DNA of 64,000 bases from Nitrospirota bacterium. GTDB taxonomy: Bacteria; Nitrospirota; UBA9217. The DNA lies in assembly GCA_963754875.1 (NCBI GenBank), contig CAVWHO010000007.1:140965-204964 (forward strand). The letters run 5' to 3'. The position numbers and the translations under genes were made by a program. Shown one piece after another: positions 1 through 64,000 of the stretch. The first letter of the stretch is position 1. The number at the start of each line of letters is the position of its first letter. The notes beneath the pieces are model-generated. The model saw only the letters and a list, made by a program, of their open reading frames with translations, ran no database searches and had not been told where the DNA came from.

Positions 1-16
1 GTCGGCTCGCTCCCTG

Positions 17-982
17 TTATTCTTTCGACGCTCTTGGATTCACCGCCACGTACACCACGCTCTGGAACAGGCTGCCCATGCGCACGAGGACCGCGGCCAG
101 GATCGCGATGCCCATGATCACCGGGTAGTCCCGGTCCTGCGCTGCCTGCCAGGCCATCCTTCCCATGCCGGGCCAGTTGAACACCTGCTCCACGATCACG
201 GCGCCGCCGAGGATGAAAGGAATTTTGGCCGCGATCATCTCGGTCACGGGGATGAGCAGGCCTTCCTTAAAGGCATGCTTCCAGACCGACGCGCCTTTGG
301 CCTTCGCCGTACGGATGTAGTCCTCGGCCATCACTCTTTCCATTTCCTGGCGCAGGAAGCGGATCACCTCGCTGATCGTTCCGTTCCCCACGCCAAGCAC
401 GAAGATCGGCAGCAGCATATAGAGCCAGCGGTATTTCTGTCCCCCGTTCGAAAACCCGAAAGCGAGCGGAAACAAGCCAAGCTTGTGCGTGAAAAAGTAG
501 ATGACGATGTAGCCCAGCCAGAACACCGGCAAGGCCGAGACCACGTAGGAGAACATGGTGAGGGGCCACGAAAGCCTATTGATGCCGCGAACTGCAGAGT
601 AGAGTGCTAGAGGCACGGCGATAAGGAGCGTTATGATGAGAGAGCCGATAGTAAGCAGGAACGTATTGAGCCCAACGCGCAGCACTTCCGGGAGTACCGG
701 CAGGCCGGTGCGGATCGAAGTGCCGAAGTTCCCGGTGAGCATGCCCATAAGCCAGGATAGGTACTGGGCATACCATCCCTTCGAAACACCAAGCGCCTCG
801 CGCACGCCTGCCCGGGCTTCTGCCGTCGGCGTCTGCCCTTCGAGCAGAACGCTGAACGGGTCGCCAGGGGACAAATAAAGAATGATGAACACCACGAAGC
901 TCACGCCGAGGAGCAGCAGCGCTGTGATCACCAGCTCCCTGGACAGGGCCAGGGCTATGGGCCGGAAGGCAGAAAGCTTCAT
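17..982 (-). CDS. Peptide/nickel ABC transporter permease (DppB/OppB family)
   Basis: N-terminal PGDP motif, multiple TM segments, EAA loop 'EDYIRTAKAKG', 'VEQVFNWPGMG', 'RDYPVI'. Confidence 0.93.
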   Translation of the reverse strand: MKLSAFRPIALALSRELVITALLLLGVSFVVFIILYLSPGDPFSVLLEGQTPTAEARAGVREALGVSKGWYAQYLSWLMGMLTGNFGTSIRTGLPVLPEVLRVGLNTFLLTIGSLIITLLIAVPLALYSAVRGINRLSWPLTMFSYVVSALPVFWLGYIVIYFFTHKLGLFPLAFGFSNGGQKYRWLYMLLPIFVLGVGNGTISEVIRFLRQEMERVMAEDYIRTAKAKGASVWKHAFKEGLLIPVTEMIAAKIPFILGGAVIVEQVFNWPGMGRMAWQAAQDRDYPVIMGIAILAAVLVRMGSLFQSVVYVAVNPRASKE

Positions 983-1083
983 ACGCTCAATCAGCAGAGA
1001 GCATAGCGCAGAGGGCAGGGAGCGAAGACAAGAGATTCAGACGCTTTCAAGCTCTGCCTTCTGCTCCCTGCTTCATGCCGCCT

Positions 1084-2701
1084 CTATTTCTGGTCTTTCT
1101 CCTCCATGAACCAATCATCGGCGTAGGAAAAGAACTTGTAGGGGTGAATGGCCACGCGCCTGATCTTTTTCTGGTATGCAGTATAGTTCGTAAGCGTCCA
1201 GAGGAAGGTATAGGGGTTCTCATCGGCCAGTATCGCGTGGAGCTTCCGGTTGATGGTCCTGCGCTTTTCGTGGTCCAGCGTGAGCTTGCTCTCGTTGATC
1301 AGGCCGTCCACTTCCGGGTTGGAATAGCCGCCGAAGTTGTTCTTCCACGCACCGATCTCGCCGGAGTGAAAAAGAGACGAGATGTCGGCCGAATCGTCGA
1401 ACACCCAGGACGCGAACATGATGTCGAAGTCGTGCTCCAGGAACACGTCCTCCTTCCAGGCCTGCCATTCCTTGAACTCCACGTTGATGTCCACGCCGAT
1501 GTTCTTGAGATAGTTCTTGAACGCGAGCACCACGCGCTTCACGGCCTCGCTCTCCTTCTCGATCGGCACCTTGAGCGACAGCGCCAGTCGTCTTGCCGTT
1601 CTTCTGCATGATGCCATCGGCGCCGCGGCTGAAACCCGCTTCCTGGAGCAGCGCCTTCGCCTTTTCTGGATCAAAGGGAAGAGGCTGCACGTCGAGGTTG
1701 TAGGCCCAGCTGCCGGGCGCGAAGGGGCCGGAGATGATGGTCCCCTGGCCGTTAAAGAACGAATCGAGCATCTCCTGCCGGTTCACGGCATAGGTAAAGG
1801 CCTTCCGCACGCGCTTGTCGGCCAGGAGCGGGTTCCGTACGTTGTAGCCGAAGAACGAGTAGGACAGCGCGTTGTAGGGCTGAAGGATGAATCGCTTGTC
1901 CCCCTGGATCTCGGGGATGTCGCGCGGGTTCACGAGCACGATCATGTCGATGGCGTTGAACATGAGCGCCTGGGTCATGATGTTCTGGTCGGCGAACGGC
2001 TTGGCAATGAACGTGTCGATGTGCGGACGGCCTTTGAAGTAGTTGTCGTTCGCCGAAAGGACGATCTCCCGCTCGGCCGTCACGTTTTTTAGCATATACG
2101 GACCGGTGCCGATGGGGTTCTGAACAAAGGGATCGTCACGGGTCAGATAATTTGGATTGGTCGGCCCGTGCTTCGGGATGATCTTGAAGCTGAACTTGGC
2201 CAGCGCGTTCAGGATCGGCCGCTTGAGCGTGAACTTGACGGTATAGTCATCGACCTTTTCCACGCTGTCGATGAACTCATAGCGCACTTTGAGCGGGGTG
2301 ATGGTCTTAGGATGCATCATGATCTTGTAGGTGAAAACCACGTCATCGGCCGTAAACGGCTTGGGTTCCTCTCCCTCTTTCGGATGCCAGGTCACGTCCT
2401 TCCGGAGATAAAAGGTGTAAATGCGACCGTCCGGGGAACGGTCCCACTTCTCCGCCAGCTCGGGAACGATCTCCTGCTTTTCATTGATCCCGACGAGGCC
2501 GTTGAAGATGAGCTCGGTCAAGCGCAGCGAAATCATCTCGTTGCTCGTGATCGGGTCGAGAGTCGCCGGCCGGCCGTATTCGCCGTAGCTCAGCGTGCCG
2601 CCGTCCGGCCGATTGTCCTTCTTGTGCTCTGCCTGGCCAACAGCAGCCGCTGCCATCACCGCAATGACGCTCAGAAGTAGAACCACCAGCATGCGTTTCA
2701 T
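1084..2701 (-). CDS. ABC transporter substrate-binding protein, family 5 (DppA/OppA-like); +1 frameshift near 1590
   Basis: Signal peptide, 'TLDP', 'FTADDVVFT', 'PIGTGPY'. The C-terminal part (LALSLKVP...YSNPEVD) continues in the frame of ORF 1084..1674. Confidence 0.88.
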
Positions 2702-2773
2702 AATTTCCTCCTCGATAGCATTTCGGAATGCGGATTGCGGAATGCGATTTGAAATCCGAATTCTACAATCTGT

Positions 2774-4261
2774 TCAATTGATCTTCACGTCCCCGGCGCT
2801 CTTGTGTTCCACGGCATAAATGCCCTGCAGCGCTTCCTGGATCTGGCGCACCTCAGGGAATTGCTTGCTCATCTCGAAGTAGATCTCAAGGGCCTCGGAA
2901 AAATTTTTGGTTCGGTAATAGGCTTCCGCGAGATTCACGAGCATGGCCGGATCGTTCGCTTCGATTTTGTTCTTGTTGCCCTTGTCGCGTCCTGCCTCCA
3001 GGTACGAGGCCGCCTTGGCGTAATCAAGCTTCCGGAGATAATACCTGCCGACGGCGATCTTGAGGATAGAATATTTTCTGCCTTCTCCAGCCTCGGCCGC
3101 GGCTGTGGATTTCTTCACCGTCTGCGCGCATTCGGCCCTCAGCCTGCTGCAGGCGAACAGGACCTCCGCGAGAAGATCGGGGTCCTCGGGCTGTTTTCGC
3201 AGGAGTTCGTCCCAGACGCCCACGGCGTCGGTAACGCGTCTTTGCTGGTAAAGGTTGGCGCCCTGCCAGACGCGGATGCGGTCTTTATACTGCTGGGGCA
3301 TCTGCGATGAGGAGACGAAGGCGGCCGTCACTTTTGCAGACTGATCGAGAGACCCGAAGAGCGCATAGGACTGACCAAGATAAAACTCCGCGGCGTCCTT
3401 CACCTTCGGATCAGCCGCTGCTTTTTCCAGGTAGGCGATGCTCGCCTGACCGTAGATTGTCGCCATATCGCCGAGCAGGGTGAGATCGTAAAAGTTGATG
3501 ATCTTAGATTTGCCGAGCGTCTCCCGGTACGAATAGGCCTTGAGTTCCGAACGTTTGAGGAGATCCAGTCCTTTCTCGGTCTGCCCTGCCTTGGCATAGA
3601 CAGCGAGGATACTTTTGACCATGCGCATCGAGAGCGGCTTGCCGGACCGTTTCGCTGCTGCAAGGCTCTCGGCAGCGAGGGCCGCGGGATTTTTATCCGC
3701 AAGACCCGCTTTGCTGTATGCAGCGGCAAGTTCGGCCTTCACCTCGGGATCGGAAGAGTCAATCGCTGACCAGAGCTCCTTCGCTTTCTCGGCTTCATGA
3801 TTCTGATAGTAACACAGGCCGAGACATACCTTGGCCTCGGACCGGTACCGTGGTTCCAGATTCCCGCTCGCTGAAAATTTTTCCAGGTGGATCGCCGCAG
3901 CGGCCGGCTTCCCGGTCTCCATGAGGGCCTCGCCGAGATAGAAGTCGACGAAATGGCTTCTGGCCGGGCCCCGCGCAGCGGCCAGCTTTTTCAAGCAATC
4001 CTGTGATGCAGACGCAGCGGCCTGGAACAACTCGCGGTGCAGCAGGGCATTCTTGAAGTAGACCATGCCGAGCGTCAGGTTGGCTGTCCCCTGTCTCGGT
4101 TGATCGATCGAGGCAGCGTCGGAACGCAGCACTGCAGCAGCATCCTCGTAATGCTGCTTTTCATAAAGCTTCATCGCCTTCGTCACCGCATCATCTGCAG
4201 CAGAGACCTGCACAGCGGTTAGGAGGACAAGAGATGAAAGAAATAATGCGGTACGTCTCAT
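2774..4261 (-). CDS. Secreted tetratricopeptide-repeat protein
   Basis: Signal peptide MRRTALF... after GGAG; repeated TPR-like helices (FYLGEALM, VCLGLCYY, NLAEAYY). Confidence 0.8.
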   Translation of the reverse strand: MRRTALFLSSLVLLTAVQVSAADDAVTKAMKLYEKQHYEDAAAVLRSDAASIDQPRQGTANLTLGMVYFKNALLHRELFQAAASASQDCLKKLAAARGPARSHFVDFYLGEALMETGKPAAAAIHLEKFSASGNLEPRYRSEAKVCLGLCYYQNHEAEKAKELWSAIDSSDPEVKAELAAAYSKAGLADKNPAALAAESLAAAKRSGKPLSMRMVKSILAVYAKAGQTEKGLDLLKRSELKAYSYRETLGKSKIINFYDLTLLGDMATIYGQASIAYLEKAAADPKVKDAAEFYLGQSYALFGSLDQSAKVTAAFVSSSQMPQQYKDRIRVWQGANLYQQRRVTDAVGVWDELLRKQPEDPDLLAEVLFACSRLRAECAQTVKKSTAAAEAGEGRKYSILKIAVGRYYLRKLDYAKAASYLEAGRDKGNKNKIEANDPAMLVNLAEAYYRTKNFSEALEIYFEMSKQFPEVRQIQEALQGIYAVEHKSAGDVKIN

Positions 4262-4358
4262 GCGCGCTCCTGGAATACACTTCAAGGTTCGCCGTGTATC
4301 ATTCGGGACTGCATACACTTCGAACCGGGGTAAAGATCTGTCTTCTTCCTTCCGCTTT

Positions 4359-5618
4359 TCAATCCCTCAGCTTTGCCAGAAAAATCTGGTCCCACTGGTT
4401 GATCTGGGCGCGGAACGCAATGGTCCCGTCCCGTGCGCAGGAAACGTCATGGTTCATCTTCGTATCCGTTTTGAGAGGCACACTCATTTTCAGTTTGACG
4501 TCCGCAACGTAGAGCGGATTGTATTCCTGTCGGTCGTTCTTCACATAGATGATCCGGTTGCTGTCCGGCATCCAGGCAGGCCCGGTTTCCACATCGGCAA
4601 CAACGTCGATTGCCACGGCTTTTGAAGCGAGTCCCTCACCCTCCGTGGGGTCCGAACCGTCCGCGGCAATGACGAAGATAGACCACATCCTCGGGTCCCC
4701 GGCCGCATTGTAGTTGGAATAAAAGGCGATCTTTTTTCCGTCCGGCGACCATACCGGCCGAAGATCGTCATAGGTCCAGGTCGTGAGCTTTCTTTTGGAT
4801 TCCATCGGTTTGGCCACGTCGTTGATAATGACGATGTCGTGGTTTTCATTGCTGCCGTGCATCATCACGAGCTTTTTGCCGTCCGGTGACCATTGGGGAT
4901 AGAGATAGGCCTTGCCTCCCCGTGTCAGCCGCGTTAACACCCGCGTTGCGAGATTAAGAAGATAGACATCACCGTTTCCTGTACGCCCTGACACGAAGAC
5001 TATGCGGTCCTCGACCGGCGACCACTGGGCCTGGCCGTCTTTTTCTCTGTGCCGAGTAAGCCGCACCGGGGCACTGCCACCGAGGTCGAGAAGGTAAATA
5101 TCGTAGTTGCCCTCTCCGCCGTTACTCATGAAAACGAACCTTAGTTCGTCGGGCGACCAGGTGATGCCCGCGTTGTAGCTGGTTTCATCGTACACGCCGG
5201 GAAAAAAGAACCTCATCTCCGAAAGGCTCCGGGACAACAGGTGGAAAACCGTCTGGACCGGCGTACCGTCGGATAACGTGACGCGGATCTCCTTTTTATC
5301 TCCGACGCTCCGTTCAAAGGCAATGAACGTTCCCTGAGGGGACCAGATAGGGTTCGAATCGTTCCGTCCCGATTCGATTGCGACGAGCGGCTTTACGAAC
5401 AGCGGCTCAGCAGCTTCGGGCTTTTCCCCCTCCGCCTGACTTCCGGTCTCCGTCGTGGCGGAAGACAGGTCGGCAGGAACGACCGACGACGGTGCGGAAC
5501 TGCCGCTTCCCGTGTCCGTCGGTGCGGGCAGAACGTCACCGGCAATCGCCGCAGGGACGATGGCCGCTGCAGAGAGCGCAACGGCCCCTAGGGCGCAATA
5601 AAGCTTCCAACCCTTCAC
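4359..5618 (-). CDS. TolB-like PD40 beta-propeller protein, secreted
   Basis: Repeated P.WSPDG..I.F motifs; signal peptide and low-complexity linker. Confidence 0.88.
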   Translation of the reverse strand: MKGWKLYCALGAVALSAAAIVPAAIAGDVLPAPTDTGSGSSAPSSVVPADLSSATTETGSQAEGEKPEAAEPLFVKPLVAIESGRNDSNPIWSPQGTFIAFERSVGDKKEIRVTLSDGTPVQTVFHLLSRSLSEMRFFFPGVYDETSYNAGITWSPDELRFVFMSNGGEGNYDIYLLDLGGSAPVRLTRHREKDGQAQWSPVEDRIVFVSGRTGNGDVYLLNLATRVLTRLTRGGKAYLYPQWSPDGKKLVMMHGSNENHDIVIINDVAKPMESKRKLTTWTYDDLRPVWSPDGKKIAFYSNYNAAGDPRMWSIFVIAADGSDPTEGEGLASKAVAIDVVADVETGPAWMPDSNRIIYVKNDRQEYNPLYVADVKLKMSVPLKTDTKMNHDVSCARDGTIAFRAQINQWDQIFLAKLRD

Positions 5619-5632
5619 CAGGCTAACTCCGT

Positions 5633-8206
5633 TTAAAGGTCCTTGATCTGGTCCCAGTACTTCCGTGCCGAATCCCGTGCCTGATCAAAGGTGCTGTTGC
5701 CTTCGAGGCTCTTGGGGAAGAAGTCGAAGTACTCGCGCCATGCAACATTTGCATTGTTCAGGATGTTGTTTTTCCGCGTGATCTGGTAGAGCTTGTTGTA
5801 TGAAAGGGCCATGTAGTAGTACGTATCGTGCACGGCCTCGTCATAGCGGTCATTCGGGAAGAACCTCATGTTTTGTTTTGCGACCTGGAGGTTCTGGATC
5901 GCTTTGGCGAAGTTCTGCGCCGCAGCCTCGCGGTCAGTCTGGATGAGCGAATTGCCCTTCTCGTAATAGGCATGGCCGAGGTTCATGAACGCCACGGAGA
6001 ATTGCTTATACACGAGCTGCTGGTTCTCGGGCAGCGAGAGCACGTTCTCAAACTCGCGGATGGCCCCGTCGTAATCACCTGTTTCGTCGAGGTAGATCCG
6101 GGCCAGCCGATGGTGCGCCGCGGAATAATCGGGATGGTCTTTCTCGGTGCTCTTGTACGCCATGACTGCACCGTTGATATCGCCTCTCTGTTCCGCCTGT
6201 TCGCCGATCTTGAGGAAGTCCTTGTACAGAACGATCTTTGCAGCGCCCGTGTAGTTCTCCTCTTTCTTGGCAAACTCGACCACCTCTTCCCAATCCCGGT
6301 AGTCCCCGCCGAGCGAGACTTTGACCGTATGGAAGCCGAGGTTCACCGGTTTTCCGTCGAGGATGGGCGTCCTGCCGATCTTGTCGCCGTCCACGTACAC
6401 GTCAGCGCCAGTAGGCCGGGAGTTGATCGTGAACACGGCGTTGTTGACCAAAAGCGTGAATTCTTTGGTGTCCTTGTTCTTCTCGATCGTGACCTTCTCG
6501 GTCACGGGCTGGTAGCCGTGCCGGTACAGCATGAGCGTGAAGTTCTTGTTGAGCCTGACCGGGACCTCGGCCGTGCCGTCGGGAGCGGTCGAGCCGAGCC
6601 ACTCGTCGTTCACGTAGATGTTCACCGCGTTGAGCGGAGAAACGTTGGGAGGCAGGCCTCCCTTGGCCAGGAGGACGAAGTAGTTGCGCACGCTCTCTTC
6701 CTCGCCTTCCCGATAGATGCGCCGGACCACCCGGTCGCCGAAGGCGATCTTCTCGTCTTTTTTCAGGTCCTCCACCTCGGCCCATGACCCGTTCTCTTCG
6801 GATTTCTTGACCCGAAGCCTGCCGGTCTCGCTGTATCCCGATATCTTTCCCGTCTCATCCATGCGCGGCGTCATGAGCGTAAAATCCGTTCCGCTGGAGA
6901 TCTTATAGCCGCTCTTCCCGAGGTTGATCCGGTAACGTTCACCGTCAACGCCGATTACGGCGCCTTCGAAGGGAAATCGCTCGATCACGGCTCTCGCGAT
7001 GTCCTTGGCCGCGCCGTTGATGTTGCCTGCGCTCTTTGCCCGCGTGATCTGGGAGAGGATCAGCGTGCCACCGGAGGTATAGAACTTGGTTTCGATCAGG
7101 AAGCCCTTCTCATCCTTTGAAACGCTGCCCAGGATGATCATGTCAACAGTCTTCCTGAGCGGCGTCTCCCGCCATCCCTTGGCGGTGATCTTATCGATGT
7201 TTAATTTATCGTGTTTCATCTCTGACTGGAGGGTTTCAGACGGGACCTCGCGGAAGCAGGAATATTTATAGAGCTGCGCCGCCACGGCACTTTCGGTCTG
7301 CGTAAGGATGTCGTTGAGATCGGTATTGGCAGTGTTGCTCACGAACCGGTAAATGCCGGTCCTGATCGCTTTTGGTGATGTAGGATAGAAGTACCGATTG
7401 ACGTTGACCTCGTCTTTCAGAACGATGGTGGTCTTCCAAGACTCAGGGATATACCCCGGGGCGGACAGCGTGAGCGGCACCCTCTTGCCCGGCTCACCGT
7501 CGTAGGACCAGGTCAACGCGCCCTTCGCATCGGTCTTGCCCACGTCCTTATTGTTGATGGTTACGCTCAATCCCGGGATGCCGCTCGTCTGGCCGTACTC
7601 TTCCGTACGGGCGTTGATCGTCACGGTCACGCGCTTGGTGAGCTTGGCTTCAATCGTCTGGCCCGGCTCCACGGCCCCGGTCTTGTGCCAGGCTGCATAT
7701 CCAGATTTTTTCACCGCCAGGTCGATGCCGTTCTCGGGCAGGTCCTTGTACTCGTAGACGAACCGGCCGGACCCGTCGGTCTTGCCGACCTCTTTGCCCG
7801 TTGCCCTGACAGCGGCGTCCGGGACCGGAGAACCCTTCTCGGTCACGACAAGTGTTACGAACCGCGTCGCGGGAAGATCGGCCGTCAATGAGTACGTATC
7901 CATGGCCCCTGACTTGGAGAGTTTCATGACGAACGAGCCCTTCCAGGGCTTGATATGATAGCCCGGGATTTCCTTTGAAACAACGACCTCGACGTCCGCC
8001 CCGGGTTTCCTCCTGATGACCCTGGAGAAAACGCCGTTTTCGTCGGTAACGCCTTGTTCTTCATTGTCCACGATCACCTTCGCGTGGGCCGCTGGCTGGC
8101 CGTTCATGCCGGCCTTCACTTTGAGTTCGAGCTTTTCTCCTGCACAGGCAAAGAGCAGGGACGACACCATTACCAGTATCGCTGTATGTACTGCACGCTT
8201 AATCAT
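5633..8206 (-). CDS. Large lipoprotein: repeated beta-sandwich (carboxypeptidase-regulatory-like) domains, PEGA domain, C-terminal TPRs
   Basis: Lipobox LFAC; G.TD..G repeats; PEGA 'INSRPTGADVYVDG..IGRTP'; TPR helices. Confidence 0.8.
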   Translation of the reverse strand: MIKRAVHTAILVMVSSLLFACAGEKLELKVKAGMNGQPAAHAKVIVDNEEQGVTDENGVFSRVIRRKPGADVEVVVSKEIPGYHIKPWKGSFVMKLSKSGAMDTYSLTADLPATRFVTLVVTEKGSPVPDAAVRATGKEVGKTDGSGRFVYEYKDLPENGIDLAVKKSGYAAWHKTGAVEPGQTIEAKLTKRVTVTINARTEEYGQTSGIPGLSVTINNKDVGKTDAKGALTWSYDGEPGKRVPLTLSAPGYIPESWKTTIVLKDEVNVNRYFYPTSPKAIRTGIYRFVSNTANTDLNDILTQTESAVAAQLYKYSCFREVPSETLQSEMKHDKLNIDKITAKGWRETPLRKTVDMIILGSVSKDEKGFLIETKFYTSGGTLILSQITRAKSAGNINGAAKDIARAVIERFPFEGAVIGVDGERYRINLGKSGYKISSGTDFTLMTPRMDETGKISGYSETGRLRVKKSEENGSWAEVEDLKKDEKIAFGDRVVRRIYREGEEESVRNYFVLLAKGGLPPNVSPLNAVNIYVNDEWLGSTAPDGTAEVPVRLNKNFTLMLYRHGYQPVTEKVTIEKNKDTKEFTLLVNNAVFTINSRPTGADVYVDGDKIGRTPILDGKPVNLGFHTVKVSLGGDYRDWEEVVEFAKKEENYTGAAKIVLYKDFLKIGEQAEQRGDINGAVMAYKSTEKDHPDYSAAHHRLARIYLDETGDYDGAIREFENVLSLPENQQLVYKQFSVAFMNLGHAYYEKGNSLIQTDREAAAQNFAKAIQNLQVAKQNMRFFPNDRYDEAVHDTYYYMALSYNKLYQITRKNNILNNANVAWREYFDFFPKSLEGNSTFDQARDSARKYWDQIKDL

Positions 8207-8369
8207 ACGAAGCCTCCTTGGTAAAACGGGACAACGTGAAAAAGCATCAATGCCCTTGTACGAATGTCAAAATCTGACTTTGAGACAGAGCAACGCGGAA
8301 AAGAATATCTCAAGCAACCGCGTTTTCACTGGCTCACCGTGATGTCCGGGAAACACGGACTCCGTCGTA

Positions 8370-8819
8370 TTACATCGTCGGCGGCTGGATGTTCACCTCG
8401 CCGGGATTCACGATCTTGTCCTCGTCCGACTTTGATCCCTCGATGCTCTTTAGCTTGCCTTCGGGGATCTTCCTGAGCTTGAACTCCACTTTCTTGCTGC
8501 CGAACTGGGTGATCTCGACAGACTGCGTCTCGGTCAGGTAGCCGATCCTGCTCGCTTCCACCTTGTACATCCCCGGGACGATGTAGTCCTTCACTGATTC
8601 AAACTTGCCCGCTGCGTCAACGTTGACGGCTTGCGACGCTTTTTCCAGCGTCGTGGTCGTATTGATCATATTCACCACGGTTCCTTGCGGGCTTTCGTTG
8701 GTGATTGGGACCGGCTGCATCTTCGCGTCCAGAAGCTGGACCGTACCGTAGATCTTGGGAGCGCATGATGCCAGGGAGAGCGCCAGTACGGCGAGCAGAA
8801 AAGTGTGTCTTGACTTCAT
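8370..8819 (-). CDS. Small lipoprotein, carboxypeptidase-regulatory-like beta-sandwich
   Basis: SD AGGAGG before ATG at 8819; lipobox LASC; 'PGMYKVEASRIGY'. Confidence 0.75.
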   Translation of the reverse strand: MKSRHTFLLAVLALSLASCAPKIYGTVQLLDAKMQPVPITNESPQGTVVNMINTTTTLEKASQAVNVDAAGKFESVKDYIVPGMYKVEASRIGYLTETQSVEITQFGSKKVEFKLRKIPEGKLKSIEGSKSDEDKIVNPGEVNIQPPTM

Positions 8820-8889
8820 ATCCGATTCCTCCTGTACCGTGAATGTGATGCGGTTAAACAATGATTCTCCGCACCGAAGGTGATGGAAC

Positions 8890-9058
8890 AAAAAAAAGCC
8901 GCCAAATGAACAAAGACAACGTTCTTTGGCGGCTCGACTCGCGTATAAAACAGCATGCACCTTCCGTCGGATTGTTGCGTCGAGCGGAAATATTCCTGTT
9001 TTACGTAGCTTCGTAGCTCTGCGCCCCCAGGTTTCCCGGGGTTTGCTCTGAGCAAAGG
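8890..9058 (-). ncRNA. c-di-GMP-I (GEMM-I) family riboswitch, A20 variant, with intrinsic terminator expression platform
   Basis: Minus strand reads CTTTG-CTCAG-A-GCAAACC-CCGG-GAAA-CCTG-GGGGCGCAGAGC...TCGAGCCG-C-CAAAG. The terminator AGCCGCCAAA...TTTGGCGGCT-T7 overlaps the aptamer 3' strand. Confidence 0.88.
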
Positions 9059-9241
9059 ATATGTTAACCTAGAACTCGATGCAACGACAGTAGAAATTTA
9101 CCATGCCGTCTTCATCTTGTCAAGCGACAGTCTCTTTGAAAAAACGCTTCATAAAAAGCCTGACTTAATCAAAGGTTATCTGGATGACAGCCCGTACGAT
9201 TACACGGTGACATTGTTCCCTGTAATCGTAATCACACAAAT

Positions 9242-9277
9242 AAAAAGGCCATCTGCCTGATCGGCAACGGCCTTTTC
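9242..9277 (-). terminator. Intrinsic terminator downstream of the aminotransferase
   Basis: AAAAAGGCC...GGCCTTTT inverted repeat. Confidence 0.6.
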
Positions 9278-9328
9278 CTGATACGAACTACGCGGGAACT
9301 GGGGGACATCTGGCGTACCATGCTCGGT

Positions 9329-10630
9329 TTACGCTCCCTGCAAATATTCCGTGATTTTTTCCCGCAACGTTCTGAAGACCCACTCGAACTTAGCGTCGTC
9401 CGATTCCAGCAACGTGACGCGGAAGCCTTGCAAATCGCAGTTGAATCCCGTTAGGGGGACCACGCAGATGCCCGTAGCGCCCAGGAGGTAATAAACAAAC
9501 CGCTTGTCGAGCGCAACTTCCTTCACGAGCCTCTCCACCATCTCTTTCGCCTTGGCATTTCCGATGACGAGCTTCTGGTCCGGCGTCAAGGCGTTCGCTC
9601 GAAACATGACTGTCAGGTAAAAGGCACCGTTTGTCTGATTTACGATGATGCCCTTGATGTCCTTCAAGAGGTTGTATGCGATGCGCGACCTCTTCTCGTA
9701 CACTGCATTGCGCTGGGCAATATGGTTTGCATATCGCGCATCACCCATAATGACAGGGATCACCCGTTGGGGAAGTGTCGTCGAGCAGACTTCGAGCATT
9801 TTGTCGTCCACGATACTCTTGATATATTTCGCGAAGACGGGGTCCTTGTCGGCGTTGTAGACCTCGATCCAGCCGCACCGTGCCCCGGGCCAGGGGAGTT
9901 CCTTCGAGATGCCCTTCATCGATATGCCGCAGACGCCGTTAATCACGTCGGCCAGGGGAACGGCTTTTTTTCCGTTGTAGGTCAGGTTGATGTAGATCTC
10001 GTCGCAGACCACGAAGAGATCGTACTGTTTCGCGATGGCCACGATCTCCAGCAATACTTCGCGAGGGTAGACCGCGCCCGTGGGGTTGTCCGGGTTGATG
10101 AGCAGGATGCCGGAGATAGACGGATTGTACTTTACTTTCATCCGCAGGTCGTTCACGTCCGGGTACCAGTGGTTGTGCGGGTCGAGCTGGTAGGACACGT
10201 ACTCCGAACCCGCATGCGATGCTTCCGCCGATGAGTGCGTGCTATAGGCGGGGCTGGGGCCGATGACGCGGTACTCTTTCCGGAGCTGGCCGTAGACCTT
10301 GCTGATTGCGTCACCGAGGCCGTTGAAGAAGATGATGTCCTCTTTCGTGATTTTGACGCCGCCATTCTTGTTCGCTTTCTGGGCGAGGAACTCCCTCGTA
10401 GCATCGAGACCCTTGGTAGGAGAATAGGCGTAGGTCAGGTCTTCTTGCATAGTCGAGGTGATGATGTCCTTGATCCAGTCGGGAAGTTTTTCTCCCTTCT
10501 GTACCGGGTCGCCGATGTTCTCCCAATTGATCTCGATCCCGAGCTTTGCAAATTCCTTTGCAACGGCGACGATCTCGCGGATCTCATACTTAAGTTCATC
10601 GGCGCCGAGTGAAACAATATTATTTCTCAT
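9329..10630 (-). CDS. PLP-dependent aminotransferase class I/II (AlaA/YfbQ-like)
   Basis: 'NIGDP', 'INPDNPTG', 'DEIY', 'GISK...PGARCGW'. Confidence 0.9.
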   Translation of the reverse strand: MRNNIVSLGADELKYEIREIVAVAKEFAKLGIEINWENIGDPVQKGEKLPDWIKDIITSTMQEDLTYAYSPTKGLDATREFLAQKANKNGGVKITKEDIIFFNGLGDAISKVYGQLRKEYRVIGPSPAYSTHSSAEASHAGSEYVSYQLDPHNHWYPDVNDLRMKVKYNPSISGILLINPDNPTGAVYPREVLLEIVAIAKQYDLFVVCDEIYINLTYNGKKAVPLADVINGVCGISMKGISKELPWPGARCGWIEVYNADKDPVFAKYIKSIVDDKMLEVCSTTLPQRVIPVIMGDARYANHIAQRNAVYEKRSRIAYNLLKDIKGIIVNQTNGAFYLTVMFRANALTPDQKLVIGNAKAKEMVERLVKEVALDKRFVYYLLGATGICVVPLTGFNCDLQGFRVTLLESDDAKFEWVFRTLREKITEYLQGA

Positions 10631-10765
10631 GGAGCTCCTTTGTAAAAAAACAGGATGTCGAGGTTCATATTACCAAATTCGAGAGCCGGGAGTAAAGCCA
10701 AAATGTGACAATCTCGACGAAAATCCTGATGTAATCACAGGGGCACAGGGTCTCGACAGGGACGC

Positions 10766-11554
10766 TCAAAGGGCCTTCAACTTCCCCGTCACAAAAGTCC
10801 GGGCACGTTCGACGGCTTCCCGTATTTCACTGTTCGGCGGTAGCACCGCGGCCATCTTATCAACGTATCCCCGCTCCTGAGCCATTTGCAGCGATCTGAT
10901 GAAATTGAGGTCATAAAGCCAGGTGAGTTGGAGCAGTTTAAAATCGTTCAGGGTCTTGAGCTCCGATTTGGATGCCATCTTTCCCTGATGCAGGCAGGCA
11001 AGGACCGTCGGCGAATAGCCCGGTACATCCGGCAGGCCGAGCGCTACGGCCGTCGCCCTGCTTGCCCCGTCCTGTCCGTAATATTCTATGAACACTCGCC
11101 AGATATCAAGCTTGTCCGCATCCCGCACGATGTGGGCAAACAGCCGCGTCCTTTGGTCCAGCGTGTCGGGGAGTGAAAAAACGTTGTGCAGGGTAACTGC
11201 ATGGAGAATGAGGTTTTGTTCCTGTTCCGGCAGCGCCTGGAGCACGTCTTGTTCCAGCAGCACTTTTACGCCGAGTGCCGCATGGTTCGCCGAGACATCG
11301 TCGTCGAATGTCTTGTATTGCTGGTATTGCGGAAACCTTCCCACATCGTGGAACAGGGCAATCGCTTCGGCGAGAAGCATGTCCTGATTATTCAGCTGCA
11401 GGCTGCGGCCGATTCGCAAGGTATTCAGGCAAACATGGTAGGTATGGTCCTTCTTGACGGCAAAGTTCCGCTGGTCTTCCTCGACGTGCGTTGAAAAATG
11501 GACGCAGTAGTCAGCAAACCAGTCTTTTAATAGTATGAGGTCTTTTTGATTCAT
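10766..11554 (-). CDS. HD-domain phosphohydrolase
   Basis: 'KKDHT', 'LFHDVGR', 'RDADKLD'. Confidence 0.85.
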   Translation of the reverse strand: MNQKDLILLKDWFADYCVHFSTHVEEDQRNFAVKKDHTYHVCLNTLRIGRSLQLNNQDMLLAEAIALFHDVGRFPQYQQYKTFDDDVSANHAALGVKVLLEQDVLQALPEQEQNLILHAVTLHNVFSLPDTLDQRTRLFAHIVRDADKLDIWRVFIEYYGQDGASRATAVALGLPDVPGYSPTVLACLHQGKMASKSELKTLNDFKLLQLTWLYDLNFIRSLQMAQERGYVDKMAAVLPPNSEIREAVERARTFVTGKLKAL

Positions 11555-11760
11555 TGGTGCCTGTCCCTGCAAATTTGTGATTTTACTGCAATGACACGCA
11601 CGAGTCAATAGCGGCATGGCTGTTTTTTTGATTTTTTTACCGATTGTATGCTAAATTTATCTACATTCCGTTCATATCTTTGTCTTTCTTGCCCCGGTTC
11701 TCATCATCCCGGACCGGCTTGCAAACACGAGAACACATTTTTGGAAAAGGAGCTTCGATT

Positions 11761-12120
11761 ATGTTCGTCCGCGAATTACGTGACTGCGAAGAATTCATTG
11801 CCGGCGATAACTGCGCCTTGCGCGAGATCCTCCATCCCGACAAGGCCGACCTCGCCTTGAGGTACAGCCTCGCCCATGCGGTCGTGAAGCCGGGAGCTAC
11901 AACCTGGGAACACCGGCTGAAAACGTCGGAAGTCTACTATATAGTAGAAGGCGAAGGCACCATGCATATCAACGACGAATCCGCGCCCGTCCTGCCCGGC
12001 TCGACCGTGTATATCCCGCCCCTGGCAAAGCAATGCATTACGAATTCCGGAAAAACAGACCTCAAGTTCATCTGTATCGTGGATCCGGCGTGGCGCAAAG
12101 AGGATGAAGAGGTGCTATGA
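11761..12120 (+). CDS. Cupin domain protein
   Basis: SD AAGGAG; 'H....SEVYYIVEGEG', 'PGSTVYIPP'. Confidence 0.85.
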   Translation: MFVRELRDCEEFIAGDNCALREILHPDKADLALRYSLAHAVVKPGATTWEHRLKTSEVYYIVEGEGTMHINDESAPVLPGSTVYIPPLAKQCITNSGKTDLKFICIVDPAWRKEDEEVL

Positions 12121-12148
12121 TATACAAACGAAGTATGTCGAGGGTTCC

Positions 12149-13150
12149 ATGCCAATCATCGAAAAATCCGGTTACCAAGCGCCGTTCCTCCTGCGCAACG
12201 GGCACCTGCAAACCGTTGTTCCAGCCCTGATACGCAAACTCGGCACTCAGTTTTATCAACGGGAGCGCATCGATACTCCGGACGATGATTTTCTCGACAT
12301 CGACTGGTCGAAAGTGGGCAGCGAAAGGATCGCCATTCTTTCCCATGGTCTCGAAGGCAGTTCTCATCGCCATTATATTGTCGGGATGGCAACGATGCTG
12401 AACCGGCATGGCTGGGATGCCTTGGCCTGGAATTACCGCGGGTGTTCCGGTGAAACAAATCGCCGGCTTCGCATGTATCACAACGGTTCCATTGACGATC
12501 TGGATTGCGTTGTCCGGCATGTGCTCAAATCCGGCGCGTATCGGACAATCGCTTTGATCGGGTTCAGTCTCGGAGGAAATCTATCGCTGGTCTATTTAGG
12601 CCGCAATGCTGATGTGCTCGACAGCCGAATCCGGACAGCCGCTGTTTTCTCCGTGCCCTGCGATCTCCGCGCAAGTGCATTAGAACTTGCGAAGCTGAAG
12701 AATAAATTTTATATGACCGATTTTTTAGTGACGCTCCATGCGAAGATCAAGGCAAAAATGAAAATTTTACCGGGCCAGATCAATGACGACCATTTTCATC
12801 GCATCAAAAATTTTAAGGATTTCGACAACCGGTATACCGCGCCGATTCATGGTTTTAAAGATGCGGAAGATTACTGGCGCAAATGCAGCTGCGGTCAATT
12901 CATCCCGCATATTAAAATCCCCACCTTGATCGTCAACGCACTCGATGACCCTTTTCTCGCAGCTGGTTGTTACCCGGTCCGGGAAACACAAAACCATAAA
13001 CATGTCTACCTGGAAATGCCCGGCTCCGGCGGACATGTCGGCTTCATACAATTTAATAATGACAAGAGTTACTGGTCGGAACGACGGGCGCATGGAATTC
13101 CTGCAGCAGAACTGAAGCATGATCGGCCTCTTCAGAGGAGAATGCAATGA
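12149..13150 (+). CDS. Alpha/beta hydrolase, YheT family (probable +1 error near 13090; true stop likely 13115)
   Basis: 'NGHLQT', 'HGLEGSS', 'GFSLGG', 'NALDDPF', 'GGHVGF'. Confidence 0.88.
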   Translation: MPIIEKSGYQAPFLLRNGHLQTVVPALIRKLGTQFYQRERIDTPDDDFLDIDWSKVGSERIAILSHGLEGSSHRHYIVGMATMLNRHGWDALAWNYRGCSGETNRRLRMYHNGSIDDLDCVVRHVLKSGAYRTIALIGFSLGGNLSLVYLGRNADVLDSRIRTAAVFSVPCDLRASALELAKLKNKFYMTDFLVTLHAKIKAKMKILPGQINDDHFHRIKNFKDFDNRYTAPIHGFKDAEDYWRKCSCGQFIPHIKIPTLIVNALDDPFLAAGCYPVRETQNHKHVYLEMPGSGGHVGFIQFNNDKSYWSERRAHGIPAAELKHDRPLQRRMQ

Positions 13151-13734
13151 ACGTATCAGTCATCCTGGGCCACCCGCACAACGAGAGCTTTAATCATGCA
13201 ATTGCGAAAGCTGTTGTCGCAGCGCTCCGGGAAAAAGACCACCAGATCATGTTCCACGACCTTTATGCCGAACACTTCGAAGCCGCGCTGAGTGCTGCCG
13301 AAATCCCCAAAAACGCTTTGCTCGATGTTGCCGTTCAAAGGCATTGCGATGAAATTGCCACAGCCGACGGCATCATTATCATCCACCCGAACTGGTGGGG
13401 CCAGCCGCCGGCAATCCTGAAAGGCTGGATCGACCGGGTGATCCGTCCGGGCGTGGCCTATGAATTCATCGAGGGAGACAGCGGCGAAGGCGAGCCCCGG
13501 GGGCTGCTCATGGCTAAAACAGCGCTCGTGTTCAACACGTCGAATACCGGGGCCGAACGGGAGAGGGATGTATTCGGCGACCCCCTCGAAACGATCTGGA
13601 AGAACTGCATCTTCGGTCTTTGCGGCGTTCATAATTTCTATCGCAAGACATTCGGCATTATTGTCACCAGCACGCCGCAGCAAAAAGAAGAATGGCTGCA
13701 AGAGGTAAGGGACGTTGTCACCAGATATTTTTAA
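13147..13734 (+). CDS. Flavodoxin-like NAD(P)H dehydrogenase (quinone)
   Basis: 'GHP...SFN', 'P.WWGQPPAILKGWIDRV'. Confidence 0.9.
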   Translation: MNVSVILGHPHNESFNHAIAKAVVAALREKDHQIMFHDLYAEHFEAALSAAEIPKNALLDVAVQRHCDEIATADGIIIIHPNWWGQPPAILKGWIDRVIRPGVAYEFIEGDSGEGEPRGLLMAKTALVFNTSNTGAERERDVFGDPLETIWKNCIFGLCGVHNFYRKTFGIIVTSTPQQKEEWLQEVRDVVTRYF

Positions 13735-13756
13735 AGAGAGAAAAAGGACCCATTAC

Positions 13757-14500
13757 ATGGAAAACAGGGCCGACACCAAAACAAAACATTTTAGCGGTTT
13801 TTCAGAAAAATCATCGACCTTCCTGAAGCAGCTCAAGAAGAACAACGATAAGCTCTGGTTCGATGCACACAAGCAGGAATTCGAGCAGTATCTCCTCCAA
13901 CCCCTGCAGGCCCTTGTCTCGGACCTTGGTGAATCCATGCTCGCCATCGACCCCTTGCTGGAAGTACGACCGGCAACGAACAAGACCATCTCGCGAATTT
14001 ACCGTGACACGCGCTTTTCCAAAGACAAATCGCCGTACAAGACCACTATGTGGCTCACCTTCAAGAGGCCGGGTGAAAACTGGCAGGACGGCCCTGCGTA
14101 TTTCTTTGAGATCGGCGTTGACCTTTATCGGTACGGCATGGGCTTTTACCAGGCATCGAAGGAGACCATGGACAACTTCCGGGAACTCATTGATACGAAA
14201 CCGAAGGAGTTTCAAAAGGCGATCGCATTCTACGCACGGCAAAAAGACTTCGTAGTAGAAGGCGAGCAATATAAGCGGGTCCTGGATGCAGACAAGCCGG
14301 AAGCTTTGCAAGTCTGGTATCAGCGGAAGAGTTTGTACCTCGTCTGCAGCCGGAAAACCGATAAGGCACTCTTCAGCAAGAAGTTGGTCAACGACCTGAA
14401 GACCGGCTATGCGCTCCTTGCGCCTCTGTATTATTTATTCTGGAAGGCAGCGCTTCTGACCAGGGAAAAGGAAACTCATCGGAAACAGTTTTTTTACTAG
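13757..14500 (+). CDS. DUF2461 family protein
   Basis: 'NNDKLWF', 'RIYRDTRFSKDKSPYK'. Confidence 0.88.
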   Translation: MENRADTKTKHFSGFSEKSSTFLKQLKKNNDKLWFDAHKQEFEQYLLQPLQALVSDLGESMLAIDPLLEVRPATNKTISRIYRDTRFSKDKSPYKTTMWLTFKRPGENWQDGPAYFFEIGVDLYRYGMGFYQASKETMDNFRELIDTKPKEFQKAIAFYARQKDFVVEGEQYKRVLDADKPEALQVWYQRKSLYLVCSRKTDKALFSKKLVNDLKTGYALLAPLYYLFWKAALLTREKETHRKQFFY

Positions 14501-14543
14501 CATGTCGAAGTACCCTTTCGGGTCGTACACAGGAGGAGGGCTG

Positions 14544-14828
14544 ATGAGGAAACAGGCGTCCCGCCTAACAAGACTTCGCAACCCGATGCCCGCGTTAGTT
14601 CGGAAAGCGCTCATGGAGCGCGGCCTTATGGAAGCCTATCGCGATCGTCCGCCCTATCAGAAAAACGATTACCTCGGCTGGATCATTCGCGCGAAGCTTG
14701 AACAAACCCGGCAAAAGCGGCTTGGCCAGATGCTTGATGAACTTGCTCGACGCGATCGCTACATGAAGATGGTTTATCGAATGAGCCCTGACAAGGCAAA
14801 TAGGAAAAAAGCAAGCCCACGTCTTTAA
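14544..14828 (+). CDS. YdeI/OmpD-associated family protein
   Basis: 'RPPYQKNDYLGWI.RAK..TR.KRL.QML.EL'; SD GGAGGAGG. Confidence 0.8.
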   Translation: MRKQASRLTRLRNPMPALVRKALMERGLMEAYRDRPPYQKNDYLGWIIRAKLEQTRQKRLGQMLDELARRDRYMKMVYRMSPDKANRKKASPRL

Positions 14829-15079
14829 CACTGATAAAGACGGATTAAACTTCATGGAAAAAACATGGTTCTGCATAATTAATCAGTATTCACAAAGTAA
14901 ATTTTGGGCCCATTTCAGGTAGAATTTGCTGGTAAACCACTAAAGTACGACCAAGTTCAGCCCGACCTTTCCGAACATTTCGCACATCCTTCCTTCAAAA
15001 ACCATTTGCCATAAAGCCCTTCTTGCGTTATTATATGAAGTTCTATTTTTGCATCCCATCTCACAGTAAAGGTTAAAGA

Positions 15080-16945
15080 ATGCTCCAGGTCACAAACATC
15101 GAAAAATCCTACGGAAAGCAGGTGCTCTTCGACGGCGTCGGCTTTACCGTTAACCCGCGCGAACGCGTGGGGCTCGTAGGCAGGAACGGCCACGGCAAGT
15201 CCACGCTTTTCCGCATGATCCTGGGTGAAGAACACCAGGACGCAGGCACGATCACCGTGCCTTCGGGGTACACCATCGGCCATTTGTCCCAGCACATCCA
15301 TTTTACCGAGGATGCGGTGATCAAAGAGGCGTGTCTCGCCTTGCCAACAAACGAAGACCATATCGACGAGACGTACAAAGCCGAGGCCATCCTGCACGGT
15401 CTCGGGTTCACGAATGCGGACTTCGACCGCCATCCCTCGTCGCTTTCCGGCGGCTACCAGGTCCGCCTGAACCTGGCCAAGGTGCTGGTGTCCGAACCGA
15501 ACCTCCTGCTTTTGGACGAACCCACGAACTACCTCGACATCGTGTCGGTCCGCTGGCTCACGCAGTTCCTGCGCGCTTGGCGGAACGAAATGATCATCAT
15601 CACTCACGACCGGGACTTCATGGACAGCGTCACGACCCACACCATGATCATCCATCGCTGCAAGATGCGGAAGGTTTCGGGCGGCACGCAGAAGCTCTAC
15701 GACCAGATCCTCCTTGAAGAGGAGATTTACGAAAAAACGCGCCAGAACGACGAAAAAAAACGCAAGGAAGTCGAGCAGTTCATCAACCGTTTCCGCGCCC
15801 AGGCGACCAAGGCCAGCGCGGTCCAGTCCCGCGTCAAGGCGCTTGCTCGGCACGAGAAGCTCGACAAGCTTGAAGAGATCAGATCGCTCGACTTCAAGTT
15901 CCGGTCGGCTCCCTTCGAGGCCAAGTGGCTCATGACCGTGGAAGACCTGTCCTTTGGCTTCTCCCAGGACGGTCCGAAGTTGATCGACGGGGTTTCCTTT
16001 GCGGTCAGCAAAAAGGACCGCATAGCCGTAATCGGAAAGAACGGCAAAGGCAAGACCACGCTCTTAAATCTCCTGGCAAAGGAGCTGTCTCAGACCTCGG
16101 GCGACGTGAAGACCCACCCGAACACGAAAATCGCCTATTTCGGCCAGACCAACATCAACCGGCTACGTCCGGCAAAGACCGCGCTCCAGGAGGTCATGGA
16201 GTCGCATCCCGACTGCGGCCAGGGCGAGGCCCGGGCGATCTGCGGGCTCATGATGTTCGAGGGCGACAACGCGCTCAAGAAGGTGAGCGTGCTCTCGGGC
16301 GGCGAGAAGAGCCGCGTGCTTTTGGGCAAGCTCCTGGTTTCGCCTGCCAATCTCCTGATGCTCGACGAGCCCACGAACCACCTGGACATGGAGTCCATCG
16401 ACTCGCTGATCGAGGCGATCGAGGCCTTTGACGGCGCAGTCATCATCGTGACCCACAGCGAGCTGATCCTCGAAGCCCTGGCAACCAAGCTGATCGTCTA
16501 CGACAACGACAGCGTATCGGTCTTCGAAGGGACTTACCTTGACTTCCTCGAACGGGTCGGATGGAGCGACGAAGGCGGCGTCCGGGTCAAGAAGGGGAAA
16601 AAGCAGGAAGCCCAAAGAAACGTCAACCGGAAAGACTCGAAGAAGCAGCGCGCCGCCATCGTCTCGGACAAGTCAAAGATCCTGAGCTCGCTCAAAACAA
16701 GGATCGCATCCCTTGAAGCGGAAATTACCAAGCTCGAGCAGGGCGTGGAACAGACGACCCAGGAGCTGCTCGAAGCGTCGGTCAAGGGCAAGGCCCTGGA
16801 GATCAAGAATCTGTCCCAATCCGTCAGCGACGCAAAAGCGAGGATCGAGAAGCTTTTTGCGGAGCTCGAGACCGTGACCGCTGAGCATGACGCCAAGGCG
16901 CAGGAATTCGACCAGCAGCTGAACGAGCTGGCGCAGATATCGTAG
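15080..16945 (+). CDS. ABC-F family ATPase (YheS/Uup-like)
   Basis: Two ABC cassettes (GRNGHGKS/GKNGKGKT, LSGG, LDEPTN), no TM segments, C-terminal coiled coil. Confidence 0.92.
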   Translation: MLQVTNIEKSYGKQVLFDGVGFTVNPRERVGLVGRNGHGKSTLFRMILGEEHQDAGTITVPSGYTIGHLSQHIHFTEDAVIKEACLALPTNEDHIDETYKAEAILHGLGFTNADFDRHPSSLSGGYQVRLNLAKVLVSEPNLLLLDEPTNYLDIVSVRWLTQFLRAWRNEMIIITHDRDFMDSVTTHTMIIHRCKMRKVSGGTQKLYDQILLEEEIYEKTRQNDEKKRKEVEQFINRFRAQATKASAVQSRVKALARHEKLDKLEEIRSLDFKFRSAPFEAKWLMTVEDLSFGFSQDGPKLIDGVSFAVSKKDRIAVIGKNGKGKTTLLNLLAKELSQTSGDVKTHPNTKIAYFGQTNINRLRPAKTALQEVMESHPDCGQGEARAICGLMMFEGDNALKKVSVLSGGEKSRVLLGKLLVSPANLLMLDEPTNHLDMESIDSLIEAIEAFDGAVIIVTHSELILEALATKLIVYDNDSVSVFEGTYLDFLERVGWSDEGGVRVKKGKKQEAQRNVNRKDSKKQRAAIVSDKSKILSSLKTRIASLEAEITKLEQGVEQTTQELLEASVKGKALEIKNLSQSVSDAKARIEKLFAELETVTAEHDAKAQEFDQQLNELAQIS

Positions 16946-16997
16946 GTCTATTTTAGAAAAGGGCAGCCCGGCCATACTTTAATATGAGGATCAATGC

Positions 16998-18992
16998 ATG
17001 AAAAAGTTTAACCGTTTTCTCCTCCATTTTATGAAAGACGCCAAACTGTGGCTGTCTTTCATGCTCTATCTCTCCTTGTTCAGGATTTCGTTCATCTTCT
17101 ATTTCCGGGACAAGATGCAGCCGAACACCGGCTACTCGGATATTGTTCTTTCCGTGTTGAACGGCATCCGGTTTGACTCCATGGCATCGATCTGCTGGTT
17201 TGCCATCCCCTTTTTGGCGAGCATAGTGCTGATATTTTTCGATGCCGATCGCATCATCAACCGAATTCGCACGGTCACCGGCGTCGCGTTCATGGTTGTC
17301 ACGACGATCGCCTGGGTCGTGACGTTCGGCTATTTTAAGGAGTACAACGAGCAGTTCAACTACATGCTCTTCAACCTGTACTACGACGATACGTCGGCGA
17401 TCTTTAAGACGATCTGGGCGGACTATCACCCCCTGGTCTATTTTCTCATTATGGGCGCCGCTGCGGCGTTCGCAATTTTCCTCCAGAAAAGGTTCGTGCA
17501 GAGGCACTTCATATCACCGGACAAGGTAGCGGCACGCCGGTTTACGCCCCTCTCCGGCATTGTAACTGTTGTGGTCATCCTGGCCCTCGTTGTCACAGCA
17601 GCGCGGGGTTCCGTCGGAGCGCGTCCGGCCCAGCGCAAGGATGAGGCCGTGGCCAGAGATACGTTCCTGAACAAGTCCGTCGAGAACCCCTACTTTGCCC
17701 TCCTCTATACCGTGCAGGACCACATCGAGGCAGCGGGCTTTGCGGGATTGGAAAATTATATTCCCGACGGCAATGTTCGTAAAGCCGCGCAGGAACTGTT
17801 CCACAACGACCAGTCCTATGATAATCTCGACGCTTATCTGGTCAAGCACGCCCGGGGGCCCAAGGGCGTTCCGCCGCGCCACATTTTTCTCGTGGTCATG
17901 GAAAGCTACGATGAGTGGCCGCTGCTCCCGAAGTACGCGTCCCTCGGCGTAACGAACAACCTGAAGGCGCTGGCACAGAAGGGCCTCTATTTCAACGCCT
18001 TCCTGCCTGCATCGGACAGCACCATGCAGTCGCTCGGCGCGATCATTACCGATCTTCCCTATTCCCTCGTCGAAGCCAATTATCAGGTCACGTCGCGCAA
18101 GACGTATCCTTCATCCATTGCGGAAACCTTCAAACGCCTCGGCTACCGGACACGCCTGTTTTACGGCGGCTATCTGAGTTGGCAGCGGTTCGGCGATTTT
18201 GCCCGTGACCAGGGGTTCGAGGAGATCTACGGCGCTCCGCATATGTGGAAACCGGGAGCAGTAATCCATGAGTGGGGCGTGGACGACGAGTATCTTGTCG
18301 ACTTTATCGTGAACAAGGTAAATGACGACAAACCGAGCTTCAACCTCATCATGACGACAAGTTACCATCCTCCCTACAATGTCGACGTGTACGGAAAGGG
18401 CTTCCCGTTAAAAGAGGTGCCCGCCGACATCAAACCGTTCTTCGACGGCAGCGTGAGCCTCGATGCGGGAGGCGTGAGCCTTAAGATGCTCGGCCACTTG
18501 TGGTACGCTGACAAATGTATCGGCGACCTCGTGAAAAGGGCCGGGGCGAAACTTTCTCGACCTCTTTTCGCGTTCACCGGCGATCATTTCGGTCGTAAGT
18601 TCATCAATGAACGGCCCGATTTCTTTGAAAGCTCCGCCGTCCCTTTCATCCTGTACGGCCCGGAAGTCCTTCGGGGCGTAAAGATTCCCCAGGGCGCCGT
18701 CGGTTCGCACACTGACATTTCCCCAACACTCGTAGAGCTTGCCGCACCGAAGGGATTCGAGTACTATTCCGTGGGGCAGGACCTGCTCGCGCCCAGGAAA
18801 GAATTTCTAGGCATCGGCAATGCCAAGGTCATCGGCAAGGACTTCATCTTCGATGCCAGGGACTCTCACTTGTACCCGCTCCCCGGCAAGGAGCTTCCGA
18901 AACAGCTTCCTGATGTGAACGAGCTGCTGACGACCTACAATCGAGCGCACGGGATCGCATGGTGGCGGGAGAGGCGGGGTGAAAAGCTGTAA
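16998..18992 (+). CDS. LTA synthase/sulfatase family membrane protein
   Basis: N-terminal TM bundle; 'VVMES', 'TTSYHPPY', 'TGDH'. Confidence 0.85.
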   Translation: MKKFNRFLLHFMKDAKLWLSFMLYLSLFRISFIFYFRDKMQPNTGYSDIVLSVLNGIRFDSMASICWFAIPFLASIVLIFFDADRIINRIRTVTGVAFMVVTTIAWVVTFGYFKEYNEQFNYMLFNLYYDDTSAIFKTIWADYHPLVYFLIMGAAAAFAIFLQKRFVQRHFISPDKVAARRFTPLSGIVTVVVILALVVTAARGSVGARPAQRKDEAVARDTFLNKSVENPYFALLYTVQDHIEAAGFAGLENYIPDGNVRKAAQELFHNDQSYDNLDAYLVKHARGPKGVPPRHIFLVVMESYDEWPLLPKYASLGVTNNLKALAQKGLYFNAFLPASDSTMQSLGAIITDLPYSLVEANYQVTSRKTYPSSIAETFKRLGYRTRLFYGGYLSWQRFGDFARDQGFEEIYGAPHMWKPGAVIHEWGVDDEYLVDFIVNKVNDDKPSFNLIMTTSYHPPYNVDVYGKGFPLKEVPADIKPFFDGSVSLDAGGVSLKMLGHLWYADKCIGDLVKRAGAKLSRPLFAFTGDHFGRKFINERPDFFESSAVPFILYGPEVLRGVKIPQGAVGSHTDISPTLVELAAPKGFEYYSVGQDLLAPRKEFLGIGNAKVIGKDFIFDARDSHLYPLPGKELPKQLPDVNELLTTYNRAHGIAWWRERRGEKL

Positions 18993-19019
18993 TTTTTTTC
19001 AGGCTGAAAACGGATGGTG

Positions 19020-19053
19020 AAAAGCCCCGGACCTGTGGTCCGGGGCTTTTTTT
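19020..19053. terminator. Bidirectional intrinsic terminator between convergent genes
   Basis: AAAAGCCCCGGACC-tgt-GGTCCGGGGCTTTTTTT. Confidence 0.85.
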
Positions 19054-19065
19054 GAGGTGGCTTCG

Positions 19066-19596
19066 TTATTTCAGGGAGGAAAGCTGCTGGATCGTCCGCC
19101 TAATGGCGTCCGCATCAGGCGCGTCGGGCATAAGCTCAAGATATTTCTGAAACTCCTTGATCCCCTCTTTGCTCTTGTGCAGATCGCTCGATAGAACCAC
19201 GGCGAGGTTGCGGTGGCCGTTCGGAAAGTTCGGATCGATCTTAAGCGCCTTCCGGTACTCCTCGACCGCCTTGTCGAACTTGCCCGTCCCTCGGAAGCAG
19301 GTCCCCATATCCACCCGCACGCTCACATTTTTGGGATCAAGGGCAAGCGCCTTCTGATACGCCTCGATGGCCTCGCTGTAGCGCTGGGTGTCCATCAGCG
19401 CATTCCCGAGATTGATCCAGACATCTTTGCTCTTGGGTGACATCTTCGCCGCCTGCTCGAATTGGCTTATCTCCAGGGGCGAAGGCCCGGCCGGCGGTAT
19501 ATAGGACATCTGGCTTTTTTCTTCCTTCTTCTGCTGGCATCCCAGGACGCTGAACAGCAAAACCAGTACGGTCATGATGCTTGTGATGTTCTTCAT
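19066..19596 (-). CDS. TPR lipoprotein
   Basis: SD AGGAGG, lipobox VLGC, canonical TPR repeats. Confidence 0.85.
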   Translation of the reverse strand: MKNITSIMTVLVLLFSVLGCQQKKEEKSQMSYIPPAGPSPLEISQFEQAAKMSPKSKDVWINLGNALMDTQRYSEAIEAYQKALALDPKNVSVRVDMGTCFRGTGKFDKAVEEYRKALKIDPNFPNGHRNLAVVLSSDLHKSKEGIKEFQKYLELMPDAPDADAIRRTIQQLSSLK

Positions 19597-19683
19597 GGTT
19601 CCTCCTGTGATAATGGGGAGCTCAATCGGCCTTTGAAACTCCACAACACTTCTTTCCGGCGCGTCAAACTGTTTCGTTCCCTG

Positions 19684-20001
19684 TCACTCTTTCACGAACG
19701 AGCAGCAATAGTCCGTCAGCTTCTTTACTTTCAATTTGAACTTTGAGTTCGCCGCGGCCTCGAAAGACTGTCCGCCCTTGATGGGCCTCCATGCGGTCTC
19801 TCCGGGCAGAAGCACGTCGAGCTCACCGGACAGTATTTCCATGAGTTCCTTGTCCGCGGTTCCGAACTCGAACTCTCCCGGCAGCATCACGCCGAGAGTC
19901 TTCTTGGCCCCGTCAGGGAACAGTACGGTCCTGCTTGTCACTTTTCCCTCAAAATAAACGTTCGCCTCACGTACAACCGTGACTCCCTTGAATTCGGACA
20001 T
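19684..20001 (-). CDS. ppnP: Pyrimidine/purine nucleoside phosphorylase
   Basis: '[12 protein letters not shown]', '[12 protein letters not shown]...E.MEI'. Confidence 0.9.
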
Positions 20002-20313
20002 CGTACACCCCTTTCCTGATATGGCAGTATGCGGCTCTTCCGGCCGGATACCGGGACATCTGCACCGTCTTTTTTACACTGTATGGCGGGACAATGTCAA
20101 TGACAAAAAAACAACTCGCTCGTGTTCAAGAGCTGTTTATTTCTTCTCCTCCTATCGGTACGCGGTCGGTTTCTCTGCACATGCTGGCAATCTTTATTGT
20201 CCTGTCCTTGACAACGCTATACGCAGGAACTAAATTTTAAGAAAGAAGTTTGAGCCCGGTCTTTTTTTGTCTGCAAAATATTAATCAGAAATCATAACAA
20301 AGTATCACAGGGA

Positions 20314-21349
20314 ATGGCCATCATGAGACTACTTTTCGTCGGCGATGTTATGCTCGGAAGGCTGGTAAATGAAACGCTGAAGAGTATGCCGCCTACGTAT
20401 CCCTGGGGCAACACCCTTCCCGTGTTCAAAGCAAGCGACCTGCGCATCGGCAATCTCGAGTGCGTGCTCTCGGACCGCGGCGTACCCTGGGGCCGGACCC
20501 CAAAGACCTTCCATTTCAGGACCGATGCGAAAAACGGGGAGTGTCTGAAAGCAGCCGGCTTCAATTTTCTGTCCCTTGCGAACAACCACGCTCTTGATTA
20601 TGAGTATGAGGCCCTTCTTGACATGCTCGCTCACCTGGACAAGGCAGAGGTCAGTTATGCGGGCGCCGGGGCCGATGCTATCCAGGCCTCTCGGCCCGCG
20701 CTGCTCAGTGCAGGCGGGACCACCATCGCGTTTATCGCGTTTACCGACAACGAGCCGGATTGGGAGGCCACAGATCAGCGGCCCGGCATTTACTTCGTCC
20801 CCCTTGACCGGACCGATGAACGGGCACTGCATCTTTTTGACATGATCAGGAAGACGAAGAGCACGGCTGACCTCGTGATCGTGTCAGCGCACTGGGGATC
20901 GAACTGGGGATACCAGCCGGAGCCCGGCCACGTTCCCTTTGCGCGAAGGCTCATTGACAGCGGAGCGGACATCGTGCTCGGCCACTCGTGCCATGTTTTT
21001 CGCGGCATAGAAATCTACAAAGAGCGGTTGATCCTGTACAGCACCGGCGATTTCGTGGACGACTATGCGGTTGACGAGATCGAGAGGAATGATGAATCAT
21101 TCATCTTCGTCGTCGAGACCGACGAGCGACCGCATCACCGCACTCACGCTCCATCCCACGGTGATCAGCCACATGCAGGCGCGGCTCGCGAGCCCCCGCG
21201 ATGCCGTTGTTATTGCGCGCAGGATGCAGCAACTGTGCGATGGGCTGGGAACGCAGTCGCGATGGAATGAAGAGAAGCGATGTTTGGAAATTTTAATGAA
21301 GGAGGAGGAGAATCAATCGAGTAATGAAGCTCAAAGTGACCACAGATGA
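20314..21349 (+). CDS. CapA/PGA_cap family metallophosphoesterase; +1 frameshift near 21127
   Basis: 'GDVMLGR', 'GNLE', 'ANNH..DY', 'HWG', 'GH..H', 'YSTGDF'. C-terminus continues in ORF 21065..21349. Confidence 0.85.
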
Positions 21350-21496
21350 CCTCGGCAAAAATCAAAAAAAGAAGCATCACTCAAAGCGTGATTGAAATAT
21401 CCTGTTGATGCGTTCCAATCCACGGCCAACACTCGTTCGAGATCAATGCTTTTTCCCAAGTTGCACCGTGTTCATCCGTGGTTACCTGAATTTGCC

Positions 21497-23176
21497 TTAC
21501 CTCGTCAGATGCCGGTACTTGATCCTGTGCGGCTGGTCCGCATCGGCGCCGAGCCGCTTCTTCCGGTCATCCTCGTACTCCGTGAAGTTGCCGTCAAAGA
21601 AAGCGACCTTGCTGTCGCCCTCAAAGGCCAGGATGTGCGTTGCAATCCTGTCCAAAAACCAGCGGTCGTGGCTGATCACCACGGCGCAGCCCGCAAAGTT
21701 CTCGAGGCCTTCTTCGAGCGCCCGCATCGTGTTCACGTCAATATCGTTCGTGGGCTCGTCAAGAAGCAGAACGTTCGCCTCTTCCTTCAAAATGCGCGCA
21801 AGGTGTACCCGGTTCCGCTCGCCGCCGGACAGCACGCCGACCTTCTTCTGCTGGTCCGTGCCGCCGAAGTTGAAGCGCGATACGTAGGCGCGGGAGTTCA
21901 TCAGGAGCTTGCCGAGCTGGACCTGTTCCTGGCCGCCGGTGATCACTTCCCATATGGTCTTGTTCGGGTCGAGCACGTCGCGGCTCTGGTCCACATACCC
22001 GAGCTTCACGGTCTCGCCGATCCTGATCGTTCCCTTGTCCGGCTTGTCCTGGCCCGTGATCATGCGAAAGAGCGTGGTTTTGCCCGCGCCGTTCGGCCCG
22101 ATCACGCCCACGATGCCGCCGGGCGGCAGCATGAAGGACATGTTTTCGACAAGGATGTTGTCGCCAAAGGCCTTGGTCACGTTCTCGGCCTCGATCACGA
22201 CCTTGCCGAGCCGCGGTCCCGGCGGGATATAGATCTCCAGTTCCTTGCCGCGCGCCTCGGTCTGCTGGCGGAGCAGCTCTTCGTAGGAGCTGATGCGCGC
22301 CTTGGATTTCGCGTGCCTGCCCTTGGGAGACATCCTGATCCACTCGAGTTCGCGGGCGAGCGTTTTCTGGCGTTCACTCTCGGTCTTTTCCTCCTGCTTC
22401 AGCCGTTCGCCCTTTTGCTCGAGCCAGGAAGAATAGTTGCCCTTCCACGGGATGCCCTGGCCGCGGTCGAGTTCCAAAATCCAGCCGGCCACGTTGTCGA
22501 GGAAGTACCGGTCATGGGTCACGGCTATGACCGTTCCCTCGTATCTCTGGAGATGGTGCTCAAGCCAGGCAACGGACTCGGCATCGAGGTGGTTCGTAGG
22601 CTCATCAAGCAAAAGTATGTCCGGCTTCTGGAGAAGCAGGCGGCAAAGCGCCACGCGCCGTTTCTCTCCGCCCGAAAGTACCTTGACCTGCGTATCAGGG
22701 GCAGGACAGCGCAGGGCATCCATGGCCATGTCCAGCCTGCTGTCGAGCTCCCATGCGTTCGCATGGTCGAGTTTCTCCTGCACCTCGCCCTGGCGCGCAA
22801 TGAGCTTGTTCATCTCATCATCGGACATGGGATCGGCAAAGCTTTCGTTGATCTTGTTGTACTCATGCAAAAGGTCGACAATCTGCTGCACGCCCTCTTC
22901 CACGCACTGACGCACGGTCTTGTCCGGATCGAGCTTGGGTTCCTGTTCGAGAATTCCGACGGTGTAGCCTGAAGAGACCACGACCTCGCCCACGAACTCC
23001 TTGTCCTGGCCAGCCATGATCCTAAGCAGCGAGCTCTTTCCCGAGCCGTTCAGGCCGAGCACGCCGATCTTTGCGCCGTAGAAGTACGAAAGGTAGATGT
23101 CCTTCAGGACCGGCTTCTTGTCGTAGAACTTGCCCACTCCGACCATGGAGTAGATTATCTTGTTTGGTTCAGCCAT
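21497..23176 (-). CDS. ettA: Energy-dependent translational throttle ABC-F protein
   Basis: '[15 protein letters not shown]', '[20 protein letters not shown]', 'RELEWIR.SPKGR.AKSKAR'. Confidence 0.93.
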
Positions 23177-23333
23177 AAATTTTCACAACCTCCGGGAAAT
23201 AGTAGGCTCTTTGTACACTGTATTATAGCAACGTGTCAATATAAAAAAGGGCGGGGAAAGCACGGCTGGTCACTGAAATAGTTACAAAAAGATCGGTCTG
23301 TCATTCTGAGCAAATATCCCCGGCCCGGCAGGT

Positions 23334-24167
23334 TCACTTCAGGCCATGCTGAAAAATGGAAGCGATATCTTTATCATCGTACCTTTCTCTTCTCCACCGG
23401 TACGGCAAATCGATGATCGTGCCCGGCTCCCGTACTGTAAGAAGCGCCCGGAACGTTTCCGCCAGGACAACGCGCTGCTGAGCAGTATTAAAGGGCTCGC
23501 CAAAGGGATGACCGAAGGGCCACCTCAGGAAAACGGTCCTCGGCGGCCTGACCTTCTCTGAATATTCACGAACGATCGATACGCCGATCGTCGGGATCCC
23601 CGCCTTCTCTATTTCCCGCTGTATCAATCCCACGGATTGATTGCAGATGCCTCAGCCGGGCGTCAAGAGAACGATATCGACATGCGCTTTTTTCAAACGG
23701 CCGGCGACCTCGGACGCCGTCTTAAAAATCAGCGTTGGGATATGCCTGCCGATGATATGTCCCATGAAACCGTAGTGCAGGTCGGCAACTTGCCCGATGC
23801 GTCCTTCTTGTGCGAATTCCTTCAGCCGTGTAATAGGGAAAACGATGTTAATGTCTTTATCGGCATCGGTGTGATCATAGTAGTCATGGGTGATCATAAG
23901 GCTTGAGAGGGGTTTCCTGAAATCGATGACCCGAAACGACGGATCGCCGTCATGGTCCTTCATATCGAACGGTTCCTGATCGCGGTGATGAACGCCGGCC
24001 GTAGTCACCAGTGCGACGGTGGAGGTGGCAAGTGCTTTCGTCACCGGGGTCCAGGGAACATCAGTGGATTTCCACGGTTCGTAGGAAGCCGTAAACCTCT
24101 CGGCGAGCGAAGGAAACCGGGTGATGACTTTTGCGATGAATTGGTTTTTAAATCTGCTGAAGCTCAT
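23334..24167 (-). CDS. GrdB/PrdB-like selenoprotein (in-frame UGA at 23652-23654 read as Sec; UxxC)
   Basis: The two track ORFs are in the same frame, joined by TPG-UGA-GICNQSVGLIQREIE. Motifs 'VALVTTAGVH', 'GDPSFR', 'D.N..FP', 'PPR'. A hairpin lies 10 nt after UGA. Confidence 0.88.
23623..23641 (-). promoter_or_regulatory. Candidate bacterial SECIS hairpin
   Basis: AUCAAUCC-GUG-GGAUUGAU, a perfect 8-bp stem beginning 10 nt 3' of the UGA with a GU-containing loop. Confidence 0.75.
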
Positions 24168-24316
24168 GGGTCAGGTGCCCTTCACCGAACACGACGAAAC
24201 TATAGTTCCGTATTTGATATCCTCGTCGCGGTCTCTTATGTAAATTTATCCGTATTCCCGCATCCTCCGTCCCGCATCATATGTTGTCGAAACGGAGCGG
24301 GCTCGCGGGACTGTGG

Positions 24317-24691
24317 TTATGACAAGCCATTTGTCCCGCGATACTCCCGTAATTTTGCAGCAACGAAGGATCGGATGATCGGGTCGATTTCTTTGCTTTT
24401 TGAGAGAAACAGACCCGTGATCTCATCGATCGGGCACAAACCATCAGGCAGCAGGATCGGCGACTGGTTCTTGGCAGGATTAGTTTCTCCTGAATCCACT
24501 CTCTCGTGGCTGAAACCCGTTTTTTGCCGCCACGTCAACGCCCGTTCCGATCTCTGCTTATCATAACACAATTGAAATCCGGAAATAGCGCCGTCATGGT
24601 CCGGCCAGATGATGAGGTCGAAATCATCATCTGAAAACCATCGGCGCTGCCCGTCGTTTGAATTTTCCCGAGCATAAGATTCTTGCAGCAT
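24317..24691 (-). CDS. Conserved hypothetical protein
   Basis: 'RRWFSDDDFDLIIW', 'GFQLCYDK...ERALTW', 'VDSGE' resemble a widespread small family (from memory, no search). Confidence 0.7.
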   Translation of the reverse strand: MLQESYARENSNDGQRRWFSDDDFDLIIWPDHDGAISGFQLCYDKQRSERALTWRQKTGFSHERVDSGETNPAKNQSPILLPDGLCPIDEITGLFLSKSKEIDPIIRSFVAAKLREYRGTNGLS

Positions 24692-24761
24692 TGGTCGCTC
24701 CGATCCGAAGTTGACAAGGCTGCCGATTTTTGGGCCGTGTCTGTTGCCGCACTGGACTGCT

Positions 24762-25682
24762 CTAGTCCTTCAGCATCTCCTCGATCGTGATCTTGACCGA
24801 GTCGCAGAGTGCCGGGCGGTGATACCCCCCCTCGAGGGCAAACACTACAGGAAGTGCGGCGCTGGATTGCAGGATGCTTTGGACGATGCAGCGGATGCCT
24901 TCATCGGAGACGCGCATGTTGGTGTACGGATCGTTGACATGAATATCGTATCCCGCGGACACCAGGACGATGTCCGGCTGGAAGCGTCCGATCAACCCCG
25001 GCAGGATGTCCTGGTATACCATGAGATACTCTTTGTTTCCCGAACCGGCCTGGATCGGGACATTGTAGGTGAACCCCGCTCCCCTGCCCCTGCCGCGCTC
25101 CATGTCCTTGCCCGTGTCGGGATAGTAGGGATGTTGGTGCGTGCTGAAATAGAAGACGCTGTCGTCTTCCTCGAAGATGTGCTGGGTGCCGTTTCCGTGG
25201 TGGGCGTCGAAGTCGATGATGAATACGCGCTCGTAACCGATGGCCTGCGCGTACCGTGCCCCGATCGCGACGTTATTGAAAAGGCAGAAGCCCATGCCCT
25301 GGTCCGTTTCGGCGTGGTGTCCGGGAGGCCGGATTGCGCAGAACGCGCGATCGATTTCTTTTCTTTTGCACAGTGCCACGGCTTCCATGACTGCTCCCGC
25401 AGCATGAAGCGCAGCCTCGAAACTGCCTTCCGACAAATAGGTGTCAGGATCGAGTTCTCCCGCTCCGAAGTTTTTTATTTTTTCTATATAGCCATGGGTG
25501 TGGACGCGGGCAAGATCGTCAAGGGTCGCGCTGCGCGCAGGGATGGGGATGAGCTTCTGCCAGAGGCCCGATGCCTTGAGCGTGACAATGATGTTGATGA
25601 TCCGGTCCGGCAAATCAGGATGCCAAACCGGCGGTTCGTGATGAAGACAGATCTCATCAAAGGCGAAACCGACTTTTTTCAT
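24762..25682 (-). CDS. Histone deacetylase-family (Zn-dependent acetyl-lysine/acetylpolyamine) hydrolase
   Basis: 'RPPGHHA', 'GFCLFNN', 'DFDAHHGNGTQ', 'SAGYD', 'LEGGY'. Confidence 0.93.
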   Translation of the reverse strand: MKKVGFAFDEICLHHEPPVWHPDLPDRIINIIVTLKASGLWQKLIPIPARSATLDDLARVHTHGYIEKIKNFGAGELDPDTYLSEGSFEAALHAAGAVMEAVALCKRKEIDRAFCAIRPPGHHAETDQGMGFCLFNNVAIGARYAQAIGYERVFIIDFDAHHGNGTQHIFEEDDSVFYFSTHQHPYYPDTGKDMERGRGRGAGFTYNVPIQAGSGNKEYLMVYQDILPGLIGRFQPDIVLVSAGYDIHVNDPYTNMRVSDEGIRCIVQSILQSSAALPVVFALEGGYHRPALCDSVKITIEEMLKD

Positions 25683-25797
25683 GGAGAAGGATTGTCCCTT
25701 CATAGGGGCGCCCCTTATGGTCGCCCTCTCAATGGGTAGTCGCAGCGGGCCGCCCCTACAGGAAAAAGATGTTAGGGACTCTAAACAATATATGCTG

Positions 25798-26534
25798 CTA
25801 TTTCTTCCCGCACGTCGGGCAATCGGGGTCTTTCCGGATCTTGAACTTCTTAAAGTCCGTCGTGGCCCCTTCCCAGACGAGGAGCTGGCCTTTGATGGTC
25901 GAGCCGGTTCCGGAAAGGTACTTCAGCGTCTCCAGGGCCTGGAGCGAGCCGATAACCGCCGGTGTAACGCCGAGCACGGGAAAAACTTCCTTCGGCGGGG
26001 CTTCCGGGAAGATGCAGCGCAGGCAGGGCGTTTCCGGCGACTGGATGAACGAGAGCCGTCCGTCGATGCCCCAGATGCTGCCGTACACGAGGGGGATCTT
26101 TTTTCTGATGGCGCACTCGTTCAGCAGGAAACGGGTCGGGAAATTGTCCATGCAGTCGAGGATGATGTCGGCGTCGCCCACGAGCCGGTCGACGTTCTCC
26201 TCCACGATCTTGTCCGTGAAGGCAGTGATCGTTGATCTCGGGATTGAGCCGCTCGAGGGTCATCTTGCCCGAGACGGCCTTGTTCGTGCCGATCCGCGTG
26301 TGGTCGTGCAGGATCTGGCGGTTCAGGTTCGACCAGTCCGGGGAATCGAAATCGCAGATCCGGATGTTGCCCGACGCCGGCTACGGCAAGGTAGATCGAG
26401 ACCGGCGACCCGAGCCCGCCTGCTCCCGCGATGAAGACCGTGGATCTTTTGATCTTCTTCTGGGTCGCTTCACCCCACCCTTCCATCATCATCTGCCTGG
26501 TGTAGCGCTTCTGCTCTGTTTCAGAAAGACTCAT
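25798..26534 (-). CDS. ThiF/MoeB/HesA family adenylyltransferase; two +1 frameshifts (~26370, ~26230)
   Basis: 'RYTRQ', 'GAGGLG', 'SNLNRQ', 'DCMDNF.TR', CxxC...CxxC distributed across three frames. Confidence 0.85.
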
Positions 26535-26827
26535 GCACCCCCCCCTTGCTACCCTCGCCATGACGCGAGGATATGAGCGCTAATTATATCCTGTGGAATT
26601 CGCTTTTATCAAGAGTTTTATTGGTTCTTTCGCAAGAAGATTGATCGAACGGATTACGATCAATTCTTGTTAAAAAGCTGTCAGGAGAAATGGAGACGTT
26701 AGATTGAGAAATCGGGAAAAAGGAGTTTGAATTGCTAATTTCCCTCTTTCGCTTTTCAATTCCCCCTTTCCCCTTGAGGACCTTGTAGGATGTTAGGATC
26801 GTTCAGCGGAATGCGAATGATCTGTTT

Positions 26828-27679
26828 TTATTTCAACCGTACTCTGGCTTTGCGCAGCAGGAGGTCGGGCAGATAGGACGATTTAAAAACGCGCAGGTTC
26901 TCTTTGTCCAGGTCCTGTTCGAGGTTCAGGTATTTATACTTCGGCGGAAGGATCTTTGCAAAATTGTTGAACATATACTGGTAAATGCCCTTGAACTTTG
27001 TCCGGGCTTTGGCGAAATGCAGCACGAAGGTCTCGTCGCTCACCTCTTCGCCGAGCACGAAGCCCGCAGGCTCGTTGTTCGCATAGTAGATGCCGCCGCA
27101 AAGGACAAGTTCATCGTACCGGTCAAGCGCCTCGAGACAGGCAGCGTAATCCGTTTCATCGGCGTTCATTTCCGAAGTCGCCTGCCAGTCCGAAAGAATG
27201 AAGCGCGCTTGAGCAAGCCGGTCATTCGAGAGCGGCAACGCTTCGTGCTGGTAGAGCTTCAGGAACTGGGCAAGGAGGTTCCGTTTTTTGTGCAGGTTTC
27301 TTCCTTTATAGGTGCTCATTTTTTCTACAGTGAATACGTAGTCCGCGTCGCCGTCTTTGTAAGTTATATCGAATGCATCCGGCTCGAAAATGGCAAGCCA
27401 TTCCTCAGGGATCGGAAAAAGGAAGTCCACGGTTTCCATGAGGTCCTTGATCAAGCCCATGTCCGCCGTGCGCACATCAAAGGCCGGCATGAGATAGGTC
27501 CGCCCGTCGTAGGACTTTCCTTTGACAAAAATGTTGCGGTCCGTGATGACCTCATAATCGTGGTTGCCCCGGAAGAGGTACAGGTTGGCAAAGGTATATT
27601 CAGAGAGGCCGGCCCTGGCCTCCTTGAGCAGGGGGGCCAGGAGTTCCTTGTGCTGCAGCCCCAGTTTTTCGATCAGCAT
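26828..27679 (-). CDS. DUF2156 / phosphatidylglycerol lysyltransferase C-terminal (GNAT-like) protein
   Basis: 'SEYTFANLY', 'KKRN', 'HFAKA', 'NLEQDL...NLR..K.SY.P'. Confidence 0.8.
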   Translation of the reverse strand: MLIEKLGLQHKELLAPLLKEARAGLSEYTFANLYLFRGNHDYEVITDRNIFVKGKSYDGRTYLMPAFDVRTADMGLIKDLMETVDFLFPIPEEWLAIFEPDAFDITYKDGDADYVFTVEKMSTYKGRNLHKKRNLLAQFLKLYQHEALPLSNDRLAQARFILSDWQATSEMNADETDYAACLEALDRYDELVLCGGIYYANNEPAGFVLGEEVSDETFVLHFAKARTKFKGIYQYMFNNFAKILPPKYKYLNLEQDLDKENLRVFKSSYLPDLLLRKARVRLK

Positions 27680-27812
27680 CCTTCAACTATAATCGATAAC
27701 AGGATTTTGTCAAGAGACGCGGCAGTGAGATGGCGTTTGCAATAGGACTTTGTGGTATACTTGTACAAACATAATAATTGTCTGGATTTATCATCTCTTA
27801 AAGGAGGAAGGC

Positions 27813-28595
27813 ATGCTCGTAATAGCGGAGAACCTGAACATACGGAACAAAGAGTATATGGGAGCAATCAAGAAAAAGGACCGCAAGGCAATCGAAATCA
27901 TGGCAAAGGAGCTGGCGTCAAAGGGCGCGGATTTGATCAATGTCCAGGTCTCGGCAGACGGCGCAGAAGATGAGGATGCACTTCCCTTTGCAGCGGAGGC
28001 CGTTCAGCAGGGGGCCGGCCTGCCCCTCTGCCTCGATTCTCGGAACGTGAAGGCGCTGGCAAAGGCCGTGCCGCTCTGCGAAGAACCGCCGATAATCAAC
28101 TACCTTTCAGCTGACGAGAAAAATCCCGCCGACCTGCTGGCCCTCGTCAGGGAGACGAAAGCCAACCTCATCATTCGCGCGCTCAAGGGGACCGTGCCCT
28201 CGACGCTCGAGGCAAAACTCATGATCATCGAGGATTTGATCGAGAAGGCGAACGAGGCCGACGTCCCGAACGAACGGCTCTTCGCCGACCCGTCGGTGGT
28301 ACACATCGGCAAGGGCCAGGGCCAGGAGCACCTCTTGAACGCCCACGAGAGCGTCATCGTCCTGAACGAGATGGTCGATCCGCCGCTCAACACGGTGATC
28401 TGGCTCTCGAACATTACCTCGGGCCTGCCGAAGAACCTGAAATCGTCGGTTGCCGCGGCCTATCTCTATTACCTTGCCGGGGCCGGGCTGAACGCAGCGC
28501 TGGTGAACGTGAAGGACGAGGAACTGATGAAGGCGGTGTATCTGATCAAGGCCTTCCGGGATGATGTGGTCTTCTCCCCGGCGGATCTGGCATAG
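27813..28595 (+). CDS. Pterin-binding methyltransferase, AcsE/dihydropteroate synthase-like
   Basis: SD AAGGAGG; 'IAENLN', 'LCLDS', 'IIN', 'DP', 'LSNI'. Confidence 0.75.
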   Translation: MLVIAENLNIRNKEYMGAIKKKDRKAIEIMAKELASKGADLINVQVSADGAEDEDALPFAAEAVQQGAGLPLCLDSRNVKALAKAVPLCEEPPIINYLSADEKNPADLLALVRETKANLIIRALKGTVPSTLEAKLMIIEDLIEKANEADVPNERLFADPSVVHIGKGQGQEHLLNAHESVIVLNEMVDPPLNTVIWLSNITSGLPKNLKSSVAAAYLYYLAGAGLNAALVNVKDEELMKAVYLIKAFRDDVVFSPADLA

Positions 28596-28621
28596 GCGGG
28601 GTTTGACAGCCGATAACTTTG

Positions 28622-28654
28622 AAAGGCGGGAGCATGCTTCCCGCCTTTTTTTTC
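28622..28654 (+). terminator. Intrinsic terminator
   Basis: AAAGGCGGGAGCATGCTTCCCGCC followed by a T run. Confidence 0.8.
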
Positions 28655-28791
28655 GGCACATCGTGTGAAGTGATCCTCGCAAAACTCGGAAACGGTTAGC
28701 TTCTCGCTGTAAAATTTGCCTAAGCAATTACCTCTTGTTTTAACCTACCCCTTTTGCTATAGTAAGCCGTCACCTTTCAAGCCATCGCCAA

Positions 28792-29988
28792 ATGAGCTTA
28801 ATAAACGAATATATCGAAATGATTAAGAAGTCCGGCAACTCTGCGCTGGAATCGGAACTTCTGCGTTTAATCAGCGAGTATAATAAATTGAGGTCGACCT
28901 ATCTCTTTGTCTATGCCTCAGCTATAGGAAAACAAATTCCCAATATTGCCCTTGATCAAGCAGACTATTACATCATTCGTGATTTTCTTTCCGACAAAAA
29001 CAGCATAAAAAAAGTTGATGTCTACATTGAAACACCCGGCGGTAGCGGCGAAGCGGCAGAGGAAATTGTGCTCTTTCTCAGAAAGCACTTTGAAACCGTC
29101 TCTTTTGTCGTTTCAGGAGAAGCAAAAAGTGCGGGGACTTTGATAGTCCTATCCGGTGACGAAATCCTTATGACTGAAACAGGCAGCCTCGGACCGATTG
29201 ACGCGCAAATGAAAATAGGCCGCTCGGTTATATCGGCCTATGACTACATGGAATGGGTCAAGCAGCAGCGGGAAGACGCGCAGAAAAATGATCGCCTCAA
29301 CCCGTTCGATGCAACGATGGTAGCACAGATTACACCGGGAGAATTAGGGAATGTTTATCATGCACTGAAGTTCGCCGAAGACCTCGTTGTTGAATGGCTG
29401 GTAAACTATAAGTTCAAAAAATGGAATAAGACGGAAACGCAGGGCAAGCCGGTAACCCCTGAGATGAAAAGCAAACGAGCCGCAGAAATCGCCCAGGCAC
29501 TGAGTAACCATGCGAAATGGCGCTCTCACGGAAGATCTATCAAGATAGAAGACTTGGAGGAGATAAACCTCAAGATAGCGTGCGTCGACGATGATCCCAA
29601 ATTGGCCGATGTCGTGTACCGAATTCAGATGGTATGCAGACTGCTGTTCGACTCTTCCCAGACTTATAAAATTTTTGCGACAGCCGATAGTAAGCTGTTT
29701 AAACAGGCGACTCCGACTGGGCTCACGGGGCCAATGATAGCACCACCGATGCCTGCTCAGAAGTTGGATGTGGCCCGTATCGAGCCGCTATGCCCCAAGT
29801 GCGGAACTGTCCATAAAATATTTGCGAAGTTTAATCCGAATCCGCAGATCGATGTAGAAATGCGGGCGCAGGGCTTTACACCGTTTCCATCACATGGTAA
29901 AATAAGGTGTAAGTGTGGATTTGAAATAGACCTTCTTGGCATCAAAAACCAGATAGAATCTCAGACAGGCCGAAAAACTGTCCTCTAA
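28792..29988 (+). CDS. SDH/ClpP-like (S49-related) serine protease with C-terminal Zn ribbon
   Basis: 'ETPGG', 'AKSAGT', 'LGPID.Q', 'SHGR'; CPKC...CKC at the C-terminus. Confidence 0.82.
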   Translation: MSLINEYIEMIKKSGNSALESELLRLISEYNKLRSTYLFVYASAIGKQIPNIALDQADYYIIRDFLSDKNSIKKVDVYIETPGGSGEAAEEIVLFLRKHFETVSFVVSGEAKSAGTLIVLSGDEILMTETGSLGPIDAQMKIGRSVISAYDYMEWVKQQREDAQKNDRLNPFDATMVAQITPGELGNVYHALKFAEDLVVEWLVNYKFKKWNKTETQGKPVTPEMKSKRAAEIAQALSNHAKWRSHGRSIKIEDLEEINLKIACVDDDPKLADVVYRIQMVCRLLFDSSQTYKIFATADSKLFKQATPTGLTGPMIAPPMPAQKLDVARIEPLCPKCGTVHKIFAKFNPNPQIDVEMRAQGFTPFPSHGKIRCKCGFEIDLLGIKNQIESQTGRKTVL

Positions 29989-30001
29989 GGGGTAAGCCGT
30001 T

Positions 30002-30181
30002 ATGAAGACAAAAGAGAAGAAAATAGATTCTCCTGACGTAAAGGCCCTCCTGACGTTCCTGGAAAGGACAAAAGAAGGGAAATACGCAAAAATCGACGAG
30101 AACTCGCTCATCTATACAAGAATCCAGATTCAGAGTGAGGAAGCATATGCGGACGAGGAGTATTATTATAGCGTGAGATAA
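30002..30181 (+). CDS. 59-aa micro-ORF (below track cut-off)
   Basis: AAGGGG SD just after the protease stop; MKTKEKKIDSPDVKALLTFLERTKEGKYAKIDENSLIYTRIQIQSEEAYADEEYYYSVR. Confidence 0.55.
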   Translation: MKTKEKKIDSPDVKALLTFLERTKEGKYAKIDENSLIYTRIQIQSEEAYADEEYYYSVR

Positions 30182-30385
30182 CCGCCCTAGTGCACTGTCA
30201 ACATAGTTTTTGATGGTCTTCCACCTCTTTCGCTCGTCACCCGGGCATGATTTAAGCCAGCATAATGGTGCGGAACCATTAACAATTAAATTGACGGTGT
30301 ACTAGTCCGACCATTCACGATTTCAGGCAAAGATACCGTGTCCATGGTTTAGAGAGCAAAAAGAAGGCATAGAATGCTAAAATAA

Positions 30386-30529
30386 TCACTTACCCTTCCC
30401 GAGTAGGTATCCAATAATCATCCCAAACAAAGTTGCAACATCCTGGGATCTTAGTATCTTAATGAATGCAAGGAATATCACGCCAATCACCACCAATAGC
30501 ACGATAACAAATTGAAATATTGAAGTCAT
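30386..30529 (-). CDS. 47-aa two-helix membrane microprotein
   Basis: SD GGAGG; MTSIFQFVIVLLVVIGVIFLAFIKILRSQDVATLFGMIIGYLLGKGK. Confidence 0.6.
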   Translation of the reverse strand: MTSIFQFVIVLLVVIGVIFLAFIKILRSQDVATLFGMIIGYLLGKGK

Positions 30530-30978
30530 ATCACCCTCCACTTTATTGAATACCCAAGTCTATCACTGTATATACCGTAAAAATCGAACATGTTCTGGCA
30601 GGACCATAATATCCGCGAAAGCCACTGCAATTTGGATGGCATTATAGGAATTCGACGGCTCAACTTCTTGCGAACGGTTCGCAATAATCAATGAAAGCGT
30701 ACGTAGAGTTTCGTCGTTGTCCAATCTATAGCAAAAGCCGAACATGTTCTGCCAGGACCCGCATTGTTTAATATGTGAGCTACTATAAATGACTCTTCAG
30801 ATAAAGTCTTTTGAACCAGTGCAAAAAACCGGCGTTTAGGCAATCACCCCACGACCGCGGAGTGAGGCCCTGCCTAACCGCGTCTGTCGCTTTACAGACT
30901 ATGCGGCCCTATGGAAAGATGATGTGCTCTGGATATAATGTGTAGAAGTTCGGGAGGGTAGAGGATGTAGTGCAGCCG

Positions 30979-33817
30979 TTATATTCTTTTCTTGCGCCGT
31001 TTGGGTGCTTCCGGCGCAGGTAGCAAGCTCGTGTACTTGTGATAAAGCTCAAACAGGAACGCCACCCGCTCGGCATCGGATGTGAAGCTCTTCTTCCCAT
31101 ATGCGGCATCCACGGCCTTATCAAGCGCCTGATGCGCTTTCCGAAGGTCCGGCGGCATGGCAACGGGATCATATAGGTCGGCGAGAGAAGCTTCAGGATG
31201 TGCGGCCCGTGCGTCAAGAACACCTTGCGCGGCCTCTTCTATAGCAGCTTTCTGCTTGTCCGTCGGATCGCTCGGCCAGGGGAAGTTGTTGTAGACAAAG
31301 CTGCCAGTGTAGCGGTAATCACTTTTTAACCGTCCACATACGCGCCTCACCCATGCCATATGCATTGTTGAGCATAACATACCGAAGATATAAAGATTCG
31401 CATCCGGAATCAAATAGTTCGTATTACTGCATATAACTTTCTTTGATACATATCCGATAGGAATGAATAAACGACGTTCAGATGACACCTCAGGAATAAC
31501 AAGGTAATCAGAATCGGGCTGCGAGATGTAGAAAAAAAGAGTCGGCGTCTTTGCCGATTCACGAGTAGGTTCCGCACTGCTTTTTTCCCTGAATTCCCGT
31601 ACACGTTCAACGCGTGCCATAACTTGAGGCAGTTCCCTCAAATCGCGCGGCGACGCGTCCTTGAGCCACAGGCAATATCGTTTTTTGCTGTTTATAAAAT
31701 CCTCAGAGCCCATATAGGGTCGTATAAAACGCGCAGCATCAGGCTCGCTTTTGATGAGCGCTTTTCTTTCTTCTTCATCAAGAATGAAATTGCCGTCATC
31801 GCTTGGCTTATTCCCATAACGCATGTGCGGAACATTGATCAGCGGCGATTGACGTTTTTGAATGATGATATCCGGCCCGGGTGTCAGGTACGGAGAAATA
31901 TTTTCAACTGCGATCTCGTGAGGCTCGCCGTTGATGTCGGCGTATTCAAAAAGACGTTTGTTCGGCACGTCGAAAAGCGCAAACCCAATGATCACGCAAT
32001 GCACCGCTGCCATACCACGGGCTTCGTTACTCCATCGGAATGTTCGATGGGCAAAATGAATCTTCACGCCATATCGCAGCAAAACTGACCACAGAATGGC
32101 GACCTGCTCACCTTGTGTAATCGAGTTTGTCGAGACAAAAGCGACTTTCACTCGTTCCTGCGGCGATTTATTCATGCCGGGTAAGTCGGCAAGCAGATCG
32201 TTGATCTTATCATCGTCACGCAAATATCTCACGGCCTTAAGATACCACGCTGAGACGTAATCAAGGTCAGATGCGCTCTTAACACCAGAGAAGAGGGATA
32301 CGATCTCGGCCTTTTGATTCTTGTTCTGATAATGCTTACCGATAAACGGCGGATTGCCAAGGATGTAGTCTACATGCTCGGCGGAGATGACTTTGTTCCA
32401 GTCCATTTGCAGGGCGTTCCCGCAGTGGATCGACGCGGAGTGAATAAGCGGCAGGCGGCGGAAGTACTGGCCGAACTCCTCGGACACCTTCATATTCATC
32501 TGATGGTCCGTGAGCCAGAGGGCGACCTGGGCGATCTGGGCCGGGAATTCTTCGATCTCGATGCCGTAGAACTGGTTCACATCAACTTGAATTTCCCTCC
32601 ACAGCGTATCAAGCTTCATCTGACTCGTTTTATGCGCGGCCCGAAGGATTTCGAGTTCAAGCAAGCGGAGCTCTCTATATGCGATGACCAGAAAATTGCC
32701 GCATCCGCATGCAGGATCGAAAAATTTAAGCCGCGAAAGCTTTTTGTGCAGTTCAAACAGCTTGTTCGTACTCCTCTTCGCCGACTCGAACTCCGCCCAG
32801 AGCTCATCGAGAAACAGGGCTTTAATAAGTTTAAGGATGTTCTCTTCGCTGGTATAGTGCGCACCGAGATTTCGTCGGCGAGCCGAGCCTTCCTCGTCCA
32901 TGACGCACTGAAAGAGCGCGCCGAAGATGGCCGGAGATATGCGGCCCCAATCAAGAGCGCAGCAATCGAGAAGCTGAGCGCGCATCGTACTATCGCACGC
33001 CGGTATGGGGAGGGCTTCTTCGAACAGCTTACCGTTCACATACGGAAACGCAGCAAAGGTTTCCTTAAGGTTTTCCTGACGGCGGTCCTCCCTGGTGTTC
33101 AGAACCTGGAAGAGCAGCGATAGCTGCGGACCGAGGTCCGAAGCCGTCTCCCTTCGTATTGTTTTCGAGGAAGTCGCGGAACGCTCCGGGCGGATCGAAA
33201 AGCGTCGTATCTTCGGCGAAGAGACAGAACAATAGCCGGACAAGCACTAATTCGAGGTTGTGGCCGGAATAGCCCGAAGCCCGCAGCTGGTCGTGCAGCT
33301 TGCCCATGCGCTCGGCTGCCTTGACGTTTACCGGGTCCTGTGCCGTGATCTGCTGGGTCGTATAACCCGCTATGAAGCCGAGGAGTTTGATGTGTTTATA
33401 GAGGTCTTTGAGCGGGAATTCATTCTGTGTCTTGGAATCGAGATCGTAAAGCCGGATGCGGGCGAAGTCTGAAACTATGATGTAGCGGGGTAGATCGCGC
33501 TCGGCGAGGCCTTCAAAATAATCCAAGGCCTGTTGATACGCTGAATCGAGGTCCTTGCCGAGAGACTTGTGCTCCGCAATGAGCATTCCCTTCCAGAGAA
33601 GATCGATGAAACCGCCCTGGCCGCCTTTTTCCTCGAATCGCTTCCGCGCGCGCTTGACTGGCTCTTCGAAACTCGCCAACCGCCTGCGGGACAAGCCGAA
33701 GACATTGAAGAACTCATTCCAAAACGTCTGGGCCTCGGCGCGCTCGGCCTTTGCGTCCTCCCATTCACGGGAGAATCCCAAGGCGCGGTCTTTGATTTCG
33801 TTTAGGGAAAGGGGCAT
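30979..33817 (-). CDS. MmeI-like type IIL restriction-modification enzyme (nuclease + m6A MTase + TRD); +1 frameshift near 33141
   Basis: N-terminal 'EAQTFWNEFF', 'IDLLWKG...EHKS'; 'GAHYTS', 'DPACGCGNF', 'GNPPF', 'PEVSSERR', 'GRLKSDYRY'. Confidence 0.9.
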
Positions 33818-33929
33818 CGTGAATTGAGAATATTACAGATTTTCTCAAAATGCAACGGCAAATCCACATGGTGACATTGAAAGGCTTGGTCTGTCGACGG
33901 CGAGAGGAGCGAGCGGCAAGTACTTGTTG

Positions 33930-34940
33930 CTACCTGTTCAAATAATCCTTCTGCACTTCCGGAATAAGCTGCTGGTAATCCTCGTAGGGGATCTTCGAAT
34001 GCCACTTGTCCGTTGCCATGCCGATCCCGATCACCAGATAGAACAATGCGATTAAAAGTATCGGGAAGAGCCAGGCTTTTACGACACTGACCTTTTTCCG
34101 GGCGCTGAACGTGAGGTCGAGCGCTCCGGGAGACGGGCAGCGGGAGACACAGGTCAGGCAGCCGAAACATTCCTCGGATTTCACAACGGCCCTGTTCTCC
34201 ACGTCGATCATCGTCGGACAATGCGTGGTGCAGGCATGGCAATGAGTGCACCTCTCCTCGTTTCTGCGAACCTTGAAGGGGCTCAGCCGGGAGAGGAGCC
34301 CGAGGAGCGCGCCGTAAGGGCACAGGTACCGGCACCAGAAGTTCTTATACAGAAAGGACAGTGCAACAAGCGCAATGAGGACCCACATCGTGATTGTGGT
34401 CATTTCCGTGAAGAACTTCATCATCCGCACGTCCACGACCTTGTAGTAGTCGGCAATGAAGAAAAGCGCCATCATGTTCGGCGGCATGGCAATGCCGATC
34501 AGGAAGAGGAAAAGGCCGAGGAGGACGTACTTGAGCGAACGGAGCGAGATGTCCGTGAACGGGCCGATGCGGAAGTTCCTCCCGAACGCCTTCTCCCCCG
34601 CCATCCAGACAAACTGCGACAGCGTGCCGATAGGGCAGATCCAGCCGCAGAAGCCCTTTTTCATGACCAGCGACGCGCCGAGGATAGCGAGAAACAGTAT
34701 GAAGCCGGCAGGATGTACGGGCTCGACGATCCCGGTCAAGAGAAAGTACTTGAATGCCATGAGCCCGCCGATGGGCAGAAACGCATCGACTGACGCAGGT
34801 CTCTGCACATAGGGGTGGCCGGGGGCCTCGAAGTGCTGTACGAACTGATAGAACTGGTGTCCGATAACGAACGTCAGAAGAAGAAAGCCGACTTGGACTG
34901 CGTACCGGAGCGGCCGCAGGTATGTTTGAGGTAATCTCAT
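33930..34940 (-). CDS. Membrane 4Fe-4S ferredoxin-type protein (YccM/NapH-like)
   Basis: 'FCGWICPIG', 'WCRYLCPYG', two CxxCxxCxxxCP motifs, TM helices. Confidence 0.88.
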   Translation of the reverse strand: MRLPQTYLRPLRYAVQVGFLLLTFVIGHQFYQFVQHFEAPGHPYVQRPASVDAFLPIGGLMAFKYFLLTGIVEPVHPAGFILFLAILGASLVMKKGFCGWICPIGTLSQFVWMAGEKAFGRNFRIGPFTDISLRSLKYVLLGLFLFLIGIAMPPNMMALFFIADYYKVVDVRMMKFFTEMTTITMWVLIALVALSFLYKNFWCRYLCPYGALLGLLSRLSPFKVRRNEERCTHCHACTTHCPTMIDVENRAVVKSEECFGCLTCVSRCPSPGALDLTFSARKKVSVVKAWLFPILLIALFYLVIGIGMATDKWHSKIPYEDYQQLIPEVQKDYLNR

Positions 34941-34973
34941 GGACTTGATACTACATTGCCCGGCCGCAAAAGG

Positions 34974-34991
34974 CTATGATGTTTATCATAG
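34974..34991. promoter_or_regulatory. CRP/FNR-family-like operator
   Basis: Perfect palindrome CTATGAT-N4-ATCATAG; -10-like TAGTAT on the minus strand at 34948-34953. Confidence 0.6.
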
Positions 34992-35123
34992 GAGCGAGAA
35001 ATTGCAGTGTTAACTTCGCATAAAGGAGGATGTCTACTGACAAGAGGAGCACGAGAAACCGACCGTTTTCTTTTGCCTCACCATCTCACCGTGTCCATCG
35101 GTGATGACCCTGTCCTGAATTCC

Positions 35124-35483
35124 TTATTTTTTGATCTTCTTGATTATCTTTTCCATGCCCAGCCGAGTAGCGGAAAAACCATGAGCCGTCGGATCTTCTT
35201 CCTGCTTAACAGCATTGAAGAAATCGCAGCGCCAGCAGTTCGCCAGCTTCTGCGCGTAGCTCCCCTGTATCTTTCCGCCGCAAAGCGAACCCGCGATCAC
35301 CCAGCATGCCCTCCCCGCGTTCTGTCCGCCGTGGGCTCCGTGCAGGTCCTGATGGACCGTTACGGGACAGACACCCAGCTCACCGGCCTTCGGGCCACCG
35401 GGGTAGCGTCCGCAGTTTTTGTGTTCCCAGCAATTCTTCCTTTGCAATCCGCTGTTTTTGCTTTCGACATCTTCGAGTTTCAT
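35124..35483 (-). CDS. Two-CW domain Cys-rich protein
   Basis: 'NCWE.K.CGR', 'CP', 'GRACW..AG.LCGG', 'CxxC.F'. Confidence 0.8.
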   Translation of the reverse strand: MKLEDVESKNSGLQRKNCWEHKNCGRYPGGPKAGELGVCPVTVHQDLHGAHGGQNAGRACWVIAGSLCGGKIQGSYAQKLANCWRCDFFNAVKQEEDPTAHGFSATRLGMEKIIKKIKK

Positions 35484-35713
35484 GTAACCCTCACCTCACC
35501 CATGTAAATAATTCTATCGGCCCACTATCCCCGTGGTCAACCGATCGAGGGCACACTATACGGAGTCGAATACCTGTAAGTCAATTTTATTTTGCTTTTC
35601 CTGTAATTAATTTTTTTTATATCTGCATTGTGAAAAAAAATCGGGAACAAGTAAACATGTGCTCCAAGAAATGACCTTTACATTCTCCGGAAGAGTGTGC
35701 TATTTTTAAAGCT

Positions 35714-37094
35714 ATGATCCATGATCTCCATGATTTCTTTTATCCCAAGAACGTCGCCCTGATCGGCGCTACGAACAACCCCCTGAAACCGGGCACGGCA
35801 ATCCTGGAGAACCTGTCCCATTTCAATGGCGCTGTGTTTCCGGTGAATCCCAAACACGAAACACTGCTGGGCCACCGGTGCTATCCGTCGATCACCGCGG
35901 TGCCCGACGCGATCGATATGGCCATCATCGCCCTGCCTGCGCAGCTCGTCGAAGAGGAGATCGACGCGGTCCATGAAAAAGGCATACGCAGGATCATCCT
36001 GATCAGCTCCGGGTTTGCCGAAGCAGGCGATGCGGGAATCCGGATGCAGCAACGGATCGCGGCAAAGACCAAGGAGTACGGCATCCGCGTGATCGGTCCG
36101 AATGCCCTCGGTGTGTACAATACGGACAATGGACTCGACAGTTTCTTCGTGTCCCGCGAACGCGTGTCGCGGCCCGCGCCGGGACGGCTCTCGATCATCT
36201 CCCAGAGCGGCGCCATCACCGTCATCCTCATGGAGGCGCTCGCCCGCGACGGTATAGGCATAGCCAAGGCCGTGAACTACGGCAACCGGCTGGACGTGGA
36301 CGATGCCGATGCCCTGGATTACTTTGCCGACGACGCGCAAACGGCAGCGGTTGCCATGTACATGGAGTCTGTGGCTGACGGCAGGAAGTTCCTGTCCGCG
36401 GCAAAAGCATTCGCCGCAAAAAAACCGCTCGTCATCTGGAAAGCGGGCAAATATGAACTGGGTGCGGCAGCCGTGGCATCACACACGGCAACTCTCGCAG
36501 GCAAATACGGGCTGTACGAGGCGGCCTTCCGGCAGGCCGGTGCGGTGGAGGCCTACGGATTCGACCACATGATCGACGCGGCAAAGGCCGTTGCGCTCAT
36601 GGACTATCCCTGCGTAGGGAACCGTCTGCTGGTCGTTACGAACGGCGGCGGCATGGCCGTAGCTGCGTCCGACCAGGCACAGCATGGAAGGATTCACCAT
36701 GCCCCGCGTGCCAGACGAGGTCAGGACAAAACTCGACGGCGTCTTCCCTCCGTTCTTCGGAAAAAACAACCCTATCGACCTCACGGGCAGCGGCAAAAAC
36801 GAGGACTACTATACGGCGCTCAACGAAGCGTTGCCTCACTATGACGCCGCCATTGTGATCGTGCTCATGGGAGCGACGACGGTCACGGAAGAAGCCACGA
36901 ACATGATCGCACGCGCGTGCCATGAAGCGAAAAAACCGGTCACCTGCTGCATTCTCCAGGGCCTCGGCTATACTCAGGAGGCCATGCATGAGCTGCTGAA
37001 GCTCGGCATTCCCGTGTACCCCTCGCCGGAACGTGCAGTGAGGGCGCTGGCCGCGCTCAGAAACGCCACAAAGAAAAGAGAAGGATGCAGGTAG
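35714..37094 (+). CDS. ADP-forming acyl-CoA synthetase, alpha (CoA-binding) subunit; +1 frameshift near 36686
   Basis: 'P..VALIGA', 'PVNP', 'SGFAE', 'GPN', 'SQSG', 'SHT', 'NPIDL' (last motif in ORF 36684..37094). Confidence 0.88.
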
Positions 37095-37360
37095 CGGCCA
37101 GTTGACGCGTGGACAAAGAGCTGAAAACCCGACAGGGGAAAGGGGGAAGTGAGAGGCGAAAGGGAGAATAGGGCTTAAGATCGTGTCTGATAAAAAATTC
37201 TTCCCCAGCTCTCATTCCTGAAGGACAGGGCTCTACAAAAGTACTGGCATTTTCGCTTCGGAGGAATGAAGATTCGTCACATTTGCAAGGGGATTCGTTC
37301 GCTGTTATCCCCCTTTCTCCCAACGTCCCCATTTCTCCGGAAAGGTTTTATTTCTCGACC

Positions 37361-38062
37361 ATGACGGCATCACAGGACATCATTCAGACAGCATTGAAAG
37401 AAGGCCGCAAGACGCTCTTCGAACACGAGGCAAAGGACCTTGTGCGCTCCGTCGGTATCATCGTGCCACGGTACGTGCTCGTCGATCCCGTTGACTCGAA
37501 GGCCGTCGTTGAGGCGGGCGAGAAACTCGGCTTTCCTGTCGTGCTCAAGGCCGTCTCTCCCCAGATCTCGCATAAAACCGACGCGGGCGCCGTGATGCTG
37601 AACATTACCACCGGCGCCGGGCTCTCGGCATCGATACGGACGATGAAAAATATGATCGCTTCGCGGGCGCCGGGCGCCGTGATCCGGTCGTTCCTGATCG
37701 AGAAGATGATGCCGCAGGGACTCGAGCTTCTGATCGGCGGCATGCGCGATGAGCAGTTCGGTCCTGCCGTCGCCTTCGGGCTCGGCGGTGTCTGGGTCGA
37801 GGCGCTCAAGGACGCTGTCTTCGGCATTCTGCCACTCAGTCACGAGGAAATGGTCGAGATGATTTCCCGGACCCGGGCAGGTATGTTCCTCCGAAGTTTC
37901 CGCGGCAGCTCTGAGCTCGATGAAGAGGCAGTGCACCTGATCATCACTAACCTGTCGAGGCTGTTAACCGACCACCCGCAGATCAGGGAAATCGATCTTA
38001 ATCCCGTGCGCATCTACGCACGAGGCGCGGCTGCCCTCGATGTTCGGGTGGTGCTTGGGTAG
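37361..38062 (+). CDS. ADP-forming acyl-CoA synthetase, beta (ATP-grasp) subunit
   Basis: 'EHEAK', 'GFPVVLK', 'HKTDAGAV', 'FGP...FGLGG..VE', 'EIDLNP'. Confidence 0.9.
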   Translation: MTASQDIIQTALKEGRKTLFEHEAKDLVRSVGIIVPRYVLVDPVDSKAVVEAGEKLGFPVVLKAVSPQISHKTDAGAVMLNITTGAGLSASIRTMKNMIASRAPGAVIRSFLIEKMMPQGLELLIGGMRDEQFGPAVAFGLGGVWVEALKDAVFGILPLSHEEMVEMISRTRAGMFLRSFRGSSELDEEAVHLIITNLSRLLTDHPQIREIDLNPVRIYARGAAALDVRVVLG

Positions 38063-38165
38063 ATTTTTTGAACAGGAGAAATGCATAACGAGCGTCAAAC
38101 ACCGAACTCCAAAAAGAGAAATACTCTCCGCAGTTTTCACATAAAAAATCACGAGCCGCATCTTT

Positions 38166-39035
38166 ATGGACACTGACAAACTCATTGACGAACTCACCTA
38201 TCTCCGGACCGAAGTCAAACGCCTCCGCAGGGCTTTGGACCGGCAGACAACCGACCTCGACACCCTGCTGAAGCAGCGCGGTTTCAGGATCTATAAGAAG
38301 GAACCTGCCGCAGACCTACTCATCCCCGCAAGGAAGCATCTGAGCAGCTATTATCGAATGCTCCATAAATATTCCTTTCGGCTCTTCCTCCGCGATGTAA
38401 TCAAGCACCAGGACCGGTTCGGGCTCGAAGATGTAGCCCGGTATGCCACGCCGTCCGTGACAAATGAATACATCGACTATCTCGTCACCATAAAGCTCAT
38501 CAAAAAGAAAACAAAGGGGTACGCGCTTGCAAAAGGAGCGATCACGAGCTTCGGCCCGACCCTGGAGTGGTACATCACTGAGATGTTCAAACGCGAGTTC
38601 GGTTCCGAAGCTGTCTGGGGCGTCAAGTTCAAACGGCCCAACGTTGGCGGGGACTACGATGTGATAGCAAAATTCGACGGTTCCCTTATCTCAATAGAGG
38701 TTAAATCGTCCCCGCCAAAACAGATCTATGAGAGCGAAATCACGGCGTTCCTCGACCGGGTGGAGGACCTGGCGCCCGCAGTCGCCGTTTTTCTCATGGA
38801 TACGGAGCTCAGAATGAAAGACAAACTCGTGCCCATGTTCGAGAAAGAGCTTCACCGACGCTACGACAAGCCGCCGAAGGTACTGCGCATGGAGCGTGAG
38901 CTGTTCCAGTTCAACGACCGCATTTTCATCGTGAACGCGAAGGAGAGCATCATCCAGAATATGGAGAAAGTGATGAGTTGGCATTTTCAACGATCAGCCG
39001 GGCTGCGCGACTCTGACGTTTTCCTTAGGCAATGA
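38166..39035 (+). CDS. Hypothetical protein with C-terminal PD-(D/E)xK-like nuclease fold
   Basis: 'FGPTLEWY', 'GGDYDVIA...IEVKS'. Confidence 0.6.
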   Translation: MDTDKLIDELTYLRTEVKRLRRALDRQTTDLDTLLKQRGFRIYKKEPAADLLIPARKHLSSYYRMLHKYSFRLFLRDVIKHQDRFGLEDVARYATPSVTNEYIDYLVTIKLIKKKTKGYALAKGAITSFGPTLEWYITEMFKREFGSEAVWGVKFKRPNVGGDYDVIAKFDGSLISIEVKSSPPKQIYESEITAFLDRVEDLAPAVAVFLMDTELRMKDKLVPMFEKELHRRYDKPPKVLRMERELFQFNDRIFIVNAKESIIQNMEKVMSWHFQRSAGLRDSDVFLRQ

Positions 39036-39862
39036 GCGAAGACACCGTCAAAAAATATATCAATGGACTGCACGACCTTTCCACGCTCCCCGTGCTGCTC
39101 GGGAAGATCGTTGCTACCTGTAATGACCCGAAGGCGACACCGGTGGACGTGTACAACCTCATCACGTTCGATCCTGCCCTCGCCGAGCGCGTCATGCGTA
39201 TCGCAAATTCGGTTTTTTACGGCCGCTCGGGCCAGGTCAAGAATATCTACCAGGCGATCATGTTTCTCGGTTTCGACCGGATCAAGTCGCTGGCCCTCGG
39301 CATGTCCGTATTAAGCGCTTTCCCCACGAGCGGCTCTTCTGTTGCGGCGAATCTCTGGGTGCACAGTTACGAGGTCGCCTATCTTTCCTCAGTCCTTTCG
39401 AAATTCATCCCCCTGACGGTCCCGGGAGAATGTTTTCTTGCCGGGCTCCTCCACGACATCGGCAGGATCGTGTTCCTGGGCATGGACCAAGCGCGGTTCA
39501 TGCACATCGAGACGACGGACACCATGTTCGATCAGGAAATTGCTGCTTTCGGCTGCACGCACACCGTGGCCGGCGCATTGCTCGTAGAATCGCTCGGCAT
39601 GCCCAAAGAACTGATCGCACCTATCAAATATCACCACCGTCCGTCTTTTGCGGTGTCCTCGCACAATCTGGTAGCAACGATCGCTCTCGCTGAGGCGCTG
39701 ACCTGGACCTTCAAAGCGCGCCCTGAGGACGATGGGATCTGGACAGAAGAACACGATGCTCTTCTCGAGGAGTTTTCCCTCTCGGACAAGGAAATCAACT
39801 CAGCCGGCGCTCATCTGGACGCGGCCAGGCCGGAGATCGAAAGTATTTTTACCTCCCCTTGA
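39032..39862 (+). CDS. HDOD domain protein
   Basis: 'LSTLP', 'DPALA..V.RIANS..Y', 'W.HS', 'AGLLHDIG', 'YHH.P'. Confidence 0.9.
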   Translation: MSEDTVKKYINGLHDLSTLPVLLGKIVATCNDPKATPVDVYNLITFDPALAERVMRIANSVFYGRSGQVKNIYQAIMFLGFDRIKSLALGMSVLSAFPTSGSSVAANLWVHSYEVAYLSSVLSKFIPLTVPGECFLAGLLHDIGRIVFLGMDQARFMHIETTDTMFDQEIAAFGCTHTVAGALLVESLGMPKELIAPIKYHHRPSFAVSSHNLVATIALAEALTWTFKARPEDDGIWTEEHDALLEEFSLSDKEINSAGAHLDAARPEIESIFTSP

Positions 39863-40087
39863 TCGATCTTGCATCCGAGACCGCGACCGGCTATGATTAA
39901 GGACAGCTTTCCCGTTCTCGTGATGGGAAATGAGCTGCGGGTTGCTGAAGAGCGGCAATGTTTTTTCGGGTCACAGAATGAGCGGACTGGAGCAGGCGTC
40001 GTGGTGTAAACCACGCGGAGGATATCTCGCCAGGTGCAGTAACTTTCGACCACCAAATACGAACTCGCGATCACGAAGGAGGCGAAA

Positions 40088-40405
40088 ATGGCCAAGGAAC
40101 AGTATTTCGCAGACGTGCTTGAAGAGCTCTACGACACCAAAAAGAACGGCGCACTTTTCATAAATGTTGTGGAATCCAGCGAGGACCTGATAAGGATATA
40201 CTTCAGGGAGGGGGAAATTTACTATATTACTTACGGATCTGCTATTGGCCAGGATGCCCTGGATATTATCGAATATTATACTTTACGAAACGCCACCTTT
40301 TTTGAGGGATTAACCGCTCCCGAGGGCATCGTACGCTCAAAGTTTCCAACGAAAAAATTCATCGCCCTGATGAAGAATACTTATAAAAAGGTCCGTGTCG
40401 CGTGA
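40088..40405 (+). CDS. Small hypothetical protein (DUF4388/PATAN-like)
   Basis: SD AAGGAGG; 'KKNGAL', 'IYFREGEI....G...G..AL'. Confidence 0.6.
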   Translation: MAKEQYFADVLEELYDTKKNGALFINVVESSEDLIRIYFREGEIYYITYGSAIGQDALDIIEYYTLRNATFFEGLTAPEGIVRSKFPTKKFIALMKNTYKKVRVA

Positions 40406-40536
40406 CGTTTATTGCAATGGAGCGGCCCGGAAAAGCTCAACAACATCGTCATCGCCGGTTGAGCAAGGTTTCCTGTCAAAGAGCCGGGACCGCGGTTAAA
40501 ATTTCGTGCGCGATTTTCCCTAACTATCAAGCAAAC

Positions 40537-41445
40537 TCAATAACTGTACCTCAAGGCAACTGAAAAGACATTGTCCGTGTTGTTCGTACCTGTCGCAGTC
40601 ACTTTACTGACCTGAAGATCGTACTCACCGGCAATGGCCCACGACTTGAGAAGCGTGTGCTCGGCGCCGAAAAAGACGGAGTTGGTTTGTATTTCAGCGC
40701 CGGACGGTTCATCGTATCTTTCCACAAGGTAGCTGTAACCGATCGAGGCAGTTGTCTTCCGGGAAAGGGAGTAACCCGCGCTCACGCCGATCCTTGTTCC
40801 GGCATAGCTGAAGGAGGCGGTATCGGCATTGTTCTTTTCGTACTCGCCGAACTCCCGGATCCAGAGCGGAGGAGTGAGCTTCTCTTTCAGACTTACATTC
40901 CCGCCATAGGACGTGCTGTCACGCTGGCTGTCGCCGAACCGTTTGACTTTGCCAAGGACGGCAAATCGGGCGGAAACGACATTACCCAGGCCCATGTTGA
41001 TGCCCGTGCTTACCCCGCCGATCGTCGCATCGAGGTCCGTGTAGGTGTTGTAGGACGTGTGATCGGCAAAACCTTTCGCAAAGACTTCTGCGTTTTTACC
41101 GATGTCCTGATAGCCTCCTGCTTCAGCAGACAACGTTGCCGAAAAATCGCCCGGCGACTGGGTGCTTGACCCGGCACCCGTATATCTGCTGTTTCCACCT
41201 CCCATACCCCCCATGCTGCCTTGCCGCATAACCATTCCACCAGACGTTCCGCCTCCGGAGACGCCCTGTCCGCGCTGCTGGTCCGACAGGAGGCCGACCA
41301 CGTTGTCTTCGTACGTAAGCCTGAATTCGGCGTTGAGGATGATGCCGGCGAATGCCTGGGCCGGGATAAGAGAGAAGATACAGGCCGAGAGCATGAGAGC
41401 AAGATATGCACGGCAGGGCATGGAGAATCGGGTTTGCATATTCAT
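40537..41445 (-). CDS. Outer-membrane beta-barrel protein with Gly/Met-rich N-terminal insertion
   Basis: Signal peptide, alternating beta-strand pattern, C-terminal 'VALRYSY'. Confidence 0.7.
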   Translation of the reverse strand: MNMQTRFSMPCRAYLALMLSACIFSLIPAQAFAGIILNAEFRLTYEDNVVGLLSDQQRGQGVSGGGTSGGMVMRQGSMGGMGGGNSRYTGAGSSTQSPGDFSATLSAEAGGYQDIGKNAEVFAKGFADHTSYNTYTDLDATIGGVSTGINMGLGNVVSARFAVLGKVKRFGDSQRDSTSYGGNVSLKEKLTPPLWIREFGEYEKNNADTASFSYAGTRIGVSAGYSLSRKTTASIGYSYLVERYDEPSGAEIQTNSVFFGAEHTLLKSWAIAGEYDLQVSKVTATGTNNTDNVFSVALRYSY

Positions 41446-41463
41446 TGAGGCAGCTCCTTTTCT

Positions 41464-41557
41464 GTAAAAAAATGAACAACACGGGCGAAGGACTATGCCT
41501 CACCTCCCCCACCACATCTCACGGGGACAACTGAGGATAGCCCTTCACCCTCTGTTC
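41464..41557 (-). terminator. Long intercistronic hairpin followed by U-tract
   Basis: Minus strand GGGTGAAGGGCTATCCTCA...TGAGGCATAGTCCTTCGCCC...TTTTTTT. Confidence 0.55.
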
Positions 41558-41577
41558 TTAATTTAGAAGCTATACGA

Positions 41578-42126
41578 TTAGTGGCCTTTGCCGTGGGACA
41601 TGCCGGAGCCGCCGATGTTGTCGTGGTCCATCCCCTCGTGGCCCATATCACCATGCTGTTCCTGATGACGCTCCATGGTGTGCTCTTTCCCGCTTTTCAT
41701 CTCCCGGTTCATTTCCCTGTTCATGGTCCTCATCTGGGAAACCGTAGGCCCGAGCTTGGTGCCGAGCTTCTTGGCCACCTCGCCCCATCCCATCCTGGGC
41801 GGGCCTTGGCGCATTGTCATGACCTGCTGGATGTTTGCGTCCGTTACTCCGCCGGGCATCTTCTGGGCAAGCGAGCAGACGATGGAAATCTCACCGTATC
41901 CGAGCTTCTTGTCCCTGAGCCCCTGGATCTGTGTGTCAGTTACGTTGAACTCTTTTTCGAGTCGTCCGGCCACGACCTTCTCGCCCTGGCCGGTCTTTGC
42001 CGTCGTGCTGATTTCTCCTGCTTGCTTGTTGAGATCTTTTTCTTCCTTGGTCTCTGCTGCCCATGCCGTGCCCATCATCGTAAGCGTCAGCACGAGTACT
42101 CCGATCAATCCATACTTCCGTTTCAT
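41578..42126 (-). CDS. Periplasmic helical protein with His/Met-rich tail
   Basis: Signal peptide; 'LGYGEI', 'MGWGEVAKKLG'; tail 'HGDMGHEGMDH...MSHGKGH'. Confidence 0.7.
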   Translation of the reverse strand: MKRKYGLIGVLVLTLTMMGTAWAAETKEEKDLNKQAGEISTTAKTGQGEKVVAGRLEKEFNVTDTQIQGLRDKKLGYGEISIVCSLAQKMPGGVTDANIQQVMTMRQGPPRMGWGEVAKKLGTKLGPTVSQMRTMNREMNREMKSGKEHTMERHQEQHGDMGHEGMDHDNIGGSGMSHGKGH

Positions 42127-42221
42127 AAGAATCGCCTCCCTTTGGTATTGTTCACCATCTTCATCAGTGGTTTCTGAGCCGAGTTTCCCAGTCTCTTTCC
42201 CGCATCAGCTCATCCGTCTTA

Positions 42222-43109
42222 CTACTTCCTGTGTCCACCCATGCTCCCCATACCTGGTCCGGAACCCATCCCGCGTCCGCCGCCCATCTCCTGTTGCTCC
42301 ATGCCGCGGCCGCCTTGCATGCCTTCCCGCTCCATCTGTACTCCCGCATCCTCGGCCCTGGTTCCGTGCATCATTTTATCAGCCATCTGTTTCACCATGC
42401 CGTCCAGGTCCCGTTCGGAATAGCCCTGCTCGACTGCATTCTGGACGAGGTGCGATGAAGTCTTAAGGGACATGCCGCTTCCCGCAAAATAGGCAGACGT
42501 ATTTGCCGCGCTGGTAAAGAGTAGCAGCGATCCTTTCCTTTCCCGAACAGCTGCGCCCATCCCTTTGAGGTCCTCTGCGGGAATGGACTTCTCGAGCGCC
42601 CGGGCCGCTGCCTCAATTGCCGCCTCCCGTTCTGCTTTTCCTCGAGGCTTTACCCCGCCTCGGATAAGATTGTCAACGATGGGTTGCGCAACGACAAGCT
42701 TTTCCGCCAGATGCTGGGCTGCAGCGACGATCCGCTCGAGGGGAACGCCTTTAGACAGCCCCTGCTCGATTCTGTCTAAAACCGGGGCAACGGGTACTCC
42801 CTCTTTTTTCGCGGACAGGCCGGCATCGATGAGCCGATTGATGCTCCCTGCGTCTGCGCCGCGTCGAACGGCCCGGGACACGATGATTTCGACGTCCTCT
42901 GCCGGCACCCCATTGTTTATGGCGACAGCCGCCCTTGCATGGACATCAGCCTGCTCCGTTTTGGGGAGCGAGGAAGACTGCAGGATGCCGTTGATCGCGT
43001 CGAGACGCCTTTCCTCTGTTGCAAACGTTCGTAACGGAAGGGCAAGAAGAAGCAGAAACACCATGCCTGCACACGTTCGCATTGCGCCTATCATTATCGA
43101 TCTCTTCAT
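42222..43109 (-). CDS. Secreted helical-repeat hypothetical protein with Gly/Met-rich tail
   Basis: Signal peptide; repeated 'GVP' helical units; tail 'GMGSGPGMGSMGGH'. Confidence 0.7.
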   Translation of the reverse strand: MKRSIMIGAMRTCAGMVFLLLLALPLRTFATEERRLDAINGILQSSSLPKTEQADVHARAAVAINNGVPAEDVEIIVSRAVRRGADAGSINRLIDAGLSAKKEGVPVAPVLDRIEQGLSKGVPLERIVAAAQHLAEKLVVAQPIVDNLIRGGVKPRGKAEREAAIEAAARALEKSIPAEDLKGMGAAVRERKGSLLLFTSAANTSAYFAGSGMSLKTSSHLVQNAVEQGYSERDLDGMVKQMADKMMHGTRAEDAGVQMEREGMQGGRGMEQQEMGGGRGMGSGPGMGSMGGHRK

Positions 43110-43759
43110 ATAGTAGATACCCTCAACACGGCGTTCCGTGAACCGAACCCGTCATCTTCATATGTTTCCGCCCCGGGATCAGCGACCCATGCTTTTCCGT
43201 CCACAACGAAGCTGTAGGAATAAACGCCGGGCGTTAACTTCAGATCAATGCTCCACATGCCGTCGGCCCCTTTCATCTCGTTGGCGTCAGCCTTCCACTT
43301 ATTGAAGTCGCCAGCCACCGAAACGCTGCGGGCCTGGGGCGAGTAAAAGGTCAGGCGCACGGTAACGGCGGACTCGACCAGTCCGGCCCCGTTCATTGCC
43401 GACTCGTGATGAACGCGGCTTATTGTCATGACGGCAACGAGAACGATAACAACCGCGCCGAGCGCAGACGCCATGTTCCAATGCAGCACCCGGCTGCCCA
43501 AGAGAAATTCCCTGAGCCGGGCAAACAGGGACCTCTCTTTCCTCGGCAGTTTCTTCATTACCTCGGCGGTAAAGAACACCGGCGGCTTCCGACGCTCACT
43601 CTGCTCGAGCATGCGGACCGTGCCTGCAAGCCCGGAGAATTCTTCCTTGAGCCTGGGATCGTCCTCAATACTCTTTCCCATGAGCTTTTTCTCGGCATCA
43701 TCGGCTTCCTTGTCGAGAATTTTATGTATTGTATGTATGATGTCCCGTTCTTTATCCAT
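43106..43759 (-). CDS. Anti-sigma factor, single TM, with periplasmic CBM48/AMPK-type glycogen-binding domain
   Basis: Overlaps the sigma gene; 'PP..FTAEVM'; TM; 'VSVAGDFNKW', 'PGVYSYSFVVDG..W..DP', 'DDGFG'. Confidence 0.85.
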   Translation of the reverse strand: MDKERDIIHTIHKILDKEADDAEKKLMGKSIEDDPRLKEEFSGLAGTVRMLEQSERRKPPVFFTAEVMKKLPRKERSLFARLREFLLGSRVLHWNMASALGAVVIVLVAVMTISRVHHESAMNGAGLVESAVTVRLTFYSPQARSVSVAGDFNKWKADANEMKGADGMWSIDLKLTPGVYSYSFVVDGKAWVADPGAETYEDDGFGSRNAVLRVSTI

Positions 43760-44315
43760 GGGTCACCCCTGCTTCGGCGAGAATCTTTCTGAGCATCTCC
43801 CGTCCCCGGTGCGCCCGCACCTTGAGCGCTGTTATGCCTGTTCCCGTGATGGCTGCAATTTCCAGATAATCCAGCTCCTCGATATGCTTCAGAATAAGCA
43901 CCTCGCGATAATCCGCGGGAAGAGCACCCAACGCCTGCTGCAGGATGTCCTTGCTCTGGCCTGCTGCTGCGGTCTGTTCCGGAGAAGTGCCGCTGTCTGG
44001 CATGACCTCGGCAATTTCGTCCGTCGAAACTGTCTGTTTCGTCGAGCGCAAATGGTCCCGGCATTTGTTCAACGCGATGCTGTACAGCCACGAGGAAAAT
44101 TTCGCTCCGAACCGAAACTGCCCGAGCCCGTTGTAAGCGGCGATGAAGCTTTCCTGGGCGAGGTCCTTTGCAATATCTTCGTCCCCGACCATACGGTATG
44201 CCACATTGTAGACCATTGTTTTATAACGGTCCACCAGGAGGGAATAAGAATCGGCATCCCCATCCAGGCATTTCCGAATAATGGTCTCTTCCTCTGACTG
44301 CTCACTGTTCCTCAT
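43752..44315 (-). CDS. ECF sigma factor
   Basis: 'AKDLAQESFI.AY', 'FSSWLYSIALN', 'Y.EIA..TG', 'K.R.HRGR'. Confidence 0.92.
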   Translation of the reverse strand: MRNSEQSEEETIIRKCLDGDADSYSLLVDRYKTMVYNVAYRMVGDEDIAKDLAQESFIAAYNGLGQFRFGAKFSSWLYSIALNKCRDHLRSTKQTVSTDEIAEVMPDSGTSPEQTAAAGQSKDILQQALGALPADYREVLILKHIEELDYLEIAAITGTGITALKVRAHRGREMLRKILAEAGVTHG

Positions 44316-44329
44316 TGTTGTACCTATAA

Positions 44330-44355
44330 GACGAGCCGGCGCAAAAAAGGTTACA
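44330..44355 (-). promoter_or_regulatory. ECF-type autoregulatory promoter
   Basis: Minus strand TGTAAC-N16-CGTC, 15 nt upstream of the sigma ATG. Confidence 0.72.
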
Positions 44356-44369
44356 TGCTTTTCCACGAG

Positions 44370-44735
44370 TTACGGCTCGACAACGAACAGGGAGTTCCGG
44401 TCTCCCAACCCGTCATCAACAAACGGCGCCGAGGGGTCAAGGACCCACCCTGTATTGTTCACGACAAAGCGATACTCATAGTGGCCCGGGGGAAGGGGCA
44501 GTATGATGGACCAGATGCCCCTTTTGTCGGGACCCGTAAGACGGTCATGTCCCGGGCTCCAGCGATTGAAACTGCCCACAATCGAGATATTCGTTGCCGA
44601 GGGAGCGTAATAAGAAAAACGAACGCCCTCGCGCAGTACCACCGGCTCAAGCGATTTCGGCGCGCAGCCGATAACCGGAAAAAAGAGCAGCGTTATAAAA
44701 ATGAAAGTACGGATGGGCATTTCTACTTTTCGCAC
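44370..44735 (-). CDS. CBM48/AMPK-type glycogen-binding lipoprotein
   Basis: Lipobox VIGC; 'ISIVGSFNRW', 'PGHYEYRFVV', 'DP', 'DDGLG'. Confidence 0.82.
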   Translation of the reverse strand: MRKVEMPIRTFIFITLLFFPVIGCAPKSLEPVVLREGVRFSYYAPSATNISIVGSFNRWSPGHDRLTGPDKRGIWSIILPLPPGHYEYRFVVNNTGWVLDPSAPFVDDGLGDRNSLFVVEP

Positions 44736-44956
44736 AATCGTTTTGACGTGATCAGTCGCTGGAGCATCGGTTAATTATAACACCTCCTGATAATGCATTC
44801 CAAAGTATCAGTTCAGGAGGACGTTATTTGCTGCGAAAGACCTATTTTAACGTTTTTTCCACTTTGTTGTAATTTTTTTTGACTTATTCGTCTTATTCGC
44901 AATGTCACATACTGGGATGTATTATGCGATCGTTTTCATTTAAAGAAGGAAGTATT

Positions 44957-45058
44957 ATGATGCAGGAATTCAAAAAAGTATCAGTACTTGCTCTCATACA
45001 GAAGTTGACTTCCTCGAACGGACAAATCCAATTGCTGCGTCTCCGGGCCGGGGGGTGA
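44957..45058 (+). CDS. Candidate 33-aa leader peptide
   Basis: SD AAGGA; MMQEFKKVSVLALIQKLTSSNGQIQLLRLRAGG*; stop is 20 nt before a terminator. Confidence 0.5.
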   Translation: MMQEFKKVSVLALIQKLTSSNGQIQLLRLRAGG

Positions 45059-45078
45059 ATCCCGGACAAGACCAGATG

Positions 45079-45110
45079 GGCAGCCGGTTTTATTATCGGC
45101 TGCCTTTTTT
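45079..45110 (+). terminator. Intrinsic terminator (attenuator) in the P-type ATPase leader
   Basis: GGCAGCCGG-ttttatta-TCGGCTGCC-T6. Confidence 0.8.
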
Positions 45111-45288
45111 GTGCTCGATCCCCGGAGGGTCGTTCTTTGCGTACCTTTACAATGAGGAAAACTCATGCTAACTTAAGGAGGAGAATGGCCCGTTCGTACC
45201 TGTGCAGGGGCCATGTGTCTCGCCGTAGCAGTGGTCTCGGGGACGCTTATTGCATTCATCTCATTCGGACATAAGAACTGAGCAGACC

Positions 45289-47991
45289 ATGGGGACGGTA
45301 TCCTGGCATTGCCTCGCTGCTGAAGAAGCTTTTAAAGAGCTGAACACGTCGGCTGGCGGCCTCTCACACAACGACGCGCGAGTGCGCCTCCGGCAAGACG
45401 GCCCCAACGAGCTCGTCGAGAAAGCCCGCAAAACACCCCTCATGATGTTCCTGGGCCAGTTCAGCGACTTCATGATTTTGGTGCTTATCGCTGCGGCGGT
45501 CGTCTCCGGCATTATCGGCGAACCCTCCGACACCATCGCCATCATCGTCATACTCCTCCTGAACTCCATTCTCGGGTTCACCCAGGAATACCGGGCTGAA
45601 AAGGCCATGATGGCGCTCAAGAAGATGGCCGCAGCAAGCGCGCTTGTCCTCCGCGACGGGAAGCCTGTCGCCATCCCCGCAAGGGGACTCGTACGCGGGG
45701 ACATAGTCCTGGTGGAAGCGGGCAACATCGTCCCCGCAGACCTGCGCATCATCGAGGCGGCGCGACTCAAAGCGGAAGAGGCTGCGCTGACTGGTGAGTC
45801 AGTCCCGGTTGAGAAACACCCGCAAGTCCTGCCAGCCGAGTCGCTCGCCCTGGGCGACAGGAAGAACATGCTCTACAAGGGAACATTCGTCACCTACGGC
45901 CGCGGCACGGGCGTGGTAACGGCGACCGGCATGAGCACGGAACTCGGCAGGATTGCGTCCCTGCTCCAGCAACAGGGCGAGGCAAAGACGCCCCTGCAAA
46001 AGCGGCTCGCCCATTTCGGCAAACGGATCTCCCTGGCAGTCCTCCTCATCTGTGCCATCGTGTTTGCCGGCGGACTGCTGCGTGGTGAGCCGGCGGTGAA
46101 CATCTTTCTCGTTGCCGTGAGTCTCGCCGTTGCTGCCATTCCCGAAGCCCTGCCCGCCGTCGTCACCATCTCTCTCGCCCTGGGCGCCCGCAGGATGGTG
46201 AAACAGAACGCCCTGGTCCGAAAGCTGCCTGCGGTCGAAACACTCGGTTCCGTTACCTATATCTGCTCGGACAAGACGGGGACGCTCACGCTCAACAAGA
46301 TGACGGTGGAGGAGCTATGGGTGAACGGAACGGTCATTACGACGGACGAGGGACGACGGACGAGGGATGAAAAAGGGGATTCGAGTACGATTCCCGATCG
46401 TCTCACTCCCCGTGCAGTCTTCTTTACTTCGCTTGCCCTGTCCAACGACGCGCGGCCTGACCCGTCGGGGAACATCATCGGCGATCCAACGGAAGCAGCG
46501 CTGCTGGTAGTCGCCCGGGACAACGGTTATGAAAAAACCGATATGGAATCTGCCTATCCGCGTGCAGCTGAAATCCCCTTTGACTCGGATAGAAAGTTGA
46601 TGACGACGTTCCACAAAATCCCGTCTGCGTCCATCGTCCCTCGTCCTTCGTTCCTTTCGGGCGGGACGTACGTCTCTTTCACCAAGGGCGCTGTCGAGGT
46701 GCTGCTCGATCGGTCGACCGTTGTTCTGACCACGGACGGCATCCAGCCCTTAGACCGGGACGAGGTAAAAAAAATGAGCGAACGCATCGCCACTGACGGG
46801 CTCCGGGTCATGGCGATCGGCATGCGGACCTGGGACGCCCTTCCCTTGGACCGCTCGACCGGGAACGTCGAGACCGGGCTGGTCCTGCTCGGCCTCATAG
46901 GCATGATGGACCCCCCGCGGGAAGAGGCGAAACAGGCCGTCGCCGAGTGCAGGAGCGCGGGCATCACACCTGTCATGATCACGGGCGATCATCCGCTGAC
47001 CGCCCGGGCGATCGCAAAGCGCGTCGGCATCCTGGACCCGGACGACCCGAAGGCCGTCATCACCGGCGCAGAGCTCGATGCCCTGTCGCTCACAGAGTTC
47101 GAGCAGCGCGTCGAATCCATCCGGGTCTATGCGCGCGTTGCACCCGAGCAGAAGCTTAAAATCGTCCAGGCGCTCCAGGAACGCGGGCACTTCGTGGCCA
47201 TGACCGGCGACGGCGTGAACGACGCGCCGGCGCTGAAGCGCGCGGACATCGGCATTGCCATGGGCGAGACGGGAACCGACGTTGCCAAAGAGGCATCGTC
47301 CATGATCCTGCTCGACGACAACTTCGCGACGATCGTGAAAGCTGTAAAGGAAGGCCGGACGATCTACGACAATGTCCGGAAATTCATCCGGTACCTGCTT
47401 ACCACCAATTCGGGGGAGATCTGGACCCTCTTTCTCGCGCCGTTCCTGGGCCTGCCGATCCCGCTCCAGCCGATCCATATCCTCTGGATCAACCTCGTGA
47501 CCGATGGTCTGCCGGCATTGGCGCTGTCCCTGGAGCCGGCCGAACATAATGTGATGAGCCGCCCGCCGCGCCATCCCCGGGAAGGCTTGTTCGCGCACGG
47601 TCTGGGCATCCATGCGATCTGGGTGGGTTTGCTCATGGGCGGCGTGGTGCTCGGTCTCCAGGCATGGGCCATCCACATTCGTGACGCTCACTGGCAAACC
47701 ATGGTGTTTACGGTCCTGTGCCTTCTCCAGCTGGGTCATGTAATGGCTATTCGATCAGAGAAGGAGTCCTTGTTTCAGCAGGGGGTTCTCTCGAACAAGG
47801 CCCTGCTGGCGACCGTCGTCGCGACTGTCGTCCTTCAACTAATGACTGTTTACGTCCCTGCGCTCAACCCGGTGTTCAAGACCCAGCCGCTGGCCGCAAA
47901 TGAGCTCATCACCGTGCTGGCTTTGTCGTCGGTCATTTTCCTCGCGGTCGAGTTGGAAAAGCTCATCAAACGCATCCAAAAAACAGCTTGA
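45289..47991 (+). CDS. Cation-transporting P-type ATPase, type IIA (Ca2+/Mn2+-like)
   Basis: TGES, PEALP, DKTGT, KGA, DPPR, TGD, GDGVND, 'NLVTDG.PA'. Confidence 0.95.
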   Translation: MGTVSWHCLAAEEAFKELNTSAGGLSHNDARVRLRQDGPNELVEKARKTPLMMFLGQFSDFMILVLIAAAVVSGIIGEPSDTIAIIVILLLNSILGFTQEYRAEKAMMALKKMAAASALVLRDGKPVAIPARGLVRGDIVLVEAGNIVPADLRIIEAARLKAEEAALTGESVPVEKHPQVLPAESLALGDRKNMLYKGTFVTYGRGTGVVTATGMSTELGRIASLLQQQGEAKTPLQKRLAHFGKRISLAVLLICAIVFAGGLLRGEPAVNIFLVAVSLAVAAIPEALPAVVTISLALGARRMVKQNALVRKLPAVETLGSVTYICSDKTGTLTLNKMTVEELWVNGTVITTDEGRRTRDEKGDSSTIPDRLTPRAVFFTSLALSNDARPDPSGNIIGDPTEAALLVVARDNGYEKTDMESAYPRAAEIPFDSDRKLMTTFHKIPSASIVPRPSFLSGGTYVSFTKGAVEVLLDRSTVVLTTDGIQPLDRDEVKKMSERIATDGLRVMAIGMRTWDALPLDRSTGNVETGLVLLGLIGMMDPPREEAKQAVAECRSAGITPVMITGDHPLTARAIAKRVGILDPDDPKAVITGAELDALSLTEFEQRVESIRVYARVAPEQKLKIVQALQERGHFVAMTGDGVNDAPALKRADIGIAMGETGTDVAKEASSMILLDDNFATIVKAVKEGRTIYDNVRKFIRYLLTTNSGEIWTLFLAPFLGLPIPLQPIHILWINLVTDGLPALALSLEPAEHNVMSRPPRHPREGLFAHGLGIHAIWVGLLMGGVVLGLQAWAIHIRDAHWQTMVFTVLCLLQLGHVMAIRSEKESLFQQGVLSNKALLATVVATVVLQLMTVYVPALNPVFKTQPLAANELITVLALSSVIFLAVELEKLIKRIQKTA

Positions 47992-48016
47992 CAACGACTG
48001 CCGCTGGTATCATAAT
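47988..48016 (+). promoter_or_regulatory. Sigma70-type promoter overlapping the ATPase stop codon
   Basis: TTGACA-N17-CATAAT. Confidence 0.6.
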
Positions 48017-48259
48017 TTAACGAAACTTTATGCAACCGCAATGAGGAGGACATCCACTACTGCTGCCAGCGCCGGGACCCGCATTACCTGATCCGGCGTG
48101 CATTAGCGTAAGAACGGTACGACCATGTTACCATCTCTGTCAGAAGGGGGTGATACAGAGTGGCGGAACCGCCATTTGCCGGAAGTATTTCATAGAGGCA
48201 CCACGAATTGTGCTCTCAAACGGAAATGCTTTTATTGAGGAAGGGGGACCTCGGCAATT

Positions 48260-48571
48260 ATGGAAGAAAAAAAACTAGGCATCAGTAACGACTCGCGGGC
48301 AGTATGGATCGGGCCGTTCATTTTTATTCTCTCGTTGGGCGCCTTCATCGGCGAAGATGTTTTCGATTGGGGAATTACCACCGTCGCATGGAATGATCTT
48401 TCCAAGTCGCTGGAGCCGTTCTCTGCCACAGGCATGGACGGCGCGGCATCGCTCGTCATTACCTACGTTGTTCTCCTCGCCATCACGGGGTCGGCGCCAA
48501 AACAGTCACAGCCGATAACCCAAGTTCATCATCGACTTTCCTGCGGTATAAAATGTGTCGTCAATGTCTGA
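48260..48571 (+). pseudogene. Truncated N-terminal remnant of a YeiH-like (putative sulfate exporter) paralog
   Basis: 'NDSRAVWIG' parallels 'EDWWAIYLG' of the next gene; two TM segments, then the sequence degenerates. Confidence 0.55.
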
Positions 48572-48595
48572 ATTAAAAAGAGAGGGGGAATTATT

Positions 48596-49999
48596 ATGTC
48601 GGCAACGGAAATAAAGTCGCGAACTGAACAGGAACCGGCAGGATCCAAGGCGGCTCCCATGGGCTGGAAGGAACTCTACCTGAAAGAAGACTGGTGGGCG
48701 ATCTATCTCGGAATCGGGATCGTGCTCATCTCGCTCGTCGCTTTTCTGAATGGAAGCGCCCTCGTGAAGTCGCTCTCCATAAATCCCGGAGGATTAAAGT
48801 GGTCGTCCTTCGGCCAGTTGAGGGACCACTTCAGCAGCAACATCCACTTGTACGCCCTCCAGTTGATTTCCTGGCTCATCATTTTCGGCATTTCCACACG
48901 GATCATGGGAATCAAGACGTCGGAGTTTCTTCCTTCCTTCATCGTCCTCTACGTGCTGTCCATCATCATGTTCGCCATCGGAGGGTGGGTTGATGCTCCG
49001 AAGTACAACCTGGAGCCGCCGCTGGTCGCGCTGATCGTCGGGCTCGTGATCGCAAACGTCGTCCCCCTGCCCAAGTGGATGGATGCGGGGTTCCGGGTGG
49101 AGTACTACATTAAAACGGGCATCGTGCTGCTCGGTGCGACGTTCCCCATCGCATTGGTCGCCTCAGCGGGACCGGTCGCCCTGCTCCAGGCCACAATAAT
49201 CTCCCTGACGACCTGTCTCACCATCTATTTTGTCGCCACGAAGGTGTTCGGCCTCGACAAGAGGCTTGCCTCCGTCATCGGCGTGGGAGGAGCGGTCTGC
49301 GGCGTTTCCGCGTCCATGGCCATCGCAAGCTCGGTCAAGGCGAAAAAGGAAGACCTCTATACCTCGGTAACGCTCGTGGTGGTATGGGCTTTGATCATGA
49401 TCTTCTTCATCCCCTTCGTGTCAAAGGCCCTCAATCTGAGCCCGGGAGACGCGGGCGCGTGGGTGGGCACGTCGGAGTTCGCCGACGCGGCGGGCTTCGC
49501 AGCCGCAAGCGCTTATGGCCGCATGGCCGGCAATGAGAACGCCGCCATCCAGGGATTCACCCTCATGAAGGTCATCGGCAGGGACATGTGGATCGGCATC
49601 TGGTCGTTCGTCTTCGCTCTTATCGCCTGCCTGAAGTGGGAAAAGGAGGAATGCGGCGTAAAGCCCAGCCCCATGGAAATCTGGTGGAGGTTCCCGAAAT
49701 TCGTCATTGGGTTCTTCGTTGCCTCATTTTTCATGACCACGATAACCGCCGGCTACTCCGCCGCGGACTTCAATGCGGCGGTAAAACCGGGCCTACTCTT
49801 GCCGATCGTTTCCCTCAGGTCGTGGGCGTTTATTTTCTGCTTCCTCAGCATAGGGCTTACGACCCGGTTTAAGGACCTGAAGGCTGCCGGCTGGAAACCC
49901 TTCGGCGCGTTTACGATCGGGGTGGCAGTCAATGTGGTGCTCGGGTTCGTCCTGTCGGTTTTTGTATTCGGCGGCTACTGGTCGAATCTCGGCAAATAG
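48596..49999 (+). CDS. YeiH family putative sulfate exporter
   Basis: 'IKTGIVLLG', 'VCGVSA', 'GAWVG', 'K..RD.WIG', 'FPKFVIGF'. Confidence 0.9.
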   Translation: MSATEIKSRTEQEPAGSKAAPMGWKELYLKEDWWAIYLGIGIVLISLVAFLNGSALVKSLSINPGGLKWSSFGQLRDHFSSNIHLYALQLISWLIIFGISTRIMGIKTSEFLPSFIVLYVLSIIMFAIGGWVDAPKYNLEPPLVALIVGLVIANVVPLPKWMDAGFRVEYYIKTGIVLLGATFPIALVASAGPVALLQATIISLTTCLTIYFVATKVFGLDKRLASVIGVGGAVCGVSASMAIASSVKAKKEDLYTSVTLVVVWALIMIFFIPFVSKALNLSPGDAGAWVGTSEFADAAGFAAASAYGRMAGNENAAIQGFTLMKVIGRDMWIGIWSFVFALIACLKWEKEECGVKPSPMEIWWRFPKFVIGFFVASFFMTTITAGYSAADFNAAVKPGLLLPIVSLRSWAFIFCFLSIGLTTRFKDLKAAGWKPFGAFTIGVAVNVVLGFVLSVFVFGGYWSNLGK

Positions 50000-50038
50000 C
50001 GTTCACAGCGGAAGTCCGACGTGCGTCAGGAGGCGACC

Positions 50039-50351
50039 ATGCATGGCAGATGTATCAACTGCAGATTCTTCGCAAACGATCCCGCGCTGATCGAGGCGAC
50101 CTTTCCCGGGTTGAATGCACTCAGTTCAGCCTATGCATCCGTACGGTCTGACGCGGGGATATGCAGCCGGCACGATTTTTTTCTTTCTTCCTGGCAACGT
50201 TGCAGGGATTTTGAGACCGGCGATAACGATGGAGGGAGGTCGCTCCTCCCCGTGGAGAAAAAACACCTCGGGTGGAGCATCGGACTTGGCGTTGTCCTGC
50301 TTGGGCATCCTCGTCTGGGTTAGCTACACGTTCTTCCCGACCGGCCACTGA
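50039..50351 (+). CDS. Small Cys/His-rich protein with C-terminal TM anchor; +1 frameshift near 50303
   Basis: SD AGGAGG; CxxC...C..H...C, then 'LLPVEKKHLGWSIGLGVVLLG|ILVWVSYTFFPTGH'. Confidence 0.6.
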
Positions 50352-50481
50352 CCGGAGATATCGCCGGCACGCTGGACGCGGAAAAGAGGCCATTTTTCCC
50401 GTGCACCGGCACACTGATCTATGGTATGGTAAGGACGGCAGGGTTGTTTACCTGCCGTCCTTTTTTGGGGAGAGGTGCTTC

Positions 50482-51183
50482 GTGGATCTGTCTTCGCTGG
50501 GAACCATACACTTGGATGTGGCATTCTTTTCCGGTCTGTTCAGCATCGTCCTCATCGATCTGATCCTCGCCGGCGACAATGCCGTGGTCATCGCCATGGC
50601 AGTGCGCGGGCTCCCGAAAGAACAGCGCCGGAAGGGTATCATCTACGGCTCCGCAGCCGCCGTTCTGCTCCGGGTCGTTCTCACGTTCTTCGTGGCGCAG
50701 ATCCTTTCCCTGAGCTATGTCAAACTTGCCGGCGGCATCATCATCCTCTGGATCGCGGTCAAGCTGTTCGTCGAGGACGAGGAAGCGGTCGAGGCGCACC
50801 GGGAGGCGGAAACGCTCTGGCATGCGGTCCGTCTCATCGTCATCGCCGATATCACCATGGCCCTGGACAACATGCTTGCCGTGGGCGCCGCCTCGCACGG
50901 GAACCTCCCCCTCTTGATTTTCGGTCTAGGCCTCTCCATCCCCTTTATCGTATTCACGAGCAGCCTGCTCTCGATGCTCATGGACAAGTTTCCGGCCATC
51001 ATCTACATCGGCGCTGCGCTCTTGGGTAAGATCGGTGGGGAGATGATCATGACTGATCCCGTGGTAGGACGCTTTTTAGCGCCGACGAAAGTTCTCGTCT
51101 ATTCCGTTGAAATTGCGTTGGCTGCGGGCGTCATCATAATCGGGAAATTCCGGGTCAAGCGTGACCTGGCGAAACAGGGGTAG
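50482..51183 (+). CDS. TerC family (YjbE-like) membrane protein
   Basis: 'IDLILAGDNAVVIAMA', 'AD..M.LDN'. Confidence 0.9.
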   Translation: MDLSSLGTIHLDVAFFSGLFSIVLIDLILAGDNAVVIAMAVRGLPKEQRRKGIIYGSAAAVLLRVVLTFFVAQILSLSYVKLAGGIIILWIAVKLFVEDEEAVEAHREAETLWHAVRLIVIADITMALDNMLAVGAASHGNLPLLIFGLGLSIPFIVFTSSLLSMLMDKFPAIIYIGAALLGKIGGEMIMTDPVVGRFLAPTKVLVYSVEIALAAGVIIIGKFRVKRDLAKQG

Positions 51184-51272
51184 GTCATTCATCAGACCGC
51201 GGGCGCCACAACTTCACCCAGCCTTGCCACGATTCGTTGCTTCGGCCGACCACATCCTTTTCGGAGGGCGTT

Positions 51273-54167
51273 TTGAAAAAGACTCTTTTTATTTTCCTTG
51301 GTATTCTCCTGCTGCCTGCATCGTTCGCACTCGCCAAGTTCGATCCTTCCTTCACCTGGACCACGATAGAGACGCCGCACTTTTATATCCATTATCATCA
51401 GGGCGAAGAGGAGCTTGCAAAGCGGGTCGTCGTCATCGCCGAGGATGTCCACGACCGGCTCGTACCGCGCGTCAAGTGGGACCCCAAGGGGAGGACCCAT
51501 ATCGTCCTCGTTGACGCCATGGACGACACGAACGGACTGACAACGGTCTTTCCCTACAAACACATCACGCTTTTCCTGACCCAGCCCATCGGCGGGCTGG
51601 GATTCGGCACCACGGTATATGACGAATGGATGCGGACCCTCATCATGCACGAGTACACGCACATCCTCCACCTCGACATGGTAAACGGCGTACCGGACTA
51701 CCTCCAGTACGTCTTCGGCAACTTCTACTTCCCGAACGAGTTTGAACCCATCTGGATGATCGAGGGCCTCGCCGTGTACGAGGAGACGGAGCAGACCTCG
51801 GGCGGCCGCGGCCGCTCTCCAGGATCAGAGATGATCATCCGCACGGCCGTGCTTGAGGACCGGTTCCCGCGCCTGGGCCAGGCCACCACGTTCCCTGACT
51901 TCTGGCCCGATGGAGACCTGCCCTATTTGTTCGGCGAGGGGTTCACGCGCTTTATTGCCGAGAAATACGGGAGGGAGAAACTCGCCGACATTTATGTCGC
52001 CTACAGCAAGCACGGTGTGCCCTGGTTCGTGGACCTGACAGGCCGGACGGTGCTCGGGGAGTGGTACAGCGACCTCTGGGAGGACTGGCACAACGAGCTC
52101 AGGTCCCGGTACAACCGGCTGCGTGATGAGCTCTCCGCAAAGGGACTGACAACGTCACTTCCGCTCACGCAACGCGGCTACCTCAATGTTTCCCCTGCGT
52201 TCTCGCCTGACGGGGCGCGGATCGCCTACACAGTCATAAATGCCGACGAATTCCCGGGTATCTACTTGATGAACTCCGACGGAACGGGAGACCGCAAAGT
52301 CGTCGATAATGCAACGTCCTCCACATCGTCGGGCCAAAGCATCGCCTGGAGCCCCGATGGCAGCGGCATCTATTACACCAAGGAAGATATCGTCAGGAAC
52401 ACCGACGTCTATAACGACGTCTACTACTACGACCTCAAGAGAAAGAACGAGATCCGTATTACGAAGGGTATCCGTGCCCGCGATCCCTATCCCTCGCCGG
52501 ACGGGAAAAAACTCATTTTCGTCATCAACAAGCTCGGCAAAACGAGGCTCGCGTCTGCAGACGTTCCGAAGGCCCCGGGCGCTTTGATACAGGAGAAAGA
52601 CCTGACCTGGCTTTCCGATGAAGGAGAGTACCAGTATGAAACGCCGCGGTTCAGCCCCGACGGGACCATGATCGCCGTAGGCGTGTGGCAGCCCGGCGGC
52701 TTCAAGGACATTTGGCTCCTCGACAGCAGCGGCAGGAAGATCGAAGAGCTCATGCACGACCGCGCCATTGACAGCAATCCCGCCTGGAGCGCCGATGGAA
52801 AAATCATTTACTTTTCCTCGGACAGAACAGGCATCTTCAACCTTTACGCTTATGAGTTTGCGACAAAAAAACTTTACCAGGTAACGAACGTCCTTGGCGG
52901 GGCGTTCACGCCGACGCCTTCTCCCGACAACAAGACCTTGGTGTTTGCATCTTACAGCTCAAGGGGCTATGACCTTCACCTGCGTCCTGTCCAACCTGCA
53001 GCGTGGACGACCATAGAGCCCTACAAGGACCCCTATCCTGCTGTGACCTATGCGGATAAACCGGTCGAGACCAGGACAATTTCCTATAACCCTCTGCCCA
53101 CGCTTGCGCCGCACTTCTGGATTCCCTGGTACGGTTATAGCGAGGAAAGCGGCAACCTCTGGGGTTTTCTGACGTTCGGCAATGACGTGCTCGAACGCCA
53201 TTCCTACTCCCTGACCGGCCTGTACAGCCCCACAACCTATCGTACCTGGTACGCTTTCAATTATGCTTATGACGGTCTGTACCCGACCTTGTTATTTTCC
53301 GCTTCCGATATCGACGGGACCTTCAGCGACTTTCTTACCGGACCGACCGGTTCCCGGAACTACGTGCAGCGCGAAAGAACGGTCGAGGCAGCAGCGGTGT
53401 TTCCGTTGTTCAAATTCCAGAGCCAGCACGAGCTCATATTCGGTTATCGTCATAAAGAGATTTCAGCTCTCACACAACTCTTGCCGATTCCCGGCCCGGT
53501 CCCGGCACAGGGCGAGCTGGTTTCAGGACGGGCCAGTTACCTTTTTAACAACAGCCACCAATATGGTTTTTCCATCAGCCCCGAGGACGGCAGGACCGTC
53601 GAGCTGGGGTATGAGCGGTTCGACCGGGCTCTCGGCAGCGATTTCAACATTACGAAGTATACGGCTGACTGGCACGAGTACATCAATTTCCCGTGGAAAC
53701 ACCATGTGCTCCAGGCCAGGGGATTCTACGGGACGTCGTCAGGGGAGGTGATCCCCCAGGGCGCATTCCAGCTGGGCGGGGACAACCCGGGAGACAGCAC
53801 GATCCCGGTCGACAGCGAGTCGATCTATCTGCGCGGCTATCCGATCAATGCCTTCCTGGGAAGAAAAGCGGCCCTCGCAAGCCTCGAATACCGGTTCCCG
53901 ATCAAGGACATTGAAAACGGGTTGAACAACACGCCGGTTTTCCTCCGCCGTCTTCACGGCGCAGTCTTTGCAGAAGAAGGCAACGTTTGGAATGACCAGT
54001 TCCACGATTCTGATTTCAAACGAGCCATAGGGGCCGAGGTAAGGCTTGACACCGATCTGGCATACACGCTCCTTCCCATTACGTTCCGCCTGGTAGTGGC
54101 AAAAGGGCTGGACAAAAAAGGCGAATCGCAGGTTTACCTGTCTCTCTGGATGCCGGCACTGTTCTAG
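51273..54167 (+). CDS. Omp85-family protein with N-terminal gluzincin-like peptidase and PD40/WD40 propeller
   Basis: 'HEYTH...W.IEGLA'; P.FSPDG repeats; Omp85-like 'LRGY', 'SLEYRFP', 'IGAEVR'. Confidence 0.8.
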   Translation: MKKTLFIFLGILLLPASFALAKFDPSFTWTTIETPHFYIHYHQGEEELAKRVVVIAEDVHDRLVPRVKWDPKGRTHIVLVDAMDDTNGLTTVFPYKHITLFLTQPIGGLGFGTTVYDEWMRTLIMHEYTHILHLDMVNGVPDYLQYVFGNFYFPNEFEPIWMIEGLAVYEETEQTSGGRGRSPGSEMIIRTAVLEDRFPRLGQATTFPDFWPDGDLPYLFGEGFTRFIAEKYGREKLADIYVAYSKHGVPWFVDLTGRTVLGEWYSDLWEDWHNELRSRYNRLRDELSAKGLTTSLPLTQRGYLNVSPAFSPDGARIAYTVINADEFPGIYLMNSDGTGDRKVVDNATSSTSSGQSIAWSPDGSGIYYTKEDIVRNTDVYNDVYYYDLKRKNEIRITKGIRARDPYPSPDGKKLIFVINKLGKTRLASADVPKAPGALIQEKDLTWLSDEGEYQYETPRFSPDGTMIAVGVWQPGGFKDIWLLDSSGRKIEELMHDRAIDSNPAWSADGKIIYFSSDRTGIFNLYAYEFATKKLYQVTNVLGGAFTPTPSPDNKTLVFASYSSRGYDLHLRPVQPAAWTTIEPYKDPYPAVTYADKPVETRTISYNPLPTLAPHFWIPWYGYSEESGNLWGFLTFGNDVLERHSYSLTGLYSPTTYRTWYAFNYAYDGLYPTLLFSASDIDGTFSDFLTGPTGSRNYVQRERTVEAAAVFPLFKFQSQHELIFGYRHKEISALTQLLPIPGPVPAQGELVSGRASYLFNNSHQYGFSISPEDGRTVELGYERFDRALGSDFNITKYTADWHEYINFPWKHHVLQARGFYGTSSGEVIPQGAFQLGGDNPGDSTIPVDSESIYLRGYPINAFLGRKAALASLEYRFPIKDIENGLNNTPVFLRRLHGAVFAEEGNVWNDQFHDSDFKRAIGAEVRLDTDLAYTLLPITFRLVVAKGLDKKGESQVYLSLWMPALF

Positions 54168-54203
54168 AACGCATCATTGCTGCACTTTTTGCGGAGGCCA
54201 CAG

Positions 54204-55094
54204 ATGATACTCGTTACCGGTGCAACAGGATTTGTCGGCAGCAACCTGGTTCGTCGCCTGCGGCACGACGACATTGCCGTACGCGCCCTCGTGAGAAGTC
54301 TTGCCAAAGGCGAGGCGCTCAAAGACATCGGCGTCGATGTTGTCGAGGGCGACGTTTCCGACAAGGCCTCGCTCGAAGCGGCGGCTGCCGGGTGCGAGCG
54401 CGTCGTCCACCTCGTCGGCATCATCCAGGAGACCCCGGCTGCGACTTTCCGGTCGGTGCACGTGGAAGGCACGGGGAACGTCCTGGATGCTGCGAAAAAA
54501 GCAGGTATACGCCACATTTGCTACCAGAGCGCGCTCGGTACGCGTCCCGGGGCGAAGAGCATGTATCATAAGACAAAGTGGGAAGCCGAGGAACTCGTGC
54601 GCGCGAGCACTGTTCCCTACACCATACTCAGGCCGTCGCTCATCTACGGACCCGGCGATCAGTTCACGATGAGACTCTCGCAAATGATCAAGCGTTCACC
54701 GGTGCTTCCGGTCATCGGGCCCGGCCGATCCCGGGTCCAGCCCCTCTATATCGACGATGCAGTCTCCTGTATCGTGAAGGCCGTAACAAGCGATTCTTTT
54801 TTGAACGAGATGTACGAGATCGGCGGTCCGGACCAGTTGACCTACGAAGAAGTGACCGTGGCGATCGCCGATGCGCTGGGCGTGTACCGGCCGACCATGC
54901 ACATGCCGCTCTTTCTCGTAAGGAACGCGGCCCGGCTGCTTGAGAGCGTACTGCCCGCACCGCCGGTGACCACAGACCAGCTCATCATGCTCCAGGAGGA
55001 CAACGTGTGCGGCATGCGCGACATCCGCGACGCTTTCGGCATCGAGCCGATAAAGTTCCGGGAAGGACTTAAAAAATTTATTTCACCGCGGTGA
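54204..55094 (+). CDS. NAD-dependent epimerase, complex I NDUFA9-like family
   Basis: 'VTGATGFVG', 'HLVGII.E', 'Y.KTK..AE', 'RPSLIYG..D'. Confidence 0.88.
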   Translation: MILVTGATGFVGSNLVRRLRHDDIAVRALVRSLAKGEALKDIGVDVVEGDVSDKASLEAAAAGCERVVHLVGIIQETPAATFRSVHVEGTGNVLDAAKKAGIRHICYQSALGTRPGAKSMYHKTKWEAEELVRASTVPYTILRPSLIYGPGDQFTMRLSQMIKRSPVLPVIGPGRSRVQPLYIDDAVSCIVKAVTSDSFLNEMYEIGGPDQLTYEEVTVAIADALGVYRPTMHMPLFLVRNAARLLESVLPAPPVTTDQLIMLQEDNVCGMRDIRDAFGIEPIKFREGLKKFISPR

Positions 55095-55251
55095 GTTCGG
55101 CCGGTAACCAACGGATCTTTACGAAGGCCGGCGTAAATCAAAATCGTGTAGAATACTGCATTGCATGCGCTAAACTAAACCCTTTGCTTTGTGTCAAAAA
55201 AGATTTACAATAGGCCAAGTTCGATTATCAGGAAGGATGGACAGGGACAAC

Positions 55252-56223
55252 ATGAACGTGAAGATTTTGAAGTCTTACAGCTTGGCAGTGATTGTGATTA
55301 CTGCGGCGATACTAGGCATCTCCGGCTGCGGCAAGAATGGGAAAATGATGTCGATTACGGTGACCCCCGCCGATATCAGCGTTATCCCCGGGACCCCACT
55401 GCAATATCAAGCCCAGGGGAATTTATCAGACGGCACGACCTATTTTCTCTCCATAGTGGACTGGAGTTCATCAGATACGACGGTTGCACTGATTGATCCA
55501 ACAGGCGGCTTTCTCGTGGCTTCCACAACAACGGGCACGGTTACTATCGCGGCCGCGGACCCGTATTCAACCTTCATCGGCACTACGTCGCTCGCGGTTG
55601 CCTTGCTTTCATCCATTACGGTAACCCCAACCAACCCGAGCATGACCCCGGGGTTGACTCATCAGTTCACGGCAACGGGAATATTAGCCAATAGTGCGAC
55701 CCAGGACCTGACGACCTTTGCTACCTGTACGTGGACCTCGTCAGATACTACTGTTGCGACGGTCGTGAGCACGCCAGGTATAGGCGGTTCAGGCGTCGTC
55801 ACTTCCGTTGCCCCGGGTACTGCGATCATTCAGGCTTCTGTCCTGACATCAGACGGCACCGGGAGTAGTATAACGGTCACTGGCACCACAACGCTTACGG
55901 TTACTTCAGTACCGCTTGCATCCCTGGCATTTAACCCGGCATCTGATCTTAATCTCACGATCCCACTCACTGTTTCAAGCGGGACGACGACCATGGCGTC
56001 GACGCACCAGTACGATGTTACGGGCACCTACTCGGACAGTACACAGCAGCCATCAAGTGACTGGACATCGTCGGCGATCTGGAGTTCGTCAAATCCGGCT
56101 ATTGCGACGATCAATGCCACCGGATTAGCCACTGCTGTCGCCTTTGGCACAACGACGATCACGGCAGCCGATCCGATAACGGGCATTGCAATGAGCTCGG
56201 CTTTAACCGTAACCTCCCCCTAG
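55252..56223 (+). CDS. Lipoprotein with three bacterial Ig-like (Big_2) repeats
   Basis: Lipobox ISGC; repeats 'SITVTP...Q..A.G...W.SSD..VA...G...G...I.A'. Confidence 0.85.
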   Translation: MNVKILKSYSLAVIVITAAILGISGCGKNGKMMSITVTPADISVIPGTPLQYQAQGNLSDGTTYFLSIVDWSSSDTTVALIDPTGGFLVASTTTGTVTIAAADPYSTFIGTTSLAVALLSSITVTPTNPSMTPGLTHQFTATGILANSATQDLTTFATCTWTSSDTTVATVVSTPGIGGSGVVTSVAPGTAIIQASVLTSDGTGSSITVTGTTTLTVTSVPLASLAFNPASDLNLTIPLTVSSGTTTMASTHQYDVTGTYSDSTQQPSSDWTSSAIWSSSNPAIATINATGLATAVAFGTTTITAADPITGIAMSSALTVTSP

Positions 56224-56255
56224 AGACGACCCTGTTTGCGAAATTCCAATCGAGA

Positions 56256-56290
56256 GGGAGCGGGACGATCGTCCTGCTCCCTTTTTATTT
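56256..56290 (+). terminator. Intrinsic terminator
   Basis: AGGGAGCGGGAC-gatc-GTCCTGCTCCCT followed by a T-rich tract. Confidence 0.75.
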
Positions 56291-56418
56291 CATTATGACA
56301 GGTCAGGGGAGTTTGTGAAACAAGGGCATTGAGGAAGGGCATCAGTAAATCCAGAAAACAGCCGGCGTTCTCGGTTCTGTGGTTAAGCGCTCTTCTAGAT
56401 GTATTCAGCCTTGTCGGC

Positions 56419-58368
56419 TCACATTGGTTTCTTTCTCGCCTCGAACTCCCGCTTCACCGTCGGAAAGGCGTTCAAGTCCGTATGGGGCAGGAAGAGCGCT
56501 GACATGTACTCGTCCATAAAGCTGCGTGAGACAGATAATTCGACGTAGGTCATCCTCTTTGCGATCTCCTCGGCCTCGTGCCGCATCCGGTCGCACAGGA
56601 GCCCGTAGTAGGCGCCTATGATGGACGTGTTGCCGAGAAACTGGAATTTGTCCAATGCCAGATCGGGCAGCATGCCGATGGTGATGGCACGCTCGATGTC
56701 GATGTACCTCCCGAACCCCCCTGCTATGTAAAGCTTTTGAATGTCATTGAAGGTCATCCCCATGTGCGACAGAAGCGTGGCAAAACCGGCATAGATCGCG
56801 GCCTTAGCGCGGATCAGGTTGTCGAGGTCCACTTCCGTGATCACGATTTCCTTGTTGATGGCGCTCTCGATGCGCCAGGCGATCACGTATTCGAGACCGC
56901 TTTCGCCCCGCCGGATGCGCTTGGACCCCAGTTCCTCGCGGATCTTCCCTTTCTGGTCGATGACCCCGTTCAGGTACATTTCTGCAAGAATGTCGATCAT
57001 GCCGGAGCCGCAGATGCCGATGGGCTTCACGTCTCCGATGACCCGGTAGTTCACGTCATACGTTCTGGCGTCGATCTCGACTTCTTCGATGGCCCCTTCC
57101 ATGGCGCGCATGCCGAATTTGATGCCGCTCCCCTCGAATGCCGGGCCCGCTGAACACGCCGCGGTCACGAGCCAGTCCTTGTTCCCGAGTACGATCTCGC
57201 CGTTCGTGCCCACGTCGATAAAGAGCGAAACCTGCTCCTGCTTGTGGATCTGCGACACGAGCACGCCTGCGGTAATGTCGCCGCCCACATAGCTGGCCAC
57301 GTTCGGCATGGAGTAAATGAGGGCCTGCGGGTCGAGCCGGAAGCCGACGCTCTTCCCGCGAACGAGCGGGAAAAACGTCGCAACAGGGATATACGGCTCC
57401 TCGCGGATATACTGGGGATCGATGCCGTAAAAAAGGTGAGTCATGGTCGTGTTGCCCGCGACCACGATGTAATCGATCATACCCGGGGAAATGCCGTTCT
57501 TTTCCGCCGCCTCCGCGAGCATCGTGTTGATATTGCCCATGACCAGGTCCTGGAGCTCCTTCAGGCCGTTCCGCTCCGCGGCGTAGACGATGCGCGTAAT
57601 GACGTCGTCGCCGCACTTCACCTGGCTGTTGTACGTCGAAGCCGTGCCGATGACGTGGCCGTTTTTCATATCTACGAGGTACACGACCACGGTCGTGGTC
57701 CCGATATCGATTGCCGCGCCGTAGCGTTGGCGGGTCACTTCTCCGGGATAGATGTCGAGCACCTCAAGCACATCGCCCACGTTGAAGCACGATACCGTCA
57801 CCTTCCATTTGCCTTCACGCAGCACGTGCGCCAGTTTGGAAAGCACCAGGTAGTTCATATGCAGGTGTGCCGCGTCAAAGCCCGCGTTGTCCAACGCGCG
57901 CCGGAGCCGCTCGTAATCCGCGATGTTGTCGTCGATCGTCGGGGGCGTGATGTCAAGGTAGATGCGGATCATGCGGGAGTCCAGGCACCCGCCGGCGGCC
58001 TTCATGAGCTGCAGGATCTCCTCGGTCTTCGCGCCCGTCGCGATCTTGTGTTTTGCCTGCATGCGCGATTCGGGCGGGATCTCGACGACGAGGTCGCTCT
58101 CAATGTGTGAATGACAGGCAAGCGAATACCCGCGCCCGATCTCCTCGGAAGTCAGGTAGGACTGGGACTTCCCGCCGTCAACGTCTCCTTCTTTGATAAT
58201 GACCTTGCACTTGCCGCAATTGCCTTTCCCGCCGCAGGACGAGAGTACATAAACGCCCGCGGCCTTCATGGCCCTGTACAGATTGGTATTGTCGTCCACA
58301 TTGACGGTGACGTTGTCCGGTAAAAAGGTAATTTGTCGTTTCACCTGCACAGGCTCCTCTCTTGGCAT
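56419..58368 (-). CDS. ASKHA-domain reductive activator of corrinoid proteins (RACo/AcsV-like, DUF4445)
   Basis: N-terminal 2Fe-2S 'CGGKGNCGKC...LAC'; 'DIGTTT', 'DVGTNGE', 'AGPAFEG', 'GICGSG', 'AGGFG'. Confidence 0.92.
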   Translation of the reverse strand: MPREEPVQVKRQITFLPDNVTVNVDDNTNLYRAMKAAGVYVLSSCGGKGNCGKCKVIIKEGDVDGGKSQSYLTSEEIGRGYSLACHSHIESDLVVEIPPESRMQAKHKIATGAKTEEILQLMKAAGGCLDSRMIRIYLDITPPTIDDNIADYERLRRALDNAGFDAAHLHMNYLVLSKLAHVLREGKWKVTVSCFNVGDVLEVLDIYPGEVTRQRYGAAIDIGTTTVVVYLVDMKNGHVIGTASTYNSQVKCGDDVITRIVYAAERNGLKELQDLVMGNINTMLAEAAEKNGISPGMIDYIVVAGNTTMTHLFYGIDPQYIREEPYIPVATFFPLVRGKSVGFRLDPQALIYSMPNVASYVGGDITAGVLVSQIHKQEQVSLFIDVGTNGEIVLGNKDWLVTAACSAGPAFEGSGIKFGMRAMEGAIEEVEIDARTYDVNYRVIGDVKPIGICGSGMIDILAEMYLNGVIDQKGKIREELGSKRIRRGESGLEYVIAWRIESAINKEIVITEVDLDNLIRAKAAIYAGFATLLSHMGMTFNDIQKLYIAGGFGRYIDIERAITIGMLPDLALDKFQFLGNTSIIGAYYGLLCDRMRHEAEEIAKRMTYVELSVSRSFMDEYMSALFLPHTDLNAFPTVKREFEARKKPM

Positions 58369-58630
58369 CTTCGCCTTCTACGGGGGGAACAGAATAGTTG
58401 GTGACGGCGGTGCAATGCTTTCGCCGTTTTCATTTGCCGGCGCAAACGCCGGTTCCGCAATGAATTATCGGTGAATATAACAGGGTGCGTAACAAGGGTC
58501 AAGGGGATTCTGACCCGGAGCGGGTACTGCTGTTCCAGCGTCGAAACCGGGACAATGAATCTCTCAATCGACGTCATTGACATCGTCCCTGAGATTTATT
58601 ACTATGGAACCGATGCCGATGAACACGACA

Positions 58631-59098
58631 ATGATGCAAAAGTTATTTTTCAGGGCCGCAGCGTTGAGTATCGGTCTGTTATTTGCCTGTGCTTCCGCGC
58701 CCGTGAAGCCCGTAATCGGGTACACGCCGGCCATCGGCGAAAAGGCTGCCCGGACCGCTGTCGCGATGGTCGGCAGACCCTACAAATATCGCGGCGACAG
58801 CCCCGAAGGGTTCGACTGCAGCGGCCTGGTGCGATACAGTTATTTGACCGCCGGACTGGATGTGCCTCACGGCACGGAGCAGCTATTGAGAACGACCAGA
58901 TTGGTAGGCATGCGGATCGTCCGCAAGGGCGACCTGCTGTTTTTTGACGAGAAGGGCGGTAAATATTCTCATGTCGGCATCTACATCGGCCATGATCGAT
59001 TTGTCCACGCTCCCAGTACCGGCCGGAAGGTCCGCAAAGACAGTCTCCGGGACCCCTACTGGAAAAAGTCCTTCATTGAAGCAAGAAGATTTATGTAA
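58631..59098 (+). CDS. NlpC/P60 cell-wall peptidase lipoprotein
   Basis: Lipobox LFAC; 'GFDCSGL', 'GDLLFF', 'HVGIY', 'FVHA'. Confidence 0.92.
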   Translation: MMQKLFFRAAALSIGLLFACASAPVKPVIGYTPAIGEKAARTAVAMVGRPYKYRGDSPEGFDCSGLVRYSYLTAGLDVPHGTEQLLRTTRLVGMRIVRKGDLLFFDEKGGKYSHVGIYIGHDRFVHAPSTGRKVRKDSLRDPYWKKSFIEARRFM

Positions 59099-59137
59099 AC
59101 TCCGCTCAAAATCTTTTGATCTTGTCGTTTGAACGCT

Positions 59138-59899
59138 CTACTTCTTCGACTTCCTGCCGGCCTTCTTCCTCTCGTCGCGTTCCTTTTTCCGCATCTGTAC
59201 CAGCCCGCTCCAGAGCCCGTAAAGCAGGACCTGTAACCCGATTACGACCAGAAAACCGGCGCGCATGACATAGCCCATGGAGTCGGCAAGCCGGGCGGTC
59301 ATATCTTCGATTGTTCGGTAAAGGACAACCATGTTCGTCATGGAAGTAATGATCGTTACCGCCGCACCCGTAAACACGCCTTCGAGCATGGCATTGCCCT
59401 TAGAGGTATGGCCGATCCAGCTGCCGGTCACAAAACTGGTAATGACGGCAACAAGCCCGAGCAGATAGATGCCTTCTTTGGCGACGAGCCAGGGATGGTC
59501 TCCCCGCAGGAACCTGCCGACAGTCTCGATCGTGAACTGGCCGTAAACGTCGCTGAACGACTGGCCGCTGAACCGGATAAACAACGCCACGAGGAAAATT
59601 TCTATGGAAAACTTGGTGAAGAAGCTGACGGCGACGTCGACGATGACCTTCCCGGCCGTGATGCCTACTTCGGCGCCCGCGAGGCCGGTTTTTGCTTCAT
59701 CTCTCGGCAGTGAGGCCGCGCCCTTGCCGGACCTGCCCTTCTTACGGTGCTCGAGGACCTCATAAACGATCGCGTAGAGGATGGGGATAAGGGGAAGGAT
59801 CTTGTTGGTATAAAATTCGAGCTCAAAAGCGCGGCTCAGCGTCACGAGGCCGATGGCGCTTCCGATTGCGATGGTAAAGCTGAGGAAGAGGTTACCCAT
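59138..59899 (-). CDS. Hypothetical multi-pass membrane protein
   Basis: About 6 hydrophobic segments and a basic C-terminal tail. Confidence 0.7.
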   Translation of the reverse strand: MGNLFLSFTIAIGSAIGLVTLSRAFELEFYTNKILPLIPILYAIVYEVLEHRKKGRSGKGAASLPRDEAKTGLAGAEVGITAGKVIVDVAVSFFTKFSIEIFLVALFIRFSGQSFSDVYGQFTIETVGRFLRGDHPWLVAKEGIYLLGLVAVITSFVTGSWIGHTSKGNAMLEGVFTGAAVTIITSMTNMVVLYRTIEDMTARLADSMGYVMRAGFLVVIGLQVLLYGLWSGLVQMRKKERDERKKAGRKSKK

Positions 59900-60019
59900 A
59901 GGATTGAAAACATCTTAAACTTACTAACAGCAAAAATTCATTTACCGCGAAGACGCCAGGGACGCGAAGGAAATCTTTTAAGTTACTTAGGCATTGGTTT
60001 CGGCTTGTCAGTGTCAGCG

Positions 60020-60679
60020 CTATTTCTTCTTCGCGTACGCTTCCAGCTCTTTATAGAACTCCTTGCCCATGAACGTCTCGATGGTCTTCTTGAGGCTCTT
60101 GTACATGGGCTCGCCCGACGGTTCGGTCATGCATTTGATGTGGTTCAGGTAGGGCGTGTCCTGGATGGAAAGCACTTTTTTGCCTTTTTCTGTGGTGTAG
60201 AACGCAAGGGGATACTGAACGCAATCGGCAAACTTGAACTCTTCCCAGACCATGCCCTTCTCGATGGCGTAACTGTGGACGCTGCAGTACCGCATACCCT
60301 CCTTATTGGTATAGATCAGGGCGCAGTCGTTGTTGAACAGGAGCACGCAGCGGAAATCCTGGCCTCCGAAGTTCCTGCGGATGGCCTGTGCCTCGTCTTC
60401 GTGGATCACGCAGCCTGTCGGGCACTGGGTTTTGCACGTGCCGAGGATCGATCCGTTCTTTTTGATCGCGGCCCTGTTCTCCGGGGAGAGATAGGCGAGG
60501 ATTCCCTCAAGGTGCGCCTCGACCTTTTTTGCTTCCGAAGGCGGGACGATGCAGGAGCGGTAGCAGCACATGGACTTGCAGCCGTATTTTTCCACGTCGC
60601 AGGCGTAGGGACGGGTGAAGATCTCGGGATTGACGAGTACGGCAGCGATCTCGACAAAGCCTTTTTGGTCAGATGACAT
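60020..60679 (-). CDS. DUF3109-like Cys-rich protein
   Basis: 'C.....C...CC', 'C.VH..A', 'C.QYP'; SD GGAGG. Confidence 0.7.
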   Translation of the reverse strand: MSSDQKGFVEIAAVLVNPEIFTRPYACDVEKYGCKSMCCYRSCIVPPSEAKKVEAHLEGILAYLSPENRAAIKKNGSILGTCKTQCPTGCVIHEDEAQAIRRNFGGQDFRCVLLFNNDCALIYTNKEGMRYCSVHSYAIEKGMVWEEFKFADCVQYPLAFYTTEKGKKVLSIQDTPYLNHIKCMTEPSGEPMYKSLKKTIETFMGKEFYKELEAYAKKK

Positions 60680-61001
60680 GCATTTCCTCCATAACCAGGC
60701 AGATAGTTACTGCTGAGGCCTGCCCTGAGGGCGTCGAAGAGTCGCGAGTGAGCCCGGAGCAGCCCGAATTTCCTCTCTGCGCTCTCCTCTCGCCCGGCAG
60801 TGAAGGGCATTTTAAGACAGTCAGCGGAGGATGTAAAGATTTTTTTCTTCGCAATCAATTTTCTCTTGCATTCGATGGGAAAAAGAGTATATTGCGAAAC
60901 AAAAAAATGAGCCCGAAGTCGTCTCTCGGCCGGTCTTGTTGAGCATCGAGCGAGGATCACGAGCGGCTGAAGAAAAAAATGAGCGAGAATCATTTTTACT
61001 C

Positions 61002-61030
61002 TTGACAAAGAGTAGTATTTTTGATAAATG
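61002..61030 (+). promoter_or_regulatory. Sigma70 promoter of the spe operon
   Basis: TTGACA-N17-TAAATG with TG extended -10. Confidence 0.6.
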
Positions 61031-61182
61031 ACAACTAACTTTTGATGTTGTTGGCGCCGCCTGAAGTCAAGGCGGGTTGGAGTCTAACAATGAACCCTTC
61101 CGCGAGAGCGGGAGGCGGTGCTCGCTGAGATCCCGATCTGATCGGGAAGCTTGTGAAGCGGGCGGAGAAGGAGGTAAACAGG

Positions 61183-61584
61183 TTGCACGCGTTGGGGACC
61201 CACCTATTGTTGGAGTTGAAAGACTGCAACTCCAAAACCCTGGGCAACTTAGAGTTTGTACAGGAAACACTAAAAAATGCTGCACTTGAGGCAAAGGCGA
61301 CCATTGTTGAAGTCGCTTTCCACGAATTCAGCCCCTTTGGCATCAGCGGGATGGTAGTTATCGCCGAATCCCACCTTGCCATCCACACGTGGCCGGAATA
61401 CGGCTACGCTGCCGTAGATGTCTTTACCTGCGGAGACCTTATCGATCCCCGGGTTGCCGCAAAATTCCTGATTGACAAATTTGAGTCCAAAAACCCCTCC
61501 ATCATCGAGATGAAGCGGGGAATCCTCGGCCACGAGAAGCTTCCGCACAAGCCGATCGTACAGGGAGAGCTGGTTTCAGCATGA
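61183..61584 (+). CDS. speD: S-adenosylmethionine decarboxylase proenzyme
   Basis: TTG start after AAGGAGGT; 'HEFSPFG.SG...IAESH..IHTWPE', 'DVFTCG'. Confidence 0.93.
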   Translation: MHALGTHLLLELKDCNSKTLGNLEFVQETLKNAALEAKATIVEVAFHEFSPFGISGMVVIAESHLAIHTWPEYGYAAVDVFTCGDLIDPRVAAKFLIDKFESKNPSIIEMKRGILGHEKLPHKPIVQGELVSA

Positions 61585-62501
61585 TCGAACCCAAGAGCTA
61601 CAAGTGGTTCATTGAATATACGAGTCCCCAGGAAGGTCATATCCACGGGATTCGTACTATTCACTACGCGAGCCAGACCAAGTACCAGAACATGGAGATC
61701 ATGGAAAGCGGGAGCTACGGCCGGTGCCTCGTCCTGGACGGAAAGATGCAGTCGTCCGCGACCGATGAGTTTATTTACCATGAGGCACTGGTCCATCCTG
61801 CCCTTTTGACCCATCCGAACCCCAAACGGGTCTTCATCGTGGGCGGCGGCGAAGGGGCCACGCTCCGGGAAGTGCTCCGCCACAAGAGCGTCGAGTACTG
61901 CATGATGGTGGACATCGACCAGGAAGTGGTTGAAAAATCCAAGGAACTGCTTCCCGAGTGGCACCAGGGCGCATTCGATGACCCGCGGACGGACCTCAGG
62001 TACATGGACGCCCGCAAATATCTGGAAGAAACCACCGACAGTTATGATGCCATCATCATTGATATTTCCGAACCAGTAGAGGAAGGCCCTGCCTACCTCC
62101 TGTTCACGCGCGAGTTCTACGAGATCGTAAAAGAACGCCTTACGCCCGACGGCACGATCGCCCTTCAGGCCGGCACCACGGCCCTGCACCAGCTTTTAAA
62201 CTTCACGGCTGTAAACAAGACCTTAAACGCGGTTTTCCCCGTTGTCACCCCCTACAATGTGTGCATCCCGTCATTCGGTCTTCCCTGGGGCTTCACCCTG
62301 GCTTCCAAAAACCTCGACCCCAGCAAGTTTACCCCCCAGCATGTGGATGAGCTGATCAAGAAGCGGATCAAGGGCGAAACCAGGTACTATGACGGCATCA
62401 CGAACCAGGGTATGTACATGCTGCCCAAACACATTCGCAAGGCCATGGCCGAAGAAACGAAAATAATCGAAGACAACGCTCCGCTTTTCACCTATCATTA
62501 A
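61581..62501 (+). CDS. speE: Polyamine aminopropyltransferase (spermidine synthase)
   Basis: 'LDGKMQ', 'DEFIYHE.LVHP', 'GGGEG', 'VDID', 'IIID'. Confidence 0.93.
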   Translation: MIEPKSYKWFIEYTSPQEGHIHGIRTIHYASQTKYQNMEIMESGSYGRCLVLDGKMQSSATDEFIYHEALVHPALLTHPNPKRVFIVGGGEGATLREVLRHKSVEYCMMVDIDQEVVEKSKELLPEWHQGAFDDPRTDLRYMDARKYLEETTDSYDAIIIDISEPVEEGPAYLLFTREFYEIVKERLTPDGTIALQAGTTALHQLLNFTAVNKTLNAVFPVVTPYNVCIPSFGLPWGFTLASKNLDPSKFTPQHVDELIKKRIKGETRYYDGITNQGMYMLPKHIRKAMAEETKIIEDNAPLFTYH

Positions 62502-62508
62502 AGAGGCC

Positions 62509-63993
62509 ATGAACCCTCCTCCTACACGATTCGAGGATGAGCAGTTCCGCACACCATTGTTTGACGCAATGGTCAATCTTGCGGAGAGCCGCAAGGTTTC
62601 CTTCCACACCCCCGGCCACAAAAGCGGCAAAGGCATAGCCACCCGGTTCCGCAAGTTCGTGGGGCCCCGCGTCTTTTCCATCGATTTAACGACCTTAGAC
62701 GAAGTAGATTCGCTCCAAAACCCGACCGGCGTGATCAAAGAAGCCCAGGAGCTGGCTGCCAAGGCAGCAGGCGCGGACCGCTCCTATTTCCTGGTGAACG
62801 GTACGACCGTGGGCAACCATGCCATGGTCGCAGCCACGACCGGCCCCGGGGACAAAGTACTTATTGCCAGAAACTGCCACCGTTCAGTGCTTACCGGTCT
62901 TATTATGAGCGGCGCCCAGCCGATCTTTTTCCAGCCGGCCTTTGGCCGGGACCTGAAGCTCACCCTGAACGTTAAATTCGAGACCGTGAAGCATGCCATT
63001 GACGAAAACCCTGGGGCACGCGCTCTTCTGATCACCAGCCCGAACTATTACGGTCTCTGCGCGGACATCGAAAAAATCATTCCCTACGCTCACGAGAAGG
63101 GTCTTATTGTGTTCGTGGACGAAGCGCACGGCCCACATCTCAAGTTCAACCCCAAGCTCCCCAAATGCGCTCTGGATGTCGGTGCCGACCTCTGCGTCCA
63201 GTCGACGCACAAGATCGTGGGCGGCATGACGCAGGCGTCCATGCTCCATGCAAAAGCCGGCAGGATCAATATCGACGACGTGACGAACACGCTGAAGCTC
63301 CTCCAGACAACGAGCCCATCCTATATCCTGATGGCGTCGTTGGACCTGGCCCGGATGCAGATGGCAACAGAAGGCAAGAAGCTTCTGAACCGGACCATCA
63401 AGCTCGCCGAGGAAGCGCGCGCCAAGATCCAGAAGATCAACGGCATCAGCTGCTTTGGTAAGGAGGGGGCAAAGGCCGCGGGTATGGCTGACATGGACGT
63501 GACCAAGCTTACGATCACGGTCTCGGACCTGGGGCTTTCCGGCTACCACGTCTCCCATGTGCTCAATACCCGCTTCGGCATACAGGTCGAGATGGCAGAC
63601 CCCTTCCATGTGCTTGTTATTGTTTCGATCGGCGACCGGCAGGACGACCTCGACCTTCTCGTGGCAGCTCTCCAGCAGATCTCGGCAGAGACCGGGCTCC
63701 AGGGGGCGCTCCTCCCGCTCGACAAGGTCCATCCGCCCATGCTTCAGAACCGCTTTGCCATGACTCCGCGCAAGGCCTTTTATTCAGACAGCGAGCTCGT
63801 GAACGTGAATGGCTCCGTAGGCAGGGTCTCGACAGAGATCGTGACCGTCTATCCTCCCGGCATCCCGCTCCTCGTGCCCGGAGAAGAGATCTCCCAGGAC
63901 GCCATCGACTACCTCCAGAACATGGCAGGTCTCGGCGCCATCATCGACGGCTTGAATGAGAACAACAGCCTCGTGCGCGTGGCCAAGGCCTAG
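62509..63993 (+). CDS. Arginine/lysine/ornithine decarboxylase (PLP fold I)
   Basis: 'FHTPGHK', 'LVNG.T', 'RNCH', 'VDEAHG', 'QSTHK', 'TTSPSY', 'YPPGIP'. Confidence 0.9.
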   Translation: MNPPPTRFEDEQFRTPLFDAMVNLAESRKVSFHTPGHKSGKGIATRFRKFVGPRVFSIDLTTLDEVDSLQNPTGVIKEAQELAAKAAGADRSYFLVNGTTVGNHAMVAATTGPGDKVLIARNCHRSVLTGLIMSGAQPIFFQPAFGRDLKLTLNVKFETVKHAIDENPGARALLITSPNYYGLCADIEKIIPYAHEKGLIVFVDEAHGPHLKFNPKLPKCALDVGADLCVQSTHKIVGGMTQASMLHAKAGRINIDDVTNTLKLLQTTSPSYILMASLDLARMQMATEGKKLLNRTIKLAEEARAKIQKINGISCFGKEGAKAAGMADMDVTKLTITVSDLGLSGYHVSHVLNTRFGIQVEMADPFHVLVIVSIGDRQDDLDLLVAALQQISAETGLQGALLPLDKVHPPMLQNRFAMTPRKAFYSDSELVNVNGSVGRVSTEIVTVYPPGIPLLVPGEEISQDAIDYLQNMAGLGAIIDGLNENNSLVRVAKA

Positions 63994-64000
63994 CCCGGAC

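Follow-up and report, generated by a model that had tools for sequence, protein, structure and literature searches.

An A20-variant GEMM-I riboswitch conserved in the Nitrospirota class UBA9217 is a candidate 3',3'-cGAMP ON switch of a predicted envelope and ABC transporter operon

Geobacter, Myxococcus and Bdellovibrio have been reported to signal through cGAMP made by Hypr enzymes; riboswitches for cGAMP are known mainly from Geobacter. These RNAs (GEMM-Ib) are variants of the c-di-GMP-I (GEMM-I) riboswitch in which, according to the available parts of PMC6140456 and PMC6456294, an adenine at position 20 (Vc2 numbering) plays a role in cGAMP recognition. The adenine permits cGAMP binding and does not exclude c-di-GMP (available part of PMC6140456, as are the following values). 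The G20A mutant of Vc2 bound c-di-GMP and cGAMP with 53 nM and 120 nM, respectively, in isothermal titration calorimetry (ITC). For Cbe 1-2 of Clostridium beijerinckii, a natural A20 switch, the corresponding values were 30 nM and 463 nM, a preference for c-di-GMP of about 15-fold that is ascribed to a protonated adenine. Gs1761 was strongly selective in in-line probing and about threefold selective in ITC in one buffer. The sections available of PMC9140294, PMC5888326, PMC6274999, PMC5473149 and 10.64898/2026.01.30.702909 contained no rule for the selectivity of the scaffold. In the Geobacter pilM switch, which senses cGAMP and acts as an ON switch, a terminator takes the ligand-pairing cytosine (PMC9262584, available part).

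The locus described here lies in a stretch of 64,000 nucleotides from a Nitrospirota genome of the class UBA9217 (the window; positions refer to it throughout). An original prediction, made from the DNA letters, had proposed a GEMM-I aptamer with A20 and a possible response to cGAMP in a lineage where this signal is little studied. The host indeed belongs to an uncultured class whose nearest named records are Nitrospirota. According to the accessible text of PMC11033732, this class is enriched in aquifers and has Wood-Ljungdahl and dsrAB genes. The element is a real GEMM-I riboswitch of the A20 variant. A cmscan search with permissive filters matched RF01051 (Rfam c-di-GMP-I) at 8925-9057(-) over the complete model (1-87) with 46.7 bits and an E-value of 8.5e-8, above the gathering cut-off of 35 bits; the significant covariance-model hit that the prediction depended on was thereby obtained, and all strings it had quoted for P1, P2 and P3 were found on the minus strand. 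The default fast-filter Rfam scan of the whole window gave 0 matches, and this miss of the aptamer is probably due to the insert in P3. RF01051 was the best match of its clan in the window. The cut-off of RF03167 (c-di-GMP-I-GGC; 59 bits) was not reached, nor was it in the 3 of 20 related loci for which RF03167 was the best match (42-45 bits). Matches to MIR7510, snoR28 and Thr_leader were dismissed as chance, being far under their cut-offs; those to MIR7510 fall on the terminator hairpin.

The base preceding GCAAA in the RF01051 alignment is an A instead of the canonical G20. Contigs from all four public runs (4/4) cover this position without any other letter, so that the predicted A stands, with the proviso that one run may be the source of the window; one public-run contig was identical across 8859-9101. 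A47, C92, C44 and G83 are canonical, and the base of P2 is Vc2-like, with G21-C46 and C22-G45 pairs and a GAAA loop. Both the tetraloop and a receptor-like internal loop are present; in the receptor region the letters differ from those of the model to which it aligns. Folding of the 181-nt region gave a z-score of -3.57, and 0 of 200 shuffles reached as low an energy. The coordinates are collected in Table 1.

Table 1. Elements of the riboswitch and genes of the predicted operon, in window coordinates.
Feature	Position	Strand	Basis
Sigma-70-type promoter-like site (TTGACA, 17 nt, TAAATT; TG before -10)	9095..9123	-	10/12 consensus matches
c-di-GMP-I (GEMM-I) aptamer, A20 variant	8924..9057	-	RF01051, 46.7 bits; covariation
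P1	5' strand CTTTG 9057-9053; 3' strand CAAAG 8928-8924	-	sequence
P2	9046-9021	-	RF01051 alignment, covariation
P3	9017-8932	-	RF01051 alignment, covariation
A20 (Vc2 position 20), ligand-contact base, G in canonical c-di-GMP-I switches	9047	-	RF01051 alignment
GAAA loop	9035-9032	-	sequence
C44/G45/C46/A47	9023-9020	-	RF01051 alignment
G83	8938	-	RF01051 alignment
C92	8929	-	RF01051 alignment
Closing strands of P3 extension	TAAAACAG 9003-8996; CTGTTTTA 8953-8946	-	sequence
Variable P3-tip insert, 42 nt	8954..8995	-	length and sequence unconserved among orthologs
Intrinsic terminator; 5' arm is aptamer 3' strand including C92 and P1 3' strand; 8-U tail	8890..8935	-	folding, orthologs
Ribosome binding site AGGAGG	8828..8833	-	sequence
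First gene: 149-aa predicted lipoprotein, weak CarboxypepD_reg-like domain	8370..8819	-	domain search; lipobox-like LASC by eye
857-aa predicted lipoprotein: CarboxypepD_reg, PEGA and TPR domains	5633..8206	-	domain search
TolB-like PD40 beta-propeller protein, under TolB equivalog cut-off	4359..5618	-	domain search
TPR-repeat protein; true start probably ~20 codons further in	2774..4318	-	domain search
Family-5 (Opp/Dpp-type) solute-binding protein, split by one-base insertion near 1592	1084..2701	-	domain search
Opp/Dpp-type ABC permease	17..982	-	domain search

Relatives of the first gene were found in 41 of the 64 class genomes, and in 38 of these 41 the exact A20 pattern lies directly upstream of the gene; the three genomes lacking a match to the pattern are G028, G022 and G012, the last with a contig-end fragment. 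The ortholog alignment comprised 29 rows from the 30 best loci of the first gene; the genomes are kin, and the counts do not represent independent events. Aptamer and terminator were both present in 29 of these 30 loci, and a match to the c-di-GMP-I clan was obtained in 19 of 20 loci scanned. A20, A47, C92, C44, G83 and all of P1 were invariant in the aligned orthologs (29/29). The aptamer fold was paired in 92.6% of the alignment cells, compared to 34-45% in slid controls, and two-sided changes occurred in 9 of 31 aptamer pairs, a covariation that backs P2 and P3; P1 never varies and is uninformative in this respect. RNAalifold did not recover P1 and P3 and proposed an alternative helix at the 5' side. 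The probability of this helix ranged from 0.0 to 1.0 across the orthologs and no covariation accompanied it; it is at most a possible fold of the ligand-free RNA. The unusually long P3 extension that had been pointed out at the outset is real, with 42 nt between the closing stems, but it is not conserved: the tip measured 5-55 nt in the 27 of 29 orthologs where its length could be determined, and the tip sequences are unrelated. On account of this variability the insert was rejected as a functional novelty; it looks neutral and drifts freely.

A covariance model made from the ortholog alignment matched strongly at 33 of 59 operon loci, with A20 in 33 of 33. The strong matches were confined to loci of the Nitrospirota class and one locus in a genome titled Geobacteraceae, and the other deltaproteobacterial, betaproteobacterial and Rokubacteria operon loci among the 59 gave no match to the aptamer model; the operon is thus spread more widely than the switch. 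At one locus (L024) the 3' half alone was kept near the gene. In L048 (L048:9400-9900), which covers the same place, the intact terminator is preceded at a distance of about 400 nt by a decayed 5' half with G20. This relative has apparently lost the switch and kept the terminator.

The 3' end of the aptamer runs into a terminator with a stem at 8935-8896(-) and eight T at 8897-8890. The fold of this piece had a z-score of -4.36 (0 of 200 shuffles as low). A simple terminator scan did not list it, the long bulged loop being outside the rule of the scan. The segment 8935-8924(-) is common to the aptamer 3' strand and the terminator 5' arm, an arrangement conserved in the 29 orthologs, which agrees with the initial proposal that the two folds exclude each other. 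In the orthologs the terminator was paired in 96.3% of the cells, without two-sided covariation, and its pairing probability at equilibrium was 0.82-1.0 in all 29. The terminator fold was favoured over the constrained aptamer fold by 9-29 kcal/mol in an energy model that includes neither the ligand nor tertiary contacts, and P1 was scarcely populated (0.00-0.23) in transcripts ending before the terminator. Because the terminator wins at equilibrium in 29 of 29 orthologs, switching must be kinetic. The layout is well supported as that of a transcriptional ON switch, as had been proposed: a U-tailed terminator shares the 3' strand of the aptamer and is predicted to be favoured when ligand is absent. 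In the mechanism that we envisage, the terminator would form without ligand and the downstream operon would be off. Ligand bound during transcription would clamp P1 and C92 before the 3' arm of the terminator emerges, and the clamped aptamer would allow read-through into a predicted nine-gene operon for envelope proteins and a peptide-type ABC transporter. The same layout is found in the pilM switch (PMC9262584, available part). The promoter-like site upstream of the aptamer is weak by itself (shuffles average 0.5 sites), and a TTGACA is again found ahead of the aptamer in the orthologs inspected. Between the aminotransferase gene and this promoter an inverted repeat, GATTACGATTACA ... TGTAATCGTA, was observed at 9183-9240; it might bind a regulator or form a hairpin.

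The ribosome binding site and start codon of the first gene span 8833-8817(-). Downstream of the six genes in Table 1, past the start of the window (G000:C7:137733-141230), are the genes for another permease and two ABC ATPases, bringing the Opp/Dpp-type ABC transporter part to five genes. The nine genes are probably co-transcribed, and the gene order was retained in the distant loci inspected. From its domains the operon would encode an envelope-associated system for the uptake of peptides or other solutes. A single-sequence AlphaFold model of the 857-aa protein had a pLDDT of 38 and was set aside, and atlas searches with the 857-aa and 149-aa proteins returned solely unnamed clusters of the same family.

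GEMM-I switches were detected in 63 of the 64 class genomes, with up to 27 per genome, and 25 of the 29 best-scoring GEMM-I loci of the class that were read have G20. The search for further A20 copies that had been suggested was successful: the host genome contains seven copies above the cut-off, three with A20 and four with G20. Since G20 copies are also kept in the class, A20 is held alongside G20, as two signals would need. One of the A20 copies (L132:3904-5941; G000:C13:57864-57940) has another scaffold and a terminator and precedes the gene for a 559-aa exported c-type cytochrome, a lipoprotein with Pro-Thr and Cys-rich repeats. We take this copy to resemble the Gs1761/pgcA switch, and the cytochrome to be PgcA-like by architecture. 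The third A20 copy (L133:4595-5122; G000:C16:341041-341121) lies upstream of a DUF309 gene, with a clostripain-family lipoprotein a few genes on. In many class genomes a sister subtype, likewise with A20 but with P3 shorter, lies upstream of surface lipoproteins with Ig-like/fibronectin-like repeats (domains recognized by eye; L109, L127, L128, L210-L233); in one genome (G002) two copies are separated by about 290 nt. Just after an HD-GYP gene with RxxH, at G000:C13:16895-16971, lies a further element that resembles GEMM-I weakly (23.2 bits) and has a terminator.

The host assembly is 90% complete and several conserved genes are broken in it, by one-base insertions at window position 1592, L235:1555 and L135:2387 and by an in-frame stop at G000:C18:6496-6498. 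The insertions affect the solute-binding protein and both candidate synthase genes described below, and the stop affects one of the RxxQ genes. These breaks are likely uncorrected assembly errors, because the genes of close relatives are intact. The genome was searched for enzymes of cGAMP metabolism, as the prediction had recommended. Among its 32 GGDEF-like ORFs (some of them fragments or degenerate), two have Ser at the Hypr site; these are the two insertion-bearing synthase candidates. Most GGDEF domains of the host are canonical Asp types, and c-di-GMP is probably made in the host too. A GacA-type enzyme with Ser and GGDE[FY] was absent from the 32 ORFs of the 90%-complete genome. The search for a CD-NTase drew a blank, with no SMODS match in the same genome (one family searched).

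The first candidate (G000:C21:95501-96905; L131, L235) has a HAMP input, Ser348 and GGDDF, has membrane segments by eye and lacks EAL or HD-GYP domains. It is present in 55 of 64 class genomes, and the Ser was found in all 30 loci read (27 GGDDF, 3 GGDDY). A Ser-bearing homolog in the genome titled Geobacteraceae is 35% identical over 345 aa. GSU1937, an active cGAMP synthase, has the same combination of HAMP, Ser and GGDDF; its fusion made c-di-GMP too in E. coli (PMC8835794, available part). The second candidate (G000:C16:84193-85113; L130, L135; intact relative L136) is a GAF-GGDEF protein whose best PDB match is GacA (6D9M). Its Ser (GacA 348) and Tyr (the non-Arg cross-dimer residue) align with 6D9M, and both residues are present in all 48 class loci that could be parsed out of 50. 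In place of GGDE[F/Y] the protein has GGEEF, as do the same 48 loci and all 119 homologs parsed out of 120 listed. Of the 63 other genomes of the class, 61 contain it; in the rest of the phylum it was found in 1 of 237, at 39% identity. In a tree built from 57 GGDEF domains, without partial domains and without the relatives' GGDDF orthologs, it grouped with Asp/GGEEF GAF paralogs of its own class and not with the GacA-type protein (90/94, weak support). In the available part of PMC6456294, which presents the Goldilocks model, Ser/GGEEF is inactive in GacA mutants and absent from natural Ser enzymes. The GAF-GGEEF family is therefore either a conserved non-catalytic receptor or an exception to this rule.

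Candidates for the removal of cGAMP are two HD-GYP genes with RxxQ (2 of 10 parsed motifs in the host genome). Their RSYQ aligns with RPYK of PmGH (4MCW/4MDZ) and conforms to Rxx(Q/N); RxxQ is given as the mark of PmxA-type cGAMP phosphodiesterases in the accessible portion of 10.1101/600031. The pattern, a narrow one, was found in 7 of 64 class genomes. With less confidence than for the switch itself, we suggest that cGAMP might be made by the HAMP-GGDDF enzyme of GSU1937 type, perhaps also by the GAF-GGEEF protein with its Hypr Ser and Tyr, and might be removed by the RxxQ HD-GYP enzymes.

The genome titled Geobacteraceae (G301) contains two copies of the same aptamer subtype, one before the operon and one before a gene for a likely TonB-dependent receptor (L079:6644-6821; L310). 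Among 301 genomes of the class to which G301 belongs, one has the exact subtype pattern, which is thus not a common Geobacter type; the copies possibly arose by transfer from Nitrospirota, or reflect mis-binning. The genome also encodes a Tyr/Ser/GGDEY enzyme and a Ser HAMP-GGDEF homolog, in keeping with a switch that operates where cGAMP is made.

Overall, we consider it reasonably probable that the A20 switch responds mainly to 3',3'-cGAMP and acts as a transcriptional ON switch, with some cross-binding of c-di-GMP to be expected. The original prediction had cautioned that A20 alone does not prove selectivity, rightly so, as both Vc2 G20A and Cbe 1-2 bind c-di-GMP more tightly than cGAMP. 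The aptamer has the A20 of GEMM-Ib and lacks the Gs1761-like scaffold, having G21-C46 and GAAA. A Gs1761-like scaffold has a C21-G46 pair and a GYRA-type loop. With the Vc2-like P2 base and GAAA loop the switch might be bispecific, binding both dinucleotides about equally and reading the sum of the two pools. The same combination of scaffold and A20 is bispecific in Vc2 G20A, some natural A20 switches are described as bispecific (PMC6140456, available part), and canonical and Ser-type cyclases are both encoded in the genome. The strict retention of A20 beside many G20 copies would, however, fit a preference better than indifference, and we hold equal recognition to be possible, if rather unlikely. 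A switch that responds to c-di-GMP in the cell, with a protonated A20 tuning its affinity and the Ser enzymes being inactive receptors or makers of c-di-GMP, seems improbable. It could draw on the c-di-GMP preference of Cbe 1-2 (PMC6140456), the inactivity of Ser/GGEEF in GacA mutants (PMC6456294) and the c-di-GMP made by the GSU1937 fusion (PMC8835794), each as given in the parts available, and on the many canonical cyclases of the genome, but it would leave unexplained the Ser cyclases, the RxxQ HD-GYPs and the Geobacter-type A20 switch before the cytochrome. These two pairs of genes, two Ser-signature GGDEF and two RxxQ HD-GYP, are genomic signs of cGAMP metabolism, and together with the Geobacter-like A20 copy they make the genomic context lean to cGAMP. 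Arguments against the cGAMP reading are the Vc2-like scaffold, the GGEEF of the Ser/Tyr protein, the lack of a GacA-type enzyme among the 32 ORFs, the broken synthase and RxxQ genes of the assembly, the small share of class genomes with the RxxQ pattern, the predominance of canonical GGDEF domains, the terminator without two-sided covariation and the occurrence of the operon in other phyla without the switch.

That the aptamer is a relic, or unable to compete, and the element a constitutive terminator we regard as very improbable. The lower computed stability of the aptamer fold, the sparse P1 even before the terminator and the relative (L024/L048) that lost the intact aptamer and kept the terminator would be in line with it. 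On the other hand, none of the 29 orthologs departs from the pocket and tertiary-contact bases while the insert drifts, P2 and P3 covary, neither the ligand nor tertiary contacts enter the energy model, and pilM is a working switch of the same kinetic layout (PMC9262584, available part).

The RNA class and the A20 change are already known. In a literature search of titles and abstract starts, neither A20 switches nor Hypr enzymes of Nitrospirota turned up; such variants may already be included in the tables of Kellenberger 2015, Nelson 2015 and Ren 2015. On the preferred reading, a cGAMP-responsive ON switch, the cGAMP pathway would reach another phylum and new target genes, with a conserved reader and candidate writers and erasers in one class of Nitrospirota. 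The aptamer also offers a natural test of selectivity determinants besides A20, as it is near the bispecific Vc2 G20A and yet kept by selection. More tentatively, and with doubts that outweigh our confidence, we propose a class-wide cGAMP network in which a cGAMP-selective Vc2-like A20 switch is served by a GAF Ser/Tyr/GGEEF cyclase that arose apart from GacA and makes cGAMP. If true, this cyclase would break the published rule that Ser/GGEEF is inactive and not natural; the Ser/Tyr/GGEEF family makes the Goldilocks active-site rule directly testable.

Compared with the described systems, the aptamer is closest in build to Vc2 and RF01051, sharing the full-length model match, the GAAA loop, G21-C46, C22-G45, A47, C92 and C44-G83. 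It differs from Vc2 by its natural A20, a G at position 48, the 42-nt P3 insert and a changed loop-receptor sequence. With the Geobacter GEMM-Ib switches (Gs1761/pgcA, Gm0970, pilM) it has in common A20, the control of exported or envelope proteins and the presence of Ser-type cyclases in the genome, whereas the P2 base and loop scaffold, the phylum and the genes are others. Its ON logic, in which C92 and the P1 3' strand are taken up by a terminator, is shared with pilM (PMC9262584, available part). Cbe 1-2, likened by A20 alone, is also a natural A20 switch outside Geobacter; it preferred c-di-GMP by ITC, whereas the present host carries signatures of cGAMP enzymes. On the enzyme side, Ser is shared with GacA (6D9M) and GSU1937 in two genes, one with the cross-dimer Tyr and the other with HAMP, Ser and GGDDF; the latter is likened to GSU1937 by its published description (PMC8835794, available part). 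The Tyr/Ser enzyme has a GAF input and GGEEF, whereas GacA has a Rec input and GGDEF.
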